In this document: positions 1 to 64,000 of the stretch, one piece after another
How positions within the stretch are numbered: the first letter of the stretch is position 1
How the letters are laid out: each line of letters opens with the position of its first letter
Assembly: GCA_020723765.1 (NCBI GenBank)
Contig: DYIF01000005.1
Span: forward strand, 713-64,712
Source of the DNA: Elusimicrobium minutum
GTDB lineage: Bacteria > Elusimicrobiota > Elusimicrobia > Elusimicrobiales > UBA9959
Direction: 5' to 3'
DNA length: 64,000 nucleotides
Notes under the pieces: generated by a model
What the model saw: only the letters and a program-made list of their open reading frames with translations
Database searches by the model: none
What the model was told of the DNA's origin: nothing
Program-made: the position numbers and the translations under genes

Positions 1-208
1 CGTCTTTAAAAGCTTCTTTTCTTATTCCGTGATTTAAATGGAAAACCGCAAAATCGCGCTTTGCCTTTTTATGGATGTAATGAAGCAAAAGCATGGAATC
101 CGGCCCTCCGGACACGGCAATCAAAATCTTATCCTTATTTGAAATAAGATTATTCTCTTTTATAAATTTGTCTATTTTATTCCATATTTTAAGCGTTATT
201 TTTTTCAT
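1..208 (-). CDS. tilS: tRNA(Ile)-lysidine synthase, N-terminal part (gene runs off left window edge)
   Basis: Hand translation from ATG at 208: MKKITLKIWNKIDKFIKENNLISNKDKILIAVSGGPDSMLLLHYIHKKAKRDFAVFHLNHGIRKEAFKD. It has the PP-loop SGGxDS motif and HLNHG, typical of TilS. It starts 1 nt after the recG stop. Confidence 0.75.
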   Translation of the reverse strand, partial: MKKITLKIWNKIDKFIKENNLISNKDKILIAVSGGPDSMLLLHYIHKKAKRDFAVFHLNHGIRKEAFKD

Positions 209-209
209 A

Positions 210-2285
210 TCAGTTTAAATCTATTATATGCCACTTTTCTCCGTAAAGATCTCTAAGCTCTTTTTTAAGGGCCTGGTTTTCTTTTTTATACATATAAGGG
301 TCTTCTTTCAGTATCTCGTCCCTGTCTTCAAAAACCCAGTTTAATATCTCCCTATCTCTGTATATGGAAGCTATTTTAAACTCCATATCTCCGTGCTGTT
401 TAACCCCCATAACCTCACCAACCCCTCTTATGTAAGCGTCCTTCTCGCTGAGCTCAAACCCGTTGGTCGTTTCGCACATCGCTTTTATTCTTTCTTTCGC
501 TTCATCGTTTTTGGCTTCGGATATTAAAAAACAAACAGACTCTTTTTCGCCTCTTCCTATTCTCCCTCTAAGCTGATGAAGGCTCGCAAGCCCGAATCTT
601 TCGGCGTTTTGTATTATCATAACGTTGGCGTTTGGAACGTCTATCCCGACTTCTATCACTTGAGTTGCGCATAATATGTCTATTTTCCCTTCCGAGAAAT
701 CTCTCATTATTTTTTGTTTCTCGGACGGTTTCATCCTTCCGTAAATCATGGCGGTTTTGTAATCCGAAAATTCTTTATTTATTCTTTCAAATTCCGCTAT
801 CAAAGATTTAATCTCGGTTTTGCTCGATTCGTCTATGATCGGGAAAACTATGTAAGCCTGGCCGCCTTTTTTCAGATAATCTTTTGTTTTTTCGAAAGCC
901 TCTTTTTCGGCGGTTTTAAATGTTTTTATCGGCTTTCTTCCGGGGGGCATATCGGTTAAAATCGAAAGTTCAAGGTCCCCGTATAAAGAGAGAAAAAGGG
1001 TTCTGGGGATGGGGGTTGCAGTCATTATAAGCATATCTACATTCTCCCCTTTTTTTCTTAATGTGGCTCGTTGCCTTACGCCGAACCTATGCTGTTCGTC
1101 TATTACGGCAAGCGCAAGATTTTTAAATTTGATATCGGCCTCTATTAACGAATGAGTTCCTATCAATATGTCCAATTCTCCGTTAGCGATTTTTGAAATA
1201 ATTTCCTCTTTTTTCTTTTTGTGAGTGGAAGAACTCAATATTTCAAATCTTACGTTAAGGGAGGATAAAAACCTTGAAAATGTCATAAAATGCTGTTCGG
1301 CGAGTATCTCCGTCGGAGCCATAAAACAACATTGATAACCGTTTTCCACCGCAAGCAAACAAGCGCTTATCGCCACAACCGTTTTTCCGCTTCCCACATC
1401 CCCCTGTAAAAGCCTGTTCATCGGATAGGGAGAGTTCATGTCCGAAAATATTTCGTTTATCGCTTTTTTTTGTGAAGCCGTAAATTCAAAGCCCATATTG
1501 TTTTTAAAAGGGGTAAGAAGAGTTCTTTTTATTTCATAACTTCTGTTTTTCTTTATCTCTCTCGTTTGTCTTTTTTTAACCGCCCAGGCCATCGCCATCA
1601 AAAACAATTCTTCGTATATAAGCCTTTTTCTCGCGGCGGCCAAAGAATCGAGGTCTTTGGGAAAGTGTATATTTTTTACCGCCGTAACCCTCGGCAAAAG
1701 CCCTCTTTTGGCGATATAATAAGGGTTTATTATTTCGTTTACGTAATCGGCGCAGTCGAGCGCCTTATAAACTATCCCCCTGAAAGTTTTATTGTCCATA
1801 TCGGAAGTAAGAGAATAAACGGGGACTATTCTGTCCGCGTTTATTTTGTAGTTTTCGTCTTCGGGAAAATAAAACTCCTCCACTCCTATTTTAGGGTTAA
1901 AAAAATCTCCGTCGGCTCTTCCGACTATAAATATTTCCTTTCCTTTTTTTATTTTATTTTTAATCGAGGCAAAGACGTCGAAGTTTCGCTTGGCTCTTTT
2001 GAAAAGATTCGATTCTATTTCTTTTCCCTCGGAAGCTACAATTATCTTAAATATCTTAAGCGAAGTGGAGGTGTAAATTTCAAAAAAATCTTTTACGGTT
2101 CCTTTAAAGGAGCTAACATAATCGAAAGAGGGCTCTTTTTTTTCGGCGTTTATTCTTCTGTCCTGGTAGGTTCTCGGGAAATAAAAAAGAAGGTCTTTTA
2201 CGCTATATATGTCGAGTTTTTTTAATATTTCGGCTCTTTTGGGACCTACGCCTTTTACGTATTTTACTTCGGAGGAACAAAGCAT
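210..2285 (-). CDS. recG: ATP-dependent DNA helicase RecG
   Basis: 691-aa ORF. N-terminus VKYVKGVGPKRAEILKKL..YFPRTYQDRR, Walker A GDVGSGKT, DEQHRFG box, motif VI QLRGRIGRG. Confidence 0.95.
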   Translation of the reverse strand: MLCSSEVKYVKGVGPKRAEILKKLDIYSVKDLLFYFPRTYQDRRINAEKKEPSFDYVSSFKGTVKDFFEIYTSTSLKIFKIIVASEGKEIESNLFKRAKRNFDVFASIKNKIKKGKEIFIVGRADGDFFNPKIGVEEFYFPEDENYKINADRIVPVYSLTSDMDNKTFRGIVYKALDCADYVNEIINPYYIAKRGLLPRVTAVKNIHFPKDLDSLAAARKRLIYEELFLMAMAWAVKKRQTREIKKNRSYEIKRTLLTPFKNNMGFEFTASQKKAINEIFSDMNSPYPMNRLLQGDVGSGKTVVAISACLLAVENGYQCCFMAPTEILAEQHFMTFSRFLSSLNVRFEILSSSTHKKKKEEIISKIANGELDILIGTHSLIEADIKFKNLALAVIDEQHRFGVRQRATLRKKGENVDMLIMTATPIPRTLFLSLYGDLELSILTDMPPGRKPIKTFKTAEKEAFEKTKDYLKKGGQAYIVFPIIDESSKTEIKSLIAEFERINKEFSDYKTAMIYGRMKPSEKQKIMRDFSEGKIDILCATQVIEVGIDVPNANVMIIQNAERFGLASLHQLRGRIGRGEKESVCFLISEAKNDEAKERIKAMCETTNGFELSEKDAYIRGVGEVMGVKQHGDMEFKIASIYRDREILNWVFEDRDEILKEDPYMYKKENQALKKELRDLYGEKWHIIDLN

Positions 2286-3539
2286 TTAACCCTGTTTGTT
2301 TATTGAAACCATTATCTTTTCAAGCTCTTTCATCTCCGGTTGTATCTTATAAGCTTTAGGAACCGATTTCTTGGCGGTCTCTATGTCTTTAAGACCGCTT
2401 CCGGTTATCAAAATCAAAACGCTATCTCCTTTATCAACCTTTTTTTCGCTTATAGCTTTTTTAAGGCCGGCGTAAGCGGCTGCCGCGGAAGGTTCGGCGA
2501 ATATTCCGGTGTTGGAAGCAAACTCCTTCATAGCCGAAATAACCTCTTTATCCGAGACGTTGACCGCAAAACCCTCGGATTCTCTTAAAGATATCAAAGC
2601 CCCAAGCCCGTCCCTCGGTATTTTAACCGATATGCTATCGCAAACGGTTTCTCCGCTTACCGGTTCTATGTTGTTTAGCTTCTCTTGGAAAGCTTTGTAT
2701 ACGGCGTTTGAATTTTCCGCTTGAACCGCAACGAGTTTCGGAAGCTTGTCGATAAAACCTATTTTTTTAAACTCCAAAAAACCTTTCCATATTCCGCTTA
2801 TTATATTTCCGTCTCCGACCGGAACAAAAACCTTGTCCGGAACCTCCCACTCCAACTGTTCACAGATTTCAAAAGCCGCGGTTTTCTTGCCTTCTCTGGT
2901 ATAAGGATTATAACCAGTGTTTCGATTATACCATCTGAAATGTTCGCATGCTTTTACGCAAAGGTCGAATGCGTCGTCGTATGTTCCTTTAACCATTATG
3001 ACGGTAGCGCCGAAAACAAGAAGCTGAGTTATTTTTGGAAGCGGAGCTGTCTCTGGGACAAATATTATGTTCTTAACACCCACCGATGCGGATATGCAGG
3101 CAAGTGAAGACGCGGCGTTTCCTGTGGAAGCCGTAGCTATTATCCTTTTATCTTCATCGAGCGTTTCTACGACTCTTTTTACTATAACGGCGCTCGCCCT
3201 ATCTTTAAAAGAAGCGCTCGGGTTTCTGGTATCGTCTTTTATATAAAGTTCGGATATATCCAACTCATCCGCCAACTTCTTATTTTTATAAAGCGGAGTA
3301 TATCCTATTTTAAGCGGCGGAATGTCTTTTAAGTCCTCTATTGGAAGAAGGTCGGAGTATCTCCATATGTCGTAAAACCGATTTTCTTTTAACTCGTCGT
3401 GATTAAACCTTTTTTTTATAAGGTTATAATCGTATATGACCTCGAGATTTCCGCCGCAAGAGTTGCATACATATTTTACTTCCTCTTCTTCGTGTTCCCT
3501 GCCGCAGTTTATGCATTTAAGCATGCTTATTTTTTTCAT
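2286..3539 (-). CDS. thrC: threonine synthase (with N-terminal zinc ribbon)
   Basis: 417-aa ORF. CINCG...CNSCGG zinc ribbon followed by a PLP fold with the SFKDRAS lysine motif and GNAASS. Its stop abuts the recG start. Confidence 0.9.
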   Translation of the reverse strand: MKKISMLKCINCGREHEEEEVKYVCNSCGGNLEVIYDYNLIKKRFNHDELKENRFYDIWRYSDLLPIEDLKDIPPLKIGYTPLYKNKKLADELDISELYIKDDTRNPSASFKDRASAVIVKRVVETLDEDKRIIATASTGNAASSLACISASVGVKNIIFVPETAPLPKITQLLVFGATVIMVKGTYDDAFDLCVKACEHFRWYNRNTGYNPYTREGKKTAAFEICEQLEWEVPDKVFVPVGDGNIISGIWKGFLEFKKIGFIDKLPKLVAVQAENSNAVYKAFQEKLNNIEPVSGETVCDSISVKIPRDGLGALISLRESEGFAVNVSDKEVISAMKEFASNTGIFAEPSAAAAYAGLKKAISEKKVDKGDSVLILITGSGLKDIETAKKSVPKAYKIQPEMKELEKIMVSINKQG

Positions 3540-3564
3540 AAAACCTCATATAAAATATGTCTAA

Positions 3565-4671
3565 CTACGGTATTATCGTTGTGCCTGCTTCGCCTTTAAG
3601 AGTCTGCTCGAAAAGTTCGGTTTTGGTTATATAAGCCTTTGAGCCTCCGTTTTTAATAAATTCTATGCAGGCTTTTACCTTCGGTCCCATGCTTCCGGCC
3701 GGGAAATGTTCTGGCATTTCGTTATACATCTTCTCAAGCTCTCCTACTCTTATAACCCTTATGTCTTTCTGGTCCGGTTTTTGATAGTTTATTTTTATAC
3801 CGTCCTCTCCGGTAAATATGGTAAGAGTAACCTCGAGGTTTTCTCCTCTTTTTTTTGCTCTCGAATATAACATGTTGCCTAAAAGCGCACTGGCAAGGTC
3901 TTTGTCTATAACAGCTTCCACTCCGGTATACATTTTAAGAGGTTTTTGTCCGGGGACATATTTTCTTTTATACTCCACTCCGTAGTTACATTTATAGACC
4001 TCAAAACCGTCTATAATCTCCGGGGCCACCTCTTTCACCGGAACCCCGCCTCCACCTACGGTTATGGGGATTATTCTTTTATCTATCATAGATTCTATGG
4101 CGTCTATCTCGACTATGTCTTTAGGCTTTGGAGAAGGGACCACTCTTCTCCATATCTCGTTTCCTTTATCGTCTTTTTTATAAAGTTTCATTATCCAACC
4201 TTCTTTTATCATCCTCTCTTCCGCCTCTTCTTTCGTGTAAGAAGGACCGATATACTTGGAAGGATTTTTAAAATCCGGGTCATCCGCACCTACCACAACC
4301 TGAGTCACTATTCCGCTTACTATGTTATCTATTCCTCTTATGTTAAGTTCGTTGTTAAACTGAGCTATCATATAAGCCATGGCGCCCTGAGTATCCGCCA
4401 CGCAAACATCCAACGGCAAAGGGAAAAGGAAGTTTCTGGAATACTCGGACCTTAGCAAAACGTTTCCGACCTGCGGGCCGTTGCCGTGAGTCAAGACGTA
4501 ATAATCCTCGGGATGCTTTTCAAATATGTCTGCCACGTTTTTTACGGTCTGGGCGGTCCTTTGCCATTGCATCGGTATATCGGGGTTTATGGTTTTTCCG
4601 TTTTTATCCTTAAGCCCGACCGGAGAAACTTCGTTTCCTCCAAACGCGAAAATCCTTATGGTCTTTGACAT
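3565..4671 (-). CDS. carbamate kinase-like amino-acid kinase family protein
   Basis: 368-aa ORF with IRIFAFGGNE and THGNGPQVGN signatures of carbamate kinases. It is longer than the classical enzyme (about 310 aa as I recall). It lies directly downstream of a carbamoyltransferase gene. Confidence 0.8.
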   Translation of the reverse strand: MSKTIRIFAFGGNEVSPVGLKDKNGKTINPDIPMQWQRTAQTVKNVADIFEKHPEDYYVLTHGNGPQVGNVLLRSEYSRNFLFPLPLDVCVADTQGAMAYMIAQFNNELNIRGIDNIVSGIVTQVVVGADDPDFKNPSKYIGPSYTKEEAEERMIKEGWIMKLYKKDDKGNEIWRRVVPSPKPKDIVEIDAIESMIDKRIIPITVGGGGVPVKEVAPEIIDGFEVYKCNYGVEYKRKYVPGQKPLKMYTGVEAVIDKDLASALLGNMLYSRAKKRGENLEVTLTIFTGEDGIKINYQKPDQKDIRVIRVGELEKMYNEMPEHFPAGSMGPKVKACIEFIKNGGSKAYITKTELFEQTLKGEAGTTIIP

Positions 4672-4710
4672 AAATCCTCCTTAAACGAATACGAACCGTA
4701 GGGCCGGAAT

Positions 4711-5727
4711 TTACGGCCTTCCGCCCATAACAAGCGAAAGTATCGCTTTTACGGTATGAAGCCTGTTCTCCGCCTGATCGAAAACCACGCTCTGAGGCCC
4801 GTCTATGACCGCATCCTCAACCTCCGCGCCTCTATCGGCCGGAAGAGGGTGCATGTATATGGCTTCTTTTCTCGCAAGTTTCATCCTTTCGGCGGTACAT
4901 ACCCAGTCTTTATATTTGTTCAGATACTCCATCCCTATTTTCTTTCTTTCTTCCTCGGGTATGTTTTGCTCGGCCAGGAACTGATGGCATCCCCAGGATT
5001 TGGGATATACCACATGAGCGTCTTTAAAAGCCTCGTCCATATCGTGAATTATTTTAAATTTCGCGCCGGTTTCTTTTGAAAATCTTTCGGCGTCTTCCAC
5101 GGTTCGAGGGATAAGTTTAAATTCTTTCGGATAGGCTAAAGTTACATCGGCGCCAAACCTCGGAAGCAAGGTTATAAGTCCTTGAGGAACCGAAAGAGGC
5201 CTGGCGTAAGCCGGAGCGTAGGTCCATGCTACGGTTACCTTGAGGCCTTTCAAACTATTTGTGGAATACTTTTCCTGTATTGTCATAAGGTCCGCTATCG
5301 ACTGGCAGGGGTGATCCACGTCGCATTGCAAATTCACTACGGGGATATCGGCTTCTTTAGCCACCTCTCTTATGTATTTGTTTCCTATTCCGTAAAAACA
5401 GTTTCTTATGGCTATGCCGTGTCCGTATCTGGAAAGGACTTTCCCGGTGTCTTTCGGAGTTTCTCCGTGAGATATCTGCATCTTATCGGGGGTAAGATCG
5501 TGGGCATGGCCGCCTAACTGGGTCATAGCCGCTTCGGTGGAGTTTCTCGTTCTTGTGGATTGCTCGAAAAACATCATAAAAAGGGTTTTGTCCTGCAAAA
5601 GTCTGTGCTCTTCGCCTAAAGCGAATTTAATTTTAAGATACTTGGAAACCTCCAAAACGGTTTCAAGCTCCTCTTTGGTCCAATCTACCGTCTCTATCCA
5701 GTCTTTTCCTCTTAAAAGTGTTTTCAT
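4711..5727 (-). CDS. carbamoyltransferase of the ATCase/OTCase superfamily, substrate not assigned
   Basis: 338-aa ORF with STRTR, HPCQ, HPLPADRG..E and AENRLH motifs. It has HPLP rather than the OTCase HCLP and no clear SMG motif. Confidence 0.8.
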   Translation of the reverse strand: MKTLLRGKDWIETVDWTKEELETVLEVSKYLKIKFALGEEHRLLQDKTLFMMFFEQSTRTRNSTEAAMTQLGGHAHDLTPDKMQISHGETPKDTGKVLSRYGHGIAIRNCFYGIGNKYIREVAKEADIPVVNLQCDVDHPCQSIADLMTIQEKYSTNSLKGLKVTVAWTYAPAYARPLSVPQGLITLLPRFGADVTLAYPKEFKLIPRTVEDAERFSKETGAKFKIIHDMDEAFKDAHVVYPKSWGCHQFLAEQNIPEEERKKIGMEYLNKYKDWVCTAERMKLARKEAIYMHPLPADRGAEVEDAVIDGPQSVVFDQAENRLHTVKAILSLVMGGRP

Positions 5728-5769
5728 CTATCCTCCTTTTATTTTTAAAAAACGGACTTCTTAAACTTA

Positions 5770-6537
5770 TTATACAAAAAATATTTTTAATGAAAATATG
5801 TTATTTCCTTCGCAAACCGAGATTTTTTTTATCTCGACGTCTTTTTCGAACAAAGGGCTCGATATTACCATGGAATGAACGTCTTGTCTGACTAATACCC
5901 CCCCTTCTCGCTTTATTTCCATTTCTTCGGAGATCCAACTTTTTAAAAACCGCATATCTATACCGGCACCCAAAAAAGACTTAATCTTATCGATATGTTC
6001 TTTGGATTTTTTTTTAATAATGGGCTTAGGAACGGAAACACATATCGATTTTATTCGGTTTTTTAAGGTTTTTTTTATAATGGAAACCGTCGTTTCGTTT
6101 TCAACGACGAAATCGAAATCGGCTTTTTTTTCTTCAAATATTTTTTTAAACATAACATATCTTTTGTATGTTTTGGGGTTTACCGAAATGTCGTCCGAAA
6201 TCCAGGGAACCAAAATTTTAATTTTTTTTATGCCTAAACACAAAGCTCTGGATTTTATAAATTCGAGCATGTCGGACAAGAAAAAACCTCTGTCGTCTTT
6301 AAAAATCTTTCCCCTCTTCCCGCCGAATTTATAGTAACAAACGGGAATCTTCATTAATTTAGAATGAACTTCTATAGTTTTTTTGTCGTAAAGAGAATTA
6401 AAATATTTTTCCCCGTCGGAATGAGGTAAGGGTTCGAAATTAACCAAAAACGGAACTTTATATCCTTTTCTTAAAGCCTTGAAAAGGACATAATGAGAGT
6501 CCTTGCCGCCGCTATAAAACAAAGTCGCAAAGTTCAT
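5770..6537 (-). CDS. PP-loop ATP pyrophosphatase, ATP_bind_4 / MJ0570 (Dph6-like) family, divergent C-terminus
   Basis: The ORF track gives 5770..6564. The probable start is Met10 (6537), giving MNFATLFYSGGKDSHYVLFKALRKGYKVPFLVNFEP with the SGGKDS PP-loop. A clear paralogue lies at 55437..56171. Confidence 0.6.
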   Translation of the reverse strand: MNFATLFYSGGKDSHYVLFKALRKGYKVPFLVNFEPLPHSDGEKYFNSLYDKKTIEVHSKLMKIPVCYYKFGGKRGKIFKDDRGFFLSDMLEFIKSRALCLGIKKIKILVPWISDDISVNPKTYKRYVMFKKIFEEKKADFDFVVENETTVSIIKKTLKNRIKSICVSVPKPIIKKKSKEHIDKIKSFLGAGIDMRFLKSWISEEMEIKREGGVLVRQDVHSMVISSPLFEKDVEIKKISVCEGNNIFSLKIFFV

Positions 6538-6614
6538 ATATGTATTGTATAAAAAATTTGTCAATTTTGTATAATTTATATATGCCGACTTTTGCGTTAT
6601 TAAGGAGGATTAAG

Positions 6615-7139
6615 ATGAAAAAGTTTTTTATGATTATTTCGATATTTTCTTTGGCTTTTTCTTCTTGCGTTAAAAAACAAGTAAAAAAGGATCTTTCGGA
6701 ATCCGAACAGCAGTCGGGATTTAAAACGGAAGCCATATCCACAAAGACTCTTTCCGCCGAAGGTTTAACCGACGAGACCGCGGAAGGGGACGTAAGGAAA
6801 GAAGCTATAATTTCTTTAGACACCATAAACTTCGATTTCGACAAATACGAATTGTCCGAAAACGCCAAGACAACTCTTTCCAAAAACGCCAAAACCATAC
6901 TTGAAAACAAATATACCGTTACCGTAGAAGGTCATTGCGACGAAAGAGGGACAAACCAATACAATCTGTCTTTGGGCCAAAAAAGAGCGAATGTGGTTAA
7001 AGAGTATTACATAAGGTTGGGAGTTCCGGAAAAAAACATAGCCACCATATCTTACGGCGAAGAAAAGCCTTTGTGCTTCGAATCTACCGAGAACTGCTGG
7101 GCTAAAAACAGAAGGGCGGAGACGAAAGTAACAAAATGA
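6615..7139 (+). CDS. pal: peptidoglycan-associated lipoprotein Pal (OmpA-like)
   Basis: The ORF track starts at 6540, but an AAGGAGG Shine-Dalgarno precedes ATG 6615. This gives MKKFFMIISIFSLAFSSC with a lipobox. The OmpA-like C-domain reads FDFDKYEL...GHCDERGTNQYNLSLGQKRA...NRRAE. Confidence 0.85.
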   Translation: MKKFFMIISIFSLAFSSCVKKQVKKDLSESEQQSGFKTEAISTKTLSAEGLTDETAEGDVRKEAIISLDTINFDFDKYELSENAKTTLSKNAKTILENKYTVTVEGHCDERGTNQYNLSLGQKRANVVKEYYIRLGVPEKNIATISYGEEKPLCFESTENCWAKNRRAETKVTK

Positions 7140-7879
7140 GAAAAAATTTAATCGTTATCGGCTCGTTGTTTTTTTCGTCATGCATGGCGACTCAAAAGGA
7201 TATGCTTATACTTCAAAGCCAGATAGACGATTTAAATACAAACATATATACGCTTAAAAAAAATCAAGCGGACCTCTCTCTTAAAATAGAAGATTTAAAC
7301 AGGAATCTAACCGCTTTTTCCGAAAATTCTAAAGATCTCAACATAGAAATAAACAAACTTTCTTCAAAAATAGAAGATATGGGAACCGTTACCGATAAAA
7401 AAATAAATCAATTGGGTAAAGCGGTAAACCAAAAATCGGAAAAAGAAGAGGAGTATTACAGGGAAACCTCGTTTTTTTATAAAGCCTTGTCTTTCTACTC
7501 CTCTCAAAGATACGAGCCGGCGATAGAATCTTTTAAGGAATACATCCTAAAATTTCCGAAAGGGGACAACATAGATCAGGCGTATTTTTACGCCGCGGAA
7601 TCTCTTTTTGAAATTAAAAATTATAAAGAGGCCGCGATATTTTACGCAAAACTGATATCGGGATATCCAAATTTCGCAAAAACCGCATATGTGAGATTGA
7701 AGTACTCCAAGGCTTTATTGGAGTTAAACGACAAAAATAAAATCGACGAGGCGATAACCTATCTTAAGTCCGTGGAAAAAGAATTTCCCAATACCGTAGA
7801 AGCCGTAACCGCGAAAGAAATATTGTCGGAATTAAAAACGCAAAAACCGGCCGGCCAGCTAAAAAATAAAAGAAACTAA
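7136..7879 (+). CDS. cpoB: Tol-Pal system protein CpoB/YbgF-like (coiled coil + TPR)
   Basis: 247 aa. Signal/lipobox LFFSSC, an N-terminal coiled coil, and a TPR-like C-terminal half. ATGA overlap with the pal stop, and it sits between pal and tolB. Confidence 0.65.
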   Translation: MRKNLIVIGSLFFSSCMATQKDMLILQSQIDDLNTNIYTLKKNQADLSLKIEDLNRNLTAFSENSKDLNIEINKLSSKIEDMGTVTDKKINQLGKAVNQKSEKEEEYYRETSFFYKALSFYSSQRYEPAIESFKEYILKFPKGDNIDQAYFYAAESLFEIKNYKEAAIFYAKLISGYPNFAKTAYVRLKYSKALLELNDKNKIDEAITYLKSVEKEFPNTVEAVTAKEILSELKTQKPAGQLKNKRN

Positions 7880-9144
7880 TGGTTCAGTTTTTTATATATC
7901 TATTTTTGTCCGCAAATCTTTATCTTTCCTCTCAAAACACCGAGGTTTATATAGGGATAGAAAAAAATTTTTCCGAAGAAAAAATAATATTGGCTTCCTT
8001 TACTCTCTCTTCCGGCAGTCAAACGACGGAGTCGTTGACTCAAAAATTGAAAGAAATAATAAGAACCGACTTAATGTTTTCGAGATATTTTAAAGTAATA
8101 GAAACGGAAGACGAAATAAAAGCGGAAGAAACGCTTGGTTATCTTTCCAAAACGGCCAGATACACTCTTACCGCCCAAATAAAAGCCGAAGAAAACATAT
8201 CCATAATAACCGCTTTATACGATAACAATCTCAAAGAGCCTATTCTTAAAAAAAGTTATACCTCTTCTTTGGAATCTTTGACGAGAATGGCGCATATGAT
8301 AAGCGACGACATAGTGGAAAAAATTACCGGCAAAAAAGGAATCGCTCACAGCAGAATAACATTTTCAAACGATTCCACGGGATACAAAGAAATATATATG
8401 ATAGACTACGACGGGGAAAACTTATATCAAATGACGAATCACAAAAGCATATCGATAGTCCCCAAATGGTCATCGGACGGAAACAAAATATTCTACACCT
8501 CCTACAGATACGGAAATCCCGACCTTTTCGTAATAGACATGATGGAAGGAAAAATAAAAACTTTTTCAAGATATCAGGGGCTGAATATAGCCGGCGGTTT
8601 TTCCCCGGACGGGAACGAAATGGCTATCACTCTATCGAGAGGAAAGGATCCTTCCATATACATAGTAAATCTCGTTACGAAAGAGGTGAAAAAATTATTG
8701 GATAACTTCGGGATATGCGCTTCCCCCACATACTCGCCGGACGGTAAAGAGATAGCTTTCGTAAGCGACAGGCCCGGAAATCCTCAGTTATACATATATA
8801 ATTTAGAAACGAAGAATTATAGGAAAATAACCAACTTTTACTGGGTAGACTCTCCAAACTGGTCGGAAAACGGAAAATGGATAGTTTTTTCGGGAAGAGA
8901 GACAAAAAGCGAAAGATTAAATATTTTCATTACCGACCCGACGACAAGCATGATACACAGGCTTACGAGAAACGAAGGAGATAACGAAGACCCTTCTTTT
9001 TCTCCGGACTCGAGATTCATAGTTTTTACTTCCACAAGAAACAAAAAAAGACAGATATTCGTAATGGACTTGGACGGCTCGGCCCCGCGTTTATTATCCG
9101 ATAAAATAAAAGGGAACTCCTATACGCCGATGTGGAGCAGATAA
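7879..9144 (+). CDS. tolB: TolB-like periplasmic beta-propeller protein
   Basis: 421 aa with a signal peptide. Repeated propeller-blade motifs: FSPDGNEMAITLSR, YSPDGKEIAFVSDRPGNPQLY, FSPDSRFIVFTS. TAATG overlap with the cpoB stop. Confidence 0.8.
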   Translation: MVQFFIYLFLSANLYLSSQNTEVYIGIEKNFSEEKIILASFTLSSGSQTTESLTQKLKEIIRTDLMFSRYFKVIETEDEIKAEETLGYLSKTARYTLTAQIKAEENISIITALYDNNLKEPILKKSYTSSLESLTRMAHMISDDIVEKITGKKGIAHSRITFSNDSTGYKEIYMIDYDGENLYQMTNHKSISIVPKWSSDGNKIFYTSYRYGNPDLFVIDMMEGKIKTFSRYQGLNIAGGFSPDGNEMAITLSRGKDPSIYIVNLVTKEVKKLLDNFGICASPTYSPDGKEIAFVSDRPGNPQLYIYNLETKNYRKITNFYWVDSPNWSENGKWIVFSGRETKSERLNIFITDPTTSMIHRLTRNEGDNEDPSFSPDSRFIVFTSTRNKKRQIFVMDLDGSAPRLLSDKIKGNSYTPMWSR

Positions 9145-9341
9145 AAATATTTTTAAGCGGTTTTATAATACAAAACCTAAAATTTACTTGCCCCAAAAAA
9201 CATCATTAAAAATACGATTCGGTTTTTAAAAATTTCAAATTATTCTCTAATTCTGCAGAATATTGGAATATTATGATTTAAAAAGAAGGATTTCTAAAAG
9301 AGATTTTTTTACGCAAACGATATTTTGATTTTTCTTGTTAT

Positions 9342-9923
9342 TTATTTTTTCGAAGCGGCGAGATCCGGATTAAAACACTTCCTGCACCGTGCTTCGTATT
9401 TATCGGAAGCCCCAACTTCTATTCTGGATTCACTTTCCACAAGCTTTTGAGAATAATGAGCGGGATTTCCGCAGACCATGCAAATGGCAAGATTTTTCGT
9501 GACATATTCCGCTACGGCCATAAGTTTAGCCATATTGTTAAAAGGTTTTCCCCTCCAGTCCATATCAAGACCCGCTATTATTACTCTCTTCCCTTCGTTT
9601 GCCAATTTATTGGCTACATCCAGTATGTCGTCGTCGAAAAAATGAGCTTCGTCTATCCCCACAACCTGGGTATCCTTCTCGACCTTCTTTATTATTTCCT
9701 TTGCGGACTTGACCGGCTGAGCTTTTAGCATGCTTTTATCGTGAGATACTATATGTTCTTTCGCGTATCTCGTGTCCAGATAAGAATTGAAAATCTGAAC
9801 TTTTTGTTTGGCTATGGTGGCAAGCCTCAGTCTTCTTATAAGTTCCTGAGTTTTACCGGAAAACATGCTTCCGCATATTACTTCTATGGAACCCCTGTTA
9901 TTGATATTGGATATATGAATCAT
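9342..9923 (-). CDS. tdk: thymidine kinase
   Basis: 193 aa. P-loop GSMFSGKT, IDEAHFF, and C-terminal Zn-binding CMVCG...CRKC. Confidence 0.95.
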   Translation of the reverse strand: MIHISNINNRGSIEVICGSMFSGKTQELIRRLRLATIAKQKVQIFNSYLDTRYAKEHIVSHDKSMLKAQPVKSAKEIIKKVEKDTQVVGIDEAHFFDDDILDVANKLANEGKRVIIAGLDMDWRGKPFNNMAKLMAVAEYVTKNLAICMVCGNPAHYSQKLVESESRIEVGASDKYEARCRKCFNPDLAASKK

Positions 9924-9937
9924 AACGCTCCCCTATA

Positions 9938-10876
9938 TTAAAATTTATTTTTAAACCATTCCAAAGTTTTTAACAATCCTTCCTCAAAACCCACTTTCGG
10001 TTTATATTTGAGATCCTTTTTTATAAGAGTTATATCCGCCCACGTTTTCCTGACATCTCCGGCTCTTTTGGGTAAAAATCTTTTTTCAAGCTTATAGCCC
10101 AAAAACTTTTCAAGCAAAGAAGCTATCTCTATCAAAGAAGTGGTCCGGCCGCAAGCGACATTGTAAACTTTCCCGTTTGATTTTTCGGACAAAGCCGCTT
10201 TTATGTTAGCATCAACGACATTTGAAACATAAGTAAAATCTCTCGATTGCCTTCCGTCCCAGTGAATTTCAAGAGGTTTTTTCTTTAAAGCTAATTCTAT
10301 AAACTTGGGTATTACCACGGAATACATCGACTGTGGAGGTTGCTTCGGACCAAATACGTTAAAATATCTTAACGAAGTTGTCGGAAGACCGAAAGTTTTC
10401 GAAAACATAACGCAATAATACTCCGCGGCCAATTTGGAAACGGCGTAGGGAGATATCGGAGAGGGAGTAAAAGTTTCTTTCTGCGGGAATATTTTGCAAT
10501 CTCCGTAAACCGAGCTTGAAGAAGCGTATACTACTTTTTTTATACCGCATTCTTTGGCCGCCATAAGAACGTTTAAAGTTCCGGTTATGTTATTATCGTT
10601 TGCTCCGAACGGATTGTCTATAGATTTAGGGACCGAACGCATCGCCGCCTGATGGATTACGTAAGTAACGTTTTTGCATGCTTTTTTAATATCGGAAAAA
10701 TTTCTTATATCTCCTTTTATAATCTCGACTTCTTTTTCAAAAGGCTTTAAATTTTCTATCTTCCCTTCGGAAAAATTATCTATTATTCTTACCTTTTCCC
10801 CTCTTTTAACAAGCTCTTCGGCTATATTGGAGCCTATAAAACCGGCTCCGCCGGTAACAAGCCATAATCTTTTCAT
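9938..10876 (-). CDS. NAD-dependent nucleotide-sugar epimerase/dehydratase (extended SDR)
   Basis: The ORF track runs to 10906. The likely start is Met11 (10876) after a GGAG-type SD, which avoids overlap with the upstream gene. Motifs: MKRLWLVTGGAGFIGSN Rossmann motif and the YAVSK catalytic YxxxK. Confidence 0.85.
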   Translation of the reverse strand: MKRLWLVTGGAGFIGSNIAEELVKRGEKVRIIDNFSEGKIENLKPFEKEVEIIKGDIRNFSDIKKACKNVTYVIHQAAMRSVPKSIDNPFGANDNNITGTLNVLMAAKECGIKKVVYASSSSVYGDCKIFPQKETFTPSPISPYAVSKLAAEYYCVMFSKTFGLPTTSLRYFNVFGPKQPPQSMYSVVIPKFIELALKKKPLEIHWDGRQSRDFTYVSNVVDANIKAALSEKSNGKVYNVACGRTTSLIEIASLLEKFLGYKLEKRFLPKRAGDVRKTWADITLIKKDLKYKPKVGFEEGLLKTLEWFKNKF

Positions 10877-10886
10877 CAATTCTCCT

Positions 10887-11258
10887 CTATAGGTCTTTCT
10901 TTTCAAGCGCGTTTTTTACGGCTTCGAAAAGGTCGTCGGTATTAAAAGGTTTTGTTAAAAAAGCCACGACCTGATTGAATTTAACAAACAAGCTTCTGGA
11001 CGGCTCGAGAGCCGAAAGGACTATTATCGGTATTTTGGAAAGAGACTCGTCCTGGCTTATGCTCGTGGCTATGGAATAGCCGTCCACGCCGGGAAGCATA
11101 ACGTCCAGTATCATAAGATCCGGTTTAAATTCCTTAAGCGAATCCATTACTTCTCTTCCGTTATCGCATATCTTAATGGTATGTCCCAAAGACTCCATGG
11201 TAATTTGCAAAAGGTTGGATATCTCGGGGTCGTCGTCGACTATCATTATTTTCGCCAT
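10887..11258 (-). CDS. stand-alone response-regulator receiver protein (CheY-like)
   Basis: 123 aa. IMIVDDDPE, LMILDVMLPGVDG (phospho-acceptor Asp context), LTKPF. No output domain. Confidence 0.85.
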   Translation of the reverse strand: MAKIMIVDDDPEISNLLQITMESLGHTIKICDNGREVMDSLKEFKPDLMILDVMLPGVDGYSIATSISQDESLSKIPIIVLSALEPSRSLFVKFNQVVAFLTKPFNTDDLFEAVKNALEKKDL

Positions 11259-11306
11259 ATTTTACTCCCTATATATAATTCTATAAAAAAAGGAAGAATT
11301 AAACAA

Positions 11307-11756
11307 TTACGGGAAATATATGCTAAAAGGAGATTGAGTATCGGTTTGTTTCGTTTCTTCTTTTTTTGTTTTCGACTCTTCGGTTTCTTTGGGTTTTGGT
11401 TGAGAAACTTTTTCTCTTTGTTTTTTAATCAGATCGTCGAATTTTTTCAACTGATCTTCGGTAAGATACGATTTTATAATAAATGTTACGTTTTTATTTA
11501 TCTCAAGCAAGTTGGACTTTATTTCCTCCATCTCTTTCTCTATCTCTTCTTTCTCGGACATTTTTTTATCGTATTTTTTCTTCTCCGAATCGAACTTTTT
11601 TAAATTCTTTTCAAGGTCTTTATAAATTTTTTTTCTCTGCTCTTCGGTTATATCTATCTGCTCTATGGTTTTAATAACCTTTTCCGGCTCGGGGCGCTGA
11701 ATCGGAATGTTTTGAGACCATAAAGAAAAAGACAACATAAGAATTATCGCATTCAT
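11307..11756 (-). CDS. secreted Lys/Glu-rich coiled-coil protein, LTXXQ (Spy/CpxP-like) motifs
   Basis: 149 aa with an N-terminal hydrophobic signal-like segment. Two (I/L)TE(E/D)Q motifs: ITEEQRKKI and LTEDQLKKF. Assignment is by motif only. Confidence 0.45.
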   Translation of the reverse strand: MNAIILMLSFSLWSQNIPIQRPEPEKVIKTIEQIDITEEQRKKIYKDLEKNLKKFDSEKKKYDKKMSEKEEIEKEMEEIKSNLLEINKNVTFIIKSYLTEDQLKKFDDLIKKQREKVSQPKPKETEESKTKKEETKQTDTQSPFSIYFP

Positions 11757-11765
11757 AAATCCCCC

Positions 11766-13028
11766 TTAGGTTTTTATTTTTAAAAGATCTCCTATTCTAA
11801 CCGTACTCGTATGATCGGTTCTATCCCAGATTTTTCTATCTTTTAAAATTCCGAGCACAAATATGGGAAACCTTAAAAAGCCCAAAGCCGGTTGCAAAAA
11901 ATACACGCTAAACATTGGAAAACCGGCTCTTTTGTCGAAAATCATGCTCAAAGGGAATATTATAAAAGGCAAGGAAATAAATATTAGTTTGTAATATAAA
12001 TCGTCGTAAGGAATAAGATGAAAGAAATAAACGAGAATATTAAATTTATCTTTGGTAAAATAAATGGAAACCAAAGAAATAAAAACGACTATTATTCTAT
12101 AGACGCCGAAGCAATAAATAAAACCCTCGAGAATTTTAAAATCCGAAGTTTTTATGAAAGAAACCAACAGTCGCCATGCGTGCTTTTTGGCGGTATCAAG
12201 AGAGCCTCTGGTCCATCTTACCGACCTCTTTATGTATTGAGTTATATGAACCGGCTCCTCGTCGTAAACTATGGCGGATTCGCACCATCTTATTCTTATA
12301 CCGGCGTTTATAAGCCGCATCTGCATCTCTAAATCTTCGGTCAAACAACTCTCGTCCCACTTAAATTTCTTAACTATCTCCGTACTAAAACACATTCCTT
12401 TGCCGTGCAAAGTCGCGGAAAGCCCCAAAAACTCCTTCGGTTTTTGGAAAAAATTATTCGTTATAAACTGTCCGCTTGAAACTATCATTGAAAGTATGGA
12501 CTCGTTTCTGTTTTTGGGAAGTTGCATCCCCTGAATCGCTTTTCCCCCGTCGTCCATACAGCCGCTCATGGCTTTAAGAAAATCGGGATGTATCAAGGAA
12601 TCGGCGTCTATATAGCAAAAAGCGTCGTATTTATCCGCGGAACTCAAAATATCTTTGGTAGCTCTGTTTAAGGCTCTCGCTTTATTTGAAGGAAGATTAT
12701 CGTCGTATGAGAGGATATTAACATTATATCCTTTAGATATTTTACTCGTCGAATCGGAACAGTGATCGCATATTACGTATACATCGTATAAATCTTTGGG
12801 ATAATCCAAAAAAGACAAACTTTCCAAAAGATTTCCTATTACTTTTTCTTCGTTGTGAGCCGGAATTAAAACGGCGAATTTTTTAGAATGAGAAAACTTT
12901 TTGTCGTTTCTTTTGTAAAAGAATATTCCCGAAAATGAAATGAAAAGATAGACGAACATCGTAATCAAAATATAAAACTGAAAGATATTTCCTACAAACC
13001 ATAAAATCAGAATATGTATATTATCCAT
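11766..13028 (-). CDS. membrane-embedded family 2 glycosyltransferase (processive-type)
   Basis: 420 aa. N- and C-terminal TM segments, VLIPAHNEEKVIGNLLESL, DADS, TEDLEMQMR, and an RSVRWTRG (QxxRW-like) motif. Confidence 0.8.
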   Translation of the reverse strand: MDNIHILILWFVGNIFQFYILITMFVYLFISFSGIFFYKRNDKKFSHSKKFAVLIPAHNEEKVIGNLLESLSFLDYPKDLYDVYVICDHCSDSTSKISKGYNVNILSYDDNLPSNKARALNRATKDILSSADKYDAFCYIDADSLIHPDFLKAMSGCMDDGGKAIQGMQLPKNRNESILSMIVSSGQFITNNFFQKPKEFLGLSATLHGKGMCFSTEIVKKFKWDESCLTEDLEMQMRLINAGIRIRWCESAIVYDEEPVHITQYIKRSVRWTRGSLDTAKKHAWRLLVSFIKTSDFKILEGFIYCFGVYRIIVVFISLVSIYFTKDKFNILVYFFHLIPYDDLYYKLIFISLPFIIFPLSMIFDKRAGFPMFSVYFLQPALGFLRFPIFVLGILKDRKIWDRTDHTSTVRIGDLLKIKT

Positions 13029-13080
13029 AAATCTTGTTTAACTTCAATTAAATTACTATAATTATTTTATCAAATAATTT

Positions 13081-13926
13081 ATGGAAAACAACAAAGAAAA
13101 ATCAAAGTTCTGGTTATACCTCATACCTTTGTATATTATAATAGCGATACCGCTTATAAAGTGGACTTTAAAAATGTCCTCCCCCGACATAAATTTATCG
13201 GAAGAAGAAATGAAGGCTTTTTCCGCCACCGCTGATATAAAAAAAGAAGAGGATTTTAAAATGTACGAACCGAATTTAGAGGACCTGTCGTATACCGTAA
13301 ACTACAGAAACGCAAGCGACTTAAAGGAAGGTAAAACATACAAACTTTCCGAAGACGAATCTCAAAAAGACAAAGAAAAAAACTCAACCGAAAAATCCGA
13401 AAACAAAAAAGATAACATAAAGCTTTCAAGCGAACAGGATATACCGAAGGTAGGCGACATAAAACAAAAAGAGATGAGTTCCGTCGGATATAAAAAAGGA
13501 TTTTTAACTCAAGCCGTAGGTAAACTGCTAAATAATCCAACCGCGGTAAAAGCGCTTTTTAATAACGAATATGTTGTTAAAGGGTTTTTATCCAGAGACA
13601 TAGTAAAAAGGAATTTATCCGACCCGAAAGCCCTTGAATCTTATCTTTCAAATCAACAGGTGGTCTCCAACTTTCTAAACAACGAAACCGTCAAACAGGC
13701 GCTAAATAATCCACAGGTTTTAAACGCGATAGCGCAAAGCAAACTTATGGGAGAAATAATGTCCGCTCCCGCCGTTACCAATTTAATGAACAATCAAGAG
13801 AAGATGAACGAGTTAATGACTAAAAACCCGCAGACAATGCAACTGCTTTCAAATCCGAATATAATGTCGGCTTTATCTTCAAATCCGCAAGGAGCTCAAA
13901 TACTCTCCAAGATCTCTCAGAAATAA
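13081..13926 (+). CDS. membrane-anchored hypothetical protein with Asn/Pro/Gln-rich STI1-like helical repeats
   Basis: 281 aa. N-terminal TM (FWLYLIPLYIIIAIPLI), an acidic/Lys-rich linker, and C-terminal repeats NNPTAVKALFNNE / NNPQVLNAIAQS / KNPQTMQLLSNPNIMSALSSNPQGAQIL. Confidence 0.5.
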   Translation: MENNKEKSKFWLYLIPLYIIIAIPLIKWTLKMSSPDINLSEEEMKAFSATADIKKEEDFKMYEPNLEDLSYTVNYRNASDLKEGKTYKLSEDESQKDKEKNSTEKSENKKDNIKLSSEQDIPKVGDIKQKEMSSVGYKKGFLTQAVGKLLNNPTAVKALFNNEYVVKGFLSRDIVKRNLSDPKALESYLSNQQVVSNFLNNETVKQALNNPQVLNAIAQSKLMGEIMSAPAVTNLMNNQEKMNELMTKNPQTMQLLSNPNIMSALSSNPQGAQILSKISQK

Positions 13927-13927
13927 A

Positions 13928-15979
13928 TTATTTTTTAATGTATTTAAGTTTTTTAATTTTGGTTCCGGGAAAGTAAAAATTTAATATCTGTTTATAATTT
14001 TTATTTTCCTTTCCGGCCATCCCCGCGGCCCCTCCCTGACACATACCTATTGAATGCCCCCATCCTCCACCGTAAAACCATATATTTCTTATTTTGCCGT
14101 CGGAAAATCTGTTTATCTCTATGTTAAAAAGGGTTGATTTTAGGGAATTAAGGCCGAAAGCGTTTCTTATTATATGTTCCTTATCTATAACTACGCTTTT
14201 CTTGGTTCCTATTATTTTTATTGAGTTTACGTTACCGCTTCTGCTTCTTTTCAATACTATAATGCTTTTAATATCCCCTACCCCGTATCTTTTGTCCAAT
14301 TTAAAGTTTATATCGGCTCTTTTTATTATTTTAAGCCATCTGAACTCGCTATCGCTCACCACCCCGGGATAATTACAATAGGCCTCCGGCATTCCCTTTA
14401 TCCATATATTAAACTCCCACGGGCTTAAACCTTCCTTATACTTATCGCTGTCCGGGTGAGATTTAAGATAAGGAACATCCCCCCACCCTTTAACCTCGGA
14501 AGACGATTGAATGTATCCTCCGCAATTGGAATGGTAAAAAGAATAAGCCAATCTATCTTTATATGCAAGGACTTCGCCTTCGGTATCGAATACCGCTTTA
14601 TTCGTGGAATTTTTTTCGTAAATGACTCCCTTATAAACCTGACAATGCTGGCTGTCGCATAAGTGATAACCTTCCTTTTTATGAGGGCCTTCTTTAAGTC
14701 TTCTTACCGCTTCAGTTCTCGCTATCACGGCCTGAGCTTTCAAGGCTTCCATAGGCCATTTAGGCTCCATCTCCGCCGGAACCACTCCCAAAAGATACAC
14801 CTCGAGTTCCACTATGTTTATTATTCCAAATCCGCCTTTTAAAGGAACAATCTCAATCTCCCCCCGGTATTCTCTATCCGAATACCTGAAATAAGGATTT
14901 GAATTTTTAGAATCTGCCTCTATTATTATAGTTCCGTTTCTCGGATCATCGGATTTGATTATTATAGGTTTTGAAAATATATTTAACAAAACTCCGTTAT
15001 CGGAATAGATAGATAAAGAATCTTTTTCGTATTTTATTTTTATCATTTCTCCGGTTTTAAAAGAAGCGTAATTTTTTCCCGTTTCTTTACCGTATATGTT
15101 TATATTATTAAAGCTTCTCAAAGTTAAAGACCTGTTTTTTCTGTGATTACCGGCGTCATCCGCCCCTACGGCCACTCTTAGTTTTATGCTTTTTTTTAAT
15201 CTGTTTATATCGTAACTTTCGGATATTACGGTCGGATTTAATATTTTAAAAGGAGGCCTTATCTCCTCGGGCTGTTTTGTCAGCTTGCCTTCTATTATTT
15301 TTACCATCTTGGTCGCTATTGGGTGGTCCGGGACGTAATCTAAAACTCTATAATACTGATTCCATGCCTGATTATAATCCCCTTCTTTTAAATAAATCTG
15401 AGCCAGAGGAAGCCGAGCCTCGATAAAAGACGGGTCTTTTCTTAAAACGTTTATAAGATACTCCTTAGCCTTATCGTACATCTGAAAGTTAACGTAATTC
15501 CACGCAAAAAGATAATCGACTCCGGCATAATCCCCTCTTATGTTTTTATAAATGTTAAGATAATCTATCGTTTTTATTATGTCTTTCGTCTGAGAATAAA
15601 CCATAGCCATTCCCATAACCGCCGAATAATTTTTATTTTCGATATTAAAAGCTTTTTCGAAATAAAACTTCGATTTTTCATTATCTCCTATATGGAAATA
15701 AAGCCAGCCTAATTCCGCAAGAACTTCGCTATCTTCTTTTATCGAAACGGATTTTTCTAAACACTCTATCGCTTTTTTATAATTGTCCGAATTTTTATAA
15801 ATCATCGCCATATCCAAAAGAACACGATAATCTTTATTGTTTTCGTAAAAAGCTTTGTAATATTCCAAAGACCTTTCGAAATCGCCGTTTAAATAGCTTT
15901 GATAAGCCATTTCCTTCAGGTCCGTGGAAAAAAGATAATTATTTAAAATACCGAAAAAACAAATAAAAAATAAAACCAT
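13928..15979 (-). CDS. SpoIID/LytB-domain protein with N-terminal TPR repeats
   Basis: 683 aa. TPR-like N-terminal third. SpoIID motifs ALKAQAVIARTEA, HLCDSQHCQVYKG, FYHSNCGGYIQSS, GHSIGMCQGGA. Confidence 0.85.
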   Translation of the reverse strand: MVLFFICFFGILNNYLFSTDLKEMAYQSYLNGDFERSLEYYKAFYENNKDYRVLLDMAMIYKNSDNYKKAIECLEKSVSIKEDSEVLAELGWLYFHIGDNEKSKFYFEKAFNIENKNYSAVMGMAMVYSQTKDIIKTIDYLNIYKNIRGDYAGVDYLFAWNYVNFQMYDKAKEYLINVLRKDPSFIEARLPLAQIYLKEGDYNQAWNQYYRVLDYVPDHPIATKMVKIIEGKLTKQPEEIRPPFKILNPTVISESYDINRLKKSIKLRVAVGADDAGNHRKNRSLTLRSFNNINIYGKETGKNYASFKTGEMIKIKYEKDSLSIYSDNGVLLNIFSKPIIIKSDDPRNGTIIIEADSKNSNPYFRYSDREYRGEIEIVPLKGGFGIINIVELEVYLLGVVPAEMEPKWPMEALKAQAVIARTEAVRRLKEGPHKKEGYHLCDSQHCQVYKGVIYEKNSTNKAVFDTEGEVLAYKDRLAYSFYHSNCGGYIQSSSEVKGWGDVPYLKSHPDSDKYKEGLSPWEFNIWIKGMPEAYCNYPGVVSDSEFRWLKIIKRADINFKLDKRYGVGDIKSIIVLKRSRSGNVNSIKIIGTKKSVVIDKEHIIRNAFGLNSLKSTLFNIEINRFSDGKIRNIWFYGGGWGHSIGMCQGGAAGMAGKENKNYKQILNFYFPGTKIKKLKYIKK

Positions 15980-16014
15980 AAATTTATTATATGAATTATA
16001 AATTACAAATAAAA

Positions 16015-16056
16015 TAAAAAAGCGCTCGGTTTAATTATAAAACCAAGCGCTTTTTT
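16015..16056 (-). terminator. intrinsic terminator hairpin flanked by A- and T-runs
   Basis: AAAAAAGCGCTCGGTTT-AATTATA-AAACCAAGCGCTTTTTT. A GC-rich stem with one mismatch and a U-run on the minus-strand transcript, just after the stop of 16067..16780. Confidence 0.6.
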
Positions 16057-16066
16057 AGGTGATGTT

Positions 16067-16780
16067 TTACCAATTAAGGTATTTTCGGCCTATTATCTGA
16101 TTAAGCCTTTGTTCGACTATCTGAGATTTGTTTGCTTTTCTTTTTTCCACCGTAGCTTTTAATTCTTTGACCTCGTTTTCAAGTCTTTTAACTCTAAGTT
16201 CCTGTACCTTAGTTCTTATATCGAAAAGCGCGTTAAGTTTCGATTTTATCTCTTCTTTTATTTTGGTCTTATCGGAATCCGAGGCTTTTTCGTATTTTAA
16301 TCCCAATTCCCTCACGTCGTACTCTAAAGATATTCCCTTTACTATGTCTTTTTCTATCGTTTTATCTTCTAAGTTTCTGGCAAAAGTCAAAAAATTAAAA
16401 GACATCTTTATTATCTGCCTGTATTTTACGGTATCGGCGCCTTTGAGAGCGATTATTTTTTTATGAAACTCGGGGTCGTTCGTTTTTATTATTTCAAGGA
16501 CTTTAGACTCCATCCCGTCGTCAAAAAATTCTCTCTGTCCTTGACCCATACGCTGCATCCCTATGCCCGGTTTTTTTATGTTTCTTTTCATTCCCATTCC
16601 GGGTCCGCCCATAGGGTTTCCCGGTCCCATACCCATTCCGTAAGGACCGATATCGGGCATATCCTCTCCCTCTTCAGCCTGGCTCATTTCTTCGCCTGGA
16701 GACTGCGCCGAAAGGTTATTTACAAAACCAACCGACGCGAAAGATAGCGTTACAAGAAGCGCAAGTATTATTTTTTTCAT
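16067..16780 (-). CDS. secreted Met/Gly/Pro-rich periplasmic protein with C-terminal coiled coil
   Basis: 237 aa. Signal peptide, the tract GPYGMGMGPGNPMGGPGMGM...GIGMQRMGQGQ, and a helical C-half. It is the last gene of the sigma/anti-sigma operon. Similarity to ZraP/Spy-type proteins is compositional only. Confidence 0.5.
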   Translation of the reverse strand: MKKIILALLVTLSFASVGFVNNLSAQSPGEEMSQAEEGEDMPDIGPYGMGMGPGNPMGGPGMGMKRNIKKPGIGMQRMGQGQREFFDDGMESKVLEIIKTNDPEFHKKIIALKGADTVKYRQIIKMSFNFLTFARNLEDKTIEKDIVKGISLEYDVRELGLKYEKASDSDKTKIKEEIKSKLNALFDIRTKVQELRVKRLENEVKELKATVEKRKANKSQIVEQRLNQIIGRKYLNW

Positions 16781-16792
16781 AACTCCTCCTTT

Positions 16793-17197
16793 TTAATAAT
16801 TAAAATCCGTATCCGTAAATTTAATGTCGTAATAAAGTTCGGACAAAGAATATTCCGCTTTTGAAATCGAGGATTCTATGTCTCTCTGGACTATCGAATT
16901 TTTCCCGGGCATAACAAACAATACCAAAACCGCCAGCGAAAGAGAAAAAGCGTAAAATATCTTGGACAAATAATTCTTAGCGGAGGTTAAATTATTTCCG
17001 GCGTATATAAGTATATTGTTTCTAACTTTTGTTTTTATGTAATCTACCGTTTTTAAGTTCTTTTCAATAAAATTTAAAGTATCGTAAAATTTTCGGCATT
17101 CTTCGCAGTCTTTTATATGATTCAAAGTTTCTTCTTTTTCTTTTAAAGACGACTCTCCGTAGTAAGCCGCCGCTATCTTTTGCTTATCGCAGTTCAT
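16793..17197 (-). CDS. putative anti-sigma factor (zf-HC2-like, single TM)
   Basis: 134 aa. HIKDCEECRKF (H-x3-C-x2-C) and a TM segment FYAFSLSLAVLVLFVMP. It lies immediately downstream of the ECF sigma gene. Confidence 0.6.
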   Translation of the reverse strand: MNCDKQKIAAAYYGESSLKEKEETLNHIKDCEECRKFYDTLNFIEKNLKTVDYIKTKVRNNILIYAGNNLTSAKNYLSKIFYAFSLSLAVLVLFVMPGKNSIVQRDIESSISKAEYSLSELYYDIKFTDTDFNY

Positions 17198-17257
17198 ATA
17201 ACCTCCTCGATATTAATAACGAGATTTATTTAAATTTATTGCATTAAGATTGTTTCT

Positions 17258-17827
17258 TTATTCTTTTAAAATTTCGGCGAGTTTTTCTACGGCTCTTTTG
17301 AATCTGCTCAATAAAGTTCCTATGGGAACTTTAATCGCATCGGATATTTCCTGGAAGGTAAGACCGGAAAAATGCTTTAAAAATATTATTTCTCTGTAAT
17401 CGTCGGATAATTTATCCAAAGCTTCGTATAGCCTTTTGCTTTCATATTCGGAAATGAATTTTTTTTCGGGAGTTTCATCCGAAGGCAAGATATCCTTTAA
17501 AGAAAACCCGTCTATCTCTTCGTCTAAGGGAATATTTAAAGCGTAATTTTTATTCTTTGCGCTTTTCAAATAATCCATAACCGCGTTTCTCGATATCTGA
17601 AAAATCCAGGCTTTAAAATTCCCGTCTTTATAATCGGAAAGCCCATTTATGACTTTTATAAAAACATCCTGAAATATATCGTTGGCTATCTCCTCGTTTC
17701 TTACCATGGAATATATGAAATTAAAAACCGCCATCCTGTATTTTTCATATAATTTTTCAAAAGCTTTCTCGTCCCCCTCGAGATACGACTCTATTAGCTC
17801 TCTATCTTCCATAAAAATATGATACAA
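17258..17827 (-). CDS. ECF-type RNA polymerase sigma-70 family factor
   Basis: 189 aa. Region 2 (DIFQDVFIKV...FKAWIFQISRNAVMDYL) and a region 4 HTH (FSGLTFQEISDAIKVPIGTLLSRFKRA). Confidence 0.9.
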   Translation of the reverse strand: MYHIFMEDRELIESYLEGDEKAFEKLYEKYRMAVFNFIYSMVRNEEIANDIFQDVFIKVINGLSDYKDGNFKAWIFQISRNAVMDYLKSAKNKNYALNIPLDEEIDGFSLKDILPSDETPEKKFISEYESKRLYEALDKLSDDYREIIFLKHFSGLTFQEISDAIKVPIGTLLSRFKRAVEKLAEILKE

Positions 17828-17831
17828 ATAA

Positions 17832-17859
17832 ATAAGGGCGGATAAAAATCCGCCCTTAT
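17832..17859 (-). terminator. intrinsic terminator of the S8 protease gene
   Basis: ATAAGGGCGGA-TAAAAA-TCCGCCCTTAT, a perfect GC-rich hairpin. On the minus-strand transcript it is followed by a T-rich stretch (ATTTATTTG). Confidence 0.7.
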
Positions 17860-17860
17860 T

Positions 17861-17895
17861 AACTTTAAACTTTCAACTTGCAACTTTAAACTATC
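17861..17895. repeat. 5 tandem heptamers AACTTTN overlapping the stop codon of the protease gene
   Basis: AACTTTA AACTTTC AACTTGC AACTTTA AACTATC. The last unit contains CTA (TAG stop of 17891..19126). A related 12-unit tract lies at 45728..45811. Confidence 0.8.
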
Positions 17896-19126
17896 TGGAG
17901 TTTAATATCTGATAAAACTTCGAAGCGTCTATGACTCCGTTTCCCTGCTCGGTATCTTTTAATCCGGTTATTTTAACCGCAGATTTTATTAAAACATTTT
18001 TAACATCGTCCGGATTTTTAACTCCAAGCCCTACAACCAGAGCCGCAAGTCCGGCGACATGAGGGCTTGCCATGGATGTTCCGCTTAATGTTTTATAAAC
18101 TCCGCCTTTATAAGTAGAGTATACGCTAACGCCCGGAGCTATAAAAGCGATTTCAGGGCCCCTTGAAGAAAAAGAGGCTATTTTATCGGAAGAGTCCAAA
18201 GCGGATACCGCTATGGCTCCCGGATATTTTGCGGGATAGTTCACGGCCCCCCCGTCGTTACCCGCGGCGCAAACCACCACGACTCCCGCTTTATAAGCCG
18301 CGTCTATGGCTGCTTTTAAAGCGTCACTTCCGCTTGGTCCACCTAAGCTCATATTTACTACATTCATTTTATTATTAACCGCCCATTGTATACCGTCTAT
18401 AATCCAGGAGTATTGCCCGGAGCCGTTGGAATCCAGAACTTTAACCGCATATAATTTTACGTTGGGGGCGACACCGACGACTCCTTTTAAGTCTTTAACC
18501 GCCGCAATGGTTCCGGCGACATGAGTCCCATGCCCCTGATCGTCAAGAGGGGGCTTGGACGAGTTTACGGCATTATATCCGCCCGCATAATTGGAAGCCA
18601 GATCGGTATGATTATAGTCTATCCCGGTATCTATGACCGCGACTTTGACGTTTTTACCCGTGGTATAATCCCATGCGCTATAAGCGTTTACTCTCTTTAT
18701 ACCCCAGGGCATTTCTTTAAGTTCTTCTTCGCTTGCTTTGGGAGTGGAAAAGGAAGGAGAAACTATTGAGTAATCGTAATTATTTTCTTTAATGTTTTTC
18801 AAAACGCCTTCAACCGAAGGTATTTCCGGCAAAGTAGTTTCTTCTATCCATTTAATATAAAGATCGTTCTCCACTTTCTTTACATAGCCCAAAGTATAAA
18901 CGTCGTTATCCTTTACATAATCGGGGAAATCGGCAACAACCGAATTTATAAGCGGAAGTTCTTTTATTATCTTACCGCCCAATCTTTCTATGTCGGACTG
19001 ACTCATTTTTATATCTTTATTATCGTTTAGCATGACTATCTTTTGCACCGCGCTTAAATTAAACGCAAAAGATAGCGCCATAATCAATAATCCTATTTTT
19101 TTCATTAACTCCTCCTTAATTGACAT
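17891..19126 (-). CDS. secreted subtilisin-like serine protease (peptidase S8)
   Basis: 411 aa with a signal peptide. Catalytic triad motifs VAVIDTGID, HGTHVAGTIAA, SGTSMASPHVAG. Confidence 0.9.
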   Translation of the reverse strand: MSIKEELMKKIGLLIMALSFAFNLSAVQKIVMLNDNKDIKMSQSDIERLGGKIIKELPLINSVVADFPDYVKDNDVYTLGYVKKVENDLYIKWIEETTLPEIPSVEGVLKNIKENNYDYSIVSPSFSTPKASEEELKEMPWGIKRVNAYSAWDYTTGKNVKVAVIDTGIDYNHTDLASNYAGGYNAVNSSKPPLDDQGHGTHVAGTIAAVKDLKGVVGVAPNVKLYAVKVLDSNGSGQYSWIIDGIQWAVNNKMNVVNMSLGGPSGSDALKAAIDAAYKAGVVVVCAAGNDGGAVNYPAKYPGAIAVSALDSSDKIASFSSRGPEIAFIAPGVSVYSTYKGGVYKTLSGTSMASPHVAGLAALVVGLGVKNPDDVKNVLIKSAVKITGLKDTEQGNGVIDASKFYQILNSR

Positions 19127-19220
19127 AACTCAATATATTTATTTTAGGCATTAAAGGATATCCGTTCAAGTTTATTCGACCTATTGACAAAGAGTATTTG
19201 GACACTTGTCCAGTCAATGG

Positions 19221-20663
19221 CTACCAGGTATATGTGGAGGGTTTTATTTCTTCCCAGGAACTTTTAATAAGTACAACGTTAAGAGTTGGAAGTTCAAGGT
19301 TTTCATTAAAAAATATAGAAGCATTGTTACCAGATCCTGTGTTTATATCCCCCACAACCCATGCAGCCCCATACATATCAAAAGCCCCGTAAATTTTAAG
19401 AGTTCCACCTACATACAAAAAGCCATAAAGTCCCAAGTCATCTCCTGTTGCCCCTCTTTCACATCCTTGCTCGCAAGAAGAATTACATTGATAATAATAA
19501 GTTCTATCGCACGCTCCAACTTGATATACGAGAGAAGAAGAAGAAATTCCTAAATCTCCGGGATATTGATTTGTAGCCGTAGTATCTATTTTAGCATAAT
19601 CCGTATAAGCACTTTTAGGAACATTTAAAAAAAGAGCTCCTGGACCGCTTTCAGATGAGAGCGCTTGGCCACAGGTATGATATCCTCCATAAGCATCATA
19701 ACCATTTACCTTATACCACGGGCCATAACAATCATCTCCATCTATTCTTAAATCTCCTCTTACAAAAAATGAACCTTTAACTCCAGTATTTTCTATATTA
19801 ACGCTTTTTCCCTCGTCCCAGTACCATAAAAGGTTTTGATTATATCTGACATCGGCATAAATATTTTTTATATAACAGGTATTTTTATCGGCACAGCACT
19901 TATTCTGGTCCCCCGAACAATTGCAAACCATTCTATATGTGGTAGCTGAGGGGGTAAGAGGAGAAGAAGATCTTGCACTTCCACAGTTTAATGTACCATT
20001 TGCAGCGGCAGAGCTTCTTATTTCGGCAAAATCAAACTTTGGTAACTCCGGAACTTCGTATGCGGACCACCATTCCAGATTGTCAGTATTAGGGGGATTC
20101 AAACTGTTATCTCTTGGTTTAACAAGTTGTTTTGAAAATTTTCTTGGAAAATAAACATTATCCGCCCCGTTTGAAAGATTTATCTCACCCCAGGAAAGTA
20201 TAGGCCCCCAGTGAATCGTAGTGCTACCGCTCGGGTTAATTTTAGAACCGCTAAGCATTGCGCCGGCTATAGTTTGATTTCTATAGACCGCTTTTACGGC
20301 CCTTACCTCTTTTGAAGAAGAGTCCCTTCCTTCTCCTATTATAATAACTTCTCTGGGTTGAGTACCGCTCGATATTCTTATTCTATAACTTCCGCCGGGC
20401 ATATCGTTATAAACCGTATCGAAATTATAACCAGAAATAACGCCTCCCAACATAACGCTATTGAAAGTTGTGGTTGAACTTTTTACCTTCCAATAACCTC
20501 TCTCAACTCCGGCCTGAGCTAGGTTAAAAGCTATCGATTTTTTCTGCTCTCTAACCGTTTGCTTTGTATCGTCGGTTATCCAGTTCATAATAACAGGAAC
20601 TATTATAAAAAAAATCACTATAACCGCGGTTAACATAGGCAGTATAAAACCTTTTTTAACCAT
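19221..20663 (-). CDS. PilX-like minor pilin-associated protein, Cys-rich C-terminal half
   Basis: 480 aa. MVKKGFILPMLTAVIVIFFIIVPVI hydrophobic helix without Glu+5, and a PilX_N-like segment LAQAGVERGYWKV. It has many Cys residues (CNCSGDQNKCCADKNTC...). It is the last gene of the pilin cluster. Confidence 0.5.
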   Translation of the reverse strand: MVKKGFILPMLTAVIVIFFIIVPVIMNWITDDTKQTVREQKKSIAFNLAQAGVERGYWKVKSSTTTFNSVMLGGVISGYNFDTVYNDMPGGSYRIRISSGTQPREVIIIGEGRDSSSKEVRAVKAVYRNQTIAGAMLSGSKINPSGSTTIHWGPILSWGEINLSNGADNVYFPRKFSKQLVKPRDNSLNPPNTDNLEWWSAYEVPELPKFDFAEIRSSAAANGTLNCGSARSSSPLTPSATTYRMVCNCSGDQNKCCADKNTCYIKNIYADVRYNQNLLWYWDEGKSVNIENTGVKGSFFVRGDLRIDGDDCYGPWYKVNGYDAYGGYHTCGQALSSESGPGALFLNVPKSAYTDYAKIDTTATNQYPGDLGISSSSLVYQVGACDRTYYYQCNSSCEQGCERGATGDDLGLYGFLYVGGTLKIYGAFDMYGAAWVVGDINTGSGNNASIFFNENLELPTLNVVLIKSSWEEIKPSTYTW

Positions 20664-20672
20664 AAAACCTCT

Positions 20673-21176
20673 CTAATCGTTCATCAACATAACCTTTTCG
20701 CTCGCCATATGCAAAGCTTTTCTTCTTCCGCTAAAAAGCTCCTTTTCAAGAGTCAAAGACAATGAAACTATGCTCATATCGCTGGACTCCGGGAAAGCGA
20801 AAGCTAAATATCTCAAATCCGAAGTCAGTATTTTGACGTTTGTACCGTCTGCCATATAAAGATTTTTTCCGCTTTGATAAAACTGATAGTTTTTATTGTC
20901 TATTGTGGAAAAAGTTATTTTGGAATAAAAAGGCTGAGAAGAATTGTGCCTTGATATGGAAACCGTGGAGGTTTTGGCTTCTCTCAATACTCTGGTAATT
21001 AAAGACATAATGTTTCTTGCGTCCTGCTGTAAAGACAATCTTGTTTTAGACATCATTATATTCTGATTTGCGTTATTTAATAAAGGAACCGCGGCGACCA
21101 CGAGTATTCCTACTATGGCGACCACCGCCATAAGCTCGGTCATAGTAAAACCGGATCTTTTATTAACATTTATCAT
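20673..21176 (-). CDS. type IV pilin / pseudopilin
   Basis: 167 aa. KRSGFTMTELMAVVAIVGILVVAAVPLL is a prepilin cleavage/methylation motif (G|FTxxE). Confidence 0.8.
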   Translation of the reverse strand: MINVNKRSGFTMTELMAVVAIVGILVVAAVPLLNNANQNIMMSKTRLSLQQDARNIMSLITRVLREAKTSTVSISRHNSSQPFYSKITFSTIDNKNYQFYQSGKNLYMADGTNVKILTSDLRYLAFAFPESSDMSIVSLSLTLEKELFSGRRKALHMASEKVMLMND

Positions 21177-21180
21177 AATC

Positions 21181-23703
21181 TTACCACGAAAAATTAATAT
21201 TATTAACCTCCTGACCGGCCAACACGCTTATATTAGTTCTCGAGCTCCAATTTATAGTAAAAGACGAAATGTTTAAATGCGGGTAAAAAGAATAAATATT
21301 ATAAGTCGGGTTAGTTGACTGCCTTACCTCCAAAAGATAATTTCCCTCCTCGTCCGTGGATGTAATATAATAAGGAGCTCCGGAAAGAGTTTGAGAACTT
21401 AAAACCGGCAGAGAAGGAGGAGAGCCGGAAAGAGAAACGGTAGTAACCACTACCAAAACACCGGTTTTTATCGGCTGATTTTGATATTTTACATTTCCTT
21501 TTACATATCCGACCGCGTTTGAAACCGAAAAAGTAGAAGAAAAAACAAGACTTCCGGCGGATGTTATATTAACCGAAGCGGTGGAAGGATTTACGCTTTC
21601 TTTAGAATCAACCATCGGTTGAATTATGTATGTTCCGGTGCTTAAAACATTTGTCGTAAATCTTCCGGTATTATCGGTTATCTGCTGGTCCCTCGGAGCG
21701 TCATACTGATCGTATATTCCTACGGCTATTCCCGGTATGGGAACGGTGCTTCCGGCTATTAAAACTTTGCCGGTTATTCTTCCTCCCTGGTATAAAACGA
21801 AATCCACGCTACTTTTTATTTCTCCGGCGTTTAAACTTATCCCCTGAGAAGATACCGAAACATAACTTGAGTTCAAATTACCCGGGTTTGCGGTCACATC
21901 TATGGTACCGGCCGAGGCCTGAAGAAGATATCTTTTATTCGATCCCACATAGGTATAAGAACCGTCCGAACCCGATATCTTTATAGCCGGCGATATGTTA
22001 TTCCCAAAAGCGTCGGTCACCATACCCGATATATAACCCCACCCAACCTGAGTCGTAAGATATACTGAGTTCAAGGTAATAGTCGAGCCGTTTGTTATCG
22101 TAATCGAATCTATAATCAAAGAGTAATTACCGCTTGAAATCGTACAACTCCAGGTGCCGGTAGATATCTCATTTAATTCGAAATAAGCGTATTGCCTAAT
22201 AGCTCCGGCCAAATAAGAAACGGTAGATATGGAAAGTCCGTCGGAACAACCGACTATGGAGCCGTTTGCGGGAGTGGCGGAAATTACGTTAACAATCGAT
22301 GTTGAGTTTCTGGGAGTTATTGAAATTCCAGAAGAATAATCGTAAAAGTCTACGCTATTGTTATTTGAGTCATATGCCGGGCCATAAGATGTGGAAACAG
22401 AATAAGTCGAAGAATATCTCACATACTGTTCTCCCTGTTGTAATCCTATATTTTGAGGTATCGGAGATGTTTCATAAAAAGGAGCGTTTTTTTTACCGCT
22501 TGCTCCGTCGTTTCTGTTCCACCCTACCTGATCTAAAATTTTGTCGTCTGGTATAACATAAAGCTCTATTGCTCCTCCCCCCTCGTCCGGACCCTCGCCG
22601 AATATCGGTATTATGCTATATTTTGAAAGCGATGGATTAAAATATGGAAAGTCGGTTGATGAGTTTCCATTCGACCATACCGCGTCGGCGTTTATGTTCG
22701 TACCGTTTATTGTAATCGTATTTGTATTTGCAAAAAGATAAAAACCACCTGGTTGTATATAATCTGTAAAGTAATTTATTTGTATATATTTTTTATTCGT
22801 ATCGTATATTCTTTGAAATCTAAGCCCTATATTCCCATTAACAAGCCATGAGTATGTGGTGGGATTGTAAATCTCTATATACTCCTGTTCAAAACCCGAA
22901 GGGCTTACCGTAGAACCGACAACCTGACTTATTACCAAATGCTCCCTTAACCAAGGCACACCAGTCATCTTACCATAACCCATTTTATTAAGCTCTATTG
23001 TTTTACTAAGCGTTTGTTCTGGAGATATCGAAAAAGTTCCTAAATAAGGAAAATAACCTCTGGCCTCCACATATATTGTGTAGTTACCCGGAACTATGTT
23101 TATTCTATAATTTCCATTGTTATCACTTACATCTCTTAATCCCATATACTCCACTATGTTTATAAGAGCATTAGGTATAGGGTTATAATTAGACTTATCT
23201 CTAACAATACCGGTTATCACCGCATTAGACATAACCGTATCTCTGTTGGTGTATATGGTTGAAATCTGAACCTTCTTTTTTTCTCCTTTTCTCTCCCAAA
23301 CAACTGTAACAGTAATCTTTTTCATACCGGTATCCGGCGTTTGAGGAGGAAGTTCAGTAATAACACCTCCACTCTCTACTACTGGAAGTATATAAGTATA
23401 TCTTTTATAATAAACTCCCGCTTCAAGAATAGTTTCCGGCGGAAAATAAAGAGTATCATAAGGAACCGGCGGATTAAACTCGTTTATATAAGCGATAGAG
23501 GTTGAAGGAATCACTTTATAGTAAAGTTTTTCTCTTATAATTTGTATCTTTTCCTGCGCTAGATTTGTAGCTATCGCTCTATCTTTTGAAAATTGTATGG
23601 CTTTTTGCATAGAACCAAAGGTTTCTACTATTACGAACATAACGATAGAAACAATTACCACGCTTACCATCAGCTCAGTTATAGTAAAACCTTTTTTATT
23701 CAT
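21181..23703 (-). CDS. giant pilin-like protein: prepilin N-terminus + CarboxypepD_reg-like repeats + lamin-tail-like domain
   Basis: 840 aa. Prepilin motif MNKKGFTITELMVSVVIVSIV. CarboxypepD_reg-like segments ITGIVRD..DNNGNYRINIVPGNYTIYVEARGY and ITGKVL..TDNTGRFTTNVLSTGTYIIQP. LTD-like segment LVISQVVG...EYIEIYNPT...IELYV..ILDQVGW. Confidence 0.75.
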   Translation of the reverse strand: MNKKGFTITELMVSVVIVSIVMFVIVETFGSMQKAIQFSKDRAIATNLAQEKIQIIREKLYYKVIPSTSIAYINEFNPPVPYDTLYFPPETILEAGVYYKRYTYILPVVESGGVITELPPQTPDTGMKKITVTVVWERKGEKKKVQISTIYTNRDTVMSNAVITGIVRDKSNYNPIPNALINIVEYMGLRDVSDNNGNYRINIVPGNYTIYVEARGYFPYLGTFSISPEQTLSKTIELNKMGYGKMTGVPWLREHLVISQVVGSTVSPSGFEQEYIEIYNPTTYSWLVNGNIGLRFQRIYDTNKKYIQINYFTDYIQPGGFYLFANTNTITINGTNINADAVWSNGNSSTDFPYFNPSLSKYSIIPIFGEGPDEGGGAIELYVIPDDKILDQVGWNRNDGASGKKNAPFYETSPIPQNIGLQQGEQYVRYSSTYSVSTSYGPAYDSNNNSVDFYDYSSGISITPRNSTSIVNVISATPANGSIVGCSDGLSISTVSYLAGAIRQYAYFELNEISTGTWSCTISSGNYSLIIDSITITNGSTITLNSVYLTTQVGWGYISGMVTDAFGNNISPAIKISGSDGSYTYVGSNKRYLLQASAGTIDVTANPGNLNSSYVSVSSQGISLNAGEIKSSVDFVLYQGGRITGKVLIAGSTVPIPGIAVGIYDQYDAPRDQQITDNTGRFTTNVLSTGTYIIQPMVDSKESVNPSTASVNITSAGSLVFSSTFSVSNAVGYVKGNVKYQNQPIKTGVLVVVTTVSLSGSPPSLPVLSSQTLSGAPYYITSTDEEGNYLLEVRQSTNPTYNIYSFYPHLNISSFTINWSSRTNISVLAGQEVNNINFSW

Positions 23704-23721
23704 AAAAATACCATTTATTAT

Positions 23722-23750
23722 AGTTTATACTCAATGAAATATTAAGTCAA
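23722..23750 (-). promoter_or_regulatory. candidate sigma70-type promoter of the pilin cluster
   Basis: Minus strand reads TTGACT-N17-TAAACT, ending about 18 nt upstream of the 840-aa ORF start codon. No clear SD follows. Confidence 0.35.
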
Positions 23751-23835
23751 GAGGAAATTAGAGGCAGTTGGAGATATCCAATCTTTTTAATTAAAAAATT
23801 ATTTTTTTAAAAATCGAGATAATCAAATCGTCAAA

Positions 23836-23985
23836 TTACTGCTCTACTCTTGTTCTTGTTACAAGGATGTAATTGACCAGTTTATTTGTGGAATCCAGCA
23901 TTTTTTTCCAGTTATCAGTTTTCTTATCATAAACGATAAATTTTTTTTCGTTTATTCTTTTTTTGATTAACTCTTTATAAACCAT
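23836..23985 (-). CDS. small hypothetical protein (49 aa), below the ORF-track cutoff
   Basis: Hand translation: a GAGGGGGAAG SD followed by ATG, giving MVYKELIKKRINEKKFIVYDKKTDNWKKMLDSTNKLVNYILVTRTRVEQ*. It is preceded by a strong promoter-like element. Coordinates +/-2 nt. Confidence 0.4.
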   Translation of the reverse strand: MVYKELIKKRINEKKFIVYDKKTDNWKKMLDSTNKLVNYILVTRTRVEQ

Positions 23986-24010
23986 ACTTCCCCCTCTAAA
24001 CCTTGTTTAT

Positions 24011-24038
24011 ATTATAACATAACTTTTAATTTTGTAAA
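24011..24038 (-). promoter_or_regulatory. candidate strong sigma70-type promoter with extended -10
   Basis: Minus strand reads TTTACA-N16-TATAAT with TGT immediately upstream of the -10 (TGnTATAAT). It lies about 25 nt upstream of the small-ORF start codon. Confidence 0.45.
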
Positions 24039-24133
24039 CCGACTAAAGTTTGTTTATTATATAGGAAAAAAGTCCCAAACAAATTGAAACAGTTTTTTGA
24101 GTAATCTCAAAAAAAACAACAAATAAAATATAT

Positions 24134-24862
24134 TTATTTTTCCCTAGCCTTTTCTATAAGTTCTTTCGGATATCCTATGTCTAAAACCTTTAAAATACCT
24201 ATATTTTTTTGAGCGTGATTTGCCATAAGTCCTGATTTGGGAAGCCCTAAAGTCAAGGTCATTTTGGCAGTTATAAAAACCCCCGTGTGATGGCCGGTAT
24301 CGGGATTAATTCCAGAGGGCATATCTATTGCTATTATGTCTTTGCTGGATTTGTTTGCAATCTGTATAAGCCTTTTAACCACACCTACAGGTTTTCCCAC
24401 CGCGCTTACGCCTAAAAGAGCGTCAATTATAAGATCCGAAGAAAATATTTCTTTTTCCGCTTCTTCCAAATTTTTAAAATCACACAATTTTATAAAAATG
24501 TTTTTTTCTTTAGCTTTCTCTAAATTTTTTACTACCAGCTCCCCATATCCTTTATCTGAAGGAGAAACCATAAAAATCTTTACGTTAAATTTTTTTTCGT
24601 TTAAGTATCTCGCGCAAACAAGCCCATCGCCTCCGTTATTACCTCTTCCGCATAATACCGATATTTTTATATCTTTTAAATCTTTATTAAAATTTTCGCC
24701 GATATAATTTATAATTTCTAATGCACAGGACCTTCCGGCGTTTTCCATAAGAACTTCAGAAGGTATTGAATAATCTAGACTGGCTATCCTATCTATGTAT
24801 TTCATTTTTTCCGAGGTTACCACTGGGAAACCGTTGTACTCTTTAATCTGAGGAATTTTCAT
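24134..24862 (-). CDS. nnrE: NAD(P)H-hydrate epimerase (YjeF N-terminal domain only)
   Basis: 242 aa. The GRGNNGGDGLVCARYL motif of the YjeF_N family. ATGA overlap with the polX stop. Confidence 0.85.
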   Translation of the reverse strand: MKIPQIKEYNGFPVVTSEKMKYIDRIASLDYSIPSEVLMENAGRSCALEIINYIGENFNKDLKDIKISVLCGRGNNGGDGLVCARYLNEKKFNVKIFMVSPSDKGYGELVVKNLEKAKEKNIFIKLCDFKNLEEAEKEIFSSDLIIDALLGVSAVGKPVGVVKRLIQIANKSSKDIIAIDMPSGINPDTGHHTGVFITAKMTLTLGLPKSGLMANHAQKNIGILKVLDIGYPKELIEKAREK

Positions 24863-26592
24863 AATCCTCCTCTCTTTTTTCTGTTCTCTTTTATGAAGTT
24901 TTTAAAATCTTTATAACTTAAACAGTTCAAAAGATCATCCTTACAAAGCCCAGCTCTCCTTGCATTGTTTAAAGCGTAGGAAATGTAATCGAATTGCTCT
25001 AAAGAATGAGCGTCCGAAGACAGAACCAATTTTAAACCCAAAGATTTTGCTTTTTTTATATTAACATCTTTTAAATCTAATCTATCCGGCTGGCCGTTTA
25101 TCTCAAAAACCGCGTTGCTTTTATATGCGGCATCAAACACCGCTTCGTAATCCATATCCATCTCTTCTCTTTCCATTATAATTCTTTGAGTTAAATGAGC
25201 CACCACATCGCAATAAGGGTTTGTTAAGGCTCTTATAACTCTTCTTGTTTGCTCGTCTTTATTCAATCTTAAAGATGTATGAACCGCCCCTATAACAAGA
25301 GAAATTTCCTTCAACTCTTCGTCTTTAAAGGCAAGGTTTCCGTCTTTTAATATTTCAGTTTCTATGGACCTGTCGAATTGTTTGTTCGAATATTTTCGGG
25401 ATATATCCGACACTTCTTTTCGACTCGATATGTATTTTTTAAAGTCAAGCCCCTTTACAAAATTTAGCGGAACCGAATGGTCTCCTACAAAAGACCATTC
25501 GTATCTTTTTGCCAAAAAATCTATTACTTCTTCTACGGAGTTGGCTCCGTCGGTGTATGAGGTATGGCAATGTATATCCCCTTTTATATCGGATATATCC
25601 ACGAGTTTCGGTATTTTATACTTTATGGCAAGCTCTATCTCTCCGCTATCCTCTCTAAGTTCGGGCGGTATGTATTGAAGCCCCAATTTTTCGTATATTT
25701 CCTTTTCGTCCCACCCAGCTATTTTTTCTTTCGAACCGTAATTTTTAAAAAGTCCGTATTCGTTTAAAATAAAATTATTTTTATTGGCTATTTCTCTTAA
25801 CCTTATATTATGTTGTTTTGAACCCGTAAAATAACAAAGAGCAGCGCCGTATTCGTCTTTTTTAAAAACTCTGAAATCGCACTGGATTTCGCCGTTTAAA
25901 ATAACCGAGGCTTTAAGTTCCCCTTCGGACAAAACCATTTTTACAAAAGGCGATTTTATAAAATCTTTTATGGCTTTTTGGTTTCCGACGCATAATATGT
26001 CTATGTCTCCCACCGTTTCTTTGCATCTTCTAAGACTTCCGGCGTATTCTATGTTTTCATAACCTAAATTTTTCATGTAATCGATAATTTCCAAAGCCAT
26101 CCTTTTTGCGGTATGGAAAAGAAATCTCTTCGGCATATCAATCTTTTTTTCTATCGATTCTATTATCGATTTCTCTATTTTTTCTCCAAACCCGTCTATT
26201 TCTTTTATTTTGCCTTTTTTGGCAAACTCCAAAAGTTTATTGACCGAATCTATATGAAACTTTTCATATAAAACCTTGACCCTCCTGGCTCCAAGACCCC
26301 TTAAATTCACTATTTCTAAAATCCCGGGCGGATACTTCGATTTTAGCTCTTCAAACTCTTCAAAGGTCCCGTTGGATTTTATTTCTTTTATATGCGAGGC
26401 TATGCCTTTCCCTATTCCTCTTATCGAAAGAAGTTCCTCTTCTTTCATTTCTAAAACATTCTTTTCAAGATTCGCGATTACGTTGGCCGCTTTTTGATAA
26501 GCTCTTATTTTAAATATGTTATCGCCGTTTAGTTCGCACAAAACCGACATCTGCTCGAATATGGAAGATATTTCCCGATTTGTTTTAGGCAT
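24859..26592 (-). CDS. polX: family X DNA polymerase with C-terminal PHP domain
   Basis: The ORF track runs to 26631. The likely start is Met14 (26592): MPKTNREISSIFEQMSVLCELNGDNIFKIRAYQKAA. It has Pol-beta-like HhH regions, GSLRRCKETVGDIDIL, and the PHP motif GDIHCHTSYTDG. Confidence 0.85.
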   Translation of the reverse strand: MPKTNREISSIFEQMSVLCELNGDNIFKIRAYQKAANVIANLEKNVLEMKEEELLSIRGIGKGIASHIKEIKSNGTFEEFEELKSKYPPGILEIVNLRGLGARRVKVLYEKFHIDSVNKLLEFAKKGKIKEIDGFGEKIEKSIIESIEKKIDMPKRFLFHTAKRMALEIIDYMKNLGYENIEYAGSLRRCKETVGDIDILCVGNQKAIKDFIKSPFVKMVLSEGELKASVILNGEIQCDFRVFKKDEYGAALCYFTGSKQHNIRLREIANKNNFILNEYGLFKNYGSKEKIAGWDEKEIYEKLGLQYIPPELREDSGEIELAIKYKIPKLVDISDIKGDIHCHTSYTDGANSVEEVIDFLAKRYEWSFVGDHSVPLNFVKGLDFKKYISSRKEVSDISRKYSNKQFDRSIETEILKDGNLAFKDEELKEISLVIGAVHTSLRLNKDEQTRRVIRALTNPYCDVVAHLTQRIIMEREEMDMDYEAVFDAAYKSNAVFEINGQPDRLDLKDVNIKKAKSLGLKLVLSSDAHSLEQFDYISYALNNARRAGLCKDDLLNCLSYKDFKNFIKENRKKRGGL

Positions 26593-27112
26593 ATATCTTA
26601 ACGAACGCCATAACCGAGACCGCAACCACAAAAACCACGCCGACGGTTATTATAAGTATGTGAGGGAAAAAGATGGCTATCAAAGAATTTATAAAACCCA
26701 ACCCCGTTTTTTTCTTAACAAGCCATATTCTAAAAATCCATATTGCCAAAAAAACGAGAAACAAACCTTTCAAAAAAGCCGATTTTAACAGGCCGGCCGA
26801 AGCGAAATAATATAAAGGAATAAACAAAAGCGTAAGGTATTCGGTCATTCCGTAAAAATAAAAAAGCTCTTTGGCTCTTATATGTTGTTCGGTCTGAATA
26901 TCTATATAAAGAGAAGTTATCGCTGAAAAAACGAAATTGAAAACGAAAAAAACGCTCGCAATGAGTATAAAAATCATCAAGCTAAATTCGTATTTATAAG
27001 TCAAAAGCAAAGAAACGTAAAAATTCAAAGCGCCTATGAAATAACCAAGCGAAGAAATAAAAGAATACTTCGAACCGAAAAAATCTTTTAATTCCGAATA
27101 AACCTTTTCCAT
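26585..27112 (-). CDS. polytopic membrane protein, unknown function
   Basis: 175 aa with five or more hydrophobic helices. No recognisable motif. It sits between sppA and polX in the same operon-like run. Confidence 0.5.
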   Translation of the reverse strand: MEKVYSELKDFFGSKYSFISSLGYFIGALNFYVSLLLTYKYEFSLMIFILIASVFFVFNFVFSAITSLYIDIQTEQHIRAKELFYFYGMTEYLTLLFIPLYYFASAGLLKSAFLKGLFLVFLAIWIFRIWLVKKKTGLGFINSLIAIFFPHILIITVGVVFVVAVSVMAFVKIYA

Positions 27113-27114
27113 AA

Positions 27115-28119
27115 TTAAAAAGAAAATCTATATTCCAGCTTGGGGTAATTATCCGCGGAAGCGAAAGAAAATATCGCAAGCTTGGAATCTATCGCCTGAA
27201 ATATATCTTCGAATATGCTAACCTTAGCTTTTACTACCGACGGATTTTTCCCTATACCCGCCATAACTCCCGCCTCGTCTATGGCGTCGTAAAGATCTCC
27301 TATCTTATCCACAAGTCCCAACTGATAGGCTTGAGAACCCGTAAATATTCTGCCGTCCGCAATATCTTTAACTTTGTTTTTATCCATCTTTCTTCCCGAG
27401 GCCACCACATCCACGAATATGCCGTACGTATCGTCTATCATATCCTGCAAAAGCGCTCTTTCTTCCTTAGTCATTTCTCTCGAAAAAGAACCTATGTCTT
27501 TAAATTTTCCGGATTTTACCGTATTGGATTTAAGACCTATTTTTTTGAAAAGCTCTTCGCCTTGAGTGGTAGAGAATATCACTCCTATAGAACCGGTTAT
27601 GGTACCGCTGTTTGAGATTATTTTGTCGCAGGCCATAGCGACATAAAAACCGCCGCTTGCCGCCACGTCTCCAAAATGAGCCACCACCGGCTTTTTATAC
27701 TGTTCTTTTATCTTTTTTATCATCGAATATATTTCCTGAACCGCTCCGACGCTCCCGCCGGGAGAGTTTATATCTAACACTATGGCTTTTATGTTTTTAT
27801 CCTCGCCGTATTTTTTTATCATATTTACTACAAGATCGCTTCCTTTATCCGAAATCCCGGAATCTCTTTTATATATCGCCCCGTAAATAGGTATCAAAGC
27901 CACTTTGTTTTTGTTATCCTTTTTAATCGTGGATATGGCGTCGGAATCTATTTTTACCTTTTTTGTTTTGGATATGATGTTCAAAGAAATAAATATCGAA
28001 ACTCCGTATAAAATAACAAAAATAAAAAATATGTAAAAAAGCGGAGTAAGAGGAGTTTTTTTGACCTCTTTTTTTGTTTCCGCTTTAGAATTTTCCGCCG
28101 GAAGTTGATTTTCTTCCAT
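27115..28119 (-). CDS. sppA: signal peptide peptidase SppA (36K type, peptidase S49)
   Basis: The ORF track runs to 28146. A GGGAGGAG SD precedes Met10 (28119). It has an N-terminal TM, NSPGGSVGAVQEI, and AASGGFYVAMACDKI (Ser nucleophile context). Confidence 0.85.
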   Translation of the reverse strand: MEENQLPAENSKAETKKEVKKTPLTPLFYIFFIFVILYGVSIFISLNIISKTKKVKIDSDAISTIKKDNKNKVALIPIYGAIYKRDSGISDKGSDLVVNMIKKYGEDKNIKAIVLDINSPGGSVGAVQEIYSMIKKIKEQYKKPVVAHFGDVAASGGFYVAMACDKIISNSGTITGSIGVIFSTTQGEELFKKIGLKSNTVKSGKFKDIGSFSREMTKEERALLQDMIDDTYGIFVDVVASGRKMDKNKVKDIADGRIFTGSQAYQLGLVDKIGDLYDAIDEAGVMAGIGKNPSVVKAKVSIFEDIFQAIDSKLAIFSFASADNYPKLEYRFSF

Positions 28120-28196
28120 TACTCCTCCCTTTTCAATATTATACAAAAAACCGGGTTTATAAATTAAAACATTTTCGTAAATGATATAATTTAATT

Positions 28197-29849
28197 ATGC
28201 TTGAGGGATTCTTAACAGACATAGCCATGTCCATAATTTTAAGCGGCATTATGGCCATAATAATGATGAGCATAAAACAGCCGCTTATTATAGGCTACAT
28301 AATAGCCGGCGTAATTCTGGGGCCGGGAATGGGTTTTGGAATAGTCCAAAACCAGGAAAACATAGAACTGATATCCGAAATAGGATTGATATTCCTCCTT
28401 TTCATAATAGGGCTTGAAATAAACCTAAAAGATATGATATCGAGCGGCAAAAGAATACTTTTGCTTACGCTTTCTCAGGTTATAATAGGCTGCTTAATAA
28501 GCTTTTTTTCTATAAAATATTTTTTAAACGGGAGTTTTACTCTGCTTGAAACGATATACCTGACTTTCTGCATAAACCTGACTTCGACTCTTATCGTTGT
28601 CAAAATTTTAAAAGACAAATTCGAAACTCAAACCCTGGCCGCAAAACTTACCATAGGGATTCTCATATTCCAGGATTTTTTTGCGATAATGTTTTTGGCT
28701 TTTCAAAAAGATTTTTTGCATCCTCAATACTCTCTGTTTTTAAAATCCTTTTTTTATACGCTTCTTCTGCTTTTTATCTCGTTTAATTTTTCAAGATACG
28801 TTTTTTCCAAAATCATACACTCAAACTCTAAAAGCGTAGAGTTTGTAATAATACTTTCGGTCGCTTATTGTTTTCTGGTCTCGACGGTAGCCAATCTTCT
28901 CGGACTATCCAAAGAAATGGGAGCTTTAATAGCCGGAATATCGATAGCCAACTCCCCATACAGCGAAGAGATAGTGGTAAGGATATCTTCGGTAAGAGAT
29001 TTCTTCGTAACGCTTTTCTTCGTCTCACTCGGCCTAAAACTGCCCCAAATAAGCGCAAATACTCTTTTGTTTTCTTTCATAATAATGATAATAATACTCT
29101 TATCGAGATTCTTATCGATACTTCCTTACTACAAAATCATGAAACTGGGGATAAGGCCTCTCTTTATAACATCTCTTAACCTTTTCCCGGTAAGCGAATT
29201 TTCTCTGGTTATAACCGCTCTGGGACTCGGATACTCTCATATATCGAAGGATGTGGTAACGCTCGTTTTAATCACCATGATTTTATCTTCCGTAATATCC
29301 ACATATCTTATTAATTACAATCATCGCATCTATTCTTTATTGGCCGGAATATTTAAATTAGACGCTATGGACGAAGCGTTGTCGGAAAACGAGGAAAAGA
29401 CCGACATATTGATACTCGGTTATAACAGAATAACTTACGAACTTGTAAAAAATCTGAAAGAAAAAAACCCTCTAATGAAAATACTGGTCGCGGATTTCAA
29501 CGCGGGAAACTCCCAGACCATAAAAATGTTGGGCGGAAAATGGATATACGCGGATCTGTCAAATTACCAATCTTTATCGAAACTTGAAAAACACGACCCG
29601 TCGATCATAATATCTCCACTTTCCAATATCATACTAAAAGGCACAAACACAAATCAGCTTTTACTTAACATAAAATCCATTTTCCCCAAATCATCCTTAA
29701 TATTCACCGCCGATTCCGAGGAAGAGTACGAAAAACTTACAAATTTAGGCGCAAAAGCCGTAAACATATCGAAAATATCTTCTCAGAAAATATCGAGAGA
29801 AATAACCTATATCGCGAGAAAATTGACTAATCCGCAACGGACCATATAA
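28197..29849 (+). CDS. Kef-type cation:proton antiporter (CPA2) with C-terminal TrkA-N-like domain
   Basis: 550 aa. About 12 TM helices of the Na_H_exchanger type (GYIIAGVILGP...), then a soluble domain beginning DILILGYNRITYEL. Confidence 0.85.
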   Translation: MLEGFLTDIAMSIILSGIMAIIMMSIKQPLIIGYIIAGVILGPGMGFGIVQNQENIELISEIGLIFLLFIIGLEINLKDMISSGKRILLLTLSQVIIGCLISFFSIKYFLNGSFTLLETIYLTFCINLTSTLIVVKILKDKFETQTLAAKLTIGILIFQDFFAIMFLAFQKDFLHPQYSLFLKSFFYTLLLLFISFNFSRYVFSKIIHSNSKSVEFVIILSVAYCFLVSTVANLLGLSKEMGALIAGISIANSPYSEEIVVRISSVRDFFVTLFFVSLGLKLPQISANTLLFSFIIMIIILLSRFLSILPYYKIMKLGIRPLFITSLNLFPVSEFSLVITALGLGYSHISKDVVTLVLITMILSSVISTYLINYNHRIYSLLAGIFKLDAMDEALSENEEKTDILILGYNRITYELVKNLKEKNPLMKILVADFNAGNSQTIKMLGGKWIYADLSNYQSLSKLEKHDPSIIISPLSNIILKGTNTNQLLLNIKSIFPKSSLIFTADSEEEYEKLTNLGAKAVNISKISSQKISREITYIARKLTNPQRTI

Positions 29850-30987
29850 CTTTAAGATACTCGCCTTCCGGATAATTAACCGAAAAAGGGTGGTCTATGG
29901 AAGCTCCGGTTTTTTTAAATATCTTTACGAGTTTTTTAGATATGGAAGCGGATTTTTTTATTACGCCGACAAACTCGTCCATTGAAAGCATACCGCTACA
30001 GGAACAACTTACGAATACCCCGCCCGGTTTAACGAGTTTCAAAGCCAGTTTATTCAAATCTATATATTTTATTACCCCTTCCTCTTTGTTTTCTCTCGAG
30101 GTTATCAATTTATTTGGATCTAAAATAACTATATCGTATAACTTAGAATTTTCGATCATCTGCCTCATATAAGTAAAAGCGTCGGACCTTACCGCGTTTA
30201 TTCTTAAATTGTTTAAATTGGCGTTCCTTTTAACTTGAGAAACGGCCCATTCGTCCAAGTCCACGCATGTAACCTCTTTTGCTCCGTATCTTTTTGCGTA
30301 AATACCAAACCCGCCGGTATAAGAAAAAAGGTCCAAAACATCTTTACCCTCTACAAAATTCGTGAGATATTTTCTATTTTCCCTCTGGTCGCAAAAAAAA
30401 CCGGTTTTATAACCCTCTCCGATAACCACCTCGAAAATCACATTGTTTTCTTTTATTTTAACTTTCTTTTTCACTCCTTCTTCCAGCTCAAACCCTTCCA
30501 TAGTCTGAGTGTAACCGCTTGAGGTAAAAAAAACCTCCGCGCCGTTTAACGACTTCGATACTATATCTCTTATCTCGTCCATCAGAAGATAATAACCGTA
30601 CGAATAAATTTCCACAACCGCCGATTCGCCGAAGACATCTATCGTCAATCCGTTTAAACCGTCCCCCCAGTCGTGAACGAGCCTGTAAGCGTTTGTAAAA
30701 TCCGAAGGTATATTAAACATCTTTCTAAAATCGACGGCCTTAATCAAACTCTTTTGGATATAATCTCTTATATCGAAATCCTCGGAAAAATCTCTCGTTA
30801 TGGTTCTAAAAGTTATCGCGCTTTTCGGATTATAAAAAGCGTAGCCGAAAAATTCGCCGTTTTTATTTTTAATTTTTACTATCTCCCCCCTATTAAGACC
30901 GTCGGGGATATCTCCGACCATTCTTTTATATATTATCGGCCCTTTGGGCGGATATGAAAGCGTAACTTCTTTAAACTTTTTGCCCAT
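29827..30987 (-). CDS. rlmI: class I SAM-dependent rRNA (cytosine-C5) methyltransferase, RlmI-like with PUA-like N-domain
   Basis: 386 aa. SAM motif VLDLFSYTGGFGIYA, LDPNK, and catalytic-Cys context VSCSCSG. Confidence 0.75.
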   Translation of the reverse strand: MGKKFKEVTLSYPPKGPIIYKRMVGDIPDGLNRGEIVKIKNKNGEFFGYAFYNPKSAITFRTITRDFSEDFDIRDYIQKSLIKAVDFRKMFNIPSDFTNAYRLVHDWGDGLNGLTIDVFGESAVVEIYSYGYYLLMDEIRDIVSKSLNGAEVFFTSSGYTQTMEGFELEEGVKKKVKIKENNVIFEVVIGEGYKTGFFCDQRENRKYLTNFVEGKDVLDLFSYTGGFGIYAKRYGAKEVTCVDLDEWAVSQVKRNANLNNLRINAVRSDAFTYMRQMIENSKLYDIVILDPNKLITSRENKEEGVIKYIDLNKLALKLVKPGGVFVSCSCSGMLSMDEFVGVIKKSASISKKLVKIFKKTGASIDHPFSVNYPEGEYLKVIWSVAD

Positions 30988-30988
30988 A

Positions 30989-32107
30989 TTATCTCTTATA
31001 AGGGAACATATTGCATATTGAATTTTTACCGCATAAACCGCTTTCGATATACCTGTCCCTTCTTATAAAAGCAAGGGCCACTATTCTTCTTATCTGCTCC
31101 TTGAGTTCCATCCCCGAGTTTTTAAAAAGCGAAGGGAAAAGACTATGAGAAGTAAAACCGGGTATAGTATTTATCTCGCAAAAATAAACTTTATCGTTTT
31201 TTGGCTCCATCAAAAAATCCACTCTTGCAAATCCGTAGCATCCGAAGGCTTTAAAAATAGTTCCGGTATAGTTTTGTATTTTCTTCTCCAAAGATTTTTT
31301 TATTCCGGCGGGAATTTTAAGCTCCATACCGTTATCGTCCAAGTACTTTGCGTTATAGTCGTAAAACTCATGTTTCCCTTTAACCACCACTTCTCCGCAA
31401 ACCGACACATCCAGAACCTCGTCGTTTCCTATTATGCCGCAAACTATTTCTCTGGCCCTGTCTATTCCCTTTTCTACCATAATCTCATAATCGTATTTAA
31501 AGGCGTTTCTTATCGCTTTTAGAAGCTCTTTATCGGTTTTAACCTTGCTCACTCCCACGGAAGAGCCCAAAGAAACTGGCTTTACAAAAACCGGAAAACC
31601 CAATTTTATTATTTTTTTTATAACTTCGTCTTTGTTTTTTTCGAAATAGTTTTTAGTAAAAGTTACGTCCTCGAGAACCGGAACTCCGTTTATCCGGGCT
31701 ATAGTTTTGGATAATTTTTTATTCATGGAAAGTGCCGAAGACAAAACGTCGCAACCGGTATATGCCATGCCGACGGTTTCAAAAAAACCCTGAAGCTTTC
31801 CGTCTTCCCCGACGTTTCCGTGAATCATGGAAAAACCGATATCAGCTTTAAAACTTCCTTTATCGGTAACGAAAACCTTTTTAGTAAAATCGTACTTAAT
31901 ACCGGATATCTTTTTTATCTTTGACAAATCGTTTTCGGTAAGATGCCATCTGCCGGTTTTATCTACATAAATAGGATAAACCCTAATCTCGGATTTTTTC
32001 TTAAACAAAGCCAGAACATTTTTGGCCGATTCTATGGAAACCTCATGTTCGACGGAATTTCCCCCGTAGAAAAAAACCATATTTAATCTGCAAGCTTTTA
32101 ATTTCAT
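30989..32107 (-). CDS. ddl: D-alanine--D-alanine ligase
   Basis: 372-aa ORF; Met10 is possibly the true start. FFYGGNSVEHEVSIESA, ATP-grasp segments FVKPVSLGSSVGVSKV and EINTIPGFT. Confidence 0.9.
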   Translation of the reverse strand: MKLKACRLNMVFFYGGNSVEHEVSIESAKNVLALFKKKSEIRVYPIYVDKTGRWHLTENDLSKIKKISGIKYDFTKKVFVTDKGSFKADIGFSMIHGNVGEDGKLQGFFETVGMAYTGCDVLSSALSMNKKLSKTIARINGVPVLEDVTFTKNYFEKNKDEVIKKIIKLGFPVFVKPVSLGSSVGVSKVKTDKELLKAIRNAFKYDYEIMVEKGIDRAREIVCGIIGNDEVLDVSVCGEVVVKGKHEFYDYNAKYLDDNGMELKIPAGIKKSLEKKIQNYTGTIFKAFGCYGFARVDFLMEPKNDKVYFCEINTIPGFTSHSLFPSLFKNSGMELKEQIRRIVALAFIRRDRYIESGLCGKNSICNMFPYKR

Positions 32108-32123
32108 CTTTCCTCCTCAAAAT

Positions 32124-33179
32124 TTAAAACGCTTCGACTATCGCTCCGCCGCCCATAACTCTATCGCCGTCGTAAAAAACGGCGGACTGCCCCGGAGTCA
32201 AAGCAAACTGCGGCTCGTCGAAAACAAACTCCGCATCCTTATCTTTATATTCTATAATACCGCGGGCCGGTTTATGACGATATCTTATCTGGGCAAAAAG
32301 CACCTCTCCGCTTTCCGGCGTTTTAGAAGACAGCCAGTTGATATCTTTTATTAAAATTTTACGGAAATAACAATCCTTCAAAACCCCTAAAGTAACCTCG
32401 TTTTTCAAAGGATTTATTTTAACCACATACATCCTTTCTTTACCGCTTACTCCAAGCCCTTTCCTCTGGCCAACGGTATATTTAAAATAACCGGAATGAG
32501 TTCCTATTATTTTACCGTCCATATCCTTAAAGTATCCCTGCAAATTGCGAACATAACCGTTTTTTTTAAGCCACAACGCATAATCCCCTTCCGGAACAAA
32601 GCATATGTCTTTGCTCTCTTTATTGATATCCAGAGGAATGCCGTTTTTTTTAGCTATTTCCTTAACCTCGTTTTTTTTCATACGACCTAACGGAAACAAC
32701 ATATCTTTTAAAAACTCTTTTTTTATGGGATACAAAAAATAACTCTGGTCTTTCGTATCGTCTATTCCTCTTTTTAAAACATACTCATCTCCTTTTTTTT
32801 CCACTATCGCGTAATGTCCGGTGGCTAACTTCGACGCCCCCAAAGATTTGGCTATTTTAAAAAGATAATCGAATTTTAAGAAACGATTGCACTCCACGCA
32901 GGGGTTTGGAGTAAAACCTTTTAAGTAATCGGATGCGAATTTGTCTATTACTTTTTCGTTAAAAACTTTTACGGCGTTTTTAACGTAATATCTTATTCCC
33001 AAATGATTGCATATCCTTTTAAATTTTTCGACGGAATCTTCGGAACCGCAGCATTTTATATTTTTACCGGAAAAAAGATTAAGAGTAACTCCGACGACAT
33101 CGTAGCCGGATTTTTTCAACAAAAAAGCGGATACCGAAGAATCTATCCCACCGCTCATGGCCACTACAACCTTTTCCAT
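32124..33179 (-). CDS. mnmA: tRNA 2-thiouridine(34) synthase MnmA
   Basis: 351 aa. PP-loop VVAMSGGIDSSVSA, catalytic Cys contexts NPCVECNR and KDICF. Confidence 0.95.
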   Translation of the reverse strand: MEKVVVAMSGGIDSSVSAFLLKKSGYDVVGVTLNLFSGKNIKCCGSEDSVEKFKRICNHLGIRYYVKNAVKVFNEKVIDKFASDYLKGFTPNPCVECNRFLKFDYLFKIAKSLGASKLATGHYAIVEKKGDEYVLKRGIDDTKDQSYFLYPIKKEFLKDMLFPLGRMKKNEVKEIAKKNGIPLDINKESKDICFVPEGDYALWLKKNGYVRNLQGYFKDMDGKIIGTHSGYFKYTVGQRKGLGVSGKERMYVVKINPLKNEVTLGVLKDCYFRKILIKDINWLSSKTPESGEVLFAQIRYRHKPARGIIEYKDKDAEFVFDEPQFALTPGQSAVFYDGDRVMGGGAIVEAF

Positions 33180-33270
33180 AATTAAATTTTATAATAATTA
33201 CGTTCTCTATTATACCGCTTTATGCCGTGTTTTTCGCAAATTTAATTAAAGGGAATAAATTGATAAGTTT

Positions 33271-34281
33271 TTAATCCTTTATCAATTTGAGCTTATTTTT
33301 AACGAGGTCTATGAATCTATAATCGTCCAGCATCGATTTGAAAGAAGGGTCGTTATAAGGATTTGCCAGCCTTTCGCCCTTTAAAAGTTTATCTTTGTTT
33401 TTAAAAGCAAGCTCCAGATCGGACAGCGCCTTTTCTCGCTCCCCCATCTCGGCGTATGTCGCGGCCCTGTTATAATAGAAAGTGGGATAATCAGGAAATC
33501 TTTCAAGCCCCATATTAAATTTCAATAGCGCGGCTTTATAATCCCCGCTTATTCCGTAGGCCATTCCCAAATTATCTATTGCGGCTATCAAGAAAGGTTT
33601 TGTAAGTTTCTTTTCTTTTTTATCCGATTCCAGGGCTTTTTCGTAGTAATTTATGGCGTTTTTAAAATCTTTGGAATAAAAAAATACGTTTCCAAACTGA
33701 AAATAATCGTAAATGTTTTGATTATACGGAGAAACGGTTTTAATCGAATCTATTATTTTATTCAAAAAAACGGAATCGCCTTTTCTAAAAAGCGTTTTTG
33801 AAATATGGACATCCACGCAATACCCATCGGCGAATATGAAAGCGTTAACGTTCTTGCTTATTTTGCTCCTGTCGTTTTCATATAAAAAAACGTCCCTTTG
33901 AACCACAAACATATTTTTATATTTTTTTTCGTATAAATTATCGTAAGGCAAAGGAAGTTTTTTTATTCTTTCCAGATAATAATTTTTGCACCCCTCGTTG
34001 TCTTTTATCGCTTCTATGGGTTTTGGCTCTATGAAAACGGTAACATAAACGGCGTCGGCTCCCGATTTTTTATACGCGCTTATATTCCTTTTTTCTTTCT
34101 TTTTATCTATGACGTCTTTTATTATCGAAAAACCGTTTTCGTAAAAAGGAATATAAATACCCCAGTTCTTTTCGGGAATTGAAAAGTTATTATAAATATG
34201 TTTTTTTACGCTCTCGTCGTTTTGAGAATATAAAATTTTGGAAATAAAAAAGCAACTTATTACGATTAGTTTACTTTTCAT
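33271..34281 (-). CDS. secreted TPR-repeat protein, unknown function
   Basis: 336 aa. Signal peptide and C-terminal TPR-like repeats (AINYYEKALESD..., AALLKFNMGLERFPDYPTFYYNRAATYAEMGEREKAL). Confidence 0.6.
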   Translation of the reverse strand: MKSKLIVISCFFISKILYSQNDESVKKHIYNNFSIPEKNWGIYIPFYENGFSIIKDVIDKKKEKRNISAYKKSGADAVYVTVFIEPKPIEAIKDNEGCKNYYLERIKKLPLPYDNLYEKKYKNMFVVQRDVFLYENDRSKISKNVNAFIFADGYCVDVHISKTLFRKGDSVFLNKIIDSIKTVSPYNQNIYDYFQFGNVFFYSKDFKNAINYYEKALESDKKEKKLTKPFLIAAIDNLGMAYGISGDYKAALLKFNMGLERFPDYPTFYYNRAATYAEMGEREKALSDLELAFKNKDKLLKGERLANPYNDPSFKSMLDDYRFIDLVKNKLKLIKD

Positions 34282-35531
34282 AACAAACCTATGTCCTTTC
34301 TATAATGCATACCCCTGAAATTTATCCTGGATATATTTTCATAAACCTTCTTTCTGGCTAACTCCATAGTATCAGCGTATCCCACCAGATTCAAAACCCT
34401 TCCGCCGTTTGTAAAATACCTGCCGTTTTCATACCTAACTCCGGCGTAATATACGTCCAGATCAGGGTCTATTTTATCAAGCCCGAATATCTCGTCTCCT
34501 TTTACCGGATTTTCGGGATAGCCTTCGGCGGATAACACGACGCAAACGGAGTTTTGTTTTTTTATCTTTATGCTCGTACGTTTTATCTCCCCCGAAGCCG
34601 TTTCGTCGAATATATCCACTATATCATCGTCTATCAAACCCAAAACCGCTTGAGTCTCCGGGTCTCCAAATCTTACGTTAAATTCCAAAACCTTCGGCCC
34701 ATCATCGGTCAACATAATTCCGAAATATATGACTCCTCTATAATCTATCCTTTCTCTTATCACCGCCTCCATAAAACGCCATATGATATCTTCTTCTATG
34801 CGTCTAAGCGTTTCTTTATCCGCCTCGACCGGCGCCACCGCTCCCATACCGCCGGTATTTGGGCCCTCGTTATCGTCTTTAAGCCTTTTATGGTCTCTTG
34901 AAAGCGGCATCATAAGATATTTTTTTCCGTCAACAAAACACATAACCGAACATTCTTTACCGCTAAGATATTCCTCAACTATAATCTTCATACCGGAAGA
35001 GCCGAAAATCCTTTTTTCCATAAAATCTTCAACCGCTTTAACCGCCTCGTCCAAATCGTTGCAAACTCTCACCCCTTTTCCCGAGCATAACCCGTCCGCT
35101 TTTATTACTACCGGGAATTTGGTCAATCCGTTTATATACTCTTTCGCGTAATTAGAGTCGTAAAATATTTTAAATTCGGCCGTAGGAATGTAGTTTCTAA
35201 ACATAAACTCTTTGGCCACCTGCTTTGAAGACTCCAAAACCGCTCCTTTCAGTTTCGGCCCGAAAACTTTTATTCCCTTCGAAACCAAATAATCCGAAAC
35301 GCCTCGAGATAAAGGATCCTCCGGACCTACAACGACAAGCTCTATTTTTTTATCTTCGCATAATTTTGAAATCCCTTCAAAATCGTTGGGGTTGATATCT
35401 AAGTTTTCGCTAAATTTTTCAAAGACGGAGTTTTTAGGCAGAGTATACAAATTGTTAAGCTTTTGACTCTGTTTTATTTTAAGACATATGGCGTTTTCTC
35501 TTCCGCCGCTTCCGATCACAAGAATATTCAT
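34278..35531 (-). CDS. purD: phosphoribosylamine--glycine ligase
   Basis: The ORF track runs to 35603 from an alternative start that overlaps the purF 3' end. The likely start is Met25 (35531): MNILVIGSGGRENA. It has an ATP-grasp fold, and GGMGAVAP is present. Confidence 0.95.
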   Translation of the reverse strand: MNILVIGSGGRENAICLKIKQSQKLNNLYTLPKNSVFEKFSENLDINPNDFEGISKLCEDKKIELVVVGPEDPLSRGVSDYLVSKGIKVFGPKLKGAVLESSKQVAKEFMFRNYIPTAEFKIFYDSNYAKEYINGLTKFPVVIKADGLCSGKGVRVCNDLDEAVKAVEDFMEKRIFGSSGMKIIVEEYLSGKECSVMCFVDGKKYLMMPLSRDHKRLKDDNEGPNTGGMGAVAPVEADKETLRRIEEDIIWRFMEAVIRERIDYRGVIYFGIMLTDDGPKVLEFNVRFGDPETQAVLGLIDDDIVDIFDETASGEIKRTSIKIKKQNSVCVVLSAEGYPENPVKGDEIFGLDKIDPDLDVYYAGVRYENGRYFTNGGRVLNLVGYADTMELARKKVYENISRINFRGMHYRKDIGLL

Positions 35532-35541
35532 AAACCCTCTC

Positions 35542-36879
35542 TTAAAGAATAGGATAGTCTCTATCGAAACAGGCCGTACAAAAATTTTTATCCCCGTTTC
35601 CACAGGCCTTAACGAGACTTTTTAAACTTATATAATAAAGTTTGTCCGCGCCTATAAAATCTCTTATTTCTTCCAAATTCATTCTATTGGCTATAAGCTC
35701 TTTTTTAGTCGGGGTATCTATTCCGTAAAAACAAGAGCCCCTGATAGGGGGGCTTGCTATTAAAAGATATACTTTTTTAGCTCCAGCTTTTTTTAACTTG
35801 CCGACTATTTTTCTGGATGTCGTTCCTCTTACAAGCGAATCGTCTATAAGTATTATTTTTTTGCCTTTTATAAAATCTTTAATGGGAGCCAATTTTAAAT
35901 CCGCTATAAATTCTCTCAAAGATTGTTGAGGCTGCAAAAAAGAGCGCGGGGCGTAATGGTTTTTCATAAAAACAGGCATATAATTTATACCGGATTCTTT
36001 CGAAAAACCGAGAGCGTAGGAGGTGCCAGAGTCCGGAACTCCGCTTACTATATCGGCGTCGGATTTTCCAAACTCTGCGGCTAAGAGTTTTCCTATCTCG
36101 TATCTCGTCATAGCCACCGTTTTGTCTAAAACGACGGAGTCCGGCCTTGCGAAATACACCTGTTCGAATATGCATCTGTGGAACTTGTCCGGTTTTGAAT
36201 ATTTCGTTTTCTTTATTTTACCGTTTGAAGCTACCGCTATCTCTCCCGGCTCCACCTCCCCTATAAAATCGTAACCCGTGGAATCTAAAGCGGTCGTTTC
36301 CGAAGCGAAAGCGAAGGATTTGCCTTTTCTGCCTATTACAAGCGGTCTAAACCCCCAGGGGTCTCTCGCGGCTATTATTTTATTTTCAACCAAAAAAACA
36401 AAAGAAAAAGCTCCTTTTAATTTAGATAACCCTTCCGATAAAGCCTCTATAAAATTATTTTTATTGGAGCGAGAAATAAGATGAACGATTATCTCGCTGT
36501 CCGTGGTTGTTTGAAATATGGAACCCGTTCTGGATAGTTCCCGTTTTAACTCATTAGAATTTATTATGTTTCCGTTATGAGCGACCGCAACCTCTCCGAA
36601 TCTCGTATTTAAAAAAAGCGGTTGAGCGTTAGATATTGTGGAAGAGCCGGTTGTGGAGTATCTTACATGACCTATGGCAAAATCCCCGGAAAGGTTAGAA
36701 ATCAAATCCCTGTTAAAAACCTCCTGAACAAGCCCCATTCCGTTATAATATTTAAAACCTTTTTTTCCCCAGCTTACTATTCCGCAGGACTCCTGTCCCC
36801 TGTGTTGAAGCGAATATAAAGCTATATAAGTTAAGAAGCTCGAATCTTTATTGTCGGTTACTCCGAAAATTCCGCACAT
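35542..36879 (-). CDS. purF: amidophosphoribosyltransferase
   Basis: 445 aa. N-terminal nucleophile MCGIFG and PRTase motif IILIDDSLVRGTT. A C-terminal Cys cluster is consistent with the Fe-S type. Confidence 0.95.
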   Translation of the reverse strand: MCGIFGVTDNKDSSFLTYIALYSLQHRGQESCGIVSWGKKGFKYYNGMGLVQEVFNRDLISNLSGDFAIGHVRYSTTGSSTISNAQPLFLNTRFGEVAVAHNGNIINSNELKRELSRTGSIFQTTTDSEIIVHLISRSNKNNFIEALSEGLSKLKGAFSFVFLVENKIIAARDPWGFRPLVIGRKGKSFAFASETTALDSTGYDFIGEVEPGEIAVASNGKIKKTKYSKPDKFHRCIFEQVYFARPDSVVLDKTVAMTRYEIGKLLAAEFGKSDADIVSGVPDSGTSYALGFSKESGINYMPVFMKNHYAPRSFLQPQQSLREFIADLKLAPIKDFIKGKKIILIDDSLVRGTTSRKIVGKLKKAGAKKVYLLIASPPIRGSCFYGIDTPTKKELIANRMNLEEIRDFIGADKLYYISLKSLVKACGNGDKNFCTACFDRDYPIL

Positions 36880-36883
36880 AAGC

Positions 36884-37612
36884 TTATTTTACATAATCGA
36901 CCGCATTTTTAAAAAAATAATAACCGATTCCGGTTTTGTTGGAGCTTTTTGAAGGAGAAAGGTATGAGAAAAAAGCCCTTTCCGGATGAGGCATAAGTCC
37001 GAAAACATTACCGTATTCGTTGGTAATTCCGGCTATATCCTCGTATGAACCGTTTGGGTTATCCATATAAGTCAAAGCGTCCAATTTTTTGTCGGTTATT
37101 TCTTTTAAAACCTTTTCATCCGCCACAAACTTCCCCTCTCCGTGAGCTATGGGCAGATAAAACTCCGAGTTTATCCCTCTGGTAAATATGCACGGGCTTT
37201 CTTTGTTTATTTTAACTCTCACCCATTTGCATACGAACCTTCCGATATCGTTTAGATAAAGTGTGGCTTTCTGTTTTAAATCCGGATGATAAGGCAAAAA
37301 ACCGGTCTTTATTAAAACCTGAAAACCGTTACATATTCCTATAATCGGTTTTTTCTTTTTCACAAATTCGTCGAAATCCTTTTTTAGGCTTTTTATCCTT
37401 AAAGCGAAAATCTTACCGGCGGATATATCGTCGCCGAACGAAAAACCGCCCGGCAAAGCGATTATATCGTAATCGGATAATTTCCTGATCCCTTTGACAA
37501 GCTCGTTTATATGAACCGAATCGACTTTTCCTCCCACATAATCGAACGCTTTTTCGGTTTCAAGATTGCAATTTGTGCCCGAGGCTCTTAAAACTATTAC
37601 TTTAGGTTTCAT
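36884..37612 (-). CDS. purQ: phosphoribosylformylglycinamidine synthase subunit PurQ (glutaminase)
   Basis: The ORF track runs to 37630. Met7 (37612) forms an ATGA overlap with the purL stop. Motifs: GICNGFQVL (Cys nucleophile) and MPHPER. Confidence 0.9.
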   Translation of the reverse strand: MKPKVIVLRASGTNCNLETEKAFDYVGGKVDSVHINELVKGIRKLSDYDIIALPGGFSFGDDISAGKIFALRIKSLKKDFDEFVKKKKPIIGICNGFQVLIKTGFLPYHPDLKQKATLYLNDIGRFVCKWVRVKINKESPCIFTRGINSEFYLPIAHGEGKFVADEKVLKEITDKKLDALTYMDNPNGSYEDIAGITNEYGNVFGLMPHPERAFFSYLSPSKSSNKTGIGYYFFKNAVDYVK

Positions 37613-39993
37613 ATTATTTTTCTCTCCCATATTTCTCTTAATTTCAAAACGTCTTCTTTAAATACTATATTGCCTTTATCGGTAAGTATGAAAGAAGAAC
37701 CCTGAATTACCTTGCCGACCTTGAGCATCGGCGCTTCTCTCATAAAATTTATAAATTCTTTTTCTTTTCTTATATCCACCTCGAGTATTATCTTCGAACC
37801 GCATTCCCCGAAAAGCGCTTCGGCATCCGAAACTTTATATTTATCTTTTATTCCTCCGATATTTATCTCGACCCCTTTCCCGCAAAGCGCCATCTCAAGA
37901 ACCGCAGTTAAAAAACCGCCGTCGGATACGTCGTGAGCCGAAAGAATATGTTTTTTTCTCATAGATTCTATTATTTTCAAATAATACTTTCTGTTTTTCT
38001 TTAAATCTATGGAAGATACAAAATCGTCTCCCTTAAAAAGCTCCCTGTAAACCGAACCGCCCATTCCCTTTTTAAACTCTCCGATTACATATATGGGATT
38101 TCCCTCCGATTTTATATCCGAAGATACGGCGTTTCTCACGTCTTCCACCGGAGCGATAGCCGAGATTAGAAGGGTGGTCGGAATTTTATAAACTCTATTT
38201 TTTACTGCCGTTTGATTATAAAAACTATCTTTGCCCGATATATAAGGCATAGATATATCGAGAGCCGCTTTGGAAGCGGATATCGCGGATGCGGTAAAAT
38301 CGCCCATAACATCCTCGTAATTGGGGTTTGCCGAACAAAAGTTATCCAAAATCGCTCCTCTTGTTATATCGGCTCCCACGCATACTAAGTTCCTGACCGC
38401 TTCATCCACAACATAATAAGACATAATATAAGGAGAAATCTTTGATATTCTTGAGTTTATTCCGCACGAAACCGCAAAACCTCTATGATTGTTTTCGCCG
38501 GTGACATTCCCCGCCCATATAACGGCGGAGTCGGAAGGAACCCTTTGCTCCATGGAACAAAAAGGCTTTATTACCGTCTGACCGATAACCTCGTGGTCGT
38601 ACTGTTCCACTATGCTTCTTTTTGAACAAACGTTTAAATCGGATATTATTTTTTTAAATCTTTCAGGTATCTCGGAATTTTTTATGGATATGGAATTGTA
38701 ATTTGTTTTTCTTTCTTTGTAAACCGCTTTTTTGGCGATTTGCACAAGTCCGGCGTGAAGGAATTTCATATCCAGATCTATTATTTTATTTTTTTTATGA
38801 TAAACCTCGAGTTTTTTCGTATCCGTAAATCTTCCGACTACGCAAAACTCGCACTCCTCCATTTCGCATATTTCTTTTAATTTATTTAAATTCTTTTCCG
38901 GAACGCAAAGAACCATCCTTTCTTGAGACTCGCTAACCCATATCTCCCAGGGTTCTATGTTTTCGTCTTTTAACAACGCCTTATCCAGCCAGACCTCCGC
39001 TCCGCAATCCGAAGCAAGCTCCCCTATCGCCGAAGAAAAACCTCCGGCTCCGCAATCGGTGACGGCGGTATACAAACCCATATCTCTGGCTTTCAAAAGA
39101 ACATCCAAGACCTTTTTTTCGTTTATCGCGTTTCCTATCTGAACGTGAGATGAAGATGTCTCTTCTTCTATATCCGCGGAGGAAAAAGTCGCTCCTCCTA
39201 TTCCGTCCCTTCCGGTCCTTCCGCCGATAACCACTATAAGGCTTTGAGGAACAACCTTCTTGTTTATTTTATCCTTAGGTATAAGACCGGCCGATCCCAC
39301 ATAAACGAGAGGATTATAAATATAAGAATCGTCAAACACCACCGCCCCGTTTGCCGTAGGGATTCCCATCTTATTGCCGTAATCTCTGACTCCGCTAACT
39401 ACTCCGGATATTATGTTATGCGGGGTTAAAAATCCTTTTCCGATATCGTATTTTTTATCGGGGTAAGCGAAACAAAAAATATCGGTATCTATGACGGGTT
39501 TTGCGCCCATGCCTACTCCCAGTATGTCTCTTATCACCCCTCCCACTCCGGTCTCGGCTCCTCCGTAAGGCTCTATCGCGCAGGGATGGTTATGCGTTTC
39601 CGCTTTAAAACAAATCCCCCATTTTGAGCCTGGATAAAGCTCTATTATACCGGCGTTATCTTTAAAGACGCTTAAACAATACTTTTTATTTAATTTTTTA
39701 GTCGCATAAACTATGGTTTCTTTAAAAAGATTATCGAATTTCTTTTTCATTTTTATCTTTCCGGACCGATCCTTCCAGATAAACTCTACCGGTCCCGAAA
39801 ATGTTTTGTGCTTGCAATGTTCCGACCATGTCTGGGCTATAGTCTCTATTTCGGCTCTGGTAGGCTCTCTTTTTAATTTCTCAAAATAATCTTTTACCAT
39901 TAAAAGCTCTTTTAAATTCAAAGACCAGCCGTACTCTTTGTTCATAGAAACAAGCGTTTTTTCATTTGAACCTATAAATTTAATCTCTCTCAT
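37609..39993 (-). CDS. purL: phosphoribosylformylglycinamidine synthase subunit PurL
   Basis: 794 aa. EIETIAQTWSEHCKHKTF, ETHNHPCAIEPYGGAETGVGG, duplicated AIR-synthase-like domains. Confidence 0.95.
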   Translation of the reverse strand: MREIKFIGSNEKTLVSMNKEYGWSLNLKELLMVKDYFEKLKREPTRAEIETIAQTWSEHCKHKTFSGPVEFIWKDRSGKIKMKKKFDNLFKETIVYATKKLNKKYCLSVFKDNAGIIELYPGSKWGICFKAETHNHPCAIEPYGGAETGVGGVIRDILGVGMGAKPVIDTDIFCFAYPDKKYDIGKGFLTPHNIISGVVSGVRDYGNKMGIPTANGAVVFDDSYIYNPLVYVGSAGLIPKDKINKKVVPQSLIVVIGGRTGRDGIGGATFSSADIEEETSSSHVQIGNAINEKKVLDVLLKARDMGLYTAVTDCGAGGFSSAIGELASDCGAEVWLDKALLKDENIEPWEIWVSESQERMVLCVPEKNLNKLKEICEMEECEFCVVGRFTDTKKLEVYHKKNKIIDLDMKFLHAGLVQIAKKAVYKERKTNYNSISIKNSEIPERFKKIISDLNVCSKRSIVEQYDHEVIGQTVIKPFCSMEQRVPSDSAVIWAGNVTGENNHRGFAVSCGINSRISKISPYIMSYYVVDEAVRNLVCVGADITRGAILDNFCSANPNYEDVMGDFTASAISASKAALDISMPYISGKDSFYNQTAVKNRVYKIPTTLLISAIAPVEDVRNAVSSDIKSEGNPIYVIGEFKKGMGGSVYRELFKGDDFVSSIDLKKNRKYYLKIIESMRKKHILSAHDVSDGGFLTAVLEMALCGKGVEINIGGIKDKYKVSDAEALFGECGSKIILEVDIRKEKEFINFMREAPMLKVGKVIQGSSFILTDKGNIVFKEDVLKLREIWERKII

Positions 39994-40446
39994 TTATATC
40001 TCCTCTACAATTATGTTGTGTATCAATTCGTTTGCGTAATTTTCTTTTATAAAATTTATTATTTCGGTTTTATCATTTAAAGAAAAGTAAAAGCCTTTCG
40101 ATGTTTTAACCTCTTTGGGAGACTCGTACCCCATCTCCGATATTATTTTTTTAACGCTCTCTCCGACCACATCCGTAACCCCTTTTTTAAAACTTACTTT
40201 TACGAAAATTTTATAACCGGGAAAAACTCTTTTATCCGAACCGATTAATTTAAAATTTTCAACCACGGGGTCGTACAGCACTTCCTCCGCTATTTTTTTA
40301 AAATAATCTTTATTCGCGTCTTTCGATATCTCGTATATTCTGGATAATTTTATTTTAGAGTTTAAACCCGAAAAATCCGAAAAAACTTTTTCTATATTTT
40401 CGCTTTCCACGTCGAATCGCTCAAGCGTAATTATCTCTATTTCCAT
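39994..40446 (-). CDS. purS: PurS-like protein, apparently two tandem PurS-type modules
   Basis: 150 aa, where canonical PurS is about 80 aa as I recall. The second half, VKVSFKKGVTDVVGESVKKIISEMGY..VKTSKGFYF...ANELIHNIIVE, fits the PurS pattern. The first half ends LYDPVVENF. It sits between purC and purL, and its stop abuts the purL start. Confidence 0.6.
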   Translation of the reverse strand: MEIEIITLERFDVESENIEKVFSDFSGLNSKIKLSRIYEISKDANKDYFKKIAEEVLYDPVVENFKLIGSDKRVFPGYKIFVKVSFKKGVTDVVGESVKKIISEMGYESPKEVKTSKGFYFSLNDKTEIINFIKENYANELIHNIIVEEI

Positions 40447-40449
40447 AAT

Positions 40450-41316
40450 TTATCCTTTTATTTTATTTAATATTTCGTAGTACTTCTCGCTGGTTTTCCT
40501 GACCACATCCTCGGGCAACGACGGCGGAGCGGAATTTTTATCCCAGTCGGTAGTTAAAAGATAGTTTCTTACAAACTGCTTATCGTAGCTCTCCGGTTCC
40601 GACGGCGGGTTATAGGTTTCTTTATTCCAGAAGCGGGAACTGTCGGGGGTTAAAAGCTCGTCTATTAAAATAAGTTCGTCGTCCAAAAGGCCGAACTCAA
40701 ACTTAGTATCGGCTAAAATTATTCCTTTTTTAATCAAATAATCGTGAGCGAAATCGTATATCTTTAACGATATGTCCTTTATTTTATTTGCAAGTTCAGA
40801 CCCTATCTCTTTAGACATATAATCGAAATCCACATTCTCGTCATGACCTTTATCGGCTTTGGTTGTCGGAGTAAAGATAGGTTGGGGAAGTTTTTGAGCG
40901 TATTTTAAACCCTCCGGTAGTTTTATTCCGCATATGCTTTTGGATTTTTGGTACTCCTTCCAACCGCTTCCCACTATATATCCTCTTATTATGCATTCGA
41001 AATCGACTCTTTTGGCTTTGTAACAAAGAACAGTTCTTTTGGAATAATAATCGTTTAAGCTCAAACCCGTCAATCGGTTTATCTCATCTATATCCGAAGA
41101 AATCAGATGATTTTTAATTATATGTTTGGTCTTATCGAACCAGAAAAGAGATATTTCGTTCAATATCTCTCCTTTATTCGGTATATCGTTCGGAAGGACA
41201 TAATCGAATGCGGATATTCTATCCGTTGCGACTATCAAAAGTTTATCCTCGCCTATAAAATAAACGTCTCTTACTTTCCCTTTATAACATTTGATATCGG
41301 AAAGAGATAAACCCAT
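40450..41316 (-). CDS. purC: phosphoribosylaminoimidazole-succinocarboxamide synthase
   Basis: 288 aa. KGKVRDVY, ATDRISAFD, LADTKFEFG. Confidence 0.95.
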   Translation of the reverse strand: MGLSLSDIKCYKGKVRDVYFIGEDKLLIVATDRISAFDYVLPNDIPNKGEILNEISLFWFDKTKHIIKNHLISSDIDEINRLTGLSLNDYYSKRTVLCYKAKRVDFECIIRGYIVGSGWKEYQKSKSICGIKLPEGLKYAQKLPQPIFTPTTKADKGHDENVDFDYMSKEIGSELANKIKDISLKIYDFAHDYLIKKGIILADTKFEFGLLDDELILIDELLTPDSSRFWNKETYNPPSEPESYDKQFVRNYLLTTDWDKNSAPPSLPEDVVRKTSEKYYEILNKIKG

Positions 41317-41331
41317 ACAAACCTCCTTAAT

Positions 41332-42489
41332 TTAAAACTCATATTTAATTTTTTTGCGATTCGCAAAAATTGCAAACGTCATAATAGAAGCGAAAATAAC
41401 CGAATAAATAAAAAATAGATTATAATTTAAAAAATTAATCATATTCATGCCGATTAACGCCCCTATGCCGTATGCGGTATAAACGGCCCCGTAGTTTTTT
41501 GCGTAATGAGAAAGCCCGAAAAATCTCATTGTGGAAACCGGAGCTATGGCGAGCCATCCGCCCAGATTAAACCATATTATCATAAAACCTAACAAAACCG
41601 AATAAAAATAATTTCCGGCGAATATAAACAAAAGCCCGGCTATAAAATACATGGAAAAAGAAATAATACAGGCCGAAATAAAACCGAACCTATCCGAAAT
41701 ATAACCGTAAAACGGCCTTCCTGTTGCGTTTAAAACCGCCATAACGGAGACTATATACGAAGCCTTTTTAATATCCAGATTAAAAAAATCTATGAAATAA
41801 GAAGCGGTAAACGAAACCGATGTTAACGAAACCGAGCATGCGAAGACAAAGCAAATGTAGAGAATATAAAATCTTTTATCCTTTAAAACAAACGAAGTAT
41901 CGTACCCCGTATGATAATTTTCTCTGTCCAAATCCCTATCCGGTATCCTGACGTTGAAATAGCACAAAAAAAGAACCGCAAAAATAACAAGCCCAAAATA
42001 AAAGAAAGAAAGGAGAATCCCGTATCTGGTTATAAAAAACTTAAATATCTGAGCCGCCGCAAAAGAAGACAAACCGAAGCCCGCTACGGTTATACCTGTC
42101 GCTATACCTTTTTTATCGCTAAACCACAAAGATACCACCTTTAAAGGAACGCCGTAAATAATACCCGTCCCGACTCCCCCAAGAACTCCGTAAGTAAATA
42201 TAAAACACCATATGGAGTTTATAAAATAAGAAGAAATCCAGGATGCTACTATCATAAAACTTCCGATAATATAAGTTTTTCTTACCCCTAACTTTTCTAT
42301 AAGATAGCCGCTTAAAGGCATCGAAAAAGCGAAAAGCATGAGAAAAACTTTAAAAGGAAGCCCGCTTTGAACCGAAGATATGTTAAGGTACTCTTCTACC
42401 GGCTTTCTGAATATGCTGTAAGAATAAACCGTTCCCCCCGCAAGCATTATAACAAAACTATTGATAAGATACTTTATCCTTTGTTCCAT
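41332..42489 (-). CDS. MFS transporter (oxalate/formate-antiporter-like)
   Basis: 385 aa, about 11-12 TM helices with a two-half MFS organisation. It is embedded between guaA and purC. Confidence 0.75.
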   Translation of the reverse strand: MEQRIKYLINSFVIMLAGGTVYSYSIFRKPVEEYLNISSVQSGLPFKVFLMLFAFSMPLSGYLIEKLGVRKTYIIGSFMIVASWISSYFINSIWCFIFTYGVLGGVGTGIIYGVPLKVVSLWFSDKKGIATGITVAGFGLSSFAAAQIFKFFITRYGILLSFFYFGLVIFAVLFLCYFNVRIPDRDLDRENYHTGYDTSFVLKDKRFYILYICFVFACSVSLTSVSFTASYFIDFFNLDIKKASYIVSVMAVLNATGRPFYGYISDRFGFISACIISFSMYFIAGLLFIFAGNYFYSVLLGFMIIWFNLGGWLAIAPVSTMRFFGLSHYAKNYGAVYTAYGIGALIGMNMINFLNYNLFFIYSVIFASIMTFAIFANRKKIKYEF

Positions 42490-42490
42490 C

Positions 42491-44026
42491 TCACTCCCAT
42501 TCTATGGTAGCGGGCGGTTTAGATGTTATATCGTAAACGACCCTGTTTATACCTTTTACCTCGCCTATTATCCTCGAGGCTATTTTATCAAGAACCTCGT
42601 GCCTGACTTTGGACCAATCGGCGGTCATACCGTCTATGCTATCTACAAATCTCAAAGCCAGCACATTATCGTAACTTCGCTCGTCTCCCATAACTCCGAC
42701 CGACTTAATCGGAAGAAGAACGCAAAAAGCCTGCCATATTTTAAAATAATCCCCGGATTTTTTCAACTCCTCTCTCATTATCTTATCGGCTTTTTTTAAA
42801 ATATCGATTCTATCTTTTCTAACGTCTCCTATTATCCTTATAGCAAGCCCGGGGCCCGGGAAAGGATGTTGAAACAATATCTCGTCGTCTATTCCCAAAG
42901 CTCTTCCTATGTTTCTAACATCGTCTTTAAAAAGATATTTTAAAGGCTCCACCAGCTTAAAACCCAATTTTTTGGGAAGCCCTCCGACGTTATGATGGCT
43001 TTTTATAACGGCCGAAGGACCTTTTACCGACACCGATTCTATTATATCGGGATATAAGGTTCCTTGAACTAAAAACTCGGCGTTTTTTATCTTTTTAGCT
43101 TCGGCTTTAAAGACGTCTATGAAAGTTTTACCTATTATCTTTCTTTTTTTCTCGGGGTCTAAGACTCCTTTAAGCCTTTTCAAAAAAATATCCGAAGCGT
43201 CCGCTATTTTTATATCGAACGAAAACTTTTTCTTAAAAACTTTTTCTATTCTTTCTTTATCGCCTTCTCTTAAAAGCCCGGTATCGACGAATATGCATTT
43301 AAGATTTTTACCTATCGCTTTATGGGCTAAAAAAGCCGCCACAGACGAATCCACCCCTCCGCTTAAAGCGCATATGGCGACGGAATTTTTAACCGTTTCT
43401 TTTATTTCCAAAATAGTTTCTTTTATAAAATCTTCCGATTTAAAAAGATTTTTTACTCCGCATATATCGAAAGCGAAATTTTCGATTATCTTCAAACCCT
43501 CTACCGTATGCTCCACTTCGGGATGAAATTGTATCGCATATATTTTTCTATCGTTATTTTCAAACCCGCTTATAACCCCGTTTTCAGTTCGAGAGTTTAT
43601 TTTAAAACCCGAAGGAACCTTAACCACCTCGTCGCCGTGGCTCATCCACACCGCGGTTTTTTTGTTTACTCCTCTAAAAAGAATAGAGTTTTTATCGGCA
43701 TCTATATAAGTAAGTCCGTATTCTCTTCTCTCTCCCCTTTCCGTTTTACCGCCTAACTCCGAGGATATAAGCTGCATACCGTAACATATTCCAAGAATCG
43801 GAATATTCAGCTGGTTTATATCGAACGAAAGCTTTGGAGAATCGGATTTATATACGCTTTGAGGCCCGCCGGAAAATATTATGCCGACGGGTTTTTTAGA
43901 ATTTATATCTTTTAGAGAAGCATTATAGGGCATTATCTCGCAGTAAACGTTCAGTTTCCTGAGTTTTTTGGCGATAAGCTGGGTATACTGGCTTCCGAAA
44001 TCCAATATTAATATATTATCGCTCAT
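42491..44026 (-). CDS. guaA: glutamine-hydrolysing GMP synthase
   Basis: 511 aa. GATase GICYGMQL, PP-loop ALSGGVDSSV, C-terminal PPATIEWE. Confidence 0.95.
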   Translation of the reverse strand: MSDNILILDFGSQYTQLIAKKLRKLNVYCEIMPYNASLKDINSKKPVGIIFSGGPQSVYKSDSPKLSFDINQLNIPILGICYGMQLISSELGGKTERGERREYGLTYIDADKNSILFRGVNKKTAVWMSHGDEVVKVPSGFKINSRTENGVISGFENNDRKIYAIQFHPEVEHTVEGLKIIENFAFDICGVKNLFKSEDFIKETILEIKETVKNSVAICALSGGVDSSVAAFLAHKAIGKNLKCIFVDTGLLREGDKERIEKVFKKKFSFDIKIADASDIFLKRLKGVLDPEKKRKIIGKTFIDVFKAEAKKIKNAEFLVQGTLYPDIIESVSVKGPSAVIKSHHNVGGLPKKLGFKLVEPLKYLFKDDVRNIGRALGIDDEILFQHPFPGPGLAIRIIGDVRKDRIDILKKADKIMREELKKSGDYFKIWQAFCVLLPIKSVGVMGDERSYDNVLALRFVDSIDGMTADWSKVRHEVLDKIASRIIGEVKGINRVVYDITSKPPATIEWE

Positions 44027-44051
44027 AACCCTCCTTGAGCGAAAAACAATT

Positions 44052-45218
44052 TTACTTCTGCCTTCCCATCCCTACAACCTGAGTTTTTTGCAATAATTTC
44101 CCTTCCGCCTTGATAGAAGGAGCTATTATTATCTGAGTCATCTGCATCTCTTTTATATTTTTAGCCCCGACCGCTCCCATAGAAGTTTTTAACGCCCCGG
44201 CTAAATTTTGAGTTCCGTCGTCTGTTCTGGCCGGCCCCAAAAGAATTTCTTCAATGGTTCCGGTTACTCCGACATGAACCCTTGTTCCTCTCGGTAAATT
44301 CGCGTGAGGCGTGGCCATGCCCCAGTGATAACCCTTCCCGGGCGCCTCTACCGCTTTGGCGAAAGGAGAACCTATCATAACGGCATCGGCTCCGGCGGCT
44401 ATCGCTTTACAAACATCCCCTCCGGTAATCATACCTCCGTCGGTTATTATAGGCACATACCTGCCTGTTTTTTTGAAATAAACGTCTCTTGCGGCGGCGC
44501 AGTCTACGGTAGCCGTAACCTGAGGAACTCCTATTCCTAAAACGCCTCTTGTGGTACATGCGGCTCCCGGTCCAACTCCAACTAAAACAGCGCTTGCTCC
44601 TACTTCCATAAGGTCTAACGCGACCTTATAAGTAACGCAGTTACCTAATGCCACGGGGATCTTCATATCCTTTATAAATTTTTCTAAGTTTAAAGTTTTA
44701 ATTTTAGAAGAGTAATAATTAACCGTCAAAACCGTAGCCTGAACGAAATAAATGTCCGCTCCCGCGTCTCTGGCTATTGGACCGAATTTCTCCGCGTTTT
44801 GAGGTATTGAACTAACCGCGCAGTAAACCTTATTCTTTTTTATCTCTTCCACTCTTTTGGCTATCAACTTCGGCTTTACCGGCTCTTTATAAATCTTCTG
44901 GAAAACTTCGGTGGCTTTGTCGTTTGAAGCGTTTACAAGTTCGCTTATAACTTCCTCCGGATTTTCGTATCTTGTATTAACTCCGTCCAAATTCAAAACG
45001 GCAAGCCCTCCCGTTTTATTGAAAGCTACCGCCATTTTAACATCCACCACCCCGTCCATCGCCGAAGCCAGAAACGGGATTTTTAATTTAATATCGGCTA
45101 TGTTCATCGATATATCCACATCCTCCGGATCTATTGTTATATTTCCCGGAACCAGAGCCACATCGTCAAACCCGTAGGTATACCTCGCTTCTCGATTTCT
45201 TCCTATAAAATAAGACAT
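44052..45218 (-). CDS. IMP dehydrogenase family protein lacking the CBS (Bateman) insertion
   Basis: 388 aa. [18 protein letters not shown], and catalytic loop [23 protein letters not shown]. No CBS pair lies between the first two segments. Confidence 0.8.
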
Positions 45219-45361
45219 ATGACCTCCGCGGAAACAGAAATTTTACGACAGGTTAGAAAACTACGATATATAAATTTTAGTAAATTTTTTAAAAAATAAA
45301 AAAATAATAAGTTAAATCAATTTTAAAAGATTATATAATTAGAAGAATTAGCAATTAAAGA

Positions 45362-45505
45362 CTATTTGAAAAGACTTTTGTATTTCTCGGGTATATATGG
45401 GTCATATCCGGTTTTGTAATCGTTCCATACTTCTTGGCCAAATCCTTTTATTAGCCAGTTTATGTCGGTTGGGTTATGTATAATAAAGTTTCTAAAATTA
45501 TGATA
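45362..45505 (-). pseudogene. start-less open frame, possible C-terminal relic of a degraded gene
   Basis: Hand translation: (stop)YHNFRNFIIHNPTDINWLIKGFGQEVWNDYKTGYDPYIPEKYKSLFK*. There is no ATG/GTG/TTG in frame. It is locally less AT-rich than the surrounding spacer. No family recognised. Confidence 0.25.
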
Positions 45506-45581
45506 CTAATAGTTGACCAGACTAAATATAAAAAATATTATTTACTACCATTAACCTTAATAATTTATTTTTTATTAGCGA

Positions 45582-45616
45582 ACCACTTTTACAGACGATC
45601 GTTCGTATAAGTGGTC
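45582..45616. repeat. 35-bp nested imperfect palindrome, copy 1
   Basis: ACCACTTTTACAGACGATCGTTCGTATAAGTGGTC. It matches the copy at 46471..46505 at 33 of 35 positions, in the same orientation. Confidence 0.85.
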
Positions 45617-45727
45617 AGTGGAAGAGATAAATATCACTAAAGATTAAACAAAGATTTGGAGGATTAGATGAATGGACGACTGGAAGATTGGCTGTTTAAA
45701 TAAACTTAAAACATTTTCCTATCGTGC

Positions 45728-45811
45728 AACTTTAGACATTTAACATTCAACATTAATCTTTGAACATTCAACTTTGAACTTTAGACATTAGACTTTAAAC
45801 TTTGAACTATT
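45728..45811. repeat. 12 tandem heptamers (consensus RACWTTN) ending on the stop codon of the adjacent gene
   Basis: AACTTTA GACATTT AACATTC AACATTA ATCTTTG AACATTC AACTTTG AACTTTA GACATTA GACTTTA AACTTTG AACTATT. The last unit contains CTA (TAG stop of 45807..46337). Confidence 0.85.
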
Positions 45812-46337
45812 TGGCGTTTCTCTTTTTAAATGTTATTATCACTTTTCTGTTATCGGATATTCTGTATTTCAACGTGGAAGGGTCGGCTTTTTCGGAAATC
45901 TTTATTTTTTTAACAAATCTATTTTTCTTTTTAAAACTTTCGGATGTGTCGATAAAATCTTTTTTTTCGTAATTTAAAACCACATCTTTGCCTTTTACGT
46001 TAACGTAAGTTTTTCTCGGGTTAAGATTGGGTATATCCACCTCCGTAACCACCGTCTCATCCGTTTCCCTCTCAAATATCTTTAAGTTTTCGGTTAACTC
46101 GTTATTCTTTTTTACGTCTTTTTGGGCTGCGTTTTGAACCGCGTTTATTATATCGTTTTGAGCGTCCAGTATGAGTTTATGAGAGTTATCGCCGTTTAAA
46201 AACTCTTTCGAAAAAGCGTCCATATCGGTATTCAGCGTATTTCTTGCGGAATTTATTTCGTTTACCGAACTATTCGTTATCAATTTCTTATCCTGAGCCG
46301 ACATCAAAACCGAAAATAAAATTAATATAAACTTCAT
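45807..46337 (-). CDS. small secreted hypothetical protein
   Basis: The ORF track runs to 46388. A GAGGTGG SD precedes Met18 (46337): MKFILILFSVLMSAQDKK (signal peptide). It is Asn/Lys-rich with no recognisable domain, and it has its own promoter-like element. Confidence 0.55.
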   Translation of the reverse strand: MKFILILFSVLMSAQDKKLITNSSVNEINSARNTLNTDMDAFSKEFLNGDNSHKLILDAQNDIINAVQNAAQKDVKKNNELTENLKIFERETDETVVTEVDIPNLNPRKTYVNVKGKDVVLNYEKKDFIDTSESFKKKNRFVKKIKISEKADPSTLKYRISDNRKVIITFKKRNAK

Positions 46338-46399
46338 AACCACCTCTCTATAAGCCGAAAAAAATTTAAATCCAAACCTTTTCGGCAAACCCTAATTAA

Positions 46400-46427
46400 A
46401 TTATATAGTTTTTTTATAAAAAATCAA
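46400..46427 (-). promoter_or_regulatory. candidate sigma70-type promoter of the small secreted-protein gene
   Basis: Minus strand reads TTGATT-N16-TATAAT, about 60 nt upstream of ATG 46337. Confidence 0.45.
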
Positions 46428-46470
46428 TAGTATTAACAATTTAATCAAATTTCTCTTTAATCTAACACTA

Positions 46471-46505
46471 ACCACTTATAAAGACGATCGTTCGTATAAG
46501 TGGTC
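46471..46505. repeat. 35-bp nested imperfect palindrome, copy 2
   Basis: ACCACTTATAAAGACGATCGTTCGTATAAGTGGTC. Outer 10-bp arms ACCACTTATA/TATAAGTGGT are perfectly complementary, with a central ACGATCGT palindrome. It lies between the hsdR stop and the promoter of 45807..46337. Confidence 0.85.
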
Positions 46506-46557
46506 TTTTAAAAGTATTTAGTATTTGCAAAAAAGAGAATATTTTAAAAAAACTATT

Positions 46558-49500
46558 TCAAAAACTTCGAATAGTATAAATATTTTCTCCTTTGTCGGGA
46601 TATGAATCGTAAATGTGTTGGAAAACCAATTCGCATTTTTGATGGTATAAATCGTCATTAAAAGATTCGGGCAATTTCTCCAGAACTTCTTCAATACATA
46701 ACTTAACCGATGCTCTTGCCTGTTGTTTTTTTCTCCAGTCTATTACTAATTTTTCCTTTTTTAACTTTTCCAATAATTCTTTTGCGATTTTCTTAACTCT
46801 TAAAATTTCTTTTTGTGTCAGATTGATAGGAGTATTTTTGGTAAGCAAGTCATATATAGCAAGTTCCTCTTCAGTGAGATTTTCCGAAATACTTCTTTTT
46901 TCTTCCTTATTTAGCGATTCTACAAGCTCCAGCAATTTTTTATAATACTCTTCGACATTTACCGAACCCGCGTTATACTCATTAACCAATTCCTGAAACT
47001 TTTCCAGAAAATTTATTCTGCTTTTGTTTAACATATACAAAGCCTGAAGTTTAATTTCTATGGCTTTTTTAACCCTTTCAGCGATAATTATTTTTTTGCC
47101 TTTTTCAAATTCTTTTTTCAATTTATTTATATCAATCTTTGTCAAATCCACAATACTACCGGCGACATATTCTTCAAAGGTTTCTTTTGAATAACGCGTA
47201 TCTACTTTAACTGACCGGTCTAACAAATCCGAAACCTGTTTAATTACATCCGAAATATCTATTTCCGGCGAAATTGAATTTATTTTTTTAGATATCGTGC
47301 CAAGAAGTTTAACTACAGGCTGATATTTGGAAACGAAGGTATCGGGGAGAATTGCTTTATAAGTTCTTTGTATGATTGAATTTTTAAGCGCAAAAGTTTT
47401 TTTTCTCTCATCGTTTCGAAGAATATTTTCCACTGCATTATCTATAAGATTTATGCATTCAAGCTCTTTGGAATTTAAAATTTTCTCAATATCTATATCC
47501 CATTTTGAAAACAAATCTTTTATTTCGTTTATATATTTTTCAAGCTGAGATATAAGTTCAGATTTTTCAACAATCGGTGAATTACTTATCCCTTCTTTGT
47601 CAGTAGTTATATAAATTGAAAGCGCCTGGTTTAATTGATATAAAATTCCTATATAATCCACTATAAGGCCAGCCACTTTGTTTTCACCAAAAACTCTATT
47701 AACTCTGGCTATCGTCTGCATTAAAGTATGGTTTTTCATCGGTTTATCTAAATAAATAGTCGAACAGGACGGCACATCAAACCCGGTCATCCACATTGCG
47801 CAAACAAAAACCAATCTTAAAGGATTATCCGGGTCTTTAAATTTTTCATCCAAAGCTTCTTTATTCATTCTTAAGCGATGAGGCAGGATATCCACTCCTT
47901 TTTTCTTTAAATCTTCAACTTCGTTTTGAGATTGAGAAACCACAACTGCCATATCGGTTTCTTTCATATATTTAATTTTTTGAAATATCTCTTCTCTTTT
48001 CTTATCATCCTGCTCTTTTTTTAAATCTTTTTCCAATTTCTCAATATAATTTAGCCAGTATTTCTTAACTTTATCATACATTTTAACTGCTGTGGCTTTG
48101 TCTATTGCAACTACCATAGCTTTTCCCATAAAACCGCGGTTCATAAAATGAATTACTATGTCTTTAGCTATTTCTTCAAGCCTATCCTCACGAGTAATAA
48201 GCTGATATTCTTTTGAAAATTCCCTTTCAAATTTTCTTTCTTCTTCATCCGTTAATTCCGCTTCTCCGAGGATTTTATAAATATCTTCATTTAGATTTAA
48301 ATTTTTGATATTTAAATGAGGTTTCCTGTTTTCATAATATAAAGGCACCGTCGCCTTATCCTCAATAGCCCGCTTAAAATCATAAATGCTGACATAATCA
48401 CCGAAAACCTCTTTTGTTTTTTCTTCGCCGGCTATTAAAGGCGTTCCTGTAAAAGCCATAAAAGCGGCATTAGGCAAAGCGTTTCTCATATTCATTGCAA
48501 AAATATCATACTGAGTTCTATGAGCTTCGTCCGCTATAACTATTATATCCGAGCGGTCGGAAATTACAGGATGGATTTTTCCTTTTTCAGTCCTAAACTT
48601 TTGTATCGTAGTAAATATAAACCTATGATTTTCGGTTAATAATTTTCTTAAATTTTCAGAGTCTTCGGCCCAGACCTGAGCGCCGGTTATAATACCGCTT
48701 CTAACAAACCGTTTATATGTCTGCTCGTCTAACTCCTTTCTGTCGGTTACTATTACAAATGTCCAGTTCCCAGGTATTTTTCTTAAAATTTTTTGGGAGA
48801 AGAAAATCATCGATTCGGTTTTACCGGAGCCCTGGGTATGCCAGAAAACCCCCAATTGTTTATTTGTTCTATTTTTATACACAGTATTAAAATTTCTTAT
48901 CGCTTTTTCTACCCCTAAGTACTGGTGATTTTTAGCTATTATTTTAATTAAGCCATTCTTTTCTTCCCTGAATATCGAATAATTTTCAATAATATCAAGA
49001 AATCTTTTTCTATCGCAGACCGCTTTTATAATCGTTTCAAGAGAAACAACCCCTTTTTCCCCTTCATCGTTTATTCTTTTCCACTCGGCAAAATGCTCCC
49101 AATCCGAAGAGATGCTTCCAACTCTACTTTCGCTTCCGTTTGAAAGAATAATAATTCCGTTATAATGAAAAATTTGAGGTATGGTATTTTTATAATCCCT
49201 TAAATTATTATCATAAGCTTCCTTGATATTTTTACTAAAAGCTTTTAATTCAATAAATAACAGCGGTATCCCGTTAACAAACCCTACAAGGTCAGCTCTT
49301 CTTGTGTAAATATCGCCGGAAACCCAGAACTGCGATGCTAAAAGAAAATCATTATTTTCTGGATTATCCCAGTCTATTATCTTTAATCTCTCGGAAACCG
49401 ACTCGTTTTTATTATTTAAACACTCTACAACAACGCCATCTTTAATTAATTGATAGACCTCTTTATTGGCATAAGCCATACCCATTAGATTTCTATCGGC

Positions 49501-49743
49501 GATAATTATATTTATAGCTTCGTTTATAAAATCATCCGAAACATTTGGATTAAGTTTTTTAATTGCCGGTTTAAGTCGGGAAACTAAAACTACGTCGCTT
49601 TTTGTCTCGCGACCTAAAAAACTTTTACCCGAATCAAACTCGCCATAACAATCTACAAACTCCCATCCCAAATTTTTAAATAACTCTATCGCAGGCTTTT
49701 CAACCATAGCCGATTCGGAATAGTTATTATTTGGAAGAGACAT
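46558..49743 (-). CDS. hsdR: type I restriction enzyme, R (endonuclease/translocase) subunit
   Basis: The ORF track runs to 49779. The likely start is Met13 (49743), directly after the upstream stop: MSLPNNNYSESAMVEKPAIELFKNLGW. Motifs: WHTQGSGKTES, IADEAHRTQ (DEAH), MQTIARVNR. Confidence 0.9.
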   Translation of the reverse strand: MSLPNNNYSESAMVEKPAIELFKNLGWEFVDCYGEFDSGKSFLGRETKSDVVLVSRLKPAIKKLNPNVSDDFINEAINIIIADRNLMGMAYANKEVYQLIKDGVVVECLNNKNESVSERLKIIDWDNPENNDFLLASQFWVSGDIYTRRADLVGFVNGIPLLFIELKAFSKNIKEAYDNNLRDYKNTIPQIFHYNGIIILSNGSESRVGSISSDWEHFAEWKRINDEGEKGVVSLETIIKAVCDRKRFLDIIENYSIFREEKNGLIKIIAKNHQYLGVEKAIRNFNTVYKNRTNKQLGVFWHTQGSGKTESMIFFSQKILRKIPGNWTFVIVTDRKELDEQTYKRFVRSGIITGAQVWAEDSENLRKLLTENHRFIFTTIQKFRTEKGKIHPVISDRSDIIVIADEAHRTQYDIFAMNMRNALPNAAFMAFTGTPLIAGEEKTKEVFGDYVSIYDFKRAIEDKATVPLYYENRKPHLNIKNLNLNEDIYKILGEAELTDEEERKFEREFSKEYQLITREDRLEEIAKDIVIHFMNRGFMGKAMVVAIDKATAVKMYDKVKKYWLNYIEKLEKDLKKEQDDKKREEIFQKIKYMKETDMAVVVSQSQNEVEDLKKKGVDILPHRLRMNKEALDEKFKDPDNPLRLVFVCAMWMTGFDVPSCSTIYLDKPMKNHTLMQTIARVNRVFGENKVAGLIVDYIGILYQLNQALSIYITTDKEGISNSPIVEKSELISQLEKYINEIKDLFSKWDIDIEKILNSKELECINLIDNAVENILRNDERKKTFALKNSIIQRTYKAILPDTFVSKYQPVVKLLGTISKKINSISPEIDISDVIKQVSDLLDRSVKVDTRYSKETFEEYVAGSIVDLTKIDINKLKKEFEKGKKIIIAERVKKAIEIKLQALYMLNKSRINFLEKFQELVNEYNAGSVNVEEYYKKLLELVESLNKEEKRSISENLTEEELAIYDLLTKNTPINLTQKEILRVKKIAKELLEKLKKEKLVIDWRKKQQARASVKLCIEEVLEKLPESFNDDLYHQKCELVFQHIYDSYPDKGENIYTIRSF

Positions 49744-49745
49744 AA

Positions 49746-51029
49746 TTAAAAATCCTTTTTTAATAATCTTTCTTGCCAATAACTTATAGTTTCTTCACTT
49801 ATTGTATCCCAATTAAAAGCCAAAAATATTTTTCGAGCTATTTCATTTGCCTTTTCCTTCCATGAAGATGTTAAATCAATCATATCTATCTTCATTTCAT
49901 AAGTGAGAGTTTTTTCTAAAGAAAAATAATTACCATGAAAATTAACTTCCGGATTTAAACAAATAAGTTTTCTATTATCGACATTAACTAAAGTTATATT
50001 AATGTTTAAGTATGAATTTCGAGATACTTCTTGATAATATCTTTTGAAAAATAAAAAAAACTCTGTAAGTGAATAAATTACGTTTATAAAATCTAATACT
50101 TGTTTCCCATCTTTTCTAAAAGATTTATCATCTTCCCCAAAAGTAGATACCCAAGCGAATAATCCGCTATTATAAAATCTCCATGCTTCGGTATGATATT
50201 CCCATTTAGCAAAAGATTGTCTTCCATTATTAAAATTAGTAGTATTTTTGTAATCAATATGTGGAAAATCCCAACCTCTTAAATCAACTTTATTTTTTTC
50301 CACTAATTCTTTTATCTTTTTCTGATCTAATCTATTATGAATATAATTCTCTGGATATGCAAAGATTTTCCAATAACCTTTATCTTTAATTATTCCAATC
50401 TTTTCAGTTGCAAATATAGAATACTGTTCAAACTCTAATTTGTATCTCTCTTTTGACTCTTGACTATATGTTAAACTCTTCCCTTCAATCAATTTTTTAA
50501 TGTTTTCCAATAATTCATTACTTTTTCTTCTAATAGCTCTATTTAAAAATTCTCTCATTTGTTCTGAAGAAGATATAACTTCGGTTGTCGCTTTTTCTGT
50601 TCTTATATAAATTTGTCCTTCTTGTAAAATTAATTTGTTATCTTGAGAGTGTAAGTTGTTTTTACAAATAACGGGTAATTCTTTAAATTCAGGCACATCA
50701 ATTATAACAACATATTTTTCATCAATATTAAACTTATAAATAAGACAAGAATATTCTGGGTCCGTATAATTGTGTAATAAATCATTAATTTTAGTTGAGT
50801 CAAAAGATTCAAAATCTTCTTTAGATAGACCTATAAATTCAAAATCTTTATCTCTTACACCAAACACAATCTTTCCACCATCTTGCGTATTAAACATAGC
50901 AATTATGTCTTTTATTACTTGTCCTTTTTCCGATTTTAAGGCATTATCCCAATTGAATTTTTCTTTATAGTCAAGATTTTTACTTTCATTTTTTCTTAAT
51001 AGCAACTCTTTTGCTTCTTTTTCTGTCAT
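49746..51029 (-). CDS. AlbA_2 (Schlafen-like, 'divergent AAA') domain protein with uncharacterised C-terminal domain
   Basis: 427 aa. The N-terminus ESKNLDYKEKF...IKDIIAMFNTQDGGKIVFGVRDKDFEFIGL...VVIIDVPEFKELPVICK...GQIYIRTEKAT fits the AlbA_2 pattern. I did not recognise the C-terminal 250 aa (RGWDFPH, WEYHTEAWRFYNSGLF). Confidence 0.65.
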   Translation of the reverse strand: MTEKEAKELLLRKNESKNLDYKEKFNWDNALKSEKGQVIKDIIAMFNTQDGGKIVFGVRDKDFEFIGLSKEDFESFDSTKINDLLHNYTDPEYSCLIYKFNIDEKYVVIIDVPEFKELPVICKNNLHSQDNKLILQEGQIYIRTEKATTEVISSSEQMREFLNRAIRRKSNELLENIKKLIEGKSLTYSQESKERYKLEFEQYSIFATEKIGIIKDKGYWKIFAYPENYIHNRLDQKKIKELVEKNKVDLRGWDFPHIDYKNTTNFNNGRQSFAKWEYHTEAWRFYNSGLFAWVSTFGEDDKSFRKDGKQVLDFINVIYSLTEFFLFFKRYYQEVSRNSYLNINITLVNVDNRKLICLNPEVNFHGNYFSLEKTLTYEMKIDMIDLTSSWKEKANEIARKIFLAFNWDTISEETISYWQERLLKKDF

Positions 51030-51032
51030 TAT

Positions 51033-52304
51033 TTAAATCTTCTCTTTATCAGTTTCTCTTACTTTAATCTCCAAATCTGAGACATCTAATTCACCGGAAA
51101 TAAGTTTTGGTAACAAAATATCTCGTATTTGACGAAGAATTTTGTTTTGTTTTTGATAAACTAATATTGAATTAATTATTGGTCTTGCTAATTTATCATA
51201 TTCTTCAATTATATTTTCTTTTGGAAATAACCATTTAATTCGTGCTAAACCTTCATTTGTCAAAGACATTTGAGTTGCACCAGTACAAAATATATCTTTT
51301 TGTTTATGAAATTCTTGCGACTTTATTGATATAAAAAGAAAACTTAACCACTTCTCAGATATAGCTTCAAATCCAACAAATCCTGATGACAGGATAATAG
51401 AATCTACTAAATCTAAATTAGGGGTAGAAAACAACAAAACTTTATAAGTATCTTTCATTCTTGCAAACCATACTGAATTTAAAACTGGTTGTTTTTGAGC
51501 ACGACTTGGTTTATTATGATAAGAATATTCAATCCCATCTTTAACAAAATCAATACCTTCTACATCCGCTGTCGCAAAATACTTTTTAGTCCCTTGATAA
51601 GGCAAAATATTTTCATTAACTAATCTTAAATATGGAATTTCTAAAAAAGTTTTCACTTCCCAGCCTTCGGGGATTTTTCCTAATTCGGAATCAACAAATT
51701 TAACTTTCTCATAACCGGGAAATCTAAATTTTACAAACCATTCTTTATAAATGGCATCAGCCATCTGCTCAAGAATTTTAATTCTTTTTGTATTATTTTC
51801 AATCAAATCATCATAAGCCGAAAGAATCGAAGCGATTTTTTGCTGTATTGGATATTTATGGATTTGCAACTCATACTCTTCAAAAAATTTTTTATTATAT
51901 ATTGCTTTGCCTGAACCAGTCCCCATAGCTATTGATTTGATTTTAGGTGTTTCATATATAAGACGATAATACACATATTCAGGAACATATTTTTTCTGAT
52001 TAACAATAATGGCATTTATTTGCTGATTAGTAAAACTATAAGTTTTAGTCATGCAAATTTTCCCTATAGTAGAACCAATACACACATAACAAACTGTTTT
52101 TGGCGGAAGAATTTTGTTTTTCTGACTAAGATAACCTAGTTTAGAGAGACCGCGTTCTGTATTTTGAATAAAATAAAAATCATAAGATAAAATATCTGTA
52201 GGAGTAATAAAAGGATAGTCATTTCCAAACAATTCAGGCTTTTTTGTGGATGGAGTTTTACCTGTAATGATTTCTCCCAAATCTTTTATTTTAATAGTTT
52301 GCAT
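51033..52304 (-). CDS. hsdS: type I restriction enzyme, S (specificity) subunit
   Basis: 423 aa. Two target-recognition halves separated by conserved helices: QQKIASILSAYDDLIENNTKRIKILEQMADAIYKEWFVKFRFPG and C-terminal QNKILRQIRDILLPKLISGEL. Confidence 0.85.
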   Translation of the reverse strand: MQTIKIKDLGEIITGKTPSTKKPELFGNDYPFITPTDILSYDFYFIQNTERGLSKLGYLSQKNKILPPKTVCYVCIGSTIGKICMTKTYSFTNQQINAIIVNQKKYVPEYVYYRLIYETPKIKSIAMGTGSGKAIYNKKFFEEYELQIHKYPIQQKIASILSAYDDLIENNTKRIKILEQMADAIYKEWFVKFRFPGYEKVKFVDSELGKIPEGWEVKTFLEIPYLRLVNENILPYQGTKKYFATADVEGIDFVKDGIEYSYHNKPSRAQKQPVLNSVWFARMKDTYKVLLFSTPNLDLVDSIILSSGFVGFEAISEKWLSFLFISIKSQEFHKQKDIFCTGATQMSLTNEGLARIKWLFPKENIIEEYDKLARPIINSILVYQKQNKILRQIRDILLPKLISGELDVSDLEIKVRETDKEKI

Positions 52305-52315
52305 AATTTAACAAT

Positions 52316-52810
52316 TTATTTACATTTATTTCTAATTTCTATTGCTTCTTCTACCCACGATTCAATATTATTTCTAATATAGTTATATACGTCCTTACTA
52401 TCATAATAAGGTGGATCATAAGTTTTTACTATGTATGATAACAATTTCCCATTAAGTTCAAAATTGTCAAAAGGATTCTTCCCTTTCAAACCTTGATTCC
52501 CATCCTTATCTTTTAAATTATGGATATATATTCCAAATAAACCTTTACCATTATTCCAAGATTTTTCAATCTCATAATTAATCCATTTTCTACCTGCAGT
52601 ATTTGTTCCTATAAGGACCACAGTGCAAGATTTATCTTTCAATTGCTCATCAATCCAATTTTCTATTGCTCGGTCTCCACCTCTTATGATTTGTTCCCAA
52701 TCATTATCAGACACTGGTTGGTTTCCTTCAATTATTCCTATATTTCTAATTTGCGATGCACGCCAGTTGTCCGCTTTATAATGAAAACTAAAAAATACCT
52801 TTCTTGCCAT
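52316..52810 (-). CDS. ThsB-like TIR-like domain protein (DUF1863 / MTH538 family)
   Basis: 164 aa. KVFFSFHYKADNWRASQIRN, SCTVVLIGTNTAGRKWINYEIEKS (conserved Glu, E80), GIYIHNLKDKDGNQGLKGKNPFD. From memory this pattern matches Thoeris ThsB / PF08937 proteins. Confidence 0.7.
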   Translation of the reverse strand: MARKVFFSFHYKADNWRASQIRNIGIIEGNQPVSDNDWEQIIRGGDRAIENWIDEQLKDKSCTVVLIGTNTAGRKWINYEIEKSWNNGKGLFGIYIHNLKDKDGNQGLKGKNPFDNFELNGKLLSYIVKTYDPPYYDSKDVYNYIRNNIESWVEEAIEIRNKCK

Positions 52811-52811
52811 T

Positions 52812-53213
52812 TTATTTTCCTCCTAATATTCTAATCACAACTACTACTAAAAGCATTGTCCCATAAAAAGGCAATAGAGTTTTTGAAAAAATAACTTTAG
52901 TCAAACATTCCATTTCATCTTTTCTAAGAAGTGATTTTGTATCTAAACAAAAATCTACTTTTTCTAATTGTCTTGCCTTATCATAAAATTTTCGATATTC
53001 TCTTTCTATTTTTAAAAAATACCCATCTAAAATCCAAAAAACTATTATTGGTAAAAAAGCCACATTAACAAATGCTATATTTGAATCTTTAGCAGACAAA
53101 GCAAACAAAGCAGAAACTAAAATTGCAGTCCATTCTTTTAAAAGAAAAGAATTATTAGCCATACGACTGATAATATTTTGAATCATTTCTAAATATCTTA
53201 TTTTATCTTCCAT
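52812..53213 (-). CDS. small three-helix membrane protein, candidate effector (SLATT-like topology, hypothesis)
   Basis: The ORF track runs to 53249 from a TTG. An AGAGGT SD precedes ATG Met13 (53213): MEDKIRYLEMIQNIISRMANNSF. This amphipathic helix is followed by TM helices WTAILVSALFALSA and VAFLPIIVFWILDGYFL, a charged helix KIEREYRKFYDKARQ, and a C-terminal TM LLPFYGTMLLVVVVIRIL. Confidence 0.55.
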   Translation of the reverse strand: MEDKIRYLEMIQNIISRMANNSFLLKEWTAILVSALFALSAKDSNIAFVNVAFLPIIVFWILDGYFLKIEREYRKFYDKARQLEKVDFCLDTKSLLRKDEMECLTKVIFSKTLLPFYGTMLLVVVVIRILGGK

Positions 53214-53220
53214 ATTACCT

Positions 53221-53802
53221 CTAATGTTTATAAGGTTTTCTCCCTTCAAGCCAACTATTGAAACTTACATATATATCGACATCATCATGAATCCATAATG
53301 TCATTTTACCTGAACCTTCAATCCGATCTTTTGTGACATAAGGATAAAGTCCTAAATATTCCTGTCCCTTATATTCATCGGTTATTGATGATGACTGGGA
53401 AATGGGTAGTATTGCAACTTTTCCTTTTAAAGCATCAAAATAACCAAGTTCCCATGACATCCACTTTGAATTTGGTGAATTTTCAGATGTAACAAAAAAC
53501 AAACTCTTACAACACTTCATTCTTTTGCGAATAATTTCCGCAGTCTCTTTATTGACTTTTCCTCGATTTAATTGCTTATCTTCTATCCAATCAACATAAG
53601 TTGAAAAACCCATATTTTCAATTATAGTTTTTACTCCTAAAATTTCTTCAGCATCGGTATAACTATGTGAAATAAAAATATCATAGGTTTCGCCTTCAGA
53701 AAATGATAACGATGCTTTTTTTAGAATACCAATCGTATTTTCATGTAATAAGCAATATTCTTTTCTTACTTCTTTTATTTCCGCTTTTGTAAATAAAGCC
53801 AT
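53221..53802 (-). CDS. TIR-domain protein
   Basis: 193 aa. YDIFISHSYTDAEE (beta-A/BB-loop context), CCKSLFFVTSENSPNSKWMSWELGYFD (conserved Glu, E118). About 38-aa N-terminal extension. No other domain. Confidence 0.75.
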   Translation of the reverse strand: MALFTKAEIKEVRKEYCLLHENTIGILKKASLSFSEGETYDIFISHSYTDAEEILGVKTIIENMGFSTYVDWIEDKQLNRGKVNKETAEIIRKRMKCCKSLFFVTSENSPNSKWMSWELGYFDALKGKVAILPISQSSSITDEYKGQEYLGLYPYVTKDRIEGSGKMTLWIHDDVDIYVSFNSWLEGRKPYKH

Positions 53803-53816
53803 TTTACTTTACCTTC

Positions 53817-55376
53817 TCATCTTTTAGTTTTAAGTATTTTTGAAATATTTGTTGATATTTTTTCTTCTAATTCTTTAGCTTCCGCGTTTAGTTTTTCTAA
53901 TTCATCGTTTAATTCTTTAATTTTTTCTTTAAAATCAAAATCTTCCTCATCTTTGTCGGCAACTCCCACATATCTTCCGGGATTTAAACTCCATCCCTGC
54001 TTTTCTATCTCTTTTATATCGGCTACTTTGCAAAGCCCCAACACATCCCTATATTTAGATTCTGGAAAGTTTTCATTTAAGATTTTCTCGCTTCCATATC
54101 TATTTTCCGGTTTTTCTTCTCTATAGAGTTTTACGATATTTGATATAAATTCTATCTGCTCGGGGGTAAATTCCCTGTGGGCTCTGTCAATCTGGTTATA
54201 TATGTTTCTTGCATCTATAAATAATACTTTATCCCTTCTTTTTGTGTTTATTTTTGATTTATCAAAAAACCATAACGTACAGGGAAGAGTAACGGTATAA
54301 AAAAAGTTTGAACTTATTGCTATCATAACATCCACTACTCCGCTTTCAATAATCTTTTTTCTTATCTCCATCTCGCTTGCTCTTGCGTCGCTTGCGGAGT
54401 TTGCCATAACAAAACCAGCTCTTCCATTTTTATTTAGAGCGCTATAAAACAATTGAATCCATATATAATTGCCGTTATCTACGGAAGGCATGCCAAAAGG
54501 AAACCTTTTAACATCGCTTTTTATTCTTTCTTTGTCTATTCCGTTTACATTAAACGGTGGATTTGCCATCACAAAATCGAATTTTCCAACCATGTCATGC
54601 AAATCTTCATAATAAGAATTACCCTGAAGAATATCCCCTGAAAGACCATGAACCGCCAAATTCATTTTACAAAGATTAACAGTTTCGCTTGTTTTCTCAA
54701 CTCCATAAACACTTATTTCATCAACCGCTCTTTTTTTATGCTCTTCTACAAATTCGGCACTTTGAACAAACATACCGCCGGACCCGCATGCCGGGTCAAA
54801 TATTTTTCCATGAAACGGTTCAATTATTGAAACTATTAATTTAACAAGACAGGTAGGGGTGAAAAACTCGCCGCCATGCTGACCTTCTTTTATTGCAAAT
54901 TGTCCTAAAAAATATTCGTAAATTTTACCGAAAGCATCACCTTCTATATCGTCCGGTATGGAAGACATCAATTTTAACAATTCTATAAGTAAAGATTTTT
55001 CAAATCTGTTATAAGATTTAGGAAGAATACCTTTAAGGTCCTCATTTTCATTTTCAATAGCTTTCATAGCCTCGTTTATGGCTTTTCCTATATCGGCACT
55101 TTCAGGTAATTTTAATAAGTATGAAAATCTTGCATTCTCAGGCAAATACATAACTCCAGCTGCTTGGAAATCTGTTTTTCCTATTTTTCTTCTTAAATTT
55201 GTTTTTTGGGAAAATATTTTATCTTGTTTTGTAAATTTATAGTCGGCATACTTTAAAAATATAAGACCCAAAACCGGGACGGAATACTCGGAAGATTTTA
55301 AATCGGAATTTGCCCTTAATTTATCCGCGATATTCCATAATCTATTCTCAAGTTCGGAAAGCGTTTCTTTCGTCAT
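53817..55376 (-). CDS. hsdM: type I restriction enzyme, M (N6-adenine methyltransferase) subunit
   Basis: 519 aa. HsdM_N ([36 protein letters not shown]), SAM motif [12 protein letters not shown], catalytic MANPPFN. Confidence 0.95.
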
Positions 55377-55436
55377 ATCATTACCTTCTCTATTTTTGTA
55401 ATTAACAATCTACTAAAACAATTTTATCAAATTACT

Positions 55437-56171
55437 TTAATAAATTTTATACCTATCCGTTTTTATAAAAAGGTTTTCTTTTGAGGTTATATTTTTGAAA
55501 GAAACGGGGGTTATTTTTTTGCCGTTAAAAAGCGGGCTTTCGATTACGAGGCTTTGTATATCCGGCTTTGTTATTCTAAAACGGGGCTTTAGTTTTTTGT
55601 TTTCTTTTTCCATATCGTCTATGAATTTTAAATCCATAGTTCTACCCAAAAAGGATTTGAATTTATTTTTGTCTTTGGATATCCCGACGCAAATGGGTTT
55701 TATCCCGGCTTTAGAATATGATTTAGTCAAATCTTTAAAAGATTTGTCTATGAAAGGGAAAAGATATTTGCGATTTGTTTTATTAAAGAAAGCCGTTATT
55801 AATCTGTATTGTTTTTTGTGATTGGGCTCGGATTTTATATCGTCTTTATCCCAGGTGAAAAAAAACGTAAAATCGCCTATTTTCCCCTCGACCCATCCGA
55901 CCAGTTCCGAAATAAAAGCCGATACGTCGTTTTTAAAAACAAAATATTTCCTTTCATCCATCTTGAAATATAAAATCTCGATATTCATCAATTTGGAGTG
56001 CAGTTCTATTATCTTTTTGGAATAAGGGTTGTTAAAATAAACATATCCCTTTGAGTGAGGTATCGGTTCTAAGTTTATCAGAAAAGGGACGGAGTATCCT
56101 TTTTTTAAGGCGGTATATAAAGCGAAATGAGAATCCTTACCGCCGCTATATAATATAACGGCTTTTTTCAT
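55437..56171 (-). CDS. PP-loop ATP pyrophosphatase, ATP_bind_4 / MJ0570 (Dph6-like) family, paralogue of 5770..6537
   Basis: 244 aa. MKKAVILYSGGKDSHFALYTALKKGYSVPFLINLEPIPHS...ELHSKLMNI aligns by eye with the other copy, with roughly 60 percent identity over the first 65 residues. The shared C-terminal motif is SLVIESPLF versus SMVISSPLF. Confidence 0.6.
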   Translation of the reverse strand: MKKAVILYSGGKDSHFALYTALKKGYSVPFLINLEPIPHSKGYVYFNNPYSKKIIELHSKLMNIEILYFKMDERKYFVFKNDVSAFISELVGWVEGKIGDFTFFFTWDKDDIKSEPNHKKQYRLITAFFNKTNRKYLFPFIDKSFKDLTKSYSKAGIKPICVGISKDKNKFKSFLGRTMDLKFIDDMEKENKKLKPRFRITKPDIQSLVIESPLFNGKKITPVSFKNITSKENLFIKTDRYKIY

Positions 56172-57007
56172 CTGCCTTTTTTCTTTCTAAACTCGCTTAC
56201 CATTTCTTTAAGGTCCGCCCAGCTCCCCATACCGGTCATTCCGTAATAAGCGTGTTCTATGGGAGTGTCGGGACATATATAACTTCCCCTTTTTACGCCT
56301 TTAGGGTCTTTTTTCAATCCTAACCAGATAAGCCATACTCTCATATTTGAAAAATCTTTTTCCAATAACTCGGGACCGGCCTGAAAAATCTTTTTTTTGT
56401 CTCCAAAACCGTCCAAAACGCAGGCGGAGTGATAACCTAAATTTTTTGCGGCTGTTATGTCTTTTTCGGTATCGCCTATTACATAAACGTTATTTTCTTT
56501 TATCTCTTCTTTTATTATCTTTTCGGCGTTTTTGACGGCCGTTTTAAGCATATCTTCTCTGGTGGTATGTTCCTCGCCGAAACCGCCGAATAAGAAATAA
56601 TGAGAAAGTTTAGACGGGCCTAACTTTATATAAGCCCCTTTTTCTAAATTTCCCGTACCAAGCCCTATTAAAACGTCGTCTCTTTTGGATAAAAAGTCGA
56701 GAAGCTTATCGACGCCTTTTATTTTAAAATATTTTCCGGCTTTAACCGAATAATTAACCTCGTCGGGCAGATGTTTTATGTATAACTCTCTTAATTTTTT
56801 ATATTCTTTTGAGTTCGGTTTTCTTTTAAAAGCGCAGTAAAAGGCGTTTTCAAAATTGACCTTATCTGTCGAGCCCTGAAGTTCGAAGTATTTGCAAACG
56901 TCCTCAATACCCCCGATATCGGATACCGCTTTGTTCAAAGCTCTCATACCGGCACCGCCGGCGTTTATAACCGTTCCGTCAATATCGAAAAGTATTATTT
57001 TTTTCAT
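56168..57007 (-). CDS. HAD-superfamily hydrolase (phosphoglycolate-phosphatase-like) with C-terminal extension
   Basis: 279 aa. Motif I ILFDIDGTV and motif IV VIGDTEKD. About 70 extra C-terminal residues. Confidence 0.7.
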   Translation of the reverse strand: MKKIILFDIDGTVINAGGAGMRALNKAVSDIGGIEDVCKYFELQGSTDKVNFENAFYCAFKRKPNSKEYKKLRELYIKHLPDEVNYSVKAGKYFKIKGVDKLLDFLSKRDDVLIGLGTGNLEKGAYIKLGPSKLSHYFLFGGFGEEHTTREDMLKTAVKNAEKIIKEEIKENNVYVIGDTEKDITAAKNLGYHSACVLDGFGDKKKIFQAGPELLEKDFSNMRVWLIWLGLKKDPKGVKRGSYICPDTPIEHAYYGMTGMGSWADLKEMVSEFRKKKGR

Positions 57008-58241
57008 AAGCTATTTTTCCTTTTTTGAAAGTGATTTTGTTTAAATTGGCTCCAAAGTAGTAACCCAACTCTCTATGGTCTTTTACTTCCAAAATAATTA
57101 TATCGGCATCCATACCCAAATCTATCATACCAACCCTGTCGTTTATCTCTAAAGCGCATGCGGCGTTATAAGTGGCGGATACTATGGCCTCTGAAATTCT
57201 CATTTTCATATGAGTCAAAGCCAAAGATATTACAAACTGCATATTCCAGCATGGGCTTGTTCCGGGATTAAAATCGGTGGCCAGAGATACGGGGTTAGCG
57301 TTTTCTATGAATTTTCTGGCATCGGGGTATTTGGTTAAACCTAAAAAATAATTGGATGCGGGAAGAAAAGTGGCTATGGTATCGGATTTTTTAAGAAGTT
57401 TTATATACTCTTCATCCGCAAAGTCCAGGTGGTCAGCCGATATAGCTTTTACTTTGTTAGCCACAACGCTTCCGCCAGATTTTGTAAGCTGGTCGGCATG
57501 TATCTTAGGTTTAAGGCCGTATTTTTTTAAATGGTTTAAATAATTAATAGCTTCTTTCGGTTCAAAATATCCTTTTTCGCAAAAAATGTCCGCGTAAATG
57601 GCAAGTTTGTTTTGGGCCACATACGGAACCACTTCTTTTTTCAAATAATCCAGATAATCCTTAGAGCTTTTAAACGAAGAGGGAATGGAATGAGCCCCTA
57701 AAAAAGTCGGTATCATTTCAAGCTGGGCGTTTTTTTGAGATTCTTTTACGGTTTTTAAAATTTTTATTTCGTTTTCAAAGTCGAGCCCGTATCCGCTTTT
57801 AACCTCCGCGGTTGCGGTTCCGCATTCCAAAAATTTTTTTGAAAAATCTATAAGATTTCTAGAAAGTTCTTCGATATCCGAATTTTTAATATCGTTTGCG
57901 CTCCTGTTTATCCCACCTCCGGCTTTTTTTATCTCGGCGTATGTGGCGCCCTGAGTTCTCATTTCAAAATCTAAAAGCCTGGGTCTTGCAAATACCGCGT
58001 GAGTATGAGAATCTATAAAAGCCGGCATTACTACCCCGTCGGCTTTTATATTAATAAATTTGTTTTTTTTGATTTTTTTAATAACCTCTTTCTCTTTTCC
58101 GTAATATTTTATTTTGCCTTCTGATATGTATATGGCGGCGTCTTTTATTATTTCAAGTTCGGTCAATTCTTTCCCGATTCTAACGGATTTCTTGCCTTTT
58201 AAAGTTAAAAGTTCGGTTATGGAAGTTATCAGGTAATTCAT
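56979..58241 (-). CDS. hutI: imidazolonepropionase-like amidohydrolase
   Basis: 420 aa. FIDSHTHAVFA, KKAGGGI, EVKSGYGL, LGAHSIP, IHADQL, SADHL, ATDFNPGTSP, and GMDADIIIL follow the HutI motif order. ATGA overlap with the menA stop. Confidence 0.75.
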   Translation of the reverse strand: MNYLITSITELLTLKGKKSVRIGKELTELEIIKDAAIYISEGKIKYYGKEKEVIKKIKKNKFINIKADGVVMPAFIDSHTHAVFARPRLLDFEMRTQGATYAEIKKAGGGINRSANDIKNSDIEELSRNLIDFSKKFLECGTATAEVKSGYGLDFENEIKILKTVKESQKNAQLEMIPTFLGAHSIPSSFKSSKDYLDYLKKEVVPYVAQNKLAIYADIFCEKGYFEPKEAINYLNHLKKYGLKPKIHADQLTKSGGSVVANKVKAISADHLDFADEEYIKLLKKSDTIATFLPASNYFLGLTKYPDARKFIENANPVSLATDFNPGTSPCWNMQFVISLALTHMKMRISEAIVSATYNAACALEINDRVGMIDLGMDADIIILEVKDHRELGYYFGANLNKITFKKGKIAYEKNNTFRY

Positions 58242-59092
58242 AATACTATCGCTATTGAAAATAACACTCCAAAAGCCAAAACAAACTGGGCGGTTTTTCT
58301 AACAAGTATTACATAATCGCCTTTTTCGGTTATTTTAAAAAGGTCGTACATCAAAACCAAAGACGGAAGAAGCAAAAGCGAAGTTTTTGAGAAGTTAAGC
58401 AAAAATAGAGAAAACAAATAGCTTAAAAACAATAGAGATATGTATATTTTTTTAGAAACGTTTATCCCGAATATGTCGACTATCGTTTTTATGCCTTTCT
58501 CCGTATCGGATTTGTCGTCTCTTATGTTATTGGCAAGCAATATGTTTACTATCAAAAGCGCGGACGGTATCGATAAAAATATAGATTCGGGGACAAACCT
58601 TTTGGCCATAATCATAACCGCTCCGCTTACTATCAATGGACCGAAACATAAAAATATCACTATCTCCCCTAACGCTTTATATTTTAAAGAAACGGGATTT
58701 GCGGTGTATATAACGGCGAGCAAAAATCCCGTTCCCGCTATAAACAGAAAACTCCACAAAGAATATTTAAAAACGAGAAAAAAACCTATCAAAGCGCTAA
58801 ATATTAAAAGCCCCCATGCGACTATAAATGCGGTCTTAGGGGTTACAAGCCCTTTTACTATGCCTATGTCGTCCGAGTTTTCGTCGTCCACTCCGTTTTT
58901 ATAGTCGTAATAAGTATTTAAAACGTTTGCCCCCAAATGCAAACTCAGCCCGGCGATAAAAATTAAAACAAAATCTAAAGCGTTAAACCATCCGTTTTTA
59001 TAAGAATATACCCCGGATATCATTAAAGGGACTATTGAAGCCGGCCAGGAGTAAGCCCTTAATATTATAAACCATTTTTGGAAATTACTCAT
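58238..59092 (-). CDS. menA: UbiA-family prenyltransferase, MenA-like (1,4-dihydroxy-2-naphthoate polyprenyltransferase)
   Basis: 284 aa, about 8 TM helices. Asp-rich motifs NTYYDYKNGVDD and NNIRDDKSDTEKGIKT. Confidence 0.75.
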   Translation of the reverse strand: MSNFQKWFIILRAYSWPASIVPLMISGVYSYKNGWFNALDFVLIFIAGLSLHLGANVLNTYYDYKNGVDDENSDDIGIVKGLVTPKTAFIVAWGLLIFSALIGFFLVFKYSLWSFLFIAGTGFLLAVIYTANPVSLKYKALGEIVIFLCFGPLIVSGAVMIMAKRFVPESIFLSIPSALLIVNILLANNIRDDKSDTEKGIKTIVDIFGINVSKKIYISLLFLSYLFSLFLLNFSKTSLLLLPSLVLMYDLFKITEKGDYVILVRKTAQFVLAFGVLFSIAIVL

Positions 59093-59102
59093 AATCTCCT
59101 CC

Positions 59103-60029
59103 TCATTTTTTCCTTTCGCACATAGAATATATAAAATTAAAAAAATCTATCGCATTGTCTTTGTTTTTAAATTTTAAAATGTCGTCCTTTAAATCCAAAA
59201 CCAGATTTAAAGCTTTTTCTCTGGCCAGATCGGTGTATTTATTTTCCACAAGATGTTTTCTTATTTCATAAACCGGAACAATATCTTTTTTATCTTCAAA
59301 AAAACCGAGGGTTCTCGTTTTTACATAATCGTCTTTTAATCCTAAAAGCACGGGGTAGTTTATTTTCCCCTCGACGAGGTCTTTAAAGCTGTCTTTTCCT
59401 ATTAGGTTTTCGTCTCCTTCTATGTCTATTATGTCGTCTATTATCTGAAAACTTAAACCGAAATTTTTAGATATCTTATCGAGCATAACGAAATCGTTAA
59501 ACCCGGAAACGGCTCCTATTGAAAAAGAAATCCATCTAAAAAGAGAAGATGTTTTTAAATCGACTACTTCTGAATAATCCGATTCTGTTATTATTTTAAA
59601 TTTTATATTTTCTTCCAAAAGAGCGCCTTTGCTCATACTCTCGACGCAATCGACCAGGCTTAAAGCCAAATCGCATGAAACGGATTTCGCTTTTTTGAAA
59701 GCTATCGATACCACAAGATCGCCCACCAGTATTGCCCTGTTTATTCCGTATTTAAAGTTTATGCTCGCATTCCCTCTTCTTGTCAAAGCGCTGTCGACGC
59801 AGTCGTCGTGAAGCAAAGACGCCATATGAACGATCTCGGCGGCCGAGGCTATTTTCACCGCGTATTTTAAATCCGCGCCCAAAGCTTTGGAAAGCCAGAA
59901 AGCGAATCTCGTTCTTACCCCTTTACCTAAAGGTTCGGTAAAATTTTCATATAAATCGAAGTATTTTGAAGGAATTTGTTTAAAAGACGAAATAATTTCG
60001 TCTTTTACATTTAAAATAAAATTCTCCAT
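59103..60029 (-). CDS. polyprenyl diphosphate synthase (trans-IPPS)
   Basis: 308 aa. First Asp-rich motif LLHDDCVD and second IIDDIIDIEGD. Confidence 0.85.
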   Translation of the reverse strand: MENFILNVKDEIISSFKQIPSKYFDLYENFTEPLGKGVRTRFAFWLSKALGADLKYAVKIASAAEIVHMASLLHDDCVDSALTRRGNASINFKYGINRAILVGDLVVSIAFKKAKSVSCDLALSLVDCVESMSKGALLEENIKFKIITESDYSEVVDLKTSSLFRWISFSIGAVSGFNDFVMLDKISKNFGLSFQIIDDIIDIEGDENLIGKDSFKDLVEGKINYPVLLGLKDDYVKTRTLGFFEDKKDIVPVYEIRKHLVENKYTDLAREKALNLVLDLKDDILKFKNKDNAIDFFNFIYSMCERKK

Positions 60030-60062
60030 AATTTAGATTTTACAAAATTTGGCATTTATACG

Positions 60063-61805
60063 CTAAAATCTGATTTGTTTTTCCAAAGACTTCTGTATTT
60101 CTTCCAATTTTTTGCTTATGGTCTCGGATTCGGATTTGATTTTTTCTTTAAGCTCGCTCTGTTTGGCTTTTATCAAAGAATCAATTTTTTGTTTGTTTTT
60201 ATTAATCTCAAGGTCTATTTTTTCTCTTATCTCGGCTTTTGCTTTTTCTATCTCTTTTTTAAACGCGTTTTCAAGCGAGCCGGATATTATATCCGCAAGA
60301 TCGGTTTTAAAAGATAAAGAAGGCGATTTTAATTTCCCCGAAAGTTTTATGTCGAGCGAAAAAGTTTTTAACCCGGACAACGAGTTTTCTATGGTTTTGT
60401 TAAGCTTATCCAATTTGGTTATGGCTACATAAGGTTTCAATTCCATATCCCTAAAAACGGATTTTATCTCGGCGTCTACATCCGAACCCAAAGTTTTTAT
60501 ATTTACAAAAGTGTCTAAATAAGAAGAAGGGATTTCTATTTTCAATTTATCTTTACCGTAAACTAAGTTTGAAACCTTAACACCGGTATATTTCAAATCG
60601 GTAACGGATTTTGCGATATCGGTTGATAAATCTATAGAAGAGTTAGCCGATATCTCGGATTTATCTTTCTTGCCGAAAAGCTTTATTTTCAAAGGATAGG
60701 GATAAACCGAAGGCTGGGTTGTAAGATTTTCGACGGTAGCCGAGTATTCTATGGGATTTTGGGGAGTCAATACCCCGTCTATATGAGCGATTTTTAAAAG
60801 AAATTTGGGGTAGCTATCGTACTTTGTAAAATTGACAACTCTTCCTCTTTTTCTTTTTTCCTCAAACACCTTTTTCTTCGGGTTATCCGGAATATATCTC
60901 TCGGCTTCTAAAGCCATGGAATAATAATCGTTTATTTTGTTTACGGTATCGGAGCCTAAAAGCATTCGTGATATGGACTCGGAATCGATCTTCGGTATTT
61001 TAGCAAGGCTCATTATTCTATCCATATCTTCTTTTCTCGCCTGGTCGAGAGATTTGTAATAATCTTTTACCTCGTTTAAAAGATTTGAAACTTCTCCTTT
61101 GTCTTTTTTAAAATCTTTATAAAATTTGTCTATTTCCTTTTTTAATTCCGAAGCCTGTTTGGCCTGTTTTATAAAGTTCTTTTCTTTTTTAACATCCTCG
61201 AATTTTTTTTCTATGTTTTTTAATCTTTCGTCGTATTTTTTAAAATCTATTTTCTCTTCTATGTTTTTATAATCGGCGTTATATTTTTCTTCTATTTCTT
61301 TTAAAAGATTAACCGATTTTAACTCGGCGACTTCCAATTTTATATCGCTAATCGCGTCGGTCTTAATTTCCCCCAATCTATCTACGGCAAAATCCTGGGC
61401 CTTTGCCATATAATTTTTAACAAATTCCGGCATCTCCGTCTTTTTTATTTTAATCTTACAGGATGTTTTCCTCGGGGTATCGAACGAAAGCCCTTTAATC
61501 GAGGCCTCGTCTATTACGAATTTTTTTTCAAAAAGAGGTTTTGAAAGAAGAGCGAATTTAAGCTTTTTAAACTCGAATAGATTATTAAATTCTTTGTTTT
61601 TATTTCCAACTTTAAGCTCTTCTATCTCTATCGAAGGGTTAATAAAAGAGGTTTTAACCTTCTTTATTTCCGCTTTCGCCTCGAAAACGCTTTCAAGCGA
61701 TTTAATCATCGTCCATTTAAGCAAAGGGTCGAAAGCGAAATAGAAAAAAAGATAAACTATCAAAACGAAAACTAATCTGGGTATTAAATAACTCCATCTT
61801 ATCAT
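60063..61805 (-). CDS. membrane-anchored coiled-coil protein, unknown function (possibly TIGR03545-like)
   Basis: The ORF track runs to 61817. Met5 (61805) forms an ATGA overlap with the upstream stop. It has an N-terminal TM (LIPRLVFVLIVYLFFYFAF) and long Lys/Glu-rich helical regions. The family name is recalled from memory and not verified. Confidence 0.5.
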   Translation of the reverse strand: MIRWSYLIPRLVFVLIVYLFFYFAFDPLLKWTMIKSLESVFEAKAEIKKVKTSFINPSIEIEELKVGNKNKEFNNLFEFKKLKFALLSKPLFEKKFVIDEASIKGLSFDTPRKTSCKIKIKKTEMPEFVKNYMAKAQDFAVDRLGEIKTDAISDIKLEVAELKSVNLLKEIEEKYNADYKNIEEKIDFKKYDERLKNIEKKFEDVKKEKNFIKQAKQASELKKEIDKFYKDFKKDKGEVSNLLNEVKDYYKSLDQARKEDMDRIMSLAKIPKIDSESISRMLLGSDTVNKINDYYSMALEAERYIPDNPKKKVFEEKRKRGRVVNFTKYDSYPKFLLKIAHIDGVLTPQNPIEYSATVENLTTQPSVYPYPLKIKLFGKKDKSEISANSSIDLSTDIAKSVTDLKYTGVKVSNLVYGKDKLKIEIPSSYLDTFVNIKTLGSDVDAEIKSVFRDMELKPYVAITKLDKLNKTIENSLSGLKTFSLDIKLSGKLKSPSLSFKTDLADIISGSLENAFKKEIEKAKAEIREKIDLEINKNKQKIDSLIKAKQSELKEKIKSESETISKKLEEIQKSLEKQIRF

Positions 61806-62305
61806 TTGAAATACCACTCAAAAAGCCAGCTTGCTTTTAAAAATTTTACGAATCTGGAATTTGAAACCTTGTTTTTCAAAAACAAATTATAGTAATTAGC
61901 GAATTTTTTAAATAAAAAATAAGACGGAATAAAAAGGGATAAACCCAACATTAAACCGCCCATTACCACCGTGTTATTGAAATCGGTCCAGGGAATAACC
62001 GGCATATTATACATCTTTGTAAAAAAAGGCTCTAAAGATTTTAATGTAAGTATATAATATCCTATTTTATCTGAGATAAGATCTGTTATCGGGGCCAACA
62101 AAGAGAAAAAGAATATGGATAGTATTAAAAACGGTATATTGGCTTTGGTCGAAAGCGAGAGAATAAAAAGAAGCTGAGCCGTAAGATTGTTTTTGGGAAT
62201 TATGCCTATCATCATACCGAAGGATAGCCCCAAAGCTATCTGGTAAGGCTCGTTTTCTTTTAAAAGCCCTTTTACAAACTGTCTTATTATAGATAAAGGA
62301 TTCAT
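61802..62305 (-). CDS. small polytopic membrane protein, DUF2062/TIGR03546-like (unverified)
   Basis: 167 aa. EPYQIALGLSFGMMIGIIP followed by 3-4 TM helices. Translationally coupled to the downstream 580-aa gene. Confidence 0.5.
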   Translation of the reverse strand: MNPLSIIRQFVKGLLKENEPYQIALGLSFGMMIGIIPKNNLTAQLLFILSLSTKANIPFLILSIFFFSLLAPITDLISDKIGYYILTLKSLEPFFTKMYNMPVIPWTDFNNTVVMGGLMLGLSLFIPSYFLFKKFANYYNLFLKNKVSNSRFVKFLKASWLFEWYFK

Positions 62306-62328
62306 AATAATATTATATAAATTTGAAA

Positions 62329-62940
62329 TTACTTATGCCTTAGAAAGTCCTCATCCTCCCAGTCCCCCGGAACTCCGGAAATCGGAAGAAGCCGTCTATC
62401 CTCGTAAGAATCCGCGTTTAATTGTTGCATCTTTTTAAATTCTTCTTTTATTTGAGAATAGGATATGTCGTTTTTCTTGACTCTGATTACCGCAAAGTAG
62501 CTCGCTAAATACATAGGTATCGATATCAAAATAAAGCTCCAGCCGTATTTATAACTGTTAAGCCTTGTAAGCATCCAGCCGCTTAAAGTTTCCCAGAAAG
62601 AAACAACGAAAGCCGAGCCCGAAAGTATATATGCGACTATTAAGTTAAGCTCAGAGGTCTTCGGGATGGAAAGTATGACTATCAAAAGAGACAAATAAGC
62701 CATTATTATTATAAGCGACCTGAAAACCCAGTTTTTCCATCTGTCTTTGGATAAAACTATAACTCCGTAGACCGGATGGTCTATTATCTCGGCCCTATCC
62801 CCCCACTCCACCTCGACCGTTTCTTCTCTTGAATTGGAAGCGGTAATGGAGTTTTCGGCTAAAGCGAAATCGGGAGTTAAAGGCAAAAAAATATTTAAAA
62901 CGAAAAAAGAAAAAATTATTTTAATCGTTATTTTGTTCAT
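62329..62940 (-). CDS. membrane protein, unknown function
   Basis: The ORF track runs to 62961 from a TTG. ATG Met8 (62940) gives MNKITIKIIFSFFVLNIFLPL (signal/TM), then four further hydrophobic helices. Confidence 0.45.
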   Translation of the reverse strand: MNKITIKIIFSFFVLNIFLPLTPDFALAENSITASNSREETVEVEWGDRAEIIDHPVYGVIVLSKDRWKNWVFRSLIIIMAYLSLLIVILSIPKTSELNLIVAYILSGSAFVVSFWETLSGWMLTRLNSYKYGWSFILISIPMYLASYFAVIRVKKNDISYSQIKEEFKKMQQLNADSYEDRRLLPISGVPGDWEDEDFLRHK

Positions 62941-63211
62941 CCGGTTTAAAATACTCCTCAACCTTATAAAACGTGCTGTCTTTTTTAAGGCCTATCATAT
63001 AATCCACGTCTTTTATTTTCTTCATATCCTCTTTTTTAATATCGGATTTAAGTTTTATCTTGGGCTTCAACTCTATCATATCGAAATAATGCCAGTAGGT
63101 CGTAACGACCGAGGCTATCATGCAAGTGAGCATAAAACCGGTAAAAAAAAGGTCTTCTCTGTCTTTTCTTATCCAGTATTTCTCTCTGAATCTTCTTGTA
63201 AAATTGCTCAT
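62921..63211 (-). CDS. small single-TM protein, unknown function
   Basis: 96 aa. Its ATG forms an ATGA overlap with the valS stop, which suggests translational coupling. TM LFFTGFMLTCMIASVVTTYW. Confidence 0.5.
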   Translation of the reverse strand: MSNFTRRFREKYWIRKDREDLFFTGFMLTCMIASVVTTYWHYFDMIELKPKIKLKSDIKKEDMKKIKDVDYMIGLKKDSTFYKVEEYFKPDEQNND

Positions 63212-64000
63212 CTTTCAAACCCCGAAAGAATTTTTTCAAGCTTTGAAATTTTGATATTGTTCTCGTTTACTCTCTCTTTTATTTTTACAACCTCTGACTC
63301 CGGAGCTTTTTCGGTGAAATCCTTATTTGAAAGCATCTTCTCCCATTTTTCGTTGGAGATTTTTATCTCGTCCATTTCTTTTTTTATTCTGAGTTTTTCT
63401 TTTTCTATGTCTATGTTTGAGTCGCATTCCACATATATCTCGTAATTTCTAACGACGCTTTTTATGTAAGTTTTATCTTTTTCGGGACTCCCTATTATTA
63501 CGGCCGCCGATTTTGAAAGGTGTTTTATATAACTCAAATGATCTAAAATATTTTTTTCAATCTCGCTTACGCCGGCCAATACCACTACTATTTCCTTTGT
63601 GGGATGAAAGGAAAACTCGGACCTGACGGTTCTTATTTCTCTTATGATCTCCATCAAAACTCCCATATCGGCTTCCGCTTTTTCGTCTTTTATATGGAAA
63701 GGTTTTTTTATCTTTGAATCAACTATAAATTTTTCCGGGTTTTCAAATCTTTCCTTAAGCGCCGAGTATATCTCTTCCGTAACGAAAGGCATAAACGGAT
63801 GAAGCATTTTTATTACCGACTCGAAAACTTTAATAATCAAGCCCATCTTATGCGATTTAAGCTCGGTATTTATATACATCTTTGAAATCTCAAGATACCA
63901 GTCGCAAAACTCGTCCCAGACAAATCCGTAAACCGTATCCAGGGCCTCGCTTAACATATAATTGTCCATCAGTTTTTTATACTCGTCTATTATCTTTGAG
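63208..64000 (-). CDS. valS: valyl-tRNA synthetase, C-terminal part (gene runs off right window edge)
   Basis: The frame stays open to the window end. Anticodon-binding region ALDTVYGFVWDEFCDWYLEISK and a C-terminal coiled coil (EKEKLRIKKEMDEIKISNEKWEKMLSNKDFTEKAPESEV). Confidence 0.9.
   Translation of the reverse strand, partial: SKIIDEYKKLMDNYMLSEALDTVYGFVWDEFCDWYLEISKMYINTELKSHKMGLIIKVFESVIKMLHPFMPFVTEEIYSALKERFENPEKFIVDSKIKKPFHIKDEKAEADMGVLMEIIREIRTVRSEFSFHPTKEIVVVLAGVSEIEKNILDHLSYIKHLSKSAAVIIGSPEKDKTYIKSVVRNYEIYVECDSNIDIEKEKLRIKKEMDEIKISNEKWEKMLSNKDFTEKAPESEVVKIKERVNENNIKISKLEKILSGFER

Follow-up and report, generated by a model that had tools for sequence, protein, structure and literature searches.

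Gene organisation of the operon

A block of seven minus-strand genes spans positions 46558-55376 of the window (the whole 64,000-nt stretch of DNA that was analysed). In gene order it encodes HsdM, a TIR protein, a small membrane protein, a ThsB-like TIR protein, HsdS, a Schlafen/AlbA_2-family protein and HsdR (Table 1), exactly the order and strand given by the sequence-only reading; Pfam, PADLOC and NCBIfam all bear out the domain calls. Gaps between the longest ORFs are 14, -29, 1, 11, 3 and -34 nt, and both overlaps vanish with the homology-supported ATG starts of thsF and hsdR, leaving 7 and 2 nt. The packing is as tight as that reading described, with no gap above 14 nt. Shine-Dalgarno (SD)-like motifs (GAGAAGG, AGAGG, TAGGAGGA, GAGAAG, AAAGGA) lie 6-10 nt 5' of six starts, unlike that of hsdS, where none is seen. 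Four of the six lie within the preceding gene or span its end, as had also been claimed.

The operon is more AT-rich than its surroundings (30.6% GC versus 37.5% in the flanks), and in none of the 378 other 8.8-kb segments of the GC profile does the value fall below 35.6% (mean 37.5, sd 1.0). The flanks hold housekeeping genes (guaA, IMPDH-like, HAD, amidohydrolase and UbiA), and the search for tRNA and mobility genes gave none; composition and context both agree with the sequence-only reading. About 50 nt 3' of the hsdR stop lies a hairpin at which the transcription unit may end; the 91-nt stretch holding it folds on the minus strand at -18.9 kcal/mol (z = -3.45), and its second copy in the window, of two in total, is at 45581-45616. 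A promoter scan performed no better than chance. The layout suggests that all seven genes are probably transcribed as a single unit. The locus is a composite defence operon, an intact type I restriction-modification (R-M) system with two extra phage-defence modules between its genes, and it is a clear fresh case of the already described nesting of defence genes in restriction operons.

Table 1. Positions and domain matches of the operon genes and the downstream hairpin
Feature	Product	Position	Strand	Remarks
hsdM	type I R-M methyltransferase subunit, 519 aa	53817..55376	-	Pfam N6_Mtase 7e-84, HsdM_N 3e-21
thsB1	TIR-domain sensor/signal synthase (predicted), 193 aa	53221..53802	-	PADLOC ThsB PDLC00422 5e-63; Pfam ThsB_TIR/TIR_2
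thsF	small three-helix membrane effector (predicted), 133 aa from ATG 53213	52812..53213	-	ORF reaches TTG at 53249
thsB2	second TIR-domain sensor/signal synthase (predicted), 164 aa	52316..52810	-	Pfam ThsB_TIR 5e-28
hsdS	specificity subunit, 423 aa, full length	51033..52304	-	Pfam Methylase_S 1e-20
AlbA_2 gene	Schlafen/AlbA_2-family protein, 427 aa	49746..51029	-	Pfam SLFN_AlbA_2 4e-18, 66.5 bits (cut-off 25.3)
hsdR	restriction/translocase subunit, 1061 aa from ATG 49743	46558..49743	-	ORF reaches TTG at 49779
36-nt hairpin		46470..46505		repeat D4

HsdM matches the PADLOC MTase_I model (7e-224), and its translation shows NPPF and FDPACGSGG motifs. HsdS gives full-length matches to PADLOC Specificity_I models (e.g. 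residues 1-410 against a 403-position model), and aligns with its relatives solely in the conserved central and C-terminal parts, as expected given variable target-recognition domains. HsdR has the Pfam domains HSDR_N (7e-48), SWI2_SNF2 (1.5e-71), T1R_D3-like and T1RH-like_C, matches NCBIfam hsdR (3.7e-154, over the cut-off) and PADLOC REase_I (8e-178), and shows DEAH and D...ExK motifs.

The embedded genes

By homology, hsdM and hsdS enclose a three-gene type V Thoeris cassette in the order ThsB-ThsF-ThsB. ThsB1 shares 50% identity with the TIR domain of a validated type V ThsB, that of Bacillus sp. 1NLA3E, and 58% with another TIR labelled 'DUF2270 - Type V', and retains the conserved Glu E118 (SWELGYFD). 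ThsB2 matches PADLOC ThsB (5.5e-76) and PDC-M50B (1.3e-67), shares 60-65% identity, across about 150 aa, with three 'DUF2270 - Type V' TIRs in Table S1 of Yirmiya et al. (2025 preprint, 10.64898/2025.12.03.692087), and retains the conserved Glu E80 (NYEIEKS). The membrane protein matches PADLOC PDC-M50A (7.8e-44) and, with ThsB2, is called PDC-M50; the PADLOC comparison, which the sequence-only reading had proposed, thus calls ThsB, PDC-M50, MTase_I, Specificity_I and REase_I here. Its assignment as ThsF rests on P0202, to which it is 45% identical (E 5e-36). P0202 is encoded directly 3' of a ThsB (locus L172) that is identical in 251/251 residues to the validated type V ThsB of B. thuringiensis DAR 81934 (Table S1, 10.64898/2025.12.03.692087). 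The AF2 model of ThsF (pLDDT 85) has helices at 2-43, 47-82 and 113-132, with hydrophobic segments at 44-67 and 112-133 and a shorter one at 28-42. Pfam DUF2270 does not match the window ThsF, and matches 6 of 33 family members below threshold (best E 0.0087).

The gene between hsdS and hsdR encodes an N-terminal predicted RNase domain and an uncharacterised C-terminal domain (about 189-427). In Foldseek searches with its AF2 model (pLDDT 88), the N-domain resembles 3LMM, the SAMD9 tRNase domain (9O0D) and SLFN13/11/5/14 (E 2e-6 to 1e-3), and no significant match covers the C-domain. Residues E15, K22 and D41 never vary, and D20 almost never. The modelled fold thus points to a Schlafen-fold predicted tRNase.

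Proposed function

The operon probably combines an intact hsdM-hsdS-hsdR system with self-sufficient second-line cassettes at both internal junctions, independent of the Hsd complex. The R-M enzyme would be the first layer, acting against unmodified DNA. In the hsdM/hsdS slot, a type V Thoeris with two sensors and one effector would respond to infection when ThsB1 and/or ThsB2 turn NAD+ into a cyclic ADP-ribose signal, which is 3'cADPR in characterised type V systems (10.64898/2025.12.03.692087). The signal would activate the small membrane protein ThsF, which may form an oligomeric membrane-disrupting ring that stops the infected cell. In the hsdS/hsdR slot, the N-terminal domain of the prokaryotic Schlafen would cut tRNA/RNA, presumably once switched on via its uncharacterised C-terminal domain. 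The two abortive-infection-type modules would act independently on phages that escape R-M. The tie between the layers would be genetic, consisting of co-regulation, co-transfer and cassette exchange at two hotspots in the operon, with no physical dependence of the cassettes on the Hsd complex.

The sequence-only reading had taken all the nested genes as one guard response dependent on R-M. This is not supported for the group as a whole, since type V Thoeris defends without R-M and the two slots vary independently. A guard role for the Schlafen gene, by analogy with PrrC, is a possibility. In the prr locus (order prrA-D), prrC lies between hsdS and hsdR, and the AlbA_2 gene sits in this same slot both here and in L085, the closest hsd operon. 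The RNase would be latent on the Hsd complex, an Ocr-, ArdA- or Stp-like anti-restriction protein would free it, and tRNA cleavage would abort the infection. The predicted tRNase fold and the tight coupling to hsdR (a 2-nt gap, with the hsdR SD inside the AlbA_2 3' end) fit this model, as does the description of a big R-M-associated Schlafen cluster with unknown C-terminal domains (PMC13462974). The tie of the AlbA_2 family to type I R-M is real but partial. No genes other than hsdS, hsdM and hsdR recur beside the family, and in two loci (L111 and L112) a 39%-identical AlbA_2 protein is paired with an HsdM from the same subfamily (65% identity), both of which favour a guard. A full type I R-M set adjoins homologues in 4 of 26 informative loci, or 5-8 when partial sets and other methylases are included, but of the 26 members whose flanks are long enough, some 18-22 lack hsd genes in their vicinity, while PrrC is found almost exclusively in embedded form (Payne et al. 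2024, 10.1101/2024.01.29.577857). Linked copies differ in place and orientation: some lie between hsdS and hsdR or between hsdM and hsdS, others upstream of hsdM or divergent from it. Sister operons carry an unrelated Fic/RhuM gene in the same slot, which elsewhere holds the HsdR-independent DarTG2 or TgvAB (PMC12255303, PMC11411939), and the AlbA_2 protein has no PADLOC match to PrrC at all. A Schlafen guard is therefore unlikely, and we favour the self-sufficient cassettes.

Variation among related operons

Both inserts are swappable cassettes in their behaviour, and the two slots vary independently in related operons. L085 has the order hsdM-hsdS-AlbA_2-hsdR without Thoeris; its HsdM is 91%, its AlbA_2 protein 83-84% and its HsdR 85% identical to those of the window, and DNA homology stops at the hsdM stop and restarts inside hsdS. 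The more distant L081 (HsdM 76% identical) and L082 keep TIR-ThsF-TIR and carry RhuM/Fic instead of AlbA_2 in the second slot. ThsB2 of L081 is a swapped allele (40% identity) adjoining a 78%-identical ThsF. Synonymous divergence (pS) is 0.40-0.47 for the cassette genes versus 0.55-0.82 for the flanking hsd genes, suggesting that the cassettes were exchanged more recently, although the higher AT content of the cassettes may account for part of the difference. The embedded genes appear to retain function, judging from their conserved catalytic-type residues and from dN/dS values of 0.12-0.29 (0.14 for the AlbA_2 gene versus L085), which indicate purifying selection.

The same mosaic could arise if the cassettes were cargo that persists through R-M addiction and easy recombination at conserved hsd flanks, with functional co-ordination absent or of marginal benefit. 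The sharp homology breaks at gene boundaries and the lower pS of the cassettes would fit, as would the suggestion that the hsdS-hsdR site is a recombination hotspot (PMC12255303) and the different genomic neighbourhoods, without mobility genes, of the window and L081 operons. Such hitch-hiking seems quite improbable as the whole account, since every embedded gene is intact and under purifying selection, embedded genes as a rule share the strand of their host operon and are spaced as in translational coupling (96.7% in the same orientation; Payne 2024, 10.1101/2024.01.29.577857), and the full TgvAB cluster protected more than its embedded genes alone (PMC11411939). It overlaps with the self-sufficient-cassette reading and does not exclude it.

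Distribution of the ThsF family

Across 80 other ThsF loci, ThsF is partnered by a TIR gene that belongs to the same three TIR clusters. About 55 loci have a TIR2-like gene downstream of ThsF, and about 11-15 have a TIR1-like gene upstream of it; five have Bt-like TIR genes, and in the two checked (L048 and L027) the gene is directly upstream. None of the 80 has a complete hsd set near ThsF, and four have isolated hsd-like genes; L041 may be a further embedded case. The ThsF-TIR pair is also plasmid-borne, and the family is common on conjugative plasmids (84/134 plasmid records). Among informative contigs, however, the closest ThsF relatives (window, L081 and L082) are 3/3 within hsd operons. 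The embedding persists down to some 70-78% protein identity, and the hsd-Thoeris linkage may thus itself be under selection. Comparison of hsd loci, another suggestion of the sequence-only reading, thus gives no general linkage for Thoeris and a partial one for AlbA_2.

A Thoeris guard is unsupported, since the cassette is a type V Thoeris, a kind that defends as a two-gene clone without R-M, from a family almost never beside hsd. That the ThsB sensors monitor the Hsd complex, or the DNA products it makes, and not a phage component, is very improbable despite the nesting conserved in three operons and a TIR1 start with its own SD 14 nt past the hsdM stop, given that ThsB and ThsF alone suffice in B. 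subtilis, with 3'cADPR made on infection without an R-M partner, and given the absence of full hsd sets from the 80 family loci, its frequency on conjugative plasmids and the lack of the cassette in L085.

Comparison with known systems

Type V Thoeris, comprising ThsB and ThsF/'DUF2270', protects B. subtilis as a two-gene clone without any R-M; in the 1NLA3E-type system 3'cADPR alone did not activate (10.64898/2025.12.03.692087). As there, the window TIR genes flank a three-helix membrane effector of about 135 aa, and both orders, ThsB-ThsF and ThsF-ThsB, are known. The window differs in having two ThsBs of different TIR clusters with one common ThsF, in a ThsF under the Pfam DUF2270 threshold, and in its position inside a type I R-M operon; the word 'restriction' does not occur in the main text of the preprint (10.64898/2025.12.03.692087). 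PDC-M50 comes from cassette CAS_00164, embedded in BREX, DISARM or type I R-M, and was defined by this 'guilt-by-embedding' as a candidate only, with no proposed mechanism (Payne et al. 2024, 10.1101/2024.01.29.577857). Like most embedded cassettes, the window PDC-M50 is oriented as its host operon, but a further ThsB lies upstream of it, and the other slot also holds an embedded gene, unrelated to it.

The prrC and Rlo precedents cited by the sequence-only reading are the right literature. As with the anticodon nuclease PrrC in the prr locus (EcoprrI), the hsdS-hsdR junction holds the gene for a nuclease predicted to target tRNA, closely spaced and with the orientation of the hsd genes. This protein belongs to the Schlafen/AlbA_2 family, unrelated to the ABC-ATPase-plus-nuclease PrrC, and its family is beside R-M in only about one-fifth of loci. 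The window also shares with the Rlo genes the presence of variable additional genes at type I R-M junctions. Its families are TIR, ThsF and Schlafen, from which the Rlo families, RloF included, probably differ. The Rlo genes lie in Campylobacter jejuni hsd loci (Miller et al. 2005, as summarised in PMC11411939), and RloF is a DUF262 protein according to that summary.

Prokaryotic Schlafens include Cash and a 'Cluster 4' whose members lie near R-M systems and carry an unknown C-terminal domain (PMC13462974). The window protein has the N-terminal E-x4-D pair of Cash (E15/D20 here, E17/D22 in CbCash) and lacks its Csx15/CARF-like sensor and CRISPR link; by description, it resembles Cluster 4 in its C-terminal domain of unknown function and R-M association. 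TgvAB, in the VPI-2 type I R-M system of Vibrio cholerae (PMC11411939), and DarTG2, in that of EPEC (PMC12255303), are likewise independent defences between hsdS and hsdR, interpreted as complementary layers at a recombination hotspot. Their cargo families are different. In the operon described here, both internal junctions are occupied by non-R-M modules at once.

Organization of the operon

The seven genes between 46558 and 55376 have the order and strand proposed in the sequence-only reading, and its gene labels are upheld by the Pfam, PADLOC and NCBIfam searches (see table). From hsdM to hsdR, the longest ORFs are separated by 14, -29, 1, 11, 3 and -34 nt. Alignment of homologues places the start of the membrane protein at ATG 53213, and the gene calls of sister operons place that of hsdR at ATG 49743, so that the two overlaps become gaps of 7 and 2 nt. 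Six of the seven starts have a purine-rich, SD-like motif ahead of them, and in four cases this motif lies within or spans the end of the preceding gene. The tight packing and the SDs inside preceding genes that had been described are thus borne out, with no gap longer than 14 nt. No terminators are predicted inside the operon, and promoter-like sites are not in excess (50, vs 53.4 in shuffles).

The AT-richness noted earlier is also seen in the GC profile, since the operon has 30.6% GC and every other 8.8-kb segment of the window has at least 35.6% (mean of the segments elsewhere 37.5%, sd 1.0). The flanking genes encode GMP synthase, an IMPDH-like enzyme, a HAD hydrolase, an amidohydrolase and a UbiA prenyltransferase. 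As had been claimed, the flanks carry no mobility gene, and a search around the operon found no tRNA, integrase or direct repeats flanking the whole island.

Downstream of hsdR, a 36-nt hairpin-forming repeat occurs in two copies that are 94% identical, with no further copies within the window. One copy is about 50 nt past the hsdR stop and the other follows the AT-rich, 193-aa ORF 45807-46388, which the two bracket. These repeats may be terminators, or may mark a small co-inserted unit.

Coordinates of the operon genes and of the repeats downstream of hsdR
Feature	Coordinates	Strand	Remarks
hsdM	53817-55376	minus	
TIR protein (TIR1)	53221-53802	minus	
Small membrane protein	52812-53249	minus	longest ORF
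ThsB-like TIR protein (TIR2)	52316-52810	minus	
hsdS	51033-52304	minus	
AlbA_2 protein	49746-51029	minus	between hsdS and hsdR
hsdR	46558-49779	minus	longest ORF
36-nt hairpin-forming repeat	45581-45616 and 46470-46505		two copies, 94% identical
AACTTTAGACATT-type repeat, ~30 nt	45728-45808		three overlapping copies, directly downstream of ORF 45807-46388

The type I R-M backbone

The hsdM-hsdS-hsdR backbone is intact in its predicted domains, and sequence-specific methylation and ATP-dependent restriction are predicted for it. HsdM matches N6_Mtase (7e-84) and HsdM_N (3e-21) in Pfam and MTase_I (7e-224) in PADLOC. HsdS matches Pfam Methylase_S on its first half (1e-20) and PADLOC Specificity_I over its full length (residues 1-410), and the two together describe a specificity subunit with two target-recognition domains. 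HsdR has the HSDR_N nuclease domain (7e-48), the SWI2_SNF2 domain of an SF2 translocase (1.5e-71) and C-terminal domains in Pfam, and scores 514.8 bits against the NCBIfam hsdR model (cut-off 284.55).

A predicted type V Thoeris cassette between hsdM and hsdS

Between hsdM and hsdS lie three genes that are predicted to form a type V Thoeris system. Type V Thoeris consists of ThsB and ThsF, is driven by 3'cADPR and has been validated in B. subtilis; ThsF is a three-helix membrane protein annotated as DUF2270 by the authors (10.64898/2025.12.03.692087, Sorek laboratory preprint). Phage-induced production of 3'cADPR, effector activation and defence were shown for the B. thuringiensis system only (10.64898/2025.12.03.692087).

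The PADLOC run, which had been suggested as a check, returned matches to ThsB, PDC-M50A, PDC-M50B, MTase_I and Specificity_I in the operon. TIR2 matches ThsB (5.5e-76) and PDC-M50B (1.3e-67) in PADLOC and ThsB_TIR (5e-28) in Pfam, TIR1 matches the same ThsB (5e-63) and ThsB_TIR (1e-5) models, and the membrane protein matches PDC-M50A (7.8e-44). The PDC-M50A and PDC-M50B genes are adjacent, 1 nt apart on the same strand, which is the arrangement called as PDC-M50 by PADLOC. Both TIRs keep a conserved Glu within W..(Y/W)E motifs (E80 in TIR2, E118 in TIR1), presumably a catalytic-type residue after BcThsB E85. TIR2 is 60-65% and TIR1 50-58% identical to the TIR domains listed as 'DUF2270 - Type V' in Table S1 of the preprint, and the validated ThsB of Bacillus sp. 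1NLA3E is among those matched.

The membrane protein is linked to ThsF through L172, a locus from the B. cereus group. The TIR protein of L172 is identical (251/251) to the validated ThsB of B. thuringiensis DAR 81934, and the next gene downstream encodes P0202 (141 aa), which shares 45% identity with the window protein over 128 aa (E 5e-36). Since P0202 adjoins a ThsB of the validated type, this identity makes the window protein a ThsF homologue. Its AF2 model (pLDDT 85) has helices at residues 2-43, 47-82 and 113-132, and hydrophobic segments lie at 28-42, 44-67 and 112-133, giving the three membrane helices of the type V effector. At L172 3682-6426, type V Thoeris of the validated type has as neighbours a UvrD-helicase gene and one for an OLD-like TOPRIM/AAA_15 protein; these two look like a Gabija-like pair, that is, an ordinary defence island.

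The gene is assigned to ThsF on account of its homology to the validated system and not by a Pfam label. Pfam DUF2270 (PF10028) has no match in the window protein, nor in the Bacillales and plasmid homologues. Sub-threshold matches occur in 6 of 33 family members; the best (E 0.0087, 16 bits vs a cut-off of 25) covers profile positions 24-92 of 184. The precomputed PF10028 label is absent among the 240 homologues listed. The labels DUF3278 and DUF3899 were rejected as weak or from other sources, the resemblance being at the level of topology. The ThsF family is large, with about 133 residues per member, is spread across bacterial and archaeal phyla and has a strongly conserved N-terminal helix. 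Its members (P0201-P0313) match no Pfam or NCBIfam model at threshold and are named 'hypothetical' or 'DUF3899', and the preprint says DUF2270; the naming of this family is a gap in genome annotation. The public database product of the window thsF, P0001, has 116 aa and begins at the third in-frame ATG. This start is probably too far downstream, since it drops the most conserved N-terminal helix, with the invariant K4, L8, Q12 and R17.

Both gene orders in the cassette are standard ones; TIR1-ThsF (ThsB then ThsF) is as in the 1NLA3E-type system and in the locus L175, and ThsF-TIR2 is that of PDC-M50. The cassette reads as two putative sensors sharing a single effector. The term 'PDC-M50' was found in one supplement only and not in the main texts of the literature searched; in that supplement it is the embedded cassette CAS_00164 (supplement, Payne et al. 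2024, 10.1101/2024.01.29.577857). The homology of the window genes shows this hitherto unnamed PADLOC candidate to be a predicted type V Thoeris, with ThsF as PDC-M50A.

A predicted Schlafen protein between hsdS and hsdR

The AlbA_2 gene encodes a putative prokaryotic Schlafen protein with predicted RNase activity. SLFN_AlbA_2 (PF04326) matches at 66.5 bits, vs a Pfam cut-off of 25.3, and the AF2 model (pLDDT 88) has two domains with a disordered linker between them. In Foldseek, the N-terminal domain matches DIP2311 (3LMM), the SAMD9 tRNase domain (9O0D), 5YD0, 7FEX and 7ZEL (E 2e-6 to 1e-3), and the nuclease domains of SLFN5/11/13/14 are among its structural matches; the C-terminal domain (residues 189-427) has no significant Foldseek match. 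Across 30 homologues E15, K22 and D41 never vary, and D20 is kept in at least 90%. In CbCash, a Schlafen tRNase from type III CRISPR systems, the catalytic pair E17/D22 has the same E-x4-D sequence spacing as E15/D20 (PMC13462974). A role as transcription regulator of the operon was rejected, as Pfam finds no HTH or ATPase domain and the fold and residues indicate a nuclease. In the homologues P0188, P0190-P0195 and P0198, the N-terminal AlbA_2 domain (44-54% identical) is fused to EAL, HD/HDIG or response-regulator receiver domains. These fusions suggest that varied signalling modules are paired with this domain.

Exchange of cassettes among related operons

The proposed comparison of hsd loci with the same inserts revealed a mosaic among the window and three other loci, L081, L082 and L085. 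L081 and L082 are the only close ThsF relatives on informative contigs, and in both the cassette is nested in the same place. L081 (Elusimicrobiales) has the order hsdM - two small ORFs - TIR1 - ThsF - ThsB - hsdS - RhuM/Fic - hsdR, and L082 has GmrSD - second ThsF paralogue - TIR1 - ThsF - TIR2 - hsdS - RhuM/Fic - hsdR. The backbone is homologous throughout, with identities to the window of 76% for HsdM, 68-73% for TIR1, 72-78% for ThsF and 69-72% for HsdR. The hsdM-hsdS slot of L082 (266-4187) holds the GmrSD type IV restriction gene and two ThsF-ThsB pairs in tandem; its second ThsF shares 37% identity with that of the window and matches the family profile at E 3e-38. L085, the nearest hsd operon, has hsdM - 38-aa ORF - hsdS - AlbA_2 - hsdR and lacks Thoeris. 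It is 91% identical to the window in HsdM, 83-84% in AlbA_2 and 85% in HsdR, and the DNA homology ends at the hsdM stop codon and restarts within hsdS. With Thoeris and RhuM/Fic in L081 and L082, and AlbA_2 but no Thoeris in L085, the two junctions vary independently.

The cassette itself also varies. The ThsB2 of L081 (10413-10916) is 40% identical to that of the window and the adjacent ThsF 78%, and this ThsB2 is a swapped allele inside the cassette; the hsdS target-recognition domain beside it is also replaced. Between the window and L081/L082/L085, synonymous differences per site (pS) are 0.40-0.47 for the embedded genes vs 0.55-0.82 for hsdM/hsdR in the same operon pairs, which suggests exchange after divergence of the backbone, although the lower GC of the cassettes may contribute to the contrast. 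All embedded genes have dN/dS of 0.12-0.29.

Linkage of the two families to hsd genes

The sequence-only reading had proposed that the nested genes are held in check by the R-M enzyme and released by phage anti-restriction factors. For the Schlafen gene this would make the predicted RNase latent under the R-M enzyme, and it is a minority possibility. The gene occupies the same slot between hsdS and hsdR as prrC, and across 82 AlbA_2 loci (80 metagenome loci, L085 and L086) no neighbours recur except hsdS (6), hsdM (4) and hsdR (4). However, the family is mostly found away from hsd genes. Of the 26 loci that extend at least 3 kb to either side of AlbA_2, 4 have a full type I set beside it (up to 5-8 of the 26 if partial sets or other methylases count), so embedding is not near-obligate, whereas PrrC is almost exclusively embedded. 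The linked loci differ in where the gene lies relative to the hsd genes and in its orientation. There is also no homology to PrrC; the protein matches no PADLOC family at E <= 0.01, and SLFN_AlbA_2 is its only Pfam domain. It is improbable that the protein is a second, independently evolved guard of R-M, a latent tRNase with its C-terminal domain docked on HsdM/HsdS/HsdR and freed by anti-restriction proteins. If it were, the operon would add to restriction both a guard of it and a signalling Abi system.

For the Thoeris cassette the same idea is not supported, since a complete hsd set was absent near ThsF from all 80 genome loci searched with tblastn and iterative HMMs, in contrast to the almost exclusive embedding of PrrC. 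The neighbour of ThsF is a TIR gene in nearly all of these loci. Directly downstream there is a TIR2-like gene in about 55 of the 80, and upstream a TIR1-like gene in about 11-15, with both present in 8; the remaining loci mostly have other TIR subfamilies. The isolated R-M genes that do occur are an hsdR 6.6 kb from ThsF on the opposite strand (L012), a fragment of hsdS (L041) and other methylases (L027, L067). The short contig L041, with YhcG - hsdS - ThsF - ThsB - DUF1016/YhcG, may be another embedded case.

Plasmids are a further common setting of the ThsF family (134 records, of which 84 are conjugative), and conjugative plasmids from Klebsiella and Escherichia often carry ThsB-ThsF pairs. 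In the one such region inspected, L169 on the Klebsiella plasmid NZ_AP022022.1, the pair adjoins an orphan DNA methylase and a DUF1380 gene. The pair of L027 lies in an ICE-like region that also encodes a resolvase, a T4SS coupling protein, RadC and orphan methylases. Plasmids gave no match to the V. cholerae-type type V TIR, and a B. cereus plasmid match (H1) was rejected as a type V locus, as it has a SIR2/TIR context without ThsF.

A putative layered defence operon

A single functional system of seven genes was rejected, given the independent variation of the two slots. The best-supported reading is a putative layered operon in which the modules are joined genetically. Restriction by the type I enzyme would be the first layer. 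Behind it would act autonomous modules of the abortive-infection type, one in which TIR signalling leads to a membrane effector and one consisting of the predicted Schlafen-type RNase. The link between modules would be co-expression, co-transfer and cassette exchange at the two junctions, with no dependence at the protein level.

That defence systems nest inside type I R-M operons was already established. A catalogue of embedded genes, covering BREX, DISARM and type I R-M, contains 17,432 entries, 96.7% of them co-oriented; the PDC models of PADLOC derive from such embedded genes, and PrrC is almost exclusively embedded (Payne et al. 2024, 10.1101/2024.01.29.577857). TgvAB in V. cholerae (PMC11411939) and DarTG2 in EPEC (PMC12255303) both lie between hsdS and hsdR and are HsdR-independent, and their authors propose complementarity and a recombination hotspot (PMC11411939, PMC12255303). 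Comparison of the four related operons, with exchange at both internal hsd junctions, backs the view of these junctions as hotspots for defence genes.

The locus is a clean natural case of three predicted defence layers in one predicted transcription unit, from an Elusimicrobiales-like MAG of a poorly studied phylum. Its main value lies in annotation, with ThsF as the predicted PDC-M50A, and as a test case for the activation of R-M-associated Schlafens. The window operon and its sister L085 offer compact test cases for how such Schlafen proteins may be switched on.

Follow-up and report, generated by a model that had tools for sequence, protein, structure and literature searches.

Type I (ThsB plus a SIR2-SLOG ThsA) and type II (ThsB plus a TM-Macro protein) Thoeris systems share a common design, in which a TIR protein makes an NAD-derived signal that acts on a separate killing effector. 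The window analysed here (the whole 64,000-nucleotide stretch of DNA, from an uncultured Elusimicrobiota lineage) contains a trio of genes that recalls this design and lacks its familiar effector: two genes encoding TIR-family proteins flank one encoding a small membrane protein, and all three lie within a type I restriction-modification (R-M) operon. A first-pass annotation took this architecture to be unlike any named defence system. Is the trio a new system, or a known one in an unfamiliar setting? Our analysis makes it probable that the trio constitutes a Thoeris system of type V, acting by abortive infection and comprising two ThsB proteins and one ThsF, whose genes sit as a cassette between hsdM and hsdS.

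A Thoeris-like cassette in a type I R-M operon

The three open reading frames (ORFs) of the cassette were recovered on the minus strand with the coordinates and lengths first noted for them, packed between hsdM and hsdS. The upstream flank is hsdM, encoding the R-M methyltransferase (53817..55376, minus strand; Pfam N6_Mtase E 7e-84 plus HsdM_N; PADLOC MTase_I E 7e-224). It is followed by thsB1 (53221..53802), encoding a 193-aa TIR-domain protein, thsF (52812..53213), encoding the 133-aa membrane protein, and thsB2 (52316..52810), encoding a 164-aa TIR protein of the ThsB type (PF08937), with both TIR proteins predicted to act as phage sensors and signal synthases. The specificity subunit gene hsdS (51033..52304, minus strand; Pfam Methylase_S; PADLOC Specificity_I E 5e-76) forms the downstream flank, and the restriction subunit gene hsdR (46558..49779, minus strand; Pfam HSDR_N, SWI2_SNF2 and T1RH-like_C; PADLOC REase_I E 8e-178) closes the operon. 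Between hsdS and hsdR lies a gene for a 427-aa Schlafen/AlbA_2-domain protein (49746..51029, minus strand; Pfam SLFN_AlbA_2 E 4e-18), which has no PADLOC match and is a second embedded cargo gene, outside the Thoeris module.

From hsdM to hsdR, neighbouring genes are separated by 14, 7, 1, 11, 3 and -34 nt, a spacing that indicates a single tight operon with the trio nested in hsdM-hsdS-hsdR, as the first reading had it. The short gaps suggest that the trio is co-transcribed with hsdMS; scans for promoters and terminators gave no signal above chance level. The operon block (46.5-55.4 kb) has a G+C content of 26-32%, against 35-44% in its flanks, which suggests that it is an acquired island.

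Pfam scans of the seven operon proteins detected no SIR2, SLOG or Macro domain, in agreement with the initial description of a Thoeris-like locus without ThsA. The locus is therefore not a type I system, with neither SIR2 nor SLOG matched in any of the seven proteins, nor a type II system, as the 133-aa membrane protein has no Pfam match to Macro. Likenesses to both types go beyond their shared signalling design, in that several ThsBs per effector are common among them and type II also kills via a membrane protein; unlike their effectors, however, the window's membrane protein contains no recognisable soluble ligand-binding domain.

The membrane protein as an orthologue of ThsF

Translation of the central gene from the ATG at 53213, giving 133 aa, is supported by the family alignment, which does not back the alternative TTG start at 53249 (145 aa). 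Hydrophobic stretches occur at three places in the product (at about residues 27-43, 46-67 and 111-131), and its AlphaFold2 monomer model is all-helical (mean pLDDT 84), bearing out its description as a three-helix membrane protein. It matches the PADLOC profile PDC-M50A (PDLC04686; E 7.8e-44) and phrog_19896 (E 1e-38), while no informative name could be obtained from Pfam, NCBIfam or PHROGs. A Foldseek search of the model against the PDB returned no match below E = 1, indicating that the PDB holds no solved structure like it.

The identity of this protein was instead provided by a recent survey of TIR operons in which seven new Thoeris types were validated (Yirmiya et al., Dec 2025, bioRxiv 10.64898/2025.12.03.692087). 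Type V, one of these, consists of ThsB and ThsF, and the type V system of Bacillus thuringiensis DAR 81934 protects B. subtilis (Yirmiya et al., bioRxiv 10.64898/2025.12.03.692087). We located the validated ThsB of this strain in the protein database as a 100% match (P0147), and found a 141-aa protein encoded 14 nt downstream of its gene on the same contig; its position, the consecutive IMG numbering and its size identify this protein as ThsF. This ThsF and the membrane protein of the window share 45% identity across 128 aligned residues (BLASTP E 5e-36), and a profile built from 36 family members aligns with the former at an hhalign probability of 100% (E 1.3e-47). The membrane protein is thus a ThsF orthologue, which assigns the locus, with its two ThsB genes, to type V Thoeris; the initial proposal that this small protein acts as the effector is likewise supported.

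The organization of the locus agrees with this assignment. Type V systems place one or more TIR ThsB genes beside a gene for a three-TM protein of ~135-141 aa, with no SIR2, SLOG or Macro domain; in the window the effector is homologous to the validated three-TM ThsF, and ThsB genes with a catalytic glutamate adjoin it at distances of 7 and 1 nt. Versions with two ThsBs, apparently flanking the effector, are also found in Table S1 of the survey: two of its type V TIRs, IMG 2506607000 and 2506607002, have identifiers that differ by two, with 2506607001 between them, so that they apparently flank an effector, giving the TIR-effector-ThsB order of the window. The trio in the window differs from the published type V systems in its divergent sequence and its uncultured Elusimicrobiota source, and in combining two ThsBs of different TIR clusters within a cassette embedded between hsdM and hsdS.

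Type V membership is argued here from homology to a validated protein and not from a Pfam label, because the label used in the survey could not be reproduced. Using hmmscan and the current Pfam-A, PF10028 (DUF2270) matched neither the window protein nor the B. thuringiensis ThsF; it was matched by six of the 36 family members, all below threshold (best E 0.0087), and DUF3278 was matched weakly by 12 of the 36. The PF10028 label in the paper probably rests on a different or more sensitive annotation.

PADLOC provides a second name for part of the cassette. The membrane protein and the 164-aa TIR protein are encoded by adjacent genes that match PDC-M50A and PDC-M50B, respectively, and together constitute PDC-M50, a phage defence candidate in PADLOC-DB v2.0.0 (2023). 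PDC candidates are cassettes that were discovered inside BREX, DISARM and type I R-M loci (‘guilt-by-embedding’; Payne et al. 10.1101/2024.01.29.577857), and the type I R-M setting is common to PDC-M50 and the window. PDC-M50 is, however, a two-gene computational candidate, to which the window adds an upstream TIR gene; no paper in the collection searched mentions it by name. Gene content, effector family and a direct-gating model have thus already been published for type V, and PADLOC includes the core pair; with the system named and partly characterised, the claim of novelty made in the first-pass annotation fails.

Other small membrane effectors offer looser parallels. Type VII Thoeris (ThsB plus the SLATT protein ThsH) and the TM effectors of CBASS and Pycsar resemble ThsF in being small multi-pass proteins thought to oligomerise on a nucleotide, but the type VII signal is canonical cADPR, and no Pfam match to SLATT was obtained for the window protein or its 36 homologues at E values up to 10, which sets type VII aside. 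The TM partners reported in a survey of Escherichia coli TIR proteins (PMC11350192) could not be linked to the ThsF family.

ThsF-like genes are widespread and usually accompanied by TIR genes. Species-representative genomes contain at least 558 of them, from many phyla of bacteria and archaea, and clustering the family at 50% identity gives 5,320 clusters (E up to 1e-3). Among the best 80 of these at least 558 loci, which span many phyla, a TIR-like ORF lies no more than 1.5 kb from the ThsF-like gene in 68, mostly directly downstream and on the same strand, and two or more such ORFs are present in 17. Four of the 12 loci lacking a TIR have <600 nt of downstream sequence before the contig end, and one has a broken gene. 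The exact order seen in the window (a gene like that for the 193-aa TIR, thsF, and a gene like that for the 164-aa ThsB) recurs in loci from Nitrospirales (L016), Opitutales (L020) and Verrucomicrobia (L064); other arrangements of TIR and ThsF genes occur in L047, L066 and L075. In two further loci (L007 and L008), the TIRs adjoining ThsF are 88% and 80% identical, respectively, to type V TIRs of Table S1. The gene content, domain identity and ThsF orthology of the locus, as well as the linkage of ThsF to TIR genes, are established by the present analysis.

Many conjugative plasmids carry the ThsF family. Plasmid-borne ThsF homologues in Terribacillus, Klebsiella, Priestia and Campylobacter adjoin TIR genes, and in the first three the TIR partner is homologous to the ThsB of B. 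thuringiensis. Matches of the same ThsB on B. cereus and Priestia plasmids have type I or type II-like neighbours rather than ThsF, which confirms that TIR clades swap effectors. A search for the exact ThsB of Bacillus sp. 1NLA3E, another type V system, did not find it; of two relatives of this protein, one lies beside a member of the SLOG-type family LD_cluster3 and the other has no effector beside it.

Two family members (P0283 and P0279) are fusions of SLOG to ThsF. These tie the ThsF module to the sensing of nucleotide signals and support a role for it as a signalling output, and so they bear on a quite different reading of the trio, in which the TIR proteins would themselves be NAD+-depleting effectors, with the membrane protein serving as anchor, sensor or regulator. 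Certain bacterial TIR proteins are indeed NADase effectors, and the catalytic glutamate is kept in both TIR proteins of the window; but the fusions place a nucleotide sensor upstream of the membrane module, the signal builds up in infected cells that contain ThsB only, and 3'cADPR supplied to cells with a type V system is toxic (bioRxiv 10.64898/2025.12.03.692087). We therefore give this reading hardly any credence, and retain ThsF as the effector.

Two ThsB proteins and the signal to which ThsF responds

Both proteins encoded beside thsF belong to the TIR/ThsB family, as originally proposed, and Pfam assigns the two of them to ThsB_TIR and TIR_2. The 193-aa protein matches Pfam ThsB_TIR (E 1.1e-5, above the family cut-off) and TIR_2 (E 2.1e-5), as well as the PADLOC ThsB model PDLC00422 (E 5e-63); the 164-aa protein matches ThsB_TIR (E 5.2e-28), PADLOC ThsB PDLC00433 (E 5.5e-76) and PDC-M50B (PDLC04688; E 1.3e-67). 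The catalytic glutamates had been placed correctly at E118 in the 193-aa protein and E80 in the 164-aa protein, and are invariant in 13 of 13 and 53 of 53 homologues, respectively, encoded in the loci fetched around ThsF-like genes.

By sequence comparison, the two ThsBs come from different TIR clusters. The 193-aa protein is 50% identical to the TIR domain of the ThsB from Bacillus sp. 1NLA3E, a validated type V protein, and 50-58% identical to a set of Table S1 type V TIRs that includes IMG 2506607000, IMG 2506607038 and the 1NLA3E ThsB; its identity to a type IX ThsB, from an operon of Paenibacillus macerans that failed to confer defence when assayed (Yirmiya et al., bioRxiv 10.64898/2025.12.03.692087), is 63%. 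The 164-aa protein is 65% identical to IMG 2509429074 and 60% to IMG 2506607002, both of which carry the label ‘DUF2270 - Type V’ in Table S1 (Yirmiya et al., bioRxiv 10.64898/2025.12.03.692087). It falls in TIR cluster 2661146773, shared with type XI TIRs, and is ~40% identical to type XI ThsBs.

How might these proteins act together? In the B. thuringiensis DAR 81934 system, infection leads ThsB to make 3'cADPR, supplied 3'cADPR is toxic only in cells with the system, and the Tad1 sponge weakens defence (Yirmiya et al., bioRxiv 10.64898/2025.12.03.692087). ThsF, with its three TM helices, is predicted by AlphaFold3 to form a homo-heptameric channel in which the pockets between protomers are positively charged (bioRxiv 10.64898/2025.12.03.692087). 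By analogy, phage infection would lead one or both TIR proteins of the window, through E118 and E80, to convert NAD+ into a cyclic ADP-ribose-type signal, most probably 3'cADPR as in the validated systems. The signal would bind positively charged cytoplasmic pockets between the protomers of a ring-shaped ThsF homo-oligomer; candidates for the inter-protomer site in the window protein are K4, R17, K26 and R74, basic residues that are conserved and map to the helices by which TM1 and TM2 are predicted to extend into the cytoplasm. The ring may then open or rearrange, breaching the membrane so that phage replication is stopped and the infection aborted. The two distinct ThsBs probably widen the range of phages sensed, both feeding one effector.

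This scheme bears on how so small an effector could be controlled. The first-pass annotation had judged it too small to hold a sensor, and had left two options: that one TIR-like protein senses a signal made by the other, or that the membrane protein is gated directly. The first option is without support and is rejected, as most loci of the ThsF family have a single TIR; the second is the published model for the orthologue ThsF, where the objection of size falls away with the proposal that ligand pockets form between the protomers of a homo-oligomeric ring. For the window itself, signal identity, oligomeric state, pocket location and abortive outcome are carried over by analogy, the experimentally validated ThsF being only 45% identical to the window protein.

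Signal identity is the weakest step of the mechanism. [quoted passage not shown] 1NLA3E made 3'cADPR, yet supplied 3'cADPR was not toxic there, and the sole validated type IX system was likewise not activated by supplied 3'cADPR (Yirmiya et al., bioRxiv 10.64898/2025.12.03.692087). Because 3'cADPR was made but was insufficient for toxicity in 1NLA3E, and because the 193-aa TIR of the window is closest to the 1NLA3E and type IX ThsBs, the window locus may use another signal or require a second input; the 164-aa protein adds to the doubt, as it clusters with type XI ThsBs, for which no product is given. We thus regard it as a tentative possibility, worth keeping in view, that the same ThsB-to-ThsF design operates here with an activating signal, in this clade, that is not 3'cADPR alone: either a different NAD-derived nucleotide, or 3'cADPR together with a second, infection-derived input, and the two ThsBs might make different molecules. 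The single type V system in which the loop from signal to effector has been fully closed nonetheless uses 3'cADPR, and a TIR's clade does not reliably predict its product. On balance, 3'cADPR is still the most probable signal.

Placement between hsdM and hsdS

The arrangement hsdM-[TIR-ThsF-ThsB]-hsdS-X-hsdR is kept in the closest relatives of the locus, an Elusimicrobiales MAG (L091; ThsF 78% identical) and a JGI metagenome contig (L092; ThsF 72% identical), with position X occupied by a Fic/RhuM gene in both and by the Schlafen-like gene in the window. Between L091 and the window, HsdM is 76%, HsdR 69% and HsdS 58% identical, and the first TIR, ThsF, HsdM and HsdR all fall within 69-78%. The second ThsB of L091, in contrast, is 40% identical to the window's 164-aa ThsB, well outside the 58-78% seen elsewhere in the operon, indicating that this sensor gene has been exchanged, as expected of a diversifying sensor.

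The same gene order, with gaps of 1-14 nt, is shared by the window, L091 and L092, three contigs that have diverged, as might be expected if the cassette were coupled to the type I enzyme in a PrrC-like guard arrangement, with the Hsd complex silencing the Thoeris module until phage anti-restriction proteins release it. However, an hsd homologue lies within 8 kb of the ThsF-like gene in just three of the 80 loci, so the embedding is lineage-specific and not required; in addition, validated type V systems function as two genes without R-M (bioRxiv 10.64898/2025.12.03.692087), and autonomous defence cassettes are commonly embedded in R-M operons (Payne et al. 10.1101/2024.01.29.577857). Such an arrangement is accordingly very unlikely. 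Taken more broadly, we consider it improbable either that the placement between hsdM and hsdS reflects coupling to the type I enzyme or that this ThsF clade answers a TIR product other than 3'cADPR. An embedded type V Thoeris cassette is the reading that we prefer.

As a new example of a known system, the locus carries little weight as a discovery. It extends ThsF to an uncultured Elusimicrobiota lineage, and provides an example of a two-sensor version of type V fixed inside a type I R-M operon, as well as one of sensor swapping, in the second ThsB of L091 compared with the rest of its operon. The size of the ThsF family, together with its SLOG-ThsF fusions, should be useful for understanding how a protein of 135 aa senses a nucleotide.

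Variable positions within the hsd/Thoeris block

Across the hsd/Thoeris block (window ~45000-56000), G+C content falls to 26-32%. The housekeeping genes on its flanks, which on one side comprise guaA and the gene encoding IMP dehydrogenase, have 35-44%, a difference that fits acquisition of the entire island by horizontal transfer. Comparison with L091, the corresponding locus of an Elusimicrobiales relative, indicates that its components have not been conserved to the same degree. TIR1, ThsF, HsdM and HsdR share 69-78% identity between the two loci, versus 40% for the second ThsB (L091 8413-8916; window 52316-52810), so this sensor gene has been swapped inside an otherwise conserved operon.

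The slot between hsdS and hsdR also differs in content. In the window it holds a gene encoding a 427-aa Schlafen/AlbA_2-domain protein (49746-51029, minus strand), the 3' end of which extends 34 nt past the start of hsdR, while in both L091 and the metagenomic locus L092 it is occupied by a Fic/RhuM gene; the slot is therefore a second variable cargo position of the restriction-modification operon. The Schlafen/AlbA_2 protein has no match in PADLOC, and its gene is possibly another defence gene.

Within the trio itself, the public gene call for ThsF (52812-53213, minus strand) is the database protein P0001, which begins at an internal methionine and comprises 116 aa. The family alignment favors the ATG at 53213, yielding a protein of 133 aa; initiation from a TTG at 53249 would produce a 145-aa form, running into the upstream TIR gene.

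ThsF homologs on mobile elements and in a probably decayed locus

ThsF homologs are present on 134 plasmids in PLSDB, including 40 from Klebsiella, 36 from Escherichia (many of them conjugative) and 10 from Campylobacter, and TIR genes adjoin the homolog in all four plasmid loci examined (L081, L083, L084, L085). Three records of ~14 kb that were submitted as Vibrio phages (H26-H28) likewise carry homologs. In a Nitrospinales genome (L069, 7992-8393), the ThsF homolog is broken into two ORFs with no adjoining TIR gene, and this locus is probably a decayed system.

Fusion proteins, possibly related membrane families and Pfam annotation

Two proteins from the representative library, P0283 (378 aa) and P0279 (362 aa), carry an N-terminal SLOG-like domain followed by a C-terminal ThsF module. 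P0283 matches Pfam LD_cluster2 (E 1.7e-15); P0279 has no Pfam match, although its N-terminal sequence resembles that of P0283. In these fusions, therefore, the same three-TM effector module is joined to a dedicated nucleotide-sensor domain.

In a further protein, P0333 (351 aa), the ThsF module is fused to a domain that matches the Pfam family 8xMP (PF24838, 'octameric membrane protein') with E 1.6e-27. The validated Bacillus thuringiensis ThsF (L089, 3773-4198) shows a weak full-length match to 8xMP (E 0.012), and 8xMP and ThsF may be related oligomeric membrane families. A search of one literature library for the 8xMP protein family found no paper.

ThsF has been named 'DUF2270 (PF10028)' (Yirmiya et al., bioRxiv 10.64898/2025.12.03.692087). 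However, hmmscan against the current Pfam-A gave no PF10028 match for either the validated B. thuringiensis protein or the window protein; type V Thoeris will therefore escape annotation pipelines based on Pfam.

Follow-up and report, generated by a model that had tools for sequence, protein, structure and literature searches.

[quoted passage not shown] The gene very probably represents a ThsF-type effector of type V Thoeris within a TIR-ThsF-TIR anti-phage cassette, in which a cyclic ADP-ribose (cADPR)-type signal would lead to membrane disruption. This kind of effector has already been described computationally (PADLOC, 2023) and experimentally (the preprint of December 2025), and the locus does not represent a new system.

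Gene Structure and Translation Signals

The cassette includes the following features, listed in the direction of transcription:

53221–53802, minus strand: TIR 1 (ThsB paralog 1, 193 aa), upstream of thsF; PADLOC ThsB PDLC00422 at 5e-63, Pfam ThsB_TIR at 1e-5
53218–53221, minus strand: Shine-Dalgarno GAGG of thsF (sequence CAT TAG AGG TAAT ATG)
52812–53213, minus strand: thsF-like gene, predicted 133-aa three-TM effector (PADLOC PDC-M50A family), from the open reading frame and sequence
52819–52824, minus strand: Shine-Dalgarno AGGAGG of the downstream TIR gene (sequence TTAGGAGGAAAATAAAATG)
52316–52810, minus strand: TIR 2 (ThsB paralog 2, 164 aa, PDC-M50B type), downstream of thsF; Pfam ThsB_TIR at 5e-28, PADLOC ThsB PDLC00433 at 5.5e-76, PDC-M50B (PDLC04688) at 1.3e-67

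The thsF-like open reading frame extends on the minus strand from the ATG at 53213–53211 to the TAA at 52814–52812 and encodes 133 residues (MEDKIRYLEMIQNIISRMANNSF...RILGGK), in agreement with the preliminary description of this DNA, which had proposed a 133-aa frame at 52812–53213. An alternative TTG start at 53249 would give a 145-aa reading that overlaps the upstream TIR gene; the homologs, whose sequences start at ME.K in alignment A1, support the ATG at 53213 instead. The GAGG of thsF shares the last base of the upstream TIR stop codon (TAG) and lies 4 nt ahead of the ATG, while the AGGAGG of the downstream ThsB-like gene (52824–52819) is placed within the L-G-G codons that end thsF, and the ATG of that gene (52810–52808) is 1 nt from the thsF TAA. 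Both placements, one signal close to the TIR stop and the other in the last codons of thsF, had been noticed earlier and were confirmed here. With intergenic gaps of 7 nt (TIR 1/thsF) and 1 nt (thsF/TIR 2), all three genes are, judging by these signals and distances, translationally coupled.

Homology to the Validated ThsF

A word-indexed search returned 379 homologs of the window protein, nearly all of 130–140 aa, and an exhaustive profile search recovered 5,337 clusters (50% identity) at E ≤ 0.001, of which 3,844 reached E ≤ 1e-10. Seventeen columns are invariant in alignment A1 (K4, L8, Q12, R17, F23, W28, A35, L36, F59, W60, D63, F66, R74, Y77, F88, S110, and T112). Taken together, the homologs, the clusters and the invariant columns indicate that the open reading frame is not a chance product. 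The closest named relative is a protein from an Elusimicrobiales MAG with 78% identity.

The connection with an experimentally studied protein was established through its TIR partner. Twenty-nine putative Thoeris types have been defined, and type V was validated in Bacillus thuringiensis DAR 81934 and Bacillus sp. 1NLA3E (Yirmiya et al., 2025). The sequence of the type V ThsB of B. thuringiensis DAR 81934 was taken from Table S1 of that study and recovered at 100% identity (P0271). Its gene is followed on that strand by one for a 141-aa protein (L088:3773-4198), in which three hydrophobic segments were found; the product of the gene on the other side has none, and the position of the 141-aa gene agrees with the consecutive IMG gene numbers given in Table S2 (Yirmiya et al., 2025). 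The window protein shares 45% identity over 128 residues with this 141-aa protein (E 5e-36), and the comparison of alignment A1 with it by hhalign gave a probability of 100% (E 1e-47); on these grounds we consider the window protein a homolog of ThsF.

Matches to the window protein and to type V ThsBs were also found by tblastn side by side on the plasmids pT1 of Terribacillus, pWP3-S18-ESBL-05_2 of Klebsiella and pPmC-129-6 of Priestia; the Priestia pair shares 43% (effector) and 46% (TIR) identity with the window pair. Some plasmid relatives of the B. thuringiensis ThsB occurred in type I or type II-like contexts or led to an effector gene truncated by an IS. The ThsF family is widespread, occurring in archaea and in many phyla of bacteria as well as on conjugative plasmids of enterobacteria.

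PADLOC assigned the window protein over its full length to PDC-M50A (PDLC04686, E 6.2e-44), and none of its ThsA or type II effector models matched. A literature search for PDC-M50 found no publication. The window protein had no Pfam match at E ≤ 1, nothing meaningful in NCBIfam and no match at E ≤ 10 in a sequence-profile search of the PDB; Foldseek against the PDB gave no match at E ≤ 0.001 and returned generic helical bundles only.

The Pfam label used for ThsF is PF10028 (DUF2270) (Yirmiya et al., 2025). By hmmscan, no DUF2270 match was obtained for the window protein (E ≤ 1), for the validated ThsF (E ≤ 10) or for three plasmid homologs, and only 6 of 40 family members matched it, with a best E of 0.0087. 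Since the validated ThsF itself fails this test, DUF2270 is a weak or remote annotation that does not separate the window protein from ThsF, and membership of the window protein rests on direct homology rather than on the Pfam label. The validated ThsF of B. thuringiensis had a weak full-length match to 8xMP (E 0.012), a name for which a literature search gave irrelevant results only. Weak matches to DUF3278 were obtained for 16 of the 40 members, the best of them (E 4e-4) short of the gathering score, and were treated as noise from TM composition. In practice, as standard hmmscan gives no DUF2270 match, routine annotation will miss ThsF genes.

Helix Layout and the Relation to SLATT Effectors

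An AlphaFold2 monomer model built from a 40-sequence alignment (mean pLDDT 82, pTM 0.67) predicts that the N-terminal amphipathic helix continues into TM1 (residues 2–43), and that TM2 continues into the charged KIEREYRKFYDKARQ helix (47–82); a segment of lower confidence with two short helices follows (83–111), and then TM3 (113–132). The hydrophobic stretches were also recovered by a Kyte-Doolittle scan, and the segment between TM2 and TM3 contains 11 K/R and 9 D/E residues. This corresponds to the layout read earlier from the sequence, namely an amphipathic helix, a TM hairpin, a charged helix and a C-terminal TM helix. By contrast, the third TM helix and the small size, which had been thought unusual, turned out to be the norm of the family: the model and the hydropathy scan place three TM helices in a protein of the ~130–140-aa class, and ThsF has likewise been described with three TM helices.

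The ThsF family has the conserved motifs NSFLLKGW and FWxLDGYF...YRKxYD (alignment A1), and basic and aromatic residues are strongly conserved in the predicted cytoplasmic helices. K4, R17, R74, and Y77 are invariant there, and K26 and R81 are nearly so.

The preliminary description had likened the protein to SLATT-type (SMODS/SLOG-associating 2TM) effectors. The layouts are similar, with a soluble N-terminal helix, a TM hairpin and a charged helix; SLATT/DUF4231 proteins of similar size (145 aa) adjoin TIR genes, as in type VII Thoeris, and fusions to SLOG domains are known in the family of the window protein. Association with TIR or SLOG genes, expected of SLATT-type effectors, is found in the ThsF family as well but is common to many unrelated effectors. 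No Pfam match to SLATT_1-6 or DUF4231 was found for the window protein at E ≤ 1 or for 40 family members at E ≤ 10. As a positive control we used a 145-aa TIR-linked SLATT protein encoded just upstream of a type VII-like TIR gene on a Staphylococcus chromogenes plasmid, which was recognized readily (DUF4231 1e-23, SLATT_1 2e-10). In hhalign, alignment A1 matched this control protein alone with a probability of 0.1% and a 33-sequence DUF4231/SLATT_1 alignment with a probability of 1.1%, over 14 columns of TM1 only. The motifs also differ from the QINWYDxKS and ENWIxYRTTCE of the SLATT set, and the third TM helix is conserved in the ThsF family. Thus, the resemblance in layout stands as an analogy only, with no detectable homology behind it; the SLATT assignment did not hold, given the absence of a Pfam match and the hhalign value of 1.1%, and it is extremely unlikely that the window protein is a divergent SLATT effector.

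The Flanking TIR Genes and the Linkage Across the Family

Both TIR proteins of the window belong, on the basis of their sequences, to TIR groups listed as type V. TIR 1 shares 58% identity with a TIR labeled “DUF2270 - Type V” from cluster 2612357774, and TIR 2 shares 65% identity with another one from cluster 2661146773 (both in Table S1 of Yirmiya et al., 2025). Furthermore, TIR 1 shares 46% identity with the TIR encoded ahead of the ThsF homolog on the Priestia plasmid and falls into the same TIR group as the type V TIR of Bacillus sp. 1NLA3E. TIR 2 has 45% identity to a TIR of type XI, and its clade is also found in that type. Glutamates at the catalytic position are conserved in both proteins: E118 in the W-E-L-G-Y-F motif of TIR 1 is invariant in alignment A2, and E80 in the YEIE motif of TIR 2 is aligned with RYEIMKS of the B. 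cereus ThsB (alignment A3).

In a scan that represented each GTDB species by a single genome, 409 ThsF-encoding loci were found, of which 80 were fetched (79 non-redundant), from Chloroflexota, Cyanobacteria, Bacteroidota, Planctomycetota, Pseudomonadota, Nitrospirota, CPR groups and archaea. Open reading frames were called in these loci and searched with TIR seeds and iterated HMMs for TIR neighbors within 150 bp on the same strand. By this definition, a TIR gene stood beside the ThsF gene in 65 of the 79 species-level loci: downstream in 49 (mostly of the TIR 2 type), upstream in 5, and on both sides, as in the window, in 11. The TIR clade most often paired with the family (TIR 2/PDC-M50B type) is not the one to which the TIR of the B. 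thuringiensis system belongs.

The remaining 14 of the 79 loci had no recognizable adjacent TIR. Among them, a stand-alone SLOG gene was found beside the ThsF homolog (L028; LD_cluster3 2.9e-17), a DUF4062-STAND-TPR gene in another locus (L063), a SEFIR/TIR gene 1.4 kb away (L017), and a TIR gene beyond an intervening DUF1599 gene (L080). In L003 and L009 the neighbors carry TIR-like FISH/FLSF motifs and no Pfam match, and in three cyanobacterial loci without an adjacent TIR nothing was found among the neighbors. Two further family members are SLOG-ThsF fusions (P0133, P0136) with an N-terminal SLOG domain (LD_cluster2 1.7e-15). These fused domains tie the ThsF module to the sensing of nucleotide signals. 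No housekeeping context was seen among the loci scanned; the preliminary description had named such contexts as evidence against an effector if they predominated among homologs.

Predicted Mechanism and the Nature of the Signal

The type V system of B. thuringiensis DAR 81934 defends against phages, and its TIR protein produces 3'cADPR upon infection (Yirmiya et al., 2025). In cells carrying the system the addition of 3'cADPR is toxic, that of 2'cADPR or cADPR is not, and the 3'cADPR sponge Tad1 abolishes defense (Yirmiya et al., 2025). In an AlphaFold 3 (AF3) model, the B. thuringiensis ThsF forms a ring-shaped, channel-like homo-heptamer with positively charged pockets between protomers (Yirmiya et al., 2025). 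The signal molecule, the oligomeric state and the pore formation that we propose for the window protein would be those of this 45%-identical homolog and of the AF3 models in the preprint.

By extension from validated Thoeris systems, phage infection would activate one or both TIR proteins of the window, which would turn NAD+ into a cyclic ADP-ribose-type signal, presumably similar to the 3'cADPR of B. thuringiensis. ThsF, which has no separate sensor domain, would then bind the signal, probably between protomers and through K4, R17, K26, R74, Y77, and R81, and its homo-oligomer would disrupt the membrane, so that the infection is aborted. The presence of two ThsB proteins may broaden phage recognition, with both feeding one effector. 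The earlier idea of a pore-forming or depolarizing effector is therefore retained insofar as homology to ThsF points to a membrane effector with TIR partners, probably acting on the membrane, whereas the assignment to the SLATT family was wrong.

It is possible, although in our opinion rather unlikely, that this ThsF-type effector is gated by a signal other than 3'cADPR, such as another cADPR isomer, His-ADPR or a different molecule, or that a second input is needed. The type V system of Bacillus sp. 1NLA3E, to whose TIR group TIR 1 belongs, is not triggered by 3'cADPR: the compound is not toxic there, yet the TIR protein produces it on infection (Yirmiya et al., 2025). In addition, for TIR proteins of types X and XI no known TIR-derived molecule was found (Yirmiya et al., 2025), TIR 2 being the one with 45% identity to a type XI TIR, and two different TIR clades flank thsF in the window. 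The behavior of 1NLA3E and the clade shared by TIR 2 with type XI suggest that the ligand at the window locus may differ. However, a ligand has been defined for just one family member, where it is 3'cADPR; 3'cADPR is also what the 1NLA3E TIR makes upon infection, and the strong conservation of the cytoplasmic helices across the family suggests a common ligand. A Vibrio type V system gave no defense in E. coli (Yirmiya et al., 2025); with the result for 1NLA3E, this suggests that the activating signal may vary from one family member to another.

Another scenario would assign the killing to the TIR proteins themselves, since some bacterial TIRs are NAD+-depleting effectors (Yirmiya et al., 2025); the window protein would then serve as a membrane anchor or as a regulator, tethering or restraining both of them. 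Its tiny size and the lack of a recognizable ligand-binding or enzymatic domain are compatible with such a role, and the tight translational coupling to both TIR genes would fit a stoichiometric complex. Nevertheless, in the validated homologous system the toxicity of added 3'cADPR and the loss of defense in the presence of the sponge support a signal-to-effector logic. Moreover, members of the family are fused to a SLOG sensor without a TIR in the same protein, or adjoin a stand-alone SLOG gene, and the TIR partners come from several unrelated clades, which is a better fit for a diffusible signal than for a specific anchor. We consider the anchor or regulator scenario very improbable and favor the ThsF-type effector.

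Embedding in a Type I Restriction-Modification Operon

The cassette is located among the genes of a type I restriction-modification (R-M) system:

53817–55376, minus strand: hsdM, methylase of the type I R-M system, with which the co-directional block starts; Pfam N6_Mtase at 7e-84, HsdM_N at 3e-21
51033–52304, minus strand: hsdS, type I specificity subunit, 11 nt past TIR 2; Pfam Methylase_S at 1e-20
49746–51029, minus strand: Schlafen (SLFN)/AlbA_2-domain gene occupying the variable position that separates hsdS from hsdR; Pfam SLFN_AlbA_2 at 4e-18
46558–49779, minus strand: hsdR, type I restriction subunit, last of the block, from the open reading frame; HSDR_N, ResIII, SWI2_SNF2, and T1RH-like_C on the same gene in locus L093 (1061 aa there)

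The block thus consists of seven co-directional genes with very small gaps, in the order hsdM-TIR-thsF-TIR-hsdS-SLFN-hsdR. The GC content is 26–29% over 50–54 kb compared with 31–45% in the flanks. Scans for promoters and terminators over 46–56 kb gave matches at chance level and were uninformative on the operon boundaries. Probably, the cassette is co-transcribed with the type I R-M operon and forms with it a compact two-layer defense island.

Two to three related loci, with ThsF proteins 72–78% identical to that of the window, have the same block, hsdM-...-TIR-ThsF-TIR-hsdS-[variable gene]-hsdR, with genes 1–14 nt apart. The TIR-ThsF-TIR-hsdS order was found in an Elusimicrobiales MAG (L090, ThsF 78%) and in a JGI metagenome contig (L091, 72%); in both, RhuM/Fic stands in place of the SLFN gene, and extra small genes or a GmrSD gene are located upstream. 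No hsd genes were found within 5 kb in any of the 80 other ThsF loci, which indicates that the R-M embedding is specific to this clade and is not a trait of the family.

The anticodon nuclease PrrC of the EcoprrI locus is an abortive-infection gene embedded among type I R-M genes; PrrC is physically restrained by the R-M enzyme until an anti-restriction peptide of the phage sets it free. Like PrrC in EcoprrI, the window cassette would be a suicide-type module lying co-oriented between hsd genes. The recurrence of the hsd block with ThsF proteins of 72–78% identity and gaps of 1–14 nt raises the idea of a similar guard logic, in which TIR-ThsF-TIR would be functionally wired to the R-M system as a back-up that fires when a phage escapes or inhibits restriction. 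Such wiring could be achieved through obligatory co-transcription from the hsdM promoter, or by one ThsB sensing the failure of R-M or anti-restriction proteins. A literature search combining Thoeris with hsdS/hsdM found nothing specific. We regard this functional wiring as improbable; the R-M-embedded arrangement with two ThsBs is a minor variant of a known system.

Significance and Comparison with Known Systems

Overall, the assignment provides a named, experimentally anchored function for a “hypothetical protein” family of over 5,000 clusters at 50% identity and shows that one effector family is common to type V Thoeris and the unpublished candidate PDC-M50 of PADLOC. With its effector between two different ThsBs, this compact arrangement is suitable for asking whether several TIR sensors feed a single effector, and the location of the cassette inside a type I R-M operon may be used to study the co-regulation of Thoeris and restriction.

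Among known systems, the ThsF of B. thuringiensis is the closest point of reference: it aligns with the window ThsF over the full length, has three TM helices and is likewise encoded next to ThsB-type TIR genes. In comparison to the validated type V systems, the window effector is flanked by two ThsB genes of different clades, the cassette sits within a type I R-M operon, and the host is an uncultured low-GC bacterium. Both models of the PADLOC candidate PDC-M50 (PADLOC-DB v2.0.0, 2023) are matched by adjacent genes of the window, in the PDC-M50A/B pairing; however, PDC-M50 is a two-gene computational candidate, whereas the window has an additional upstream ThsB of another clade.

The effector of type II Thoeris (TM + Macro; ThsC in the new nomenclature) is likewise a membrane effector activated by a TIR-derived signal (Yirmiya et al., 2025), but its Macro domain binds His-ADPR, while the window protein has no globular sensor domain. 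The SLATT/DUF4231 effectors, such as ThsH of type VII Thoeris and the 2TM effectors of CBASS, are also small membrane effectors of nucleotide-signaling defense, and they share with ThsF the adjacency to TIR genes and a presumed oligomeric disruption of the membrane. They differ in having two TM helices instead of the three of the ThsF family, and the validated type VII systems use canonical cADPR (Yirmiya et al., 2025).

Annotation of the ThsF family and the start codon of the window gene

The preprint that describes ThsF (10.64898/2025.12.03.692087) labels the protein “DUF2270” (PF10028). In our hmmscan analysis, PF10028 had no match in the validated ThsF of Bacillus thuringiensis (locus L088, 3773-4198) or in the window protein (52812-53213, minus strand), and only six of the 40 ThsF family members matched it, with a best E-value of 0.0087. 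Standard annotation pipelines would therefore label the genes of this family “hypothetical.” The public gene call for the window gene (P0001) is 116 aa long and begins at Met18, which cuts off the N-terminal helix with the invariant residues K4, L8, Q12, and R17; the start of thsF in the deposited genome is probably mis-annotated.

Fusions and alternative partners of ThsF

In the representative proteins P0133 and P0136, a SLOG domain precedes a fused ThsF module; the SLOG domain of P0136 was assigned to LD_cluster2 (1.7e-15), and the N-terminus of P0133 resembles it. In P0193, the domain fused ahead of the module is an octameric membrane protein domain, “8xMP” (1.6e-27). The 8xMP profile also matches the validated B. 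thuringiensis ThsF weakly but over its full length (E-value of 0.012), and a remote relationship between ThsF and 8xMP is possible.

No recognizable TIR neighbor was found beside some ThsF homologues, for example at L025, L030, and L046 (cyanobacterial MAGs) and at L003 and L009. Other genes adjoining ThsF homologues were as follows:

L003, 3952-4971: upstream gene, 339 aa
L009, 4020-4976: upstream gene, 318 aa
L028, 5433-6131: stand-alone SLOG gene (LD_cluster3, 2.9e-17)
L063, 5428-8178: gene for a DUF4062-STAND-TPR protein
L080, 5407-5679: DUF1599 gene (“nucleotide modification associated”), which separates the ThsF gene from its TIR gene

The upstream genes of L003 and L009, for which the Pfam search gave no match, contain the TIR-like motifs FISHKW and YDYFLSF, and they may encode unrecognized signal-generating partners.

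Genomic context

The slot between hsdS and hsdR of the type I R-M operon differs in content among the window and the two related loci, L090 (an Elusimicrobiales MAG) and L091 (a metagenome contig):

Window, 49746-51029: Schlafen/AlbA_2 gene
L090, 9130-10125: RhuM/Fic gene
L091, 5441-6436: RhuM/Fic gene

This slot looks like a variable cargo position within the operon. The GC content of window positions 50000-54000 (26–29%) is below that of the flanks (31–45%), which is consistent with horizontally acquired cargo.

Pairs of TIR and ThsF genes are widespread among enterobacterial plasmids (40 Klebsiella and 36 Escherichia records), most of them conjugative, where a DNA methylase gene and a DUF1380 gene adjoin the pair. 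In one plasmid, an IS3 insertion shortens the ThsF gene to 89 aa. Klebsiella plasmid sites are:

L084, 3270-3539
L087, 2501-2911

The validated type V Thoeris of B. thuringiensis is adjoined by the following genes:

L088, 4454-6759: UvrD-type helicase gene and OLD/TOPRIM ATPase gene

These two genes constitute a Gabija-like pair, and because this pair adjoins type V Thoeris, the B. thuringiensis locus is a defence island.
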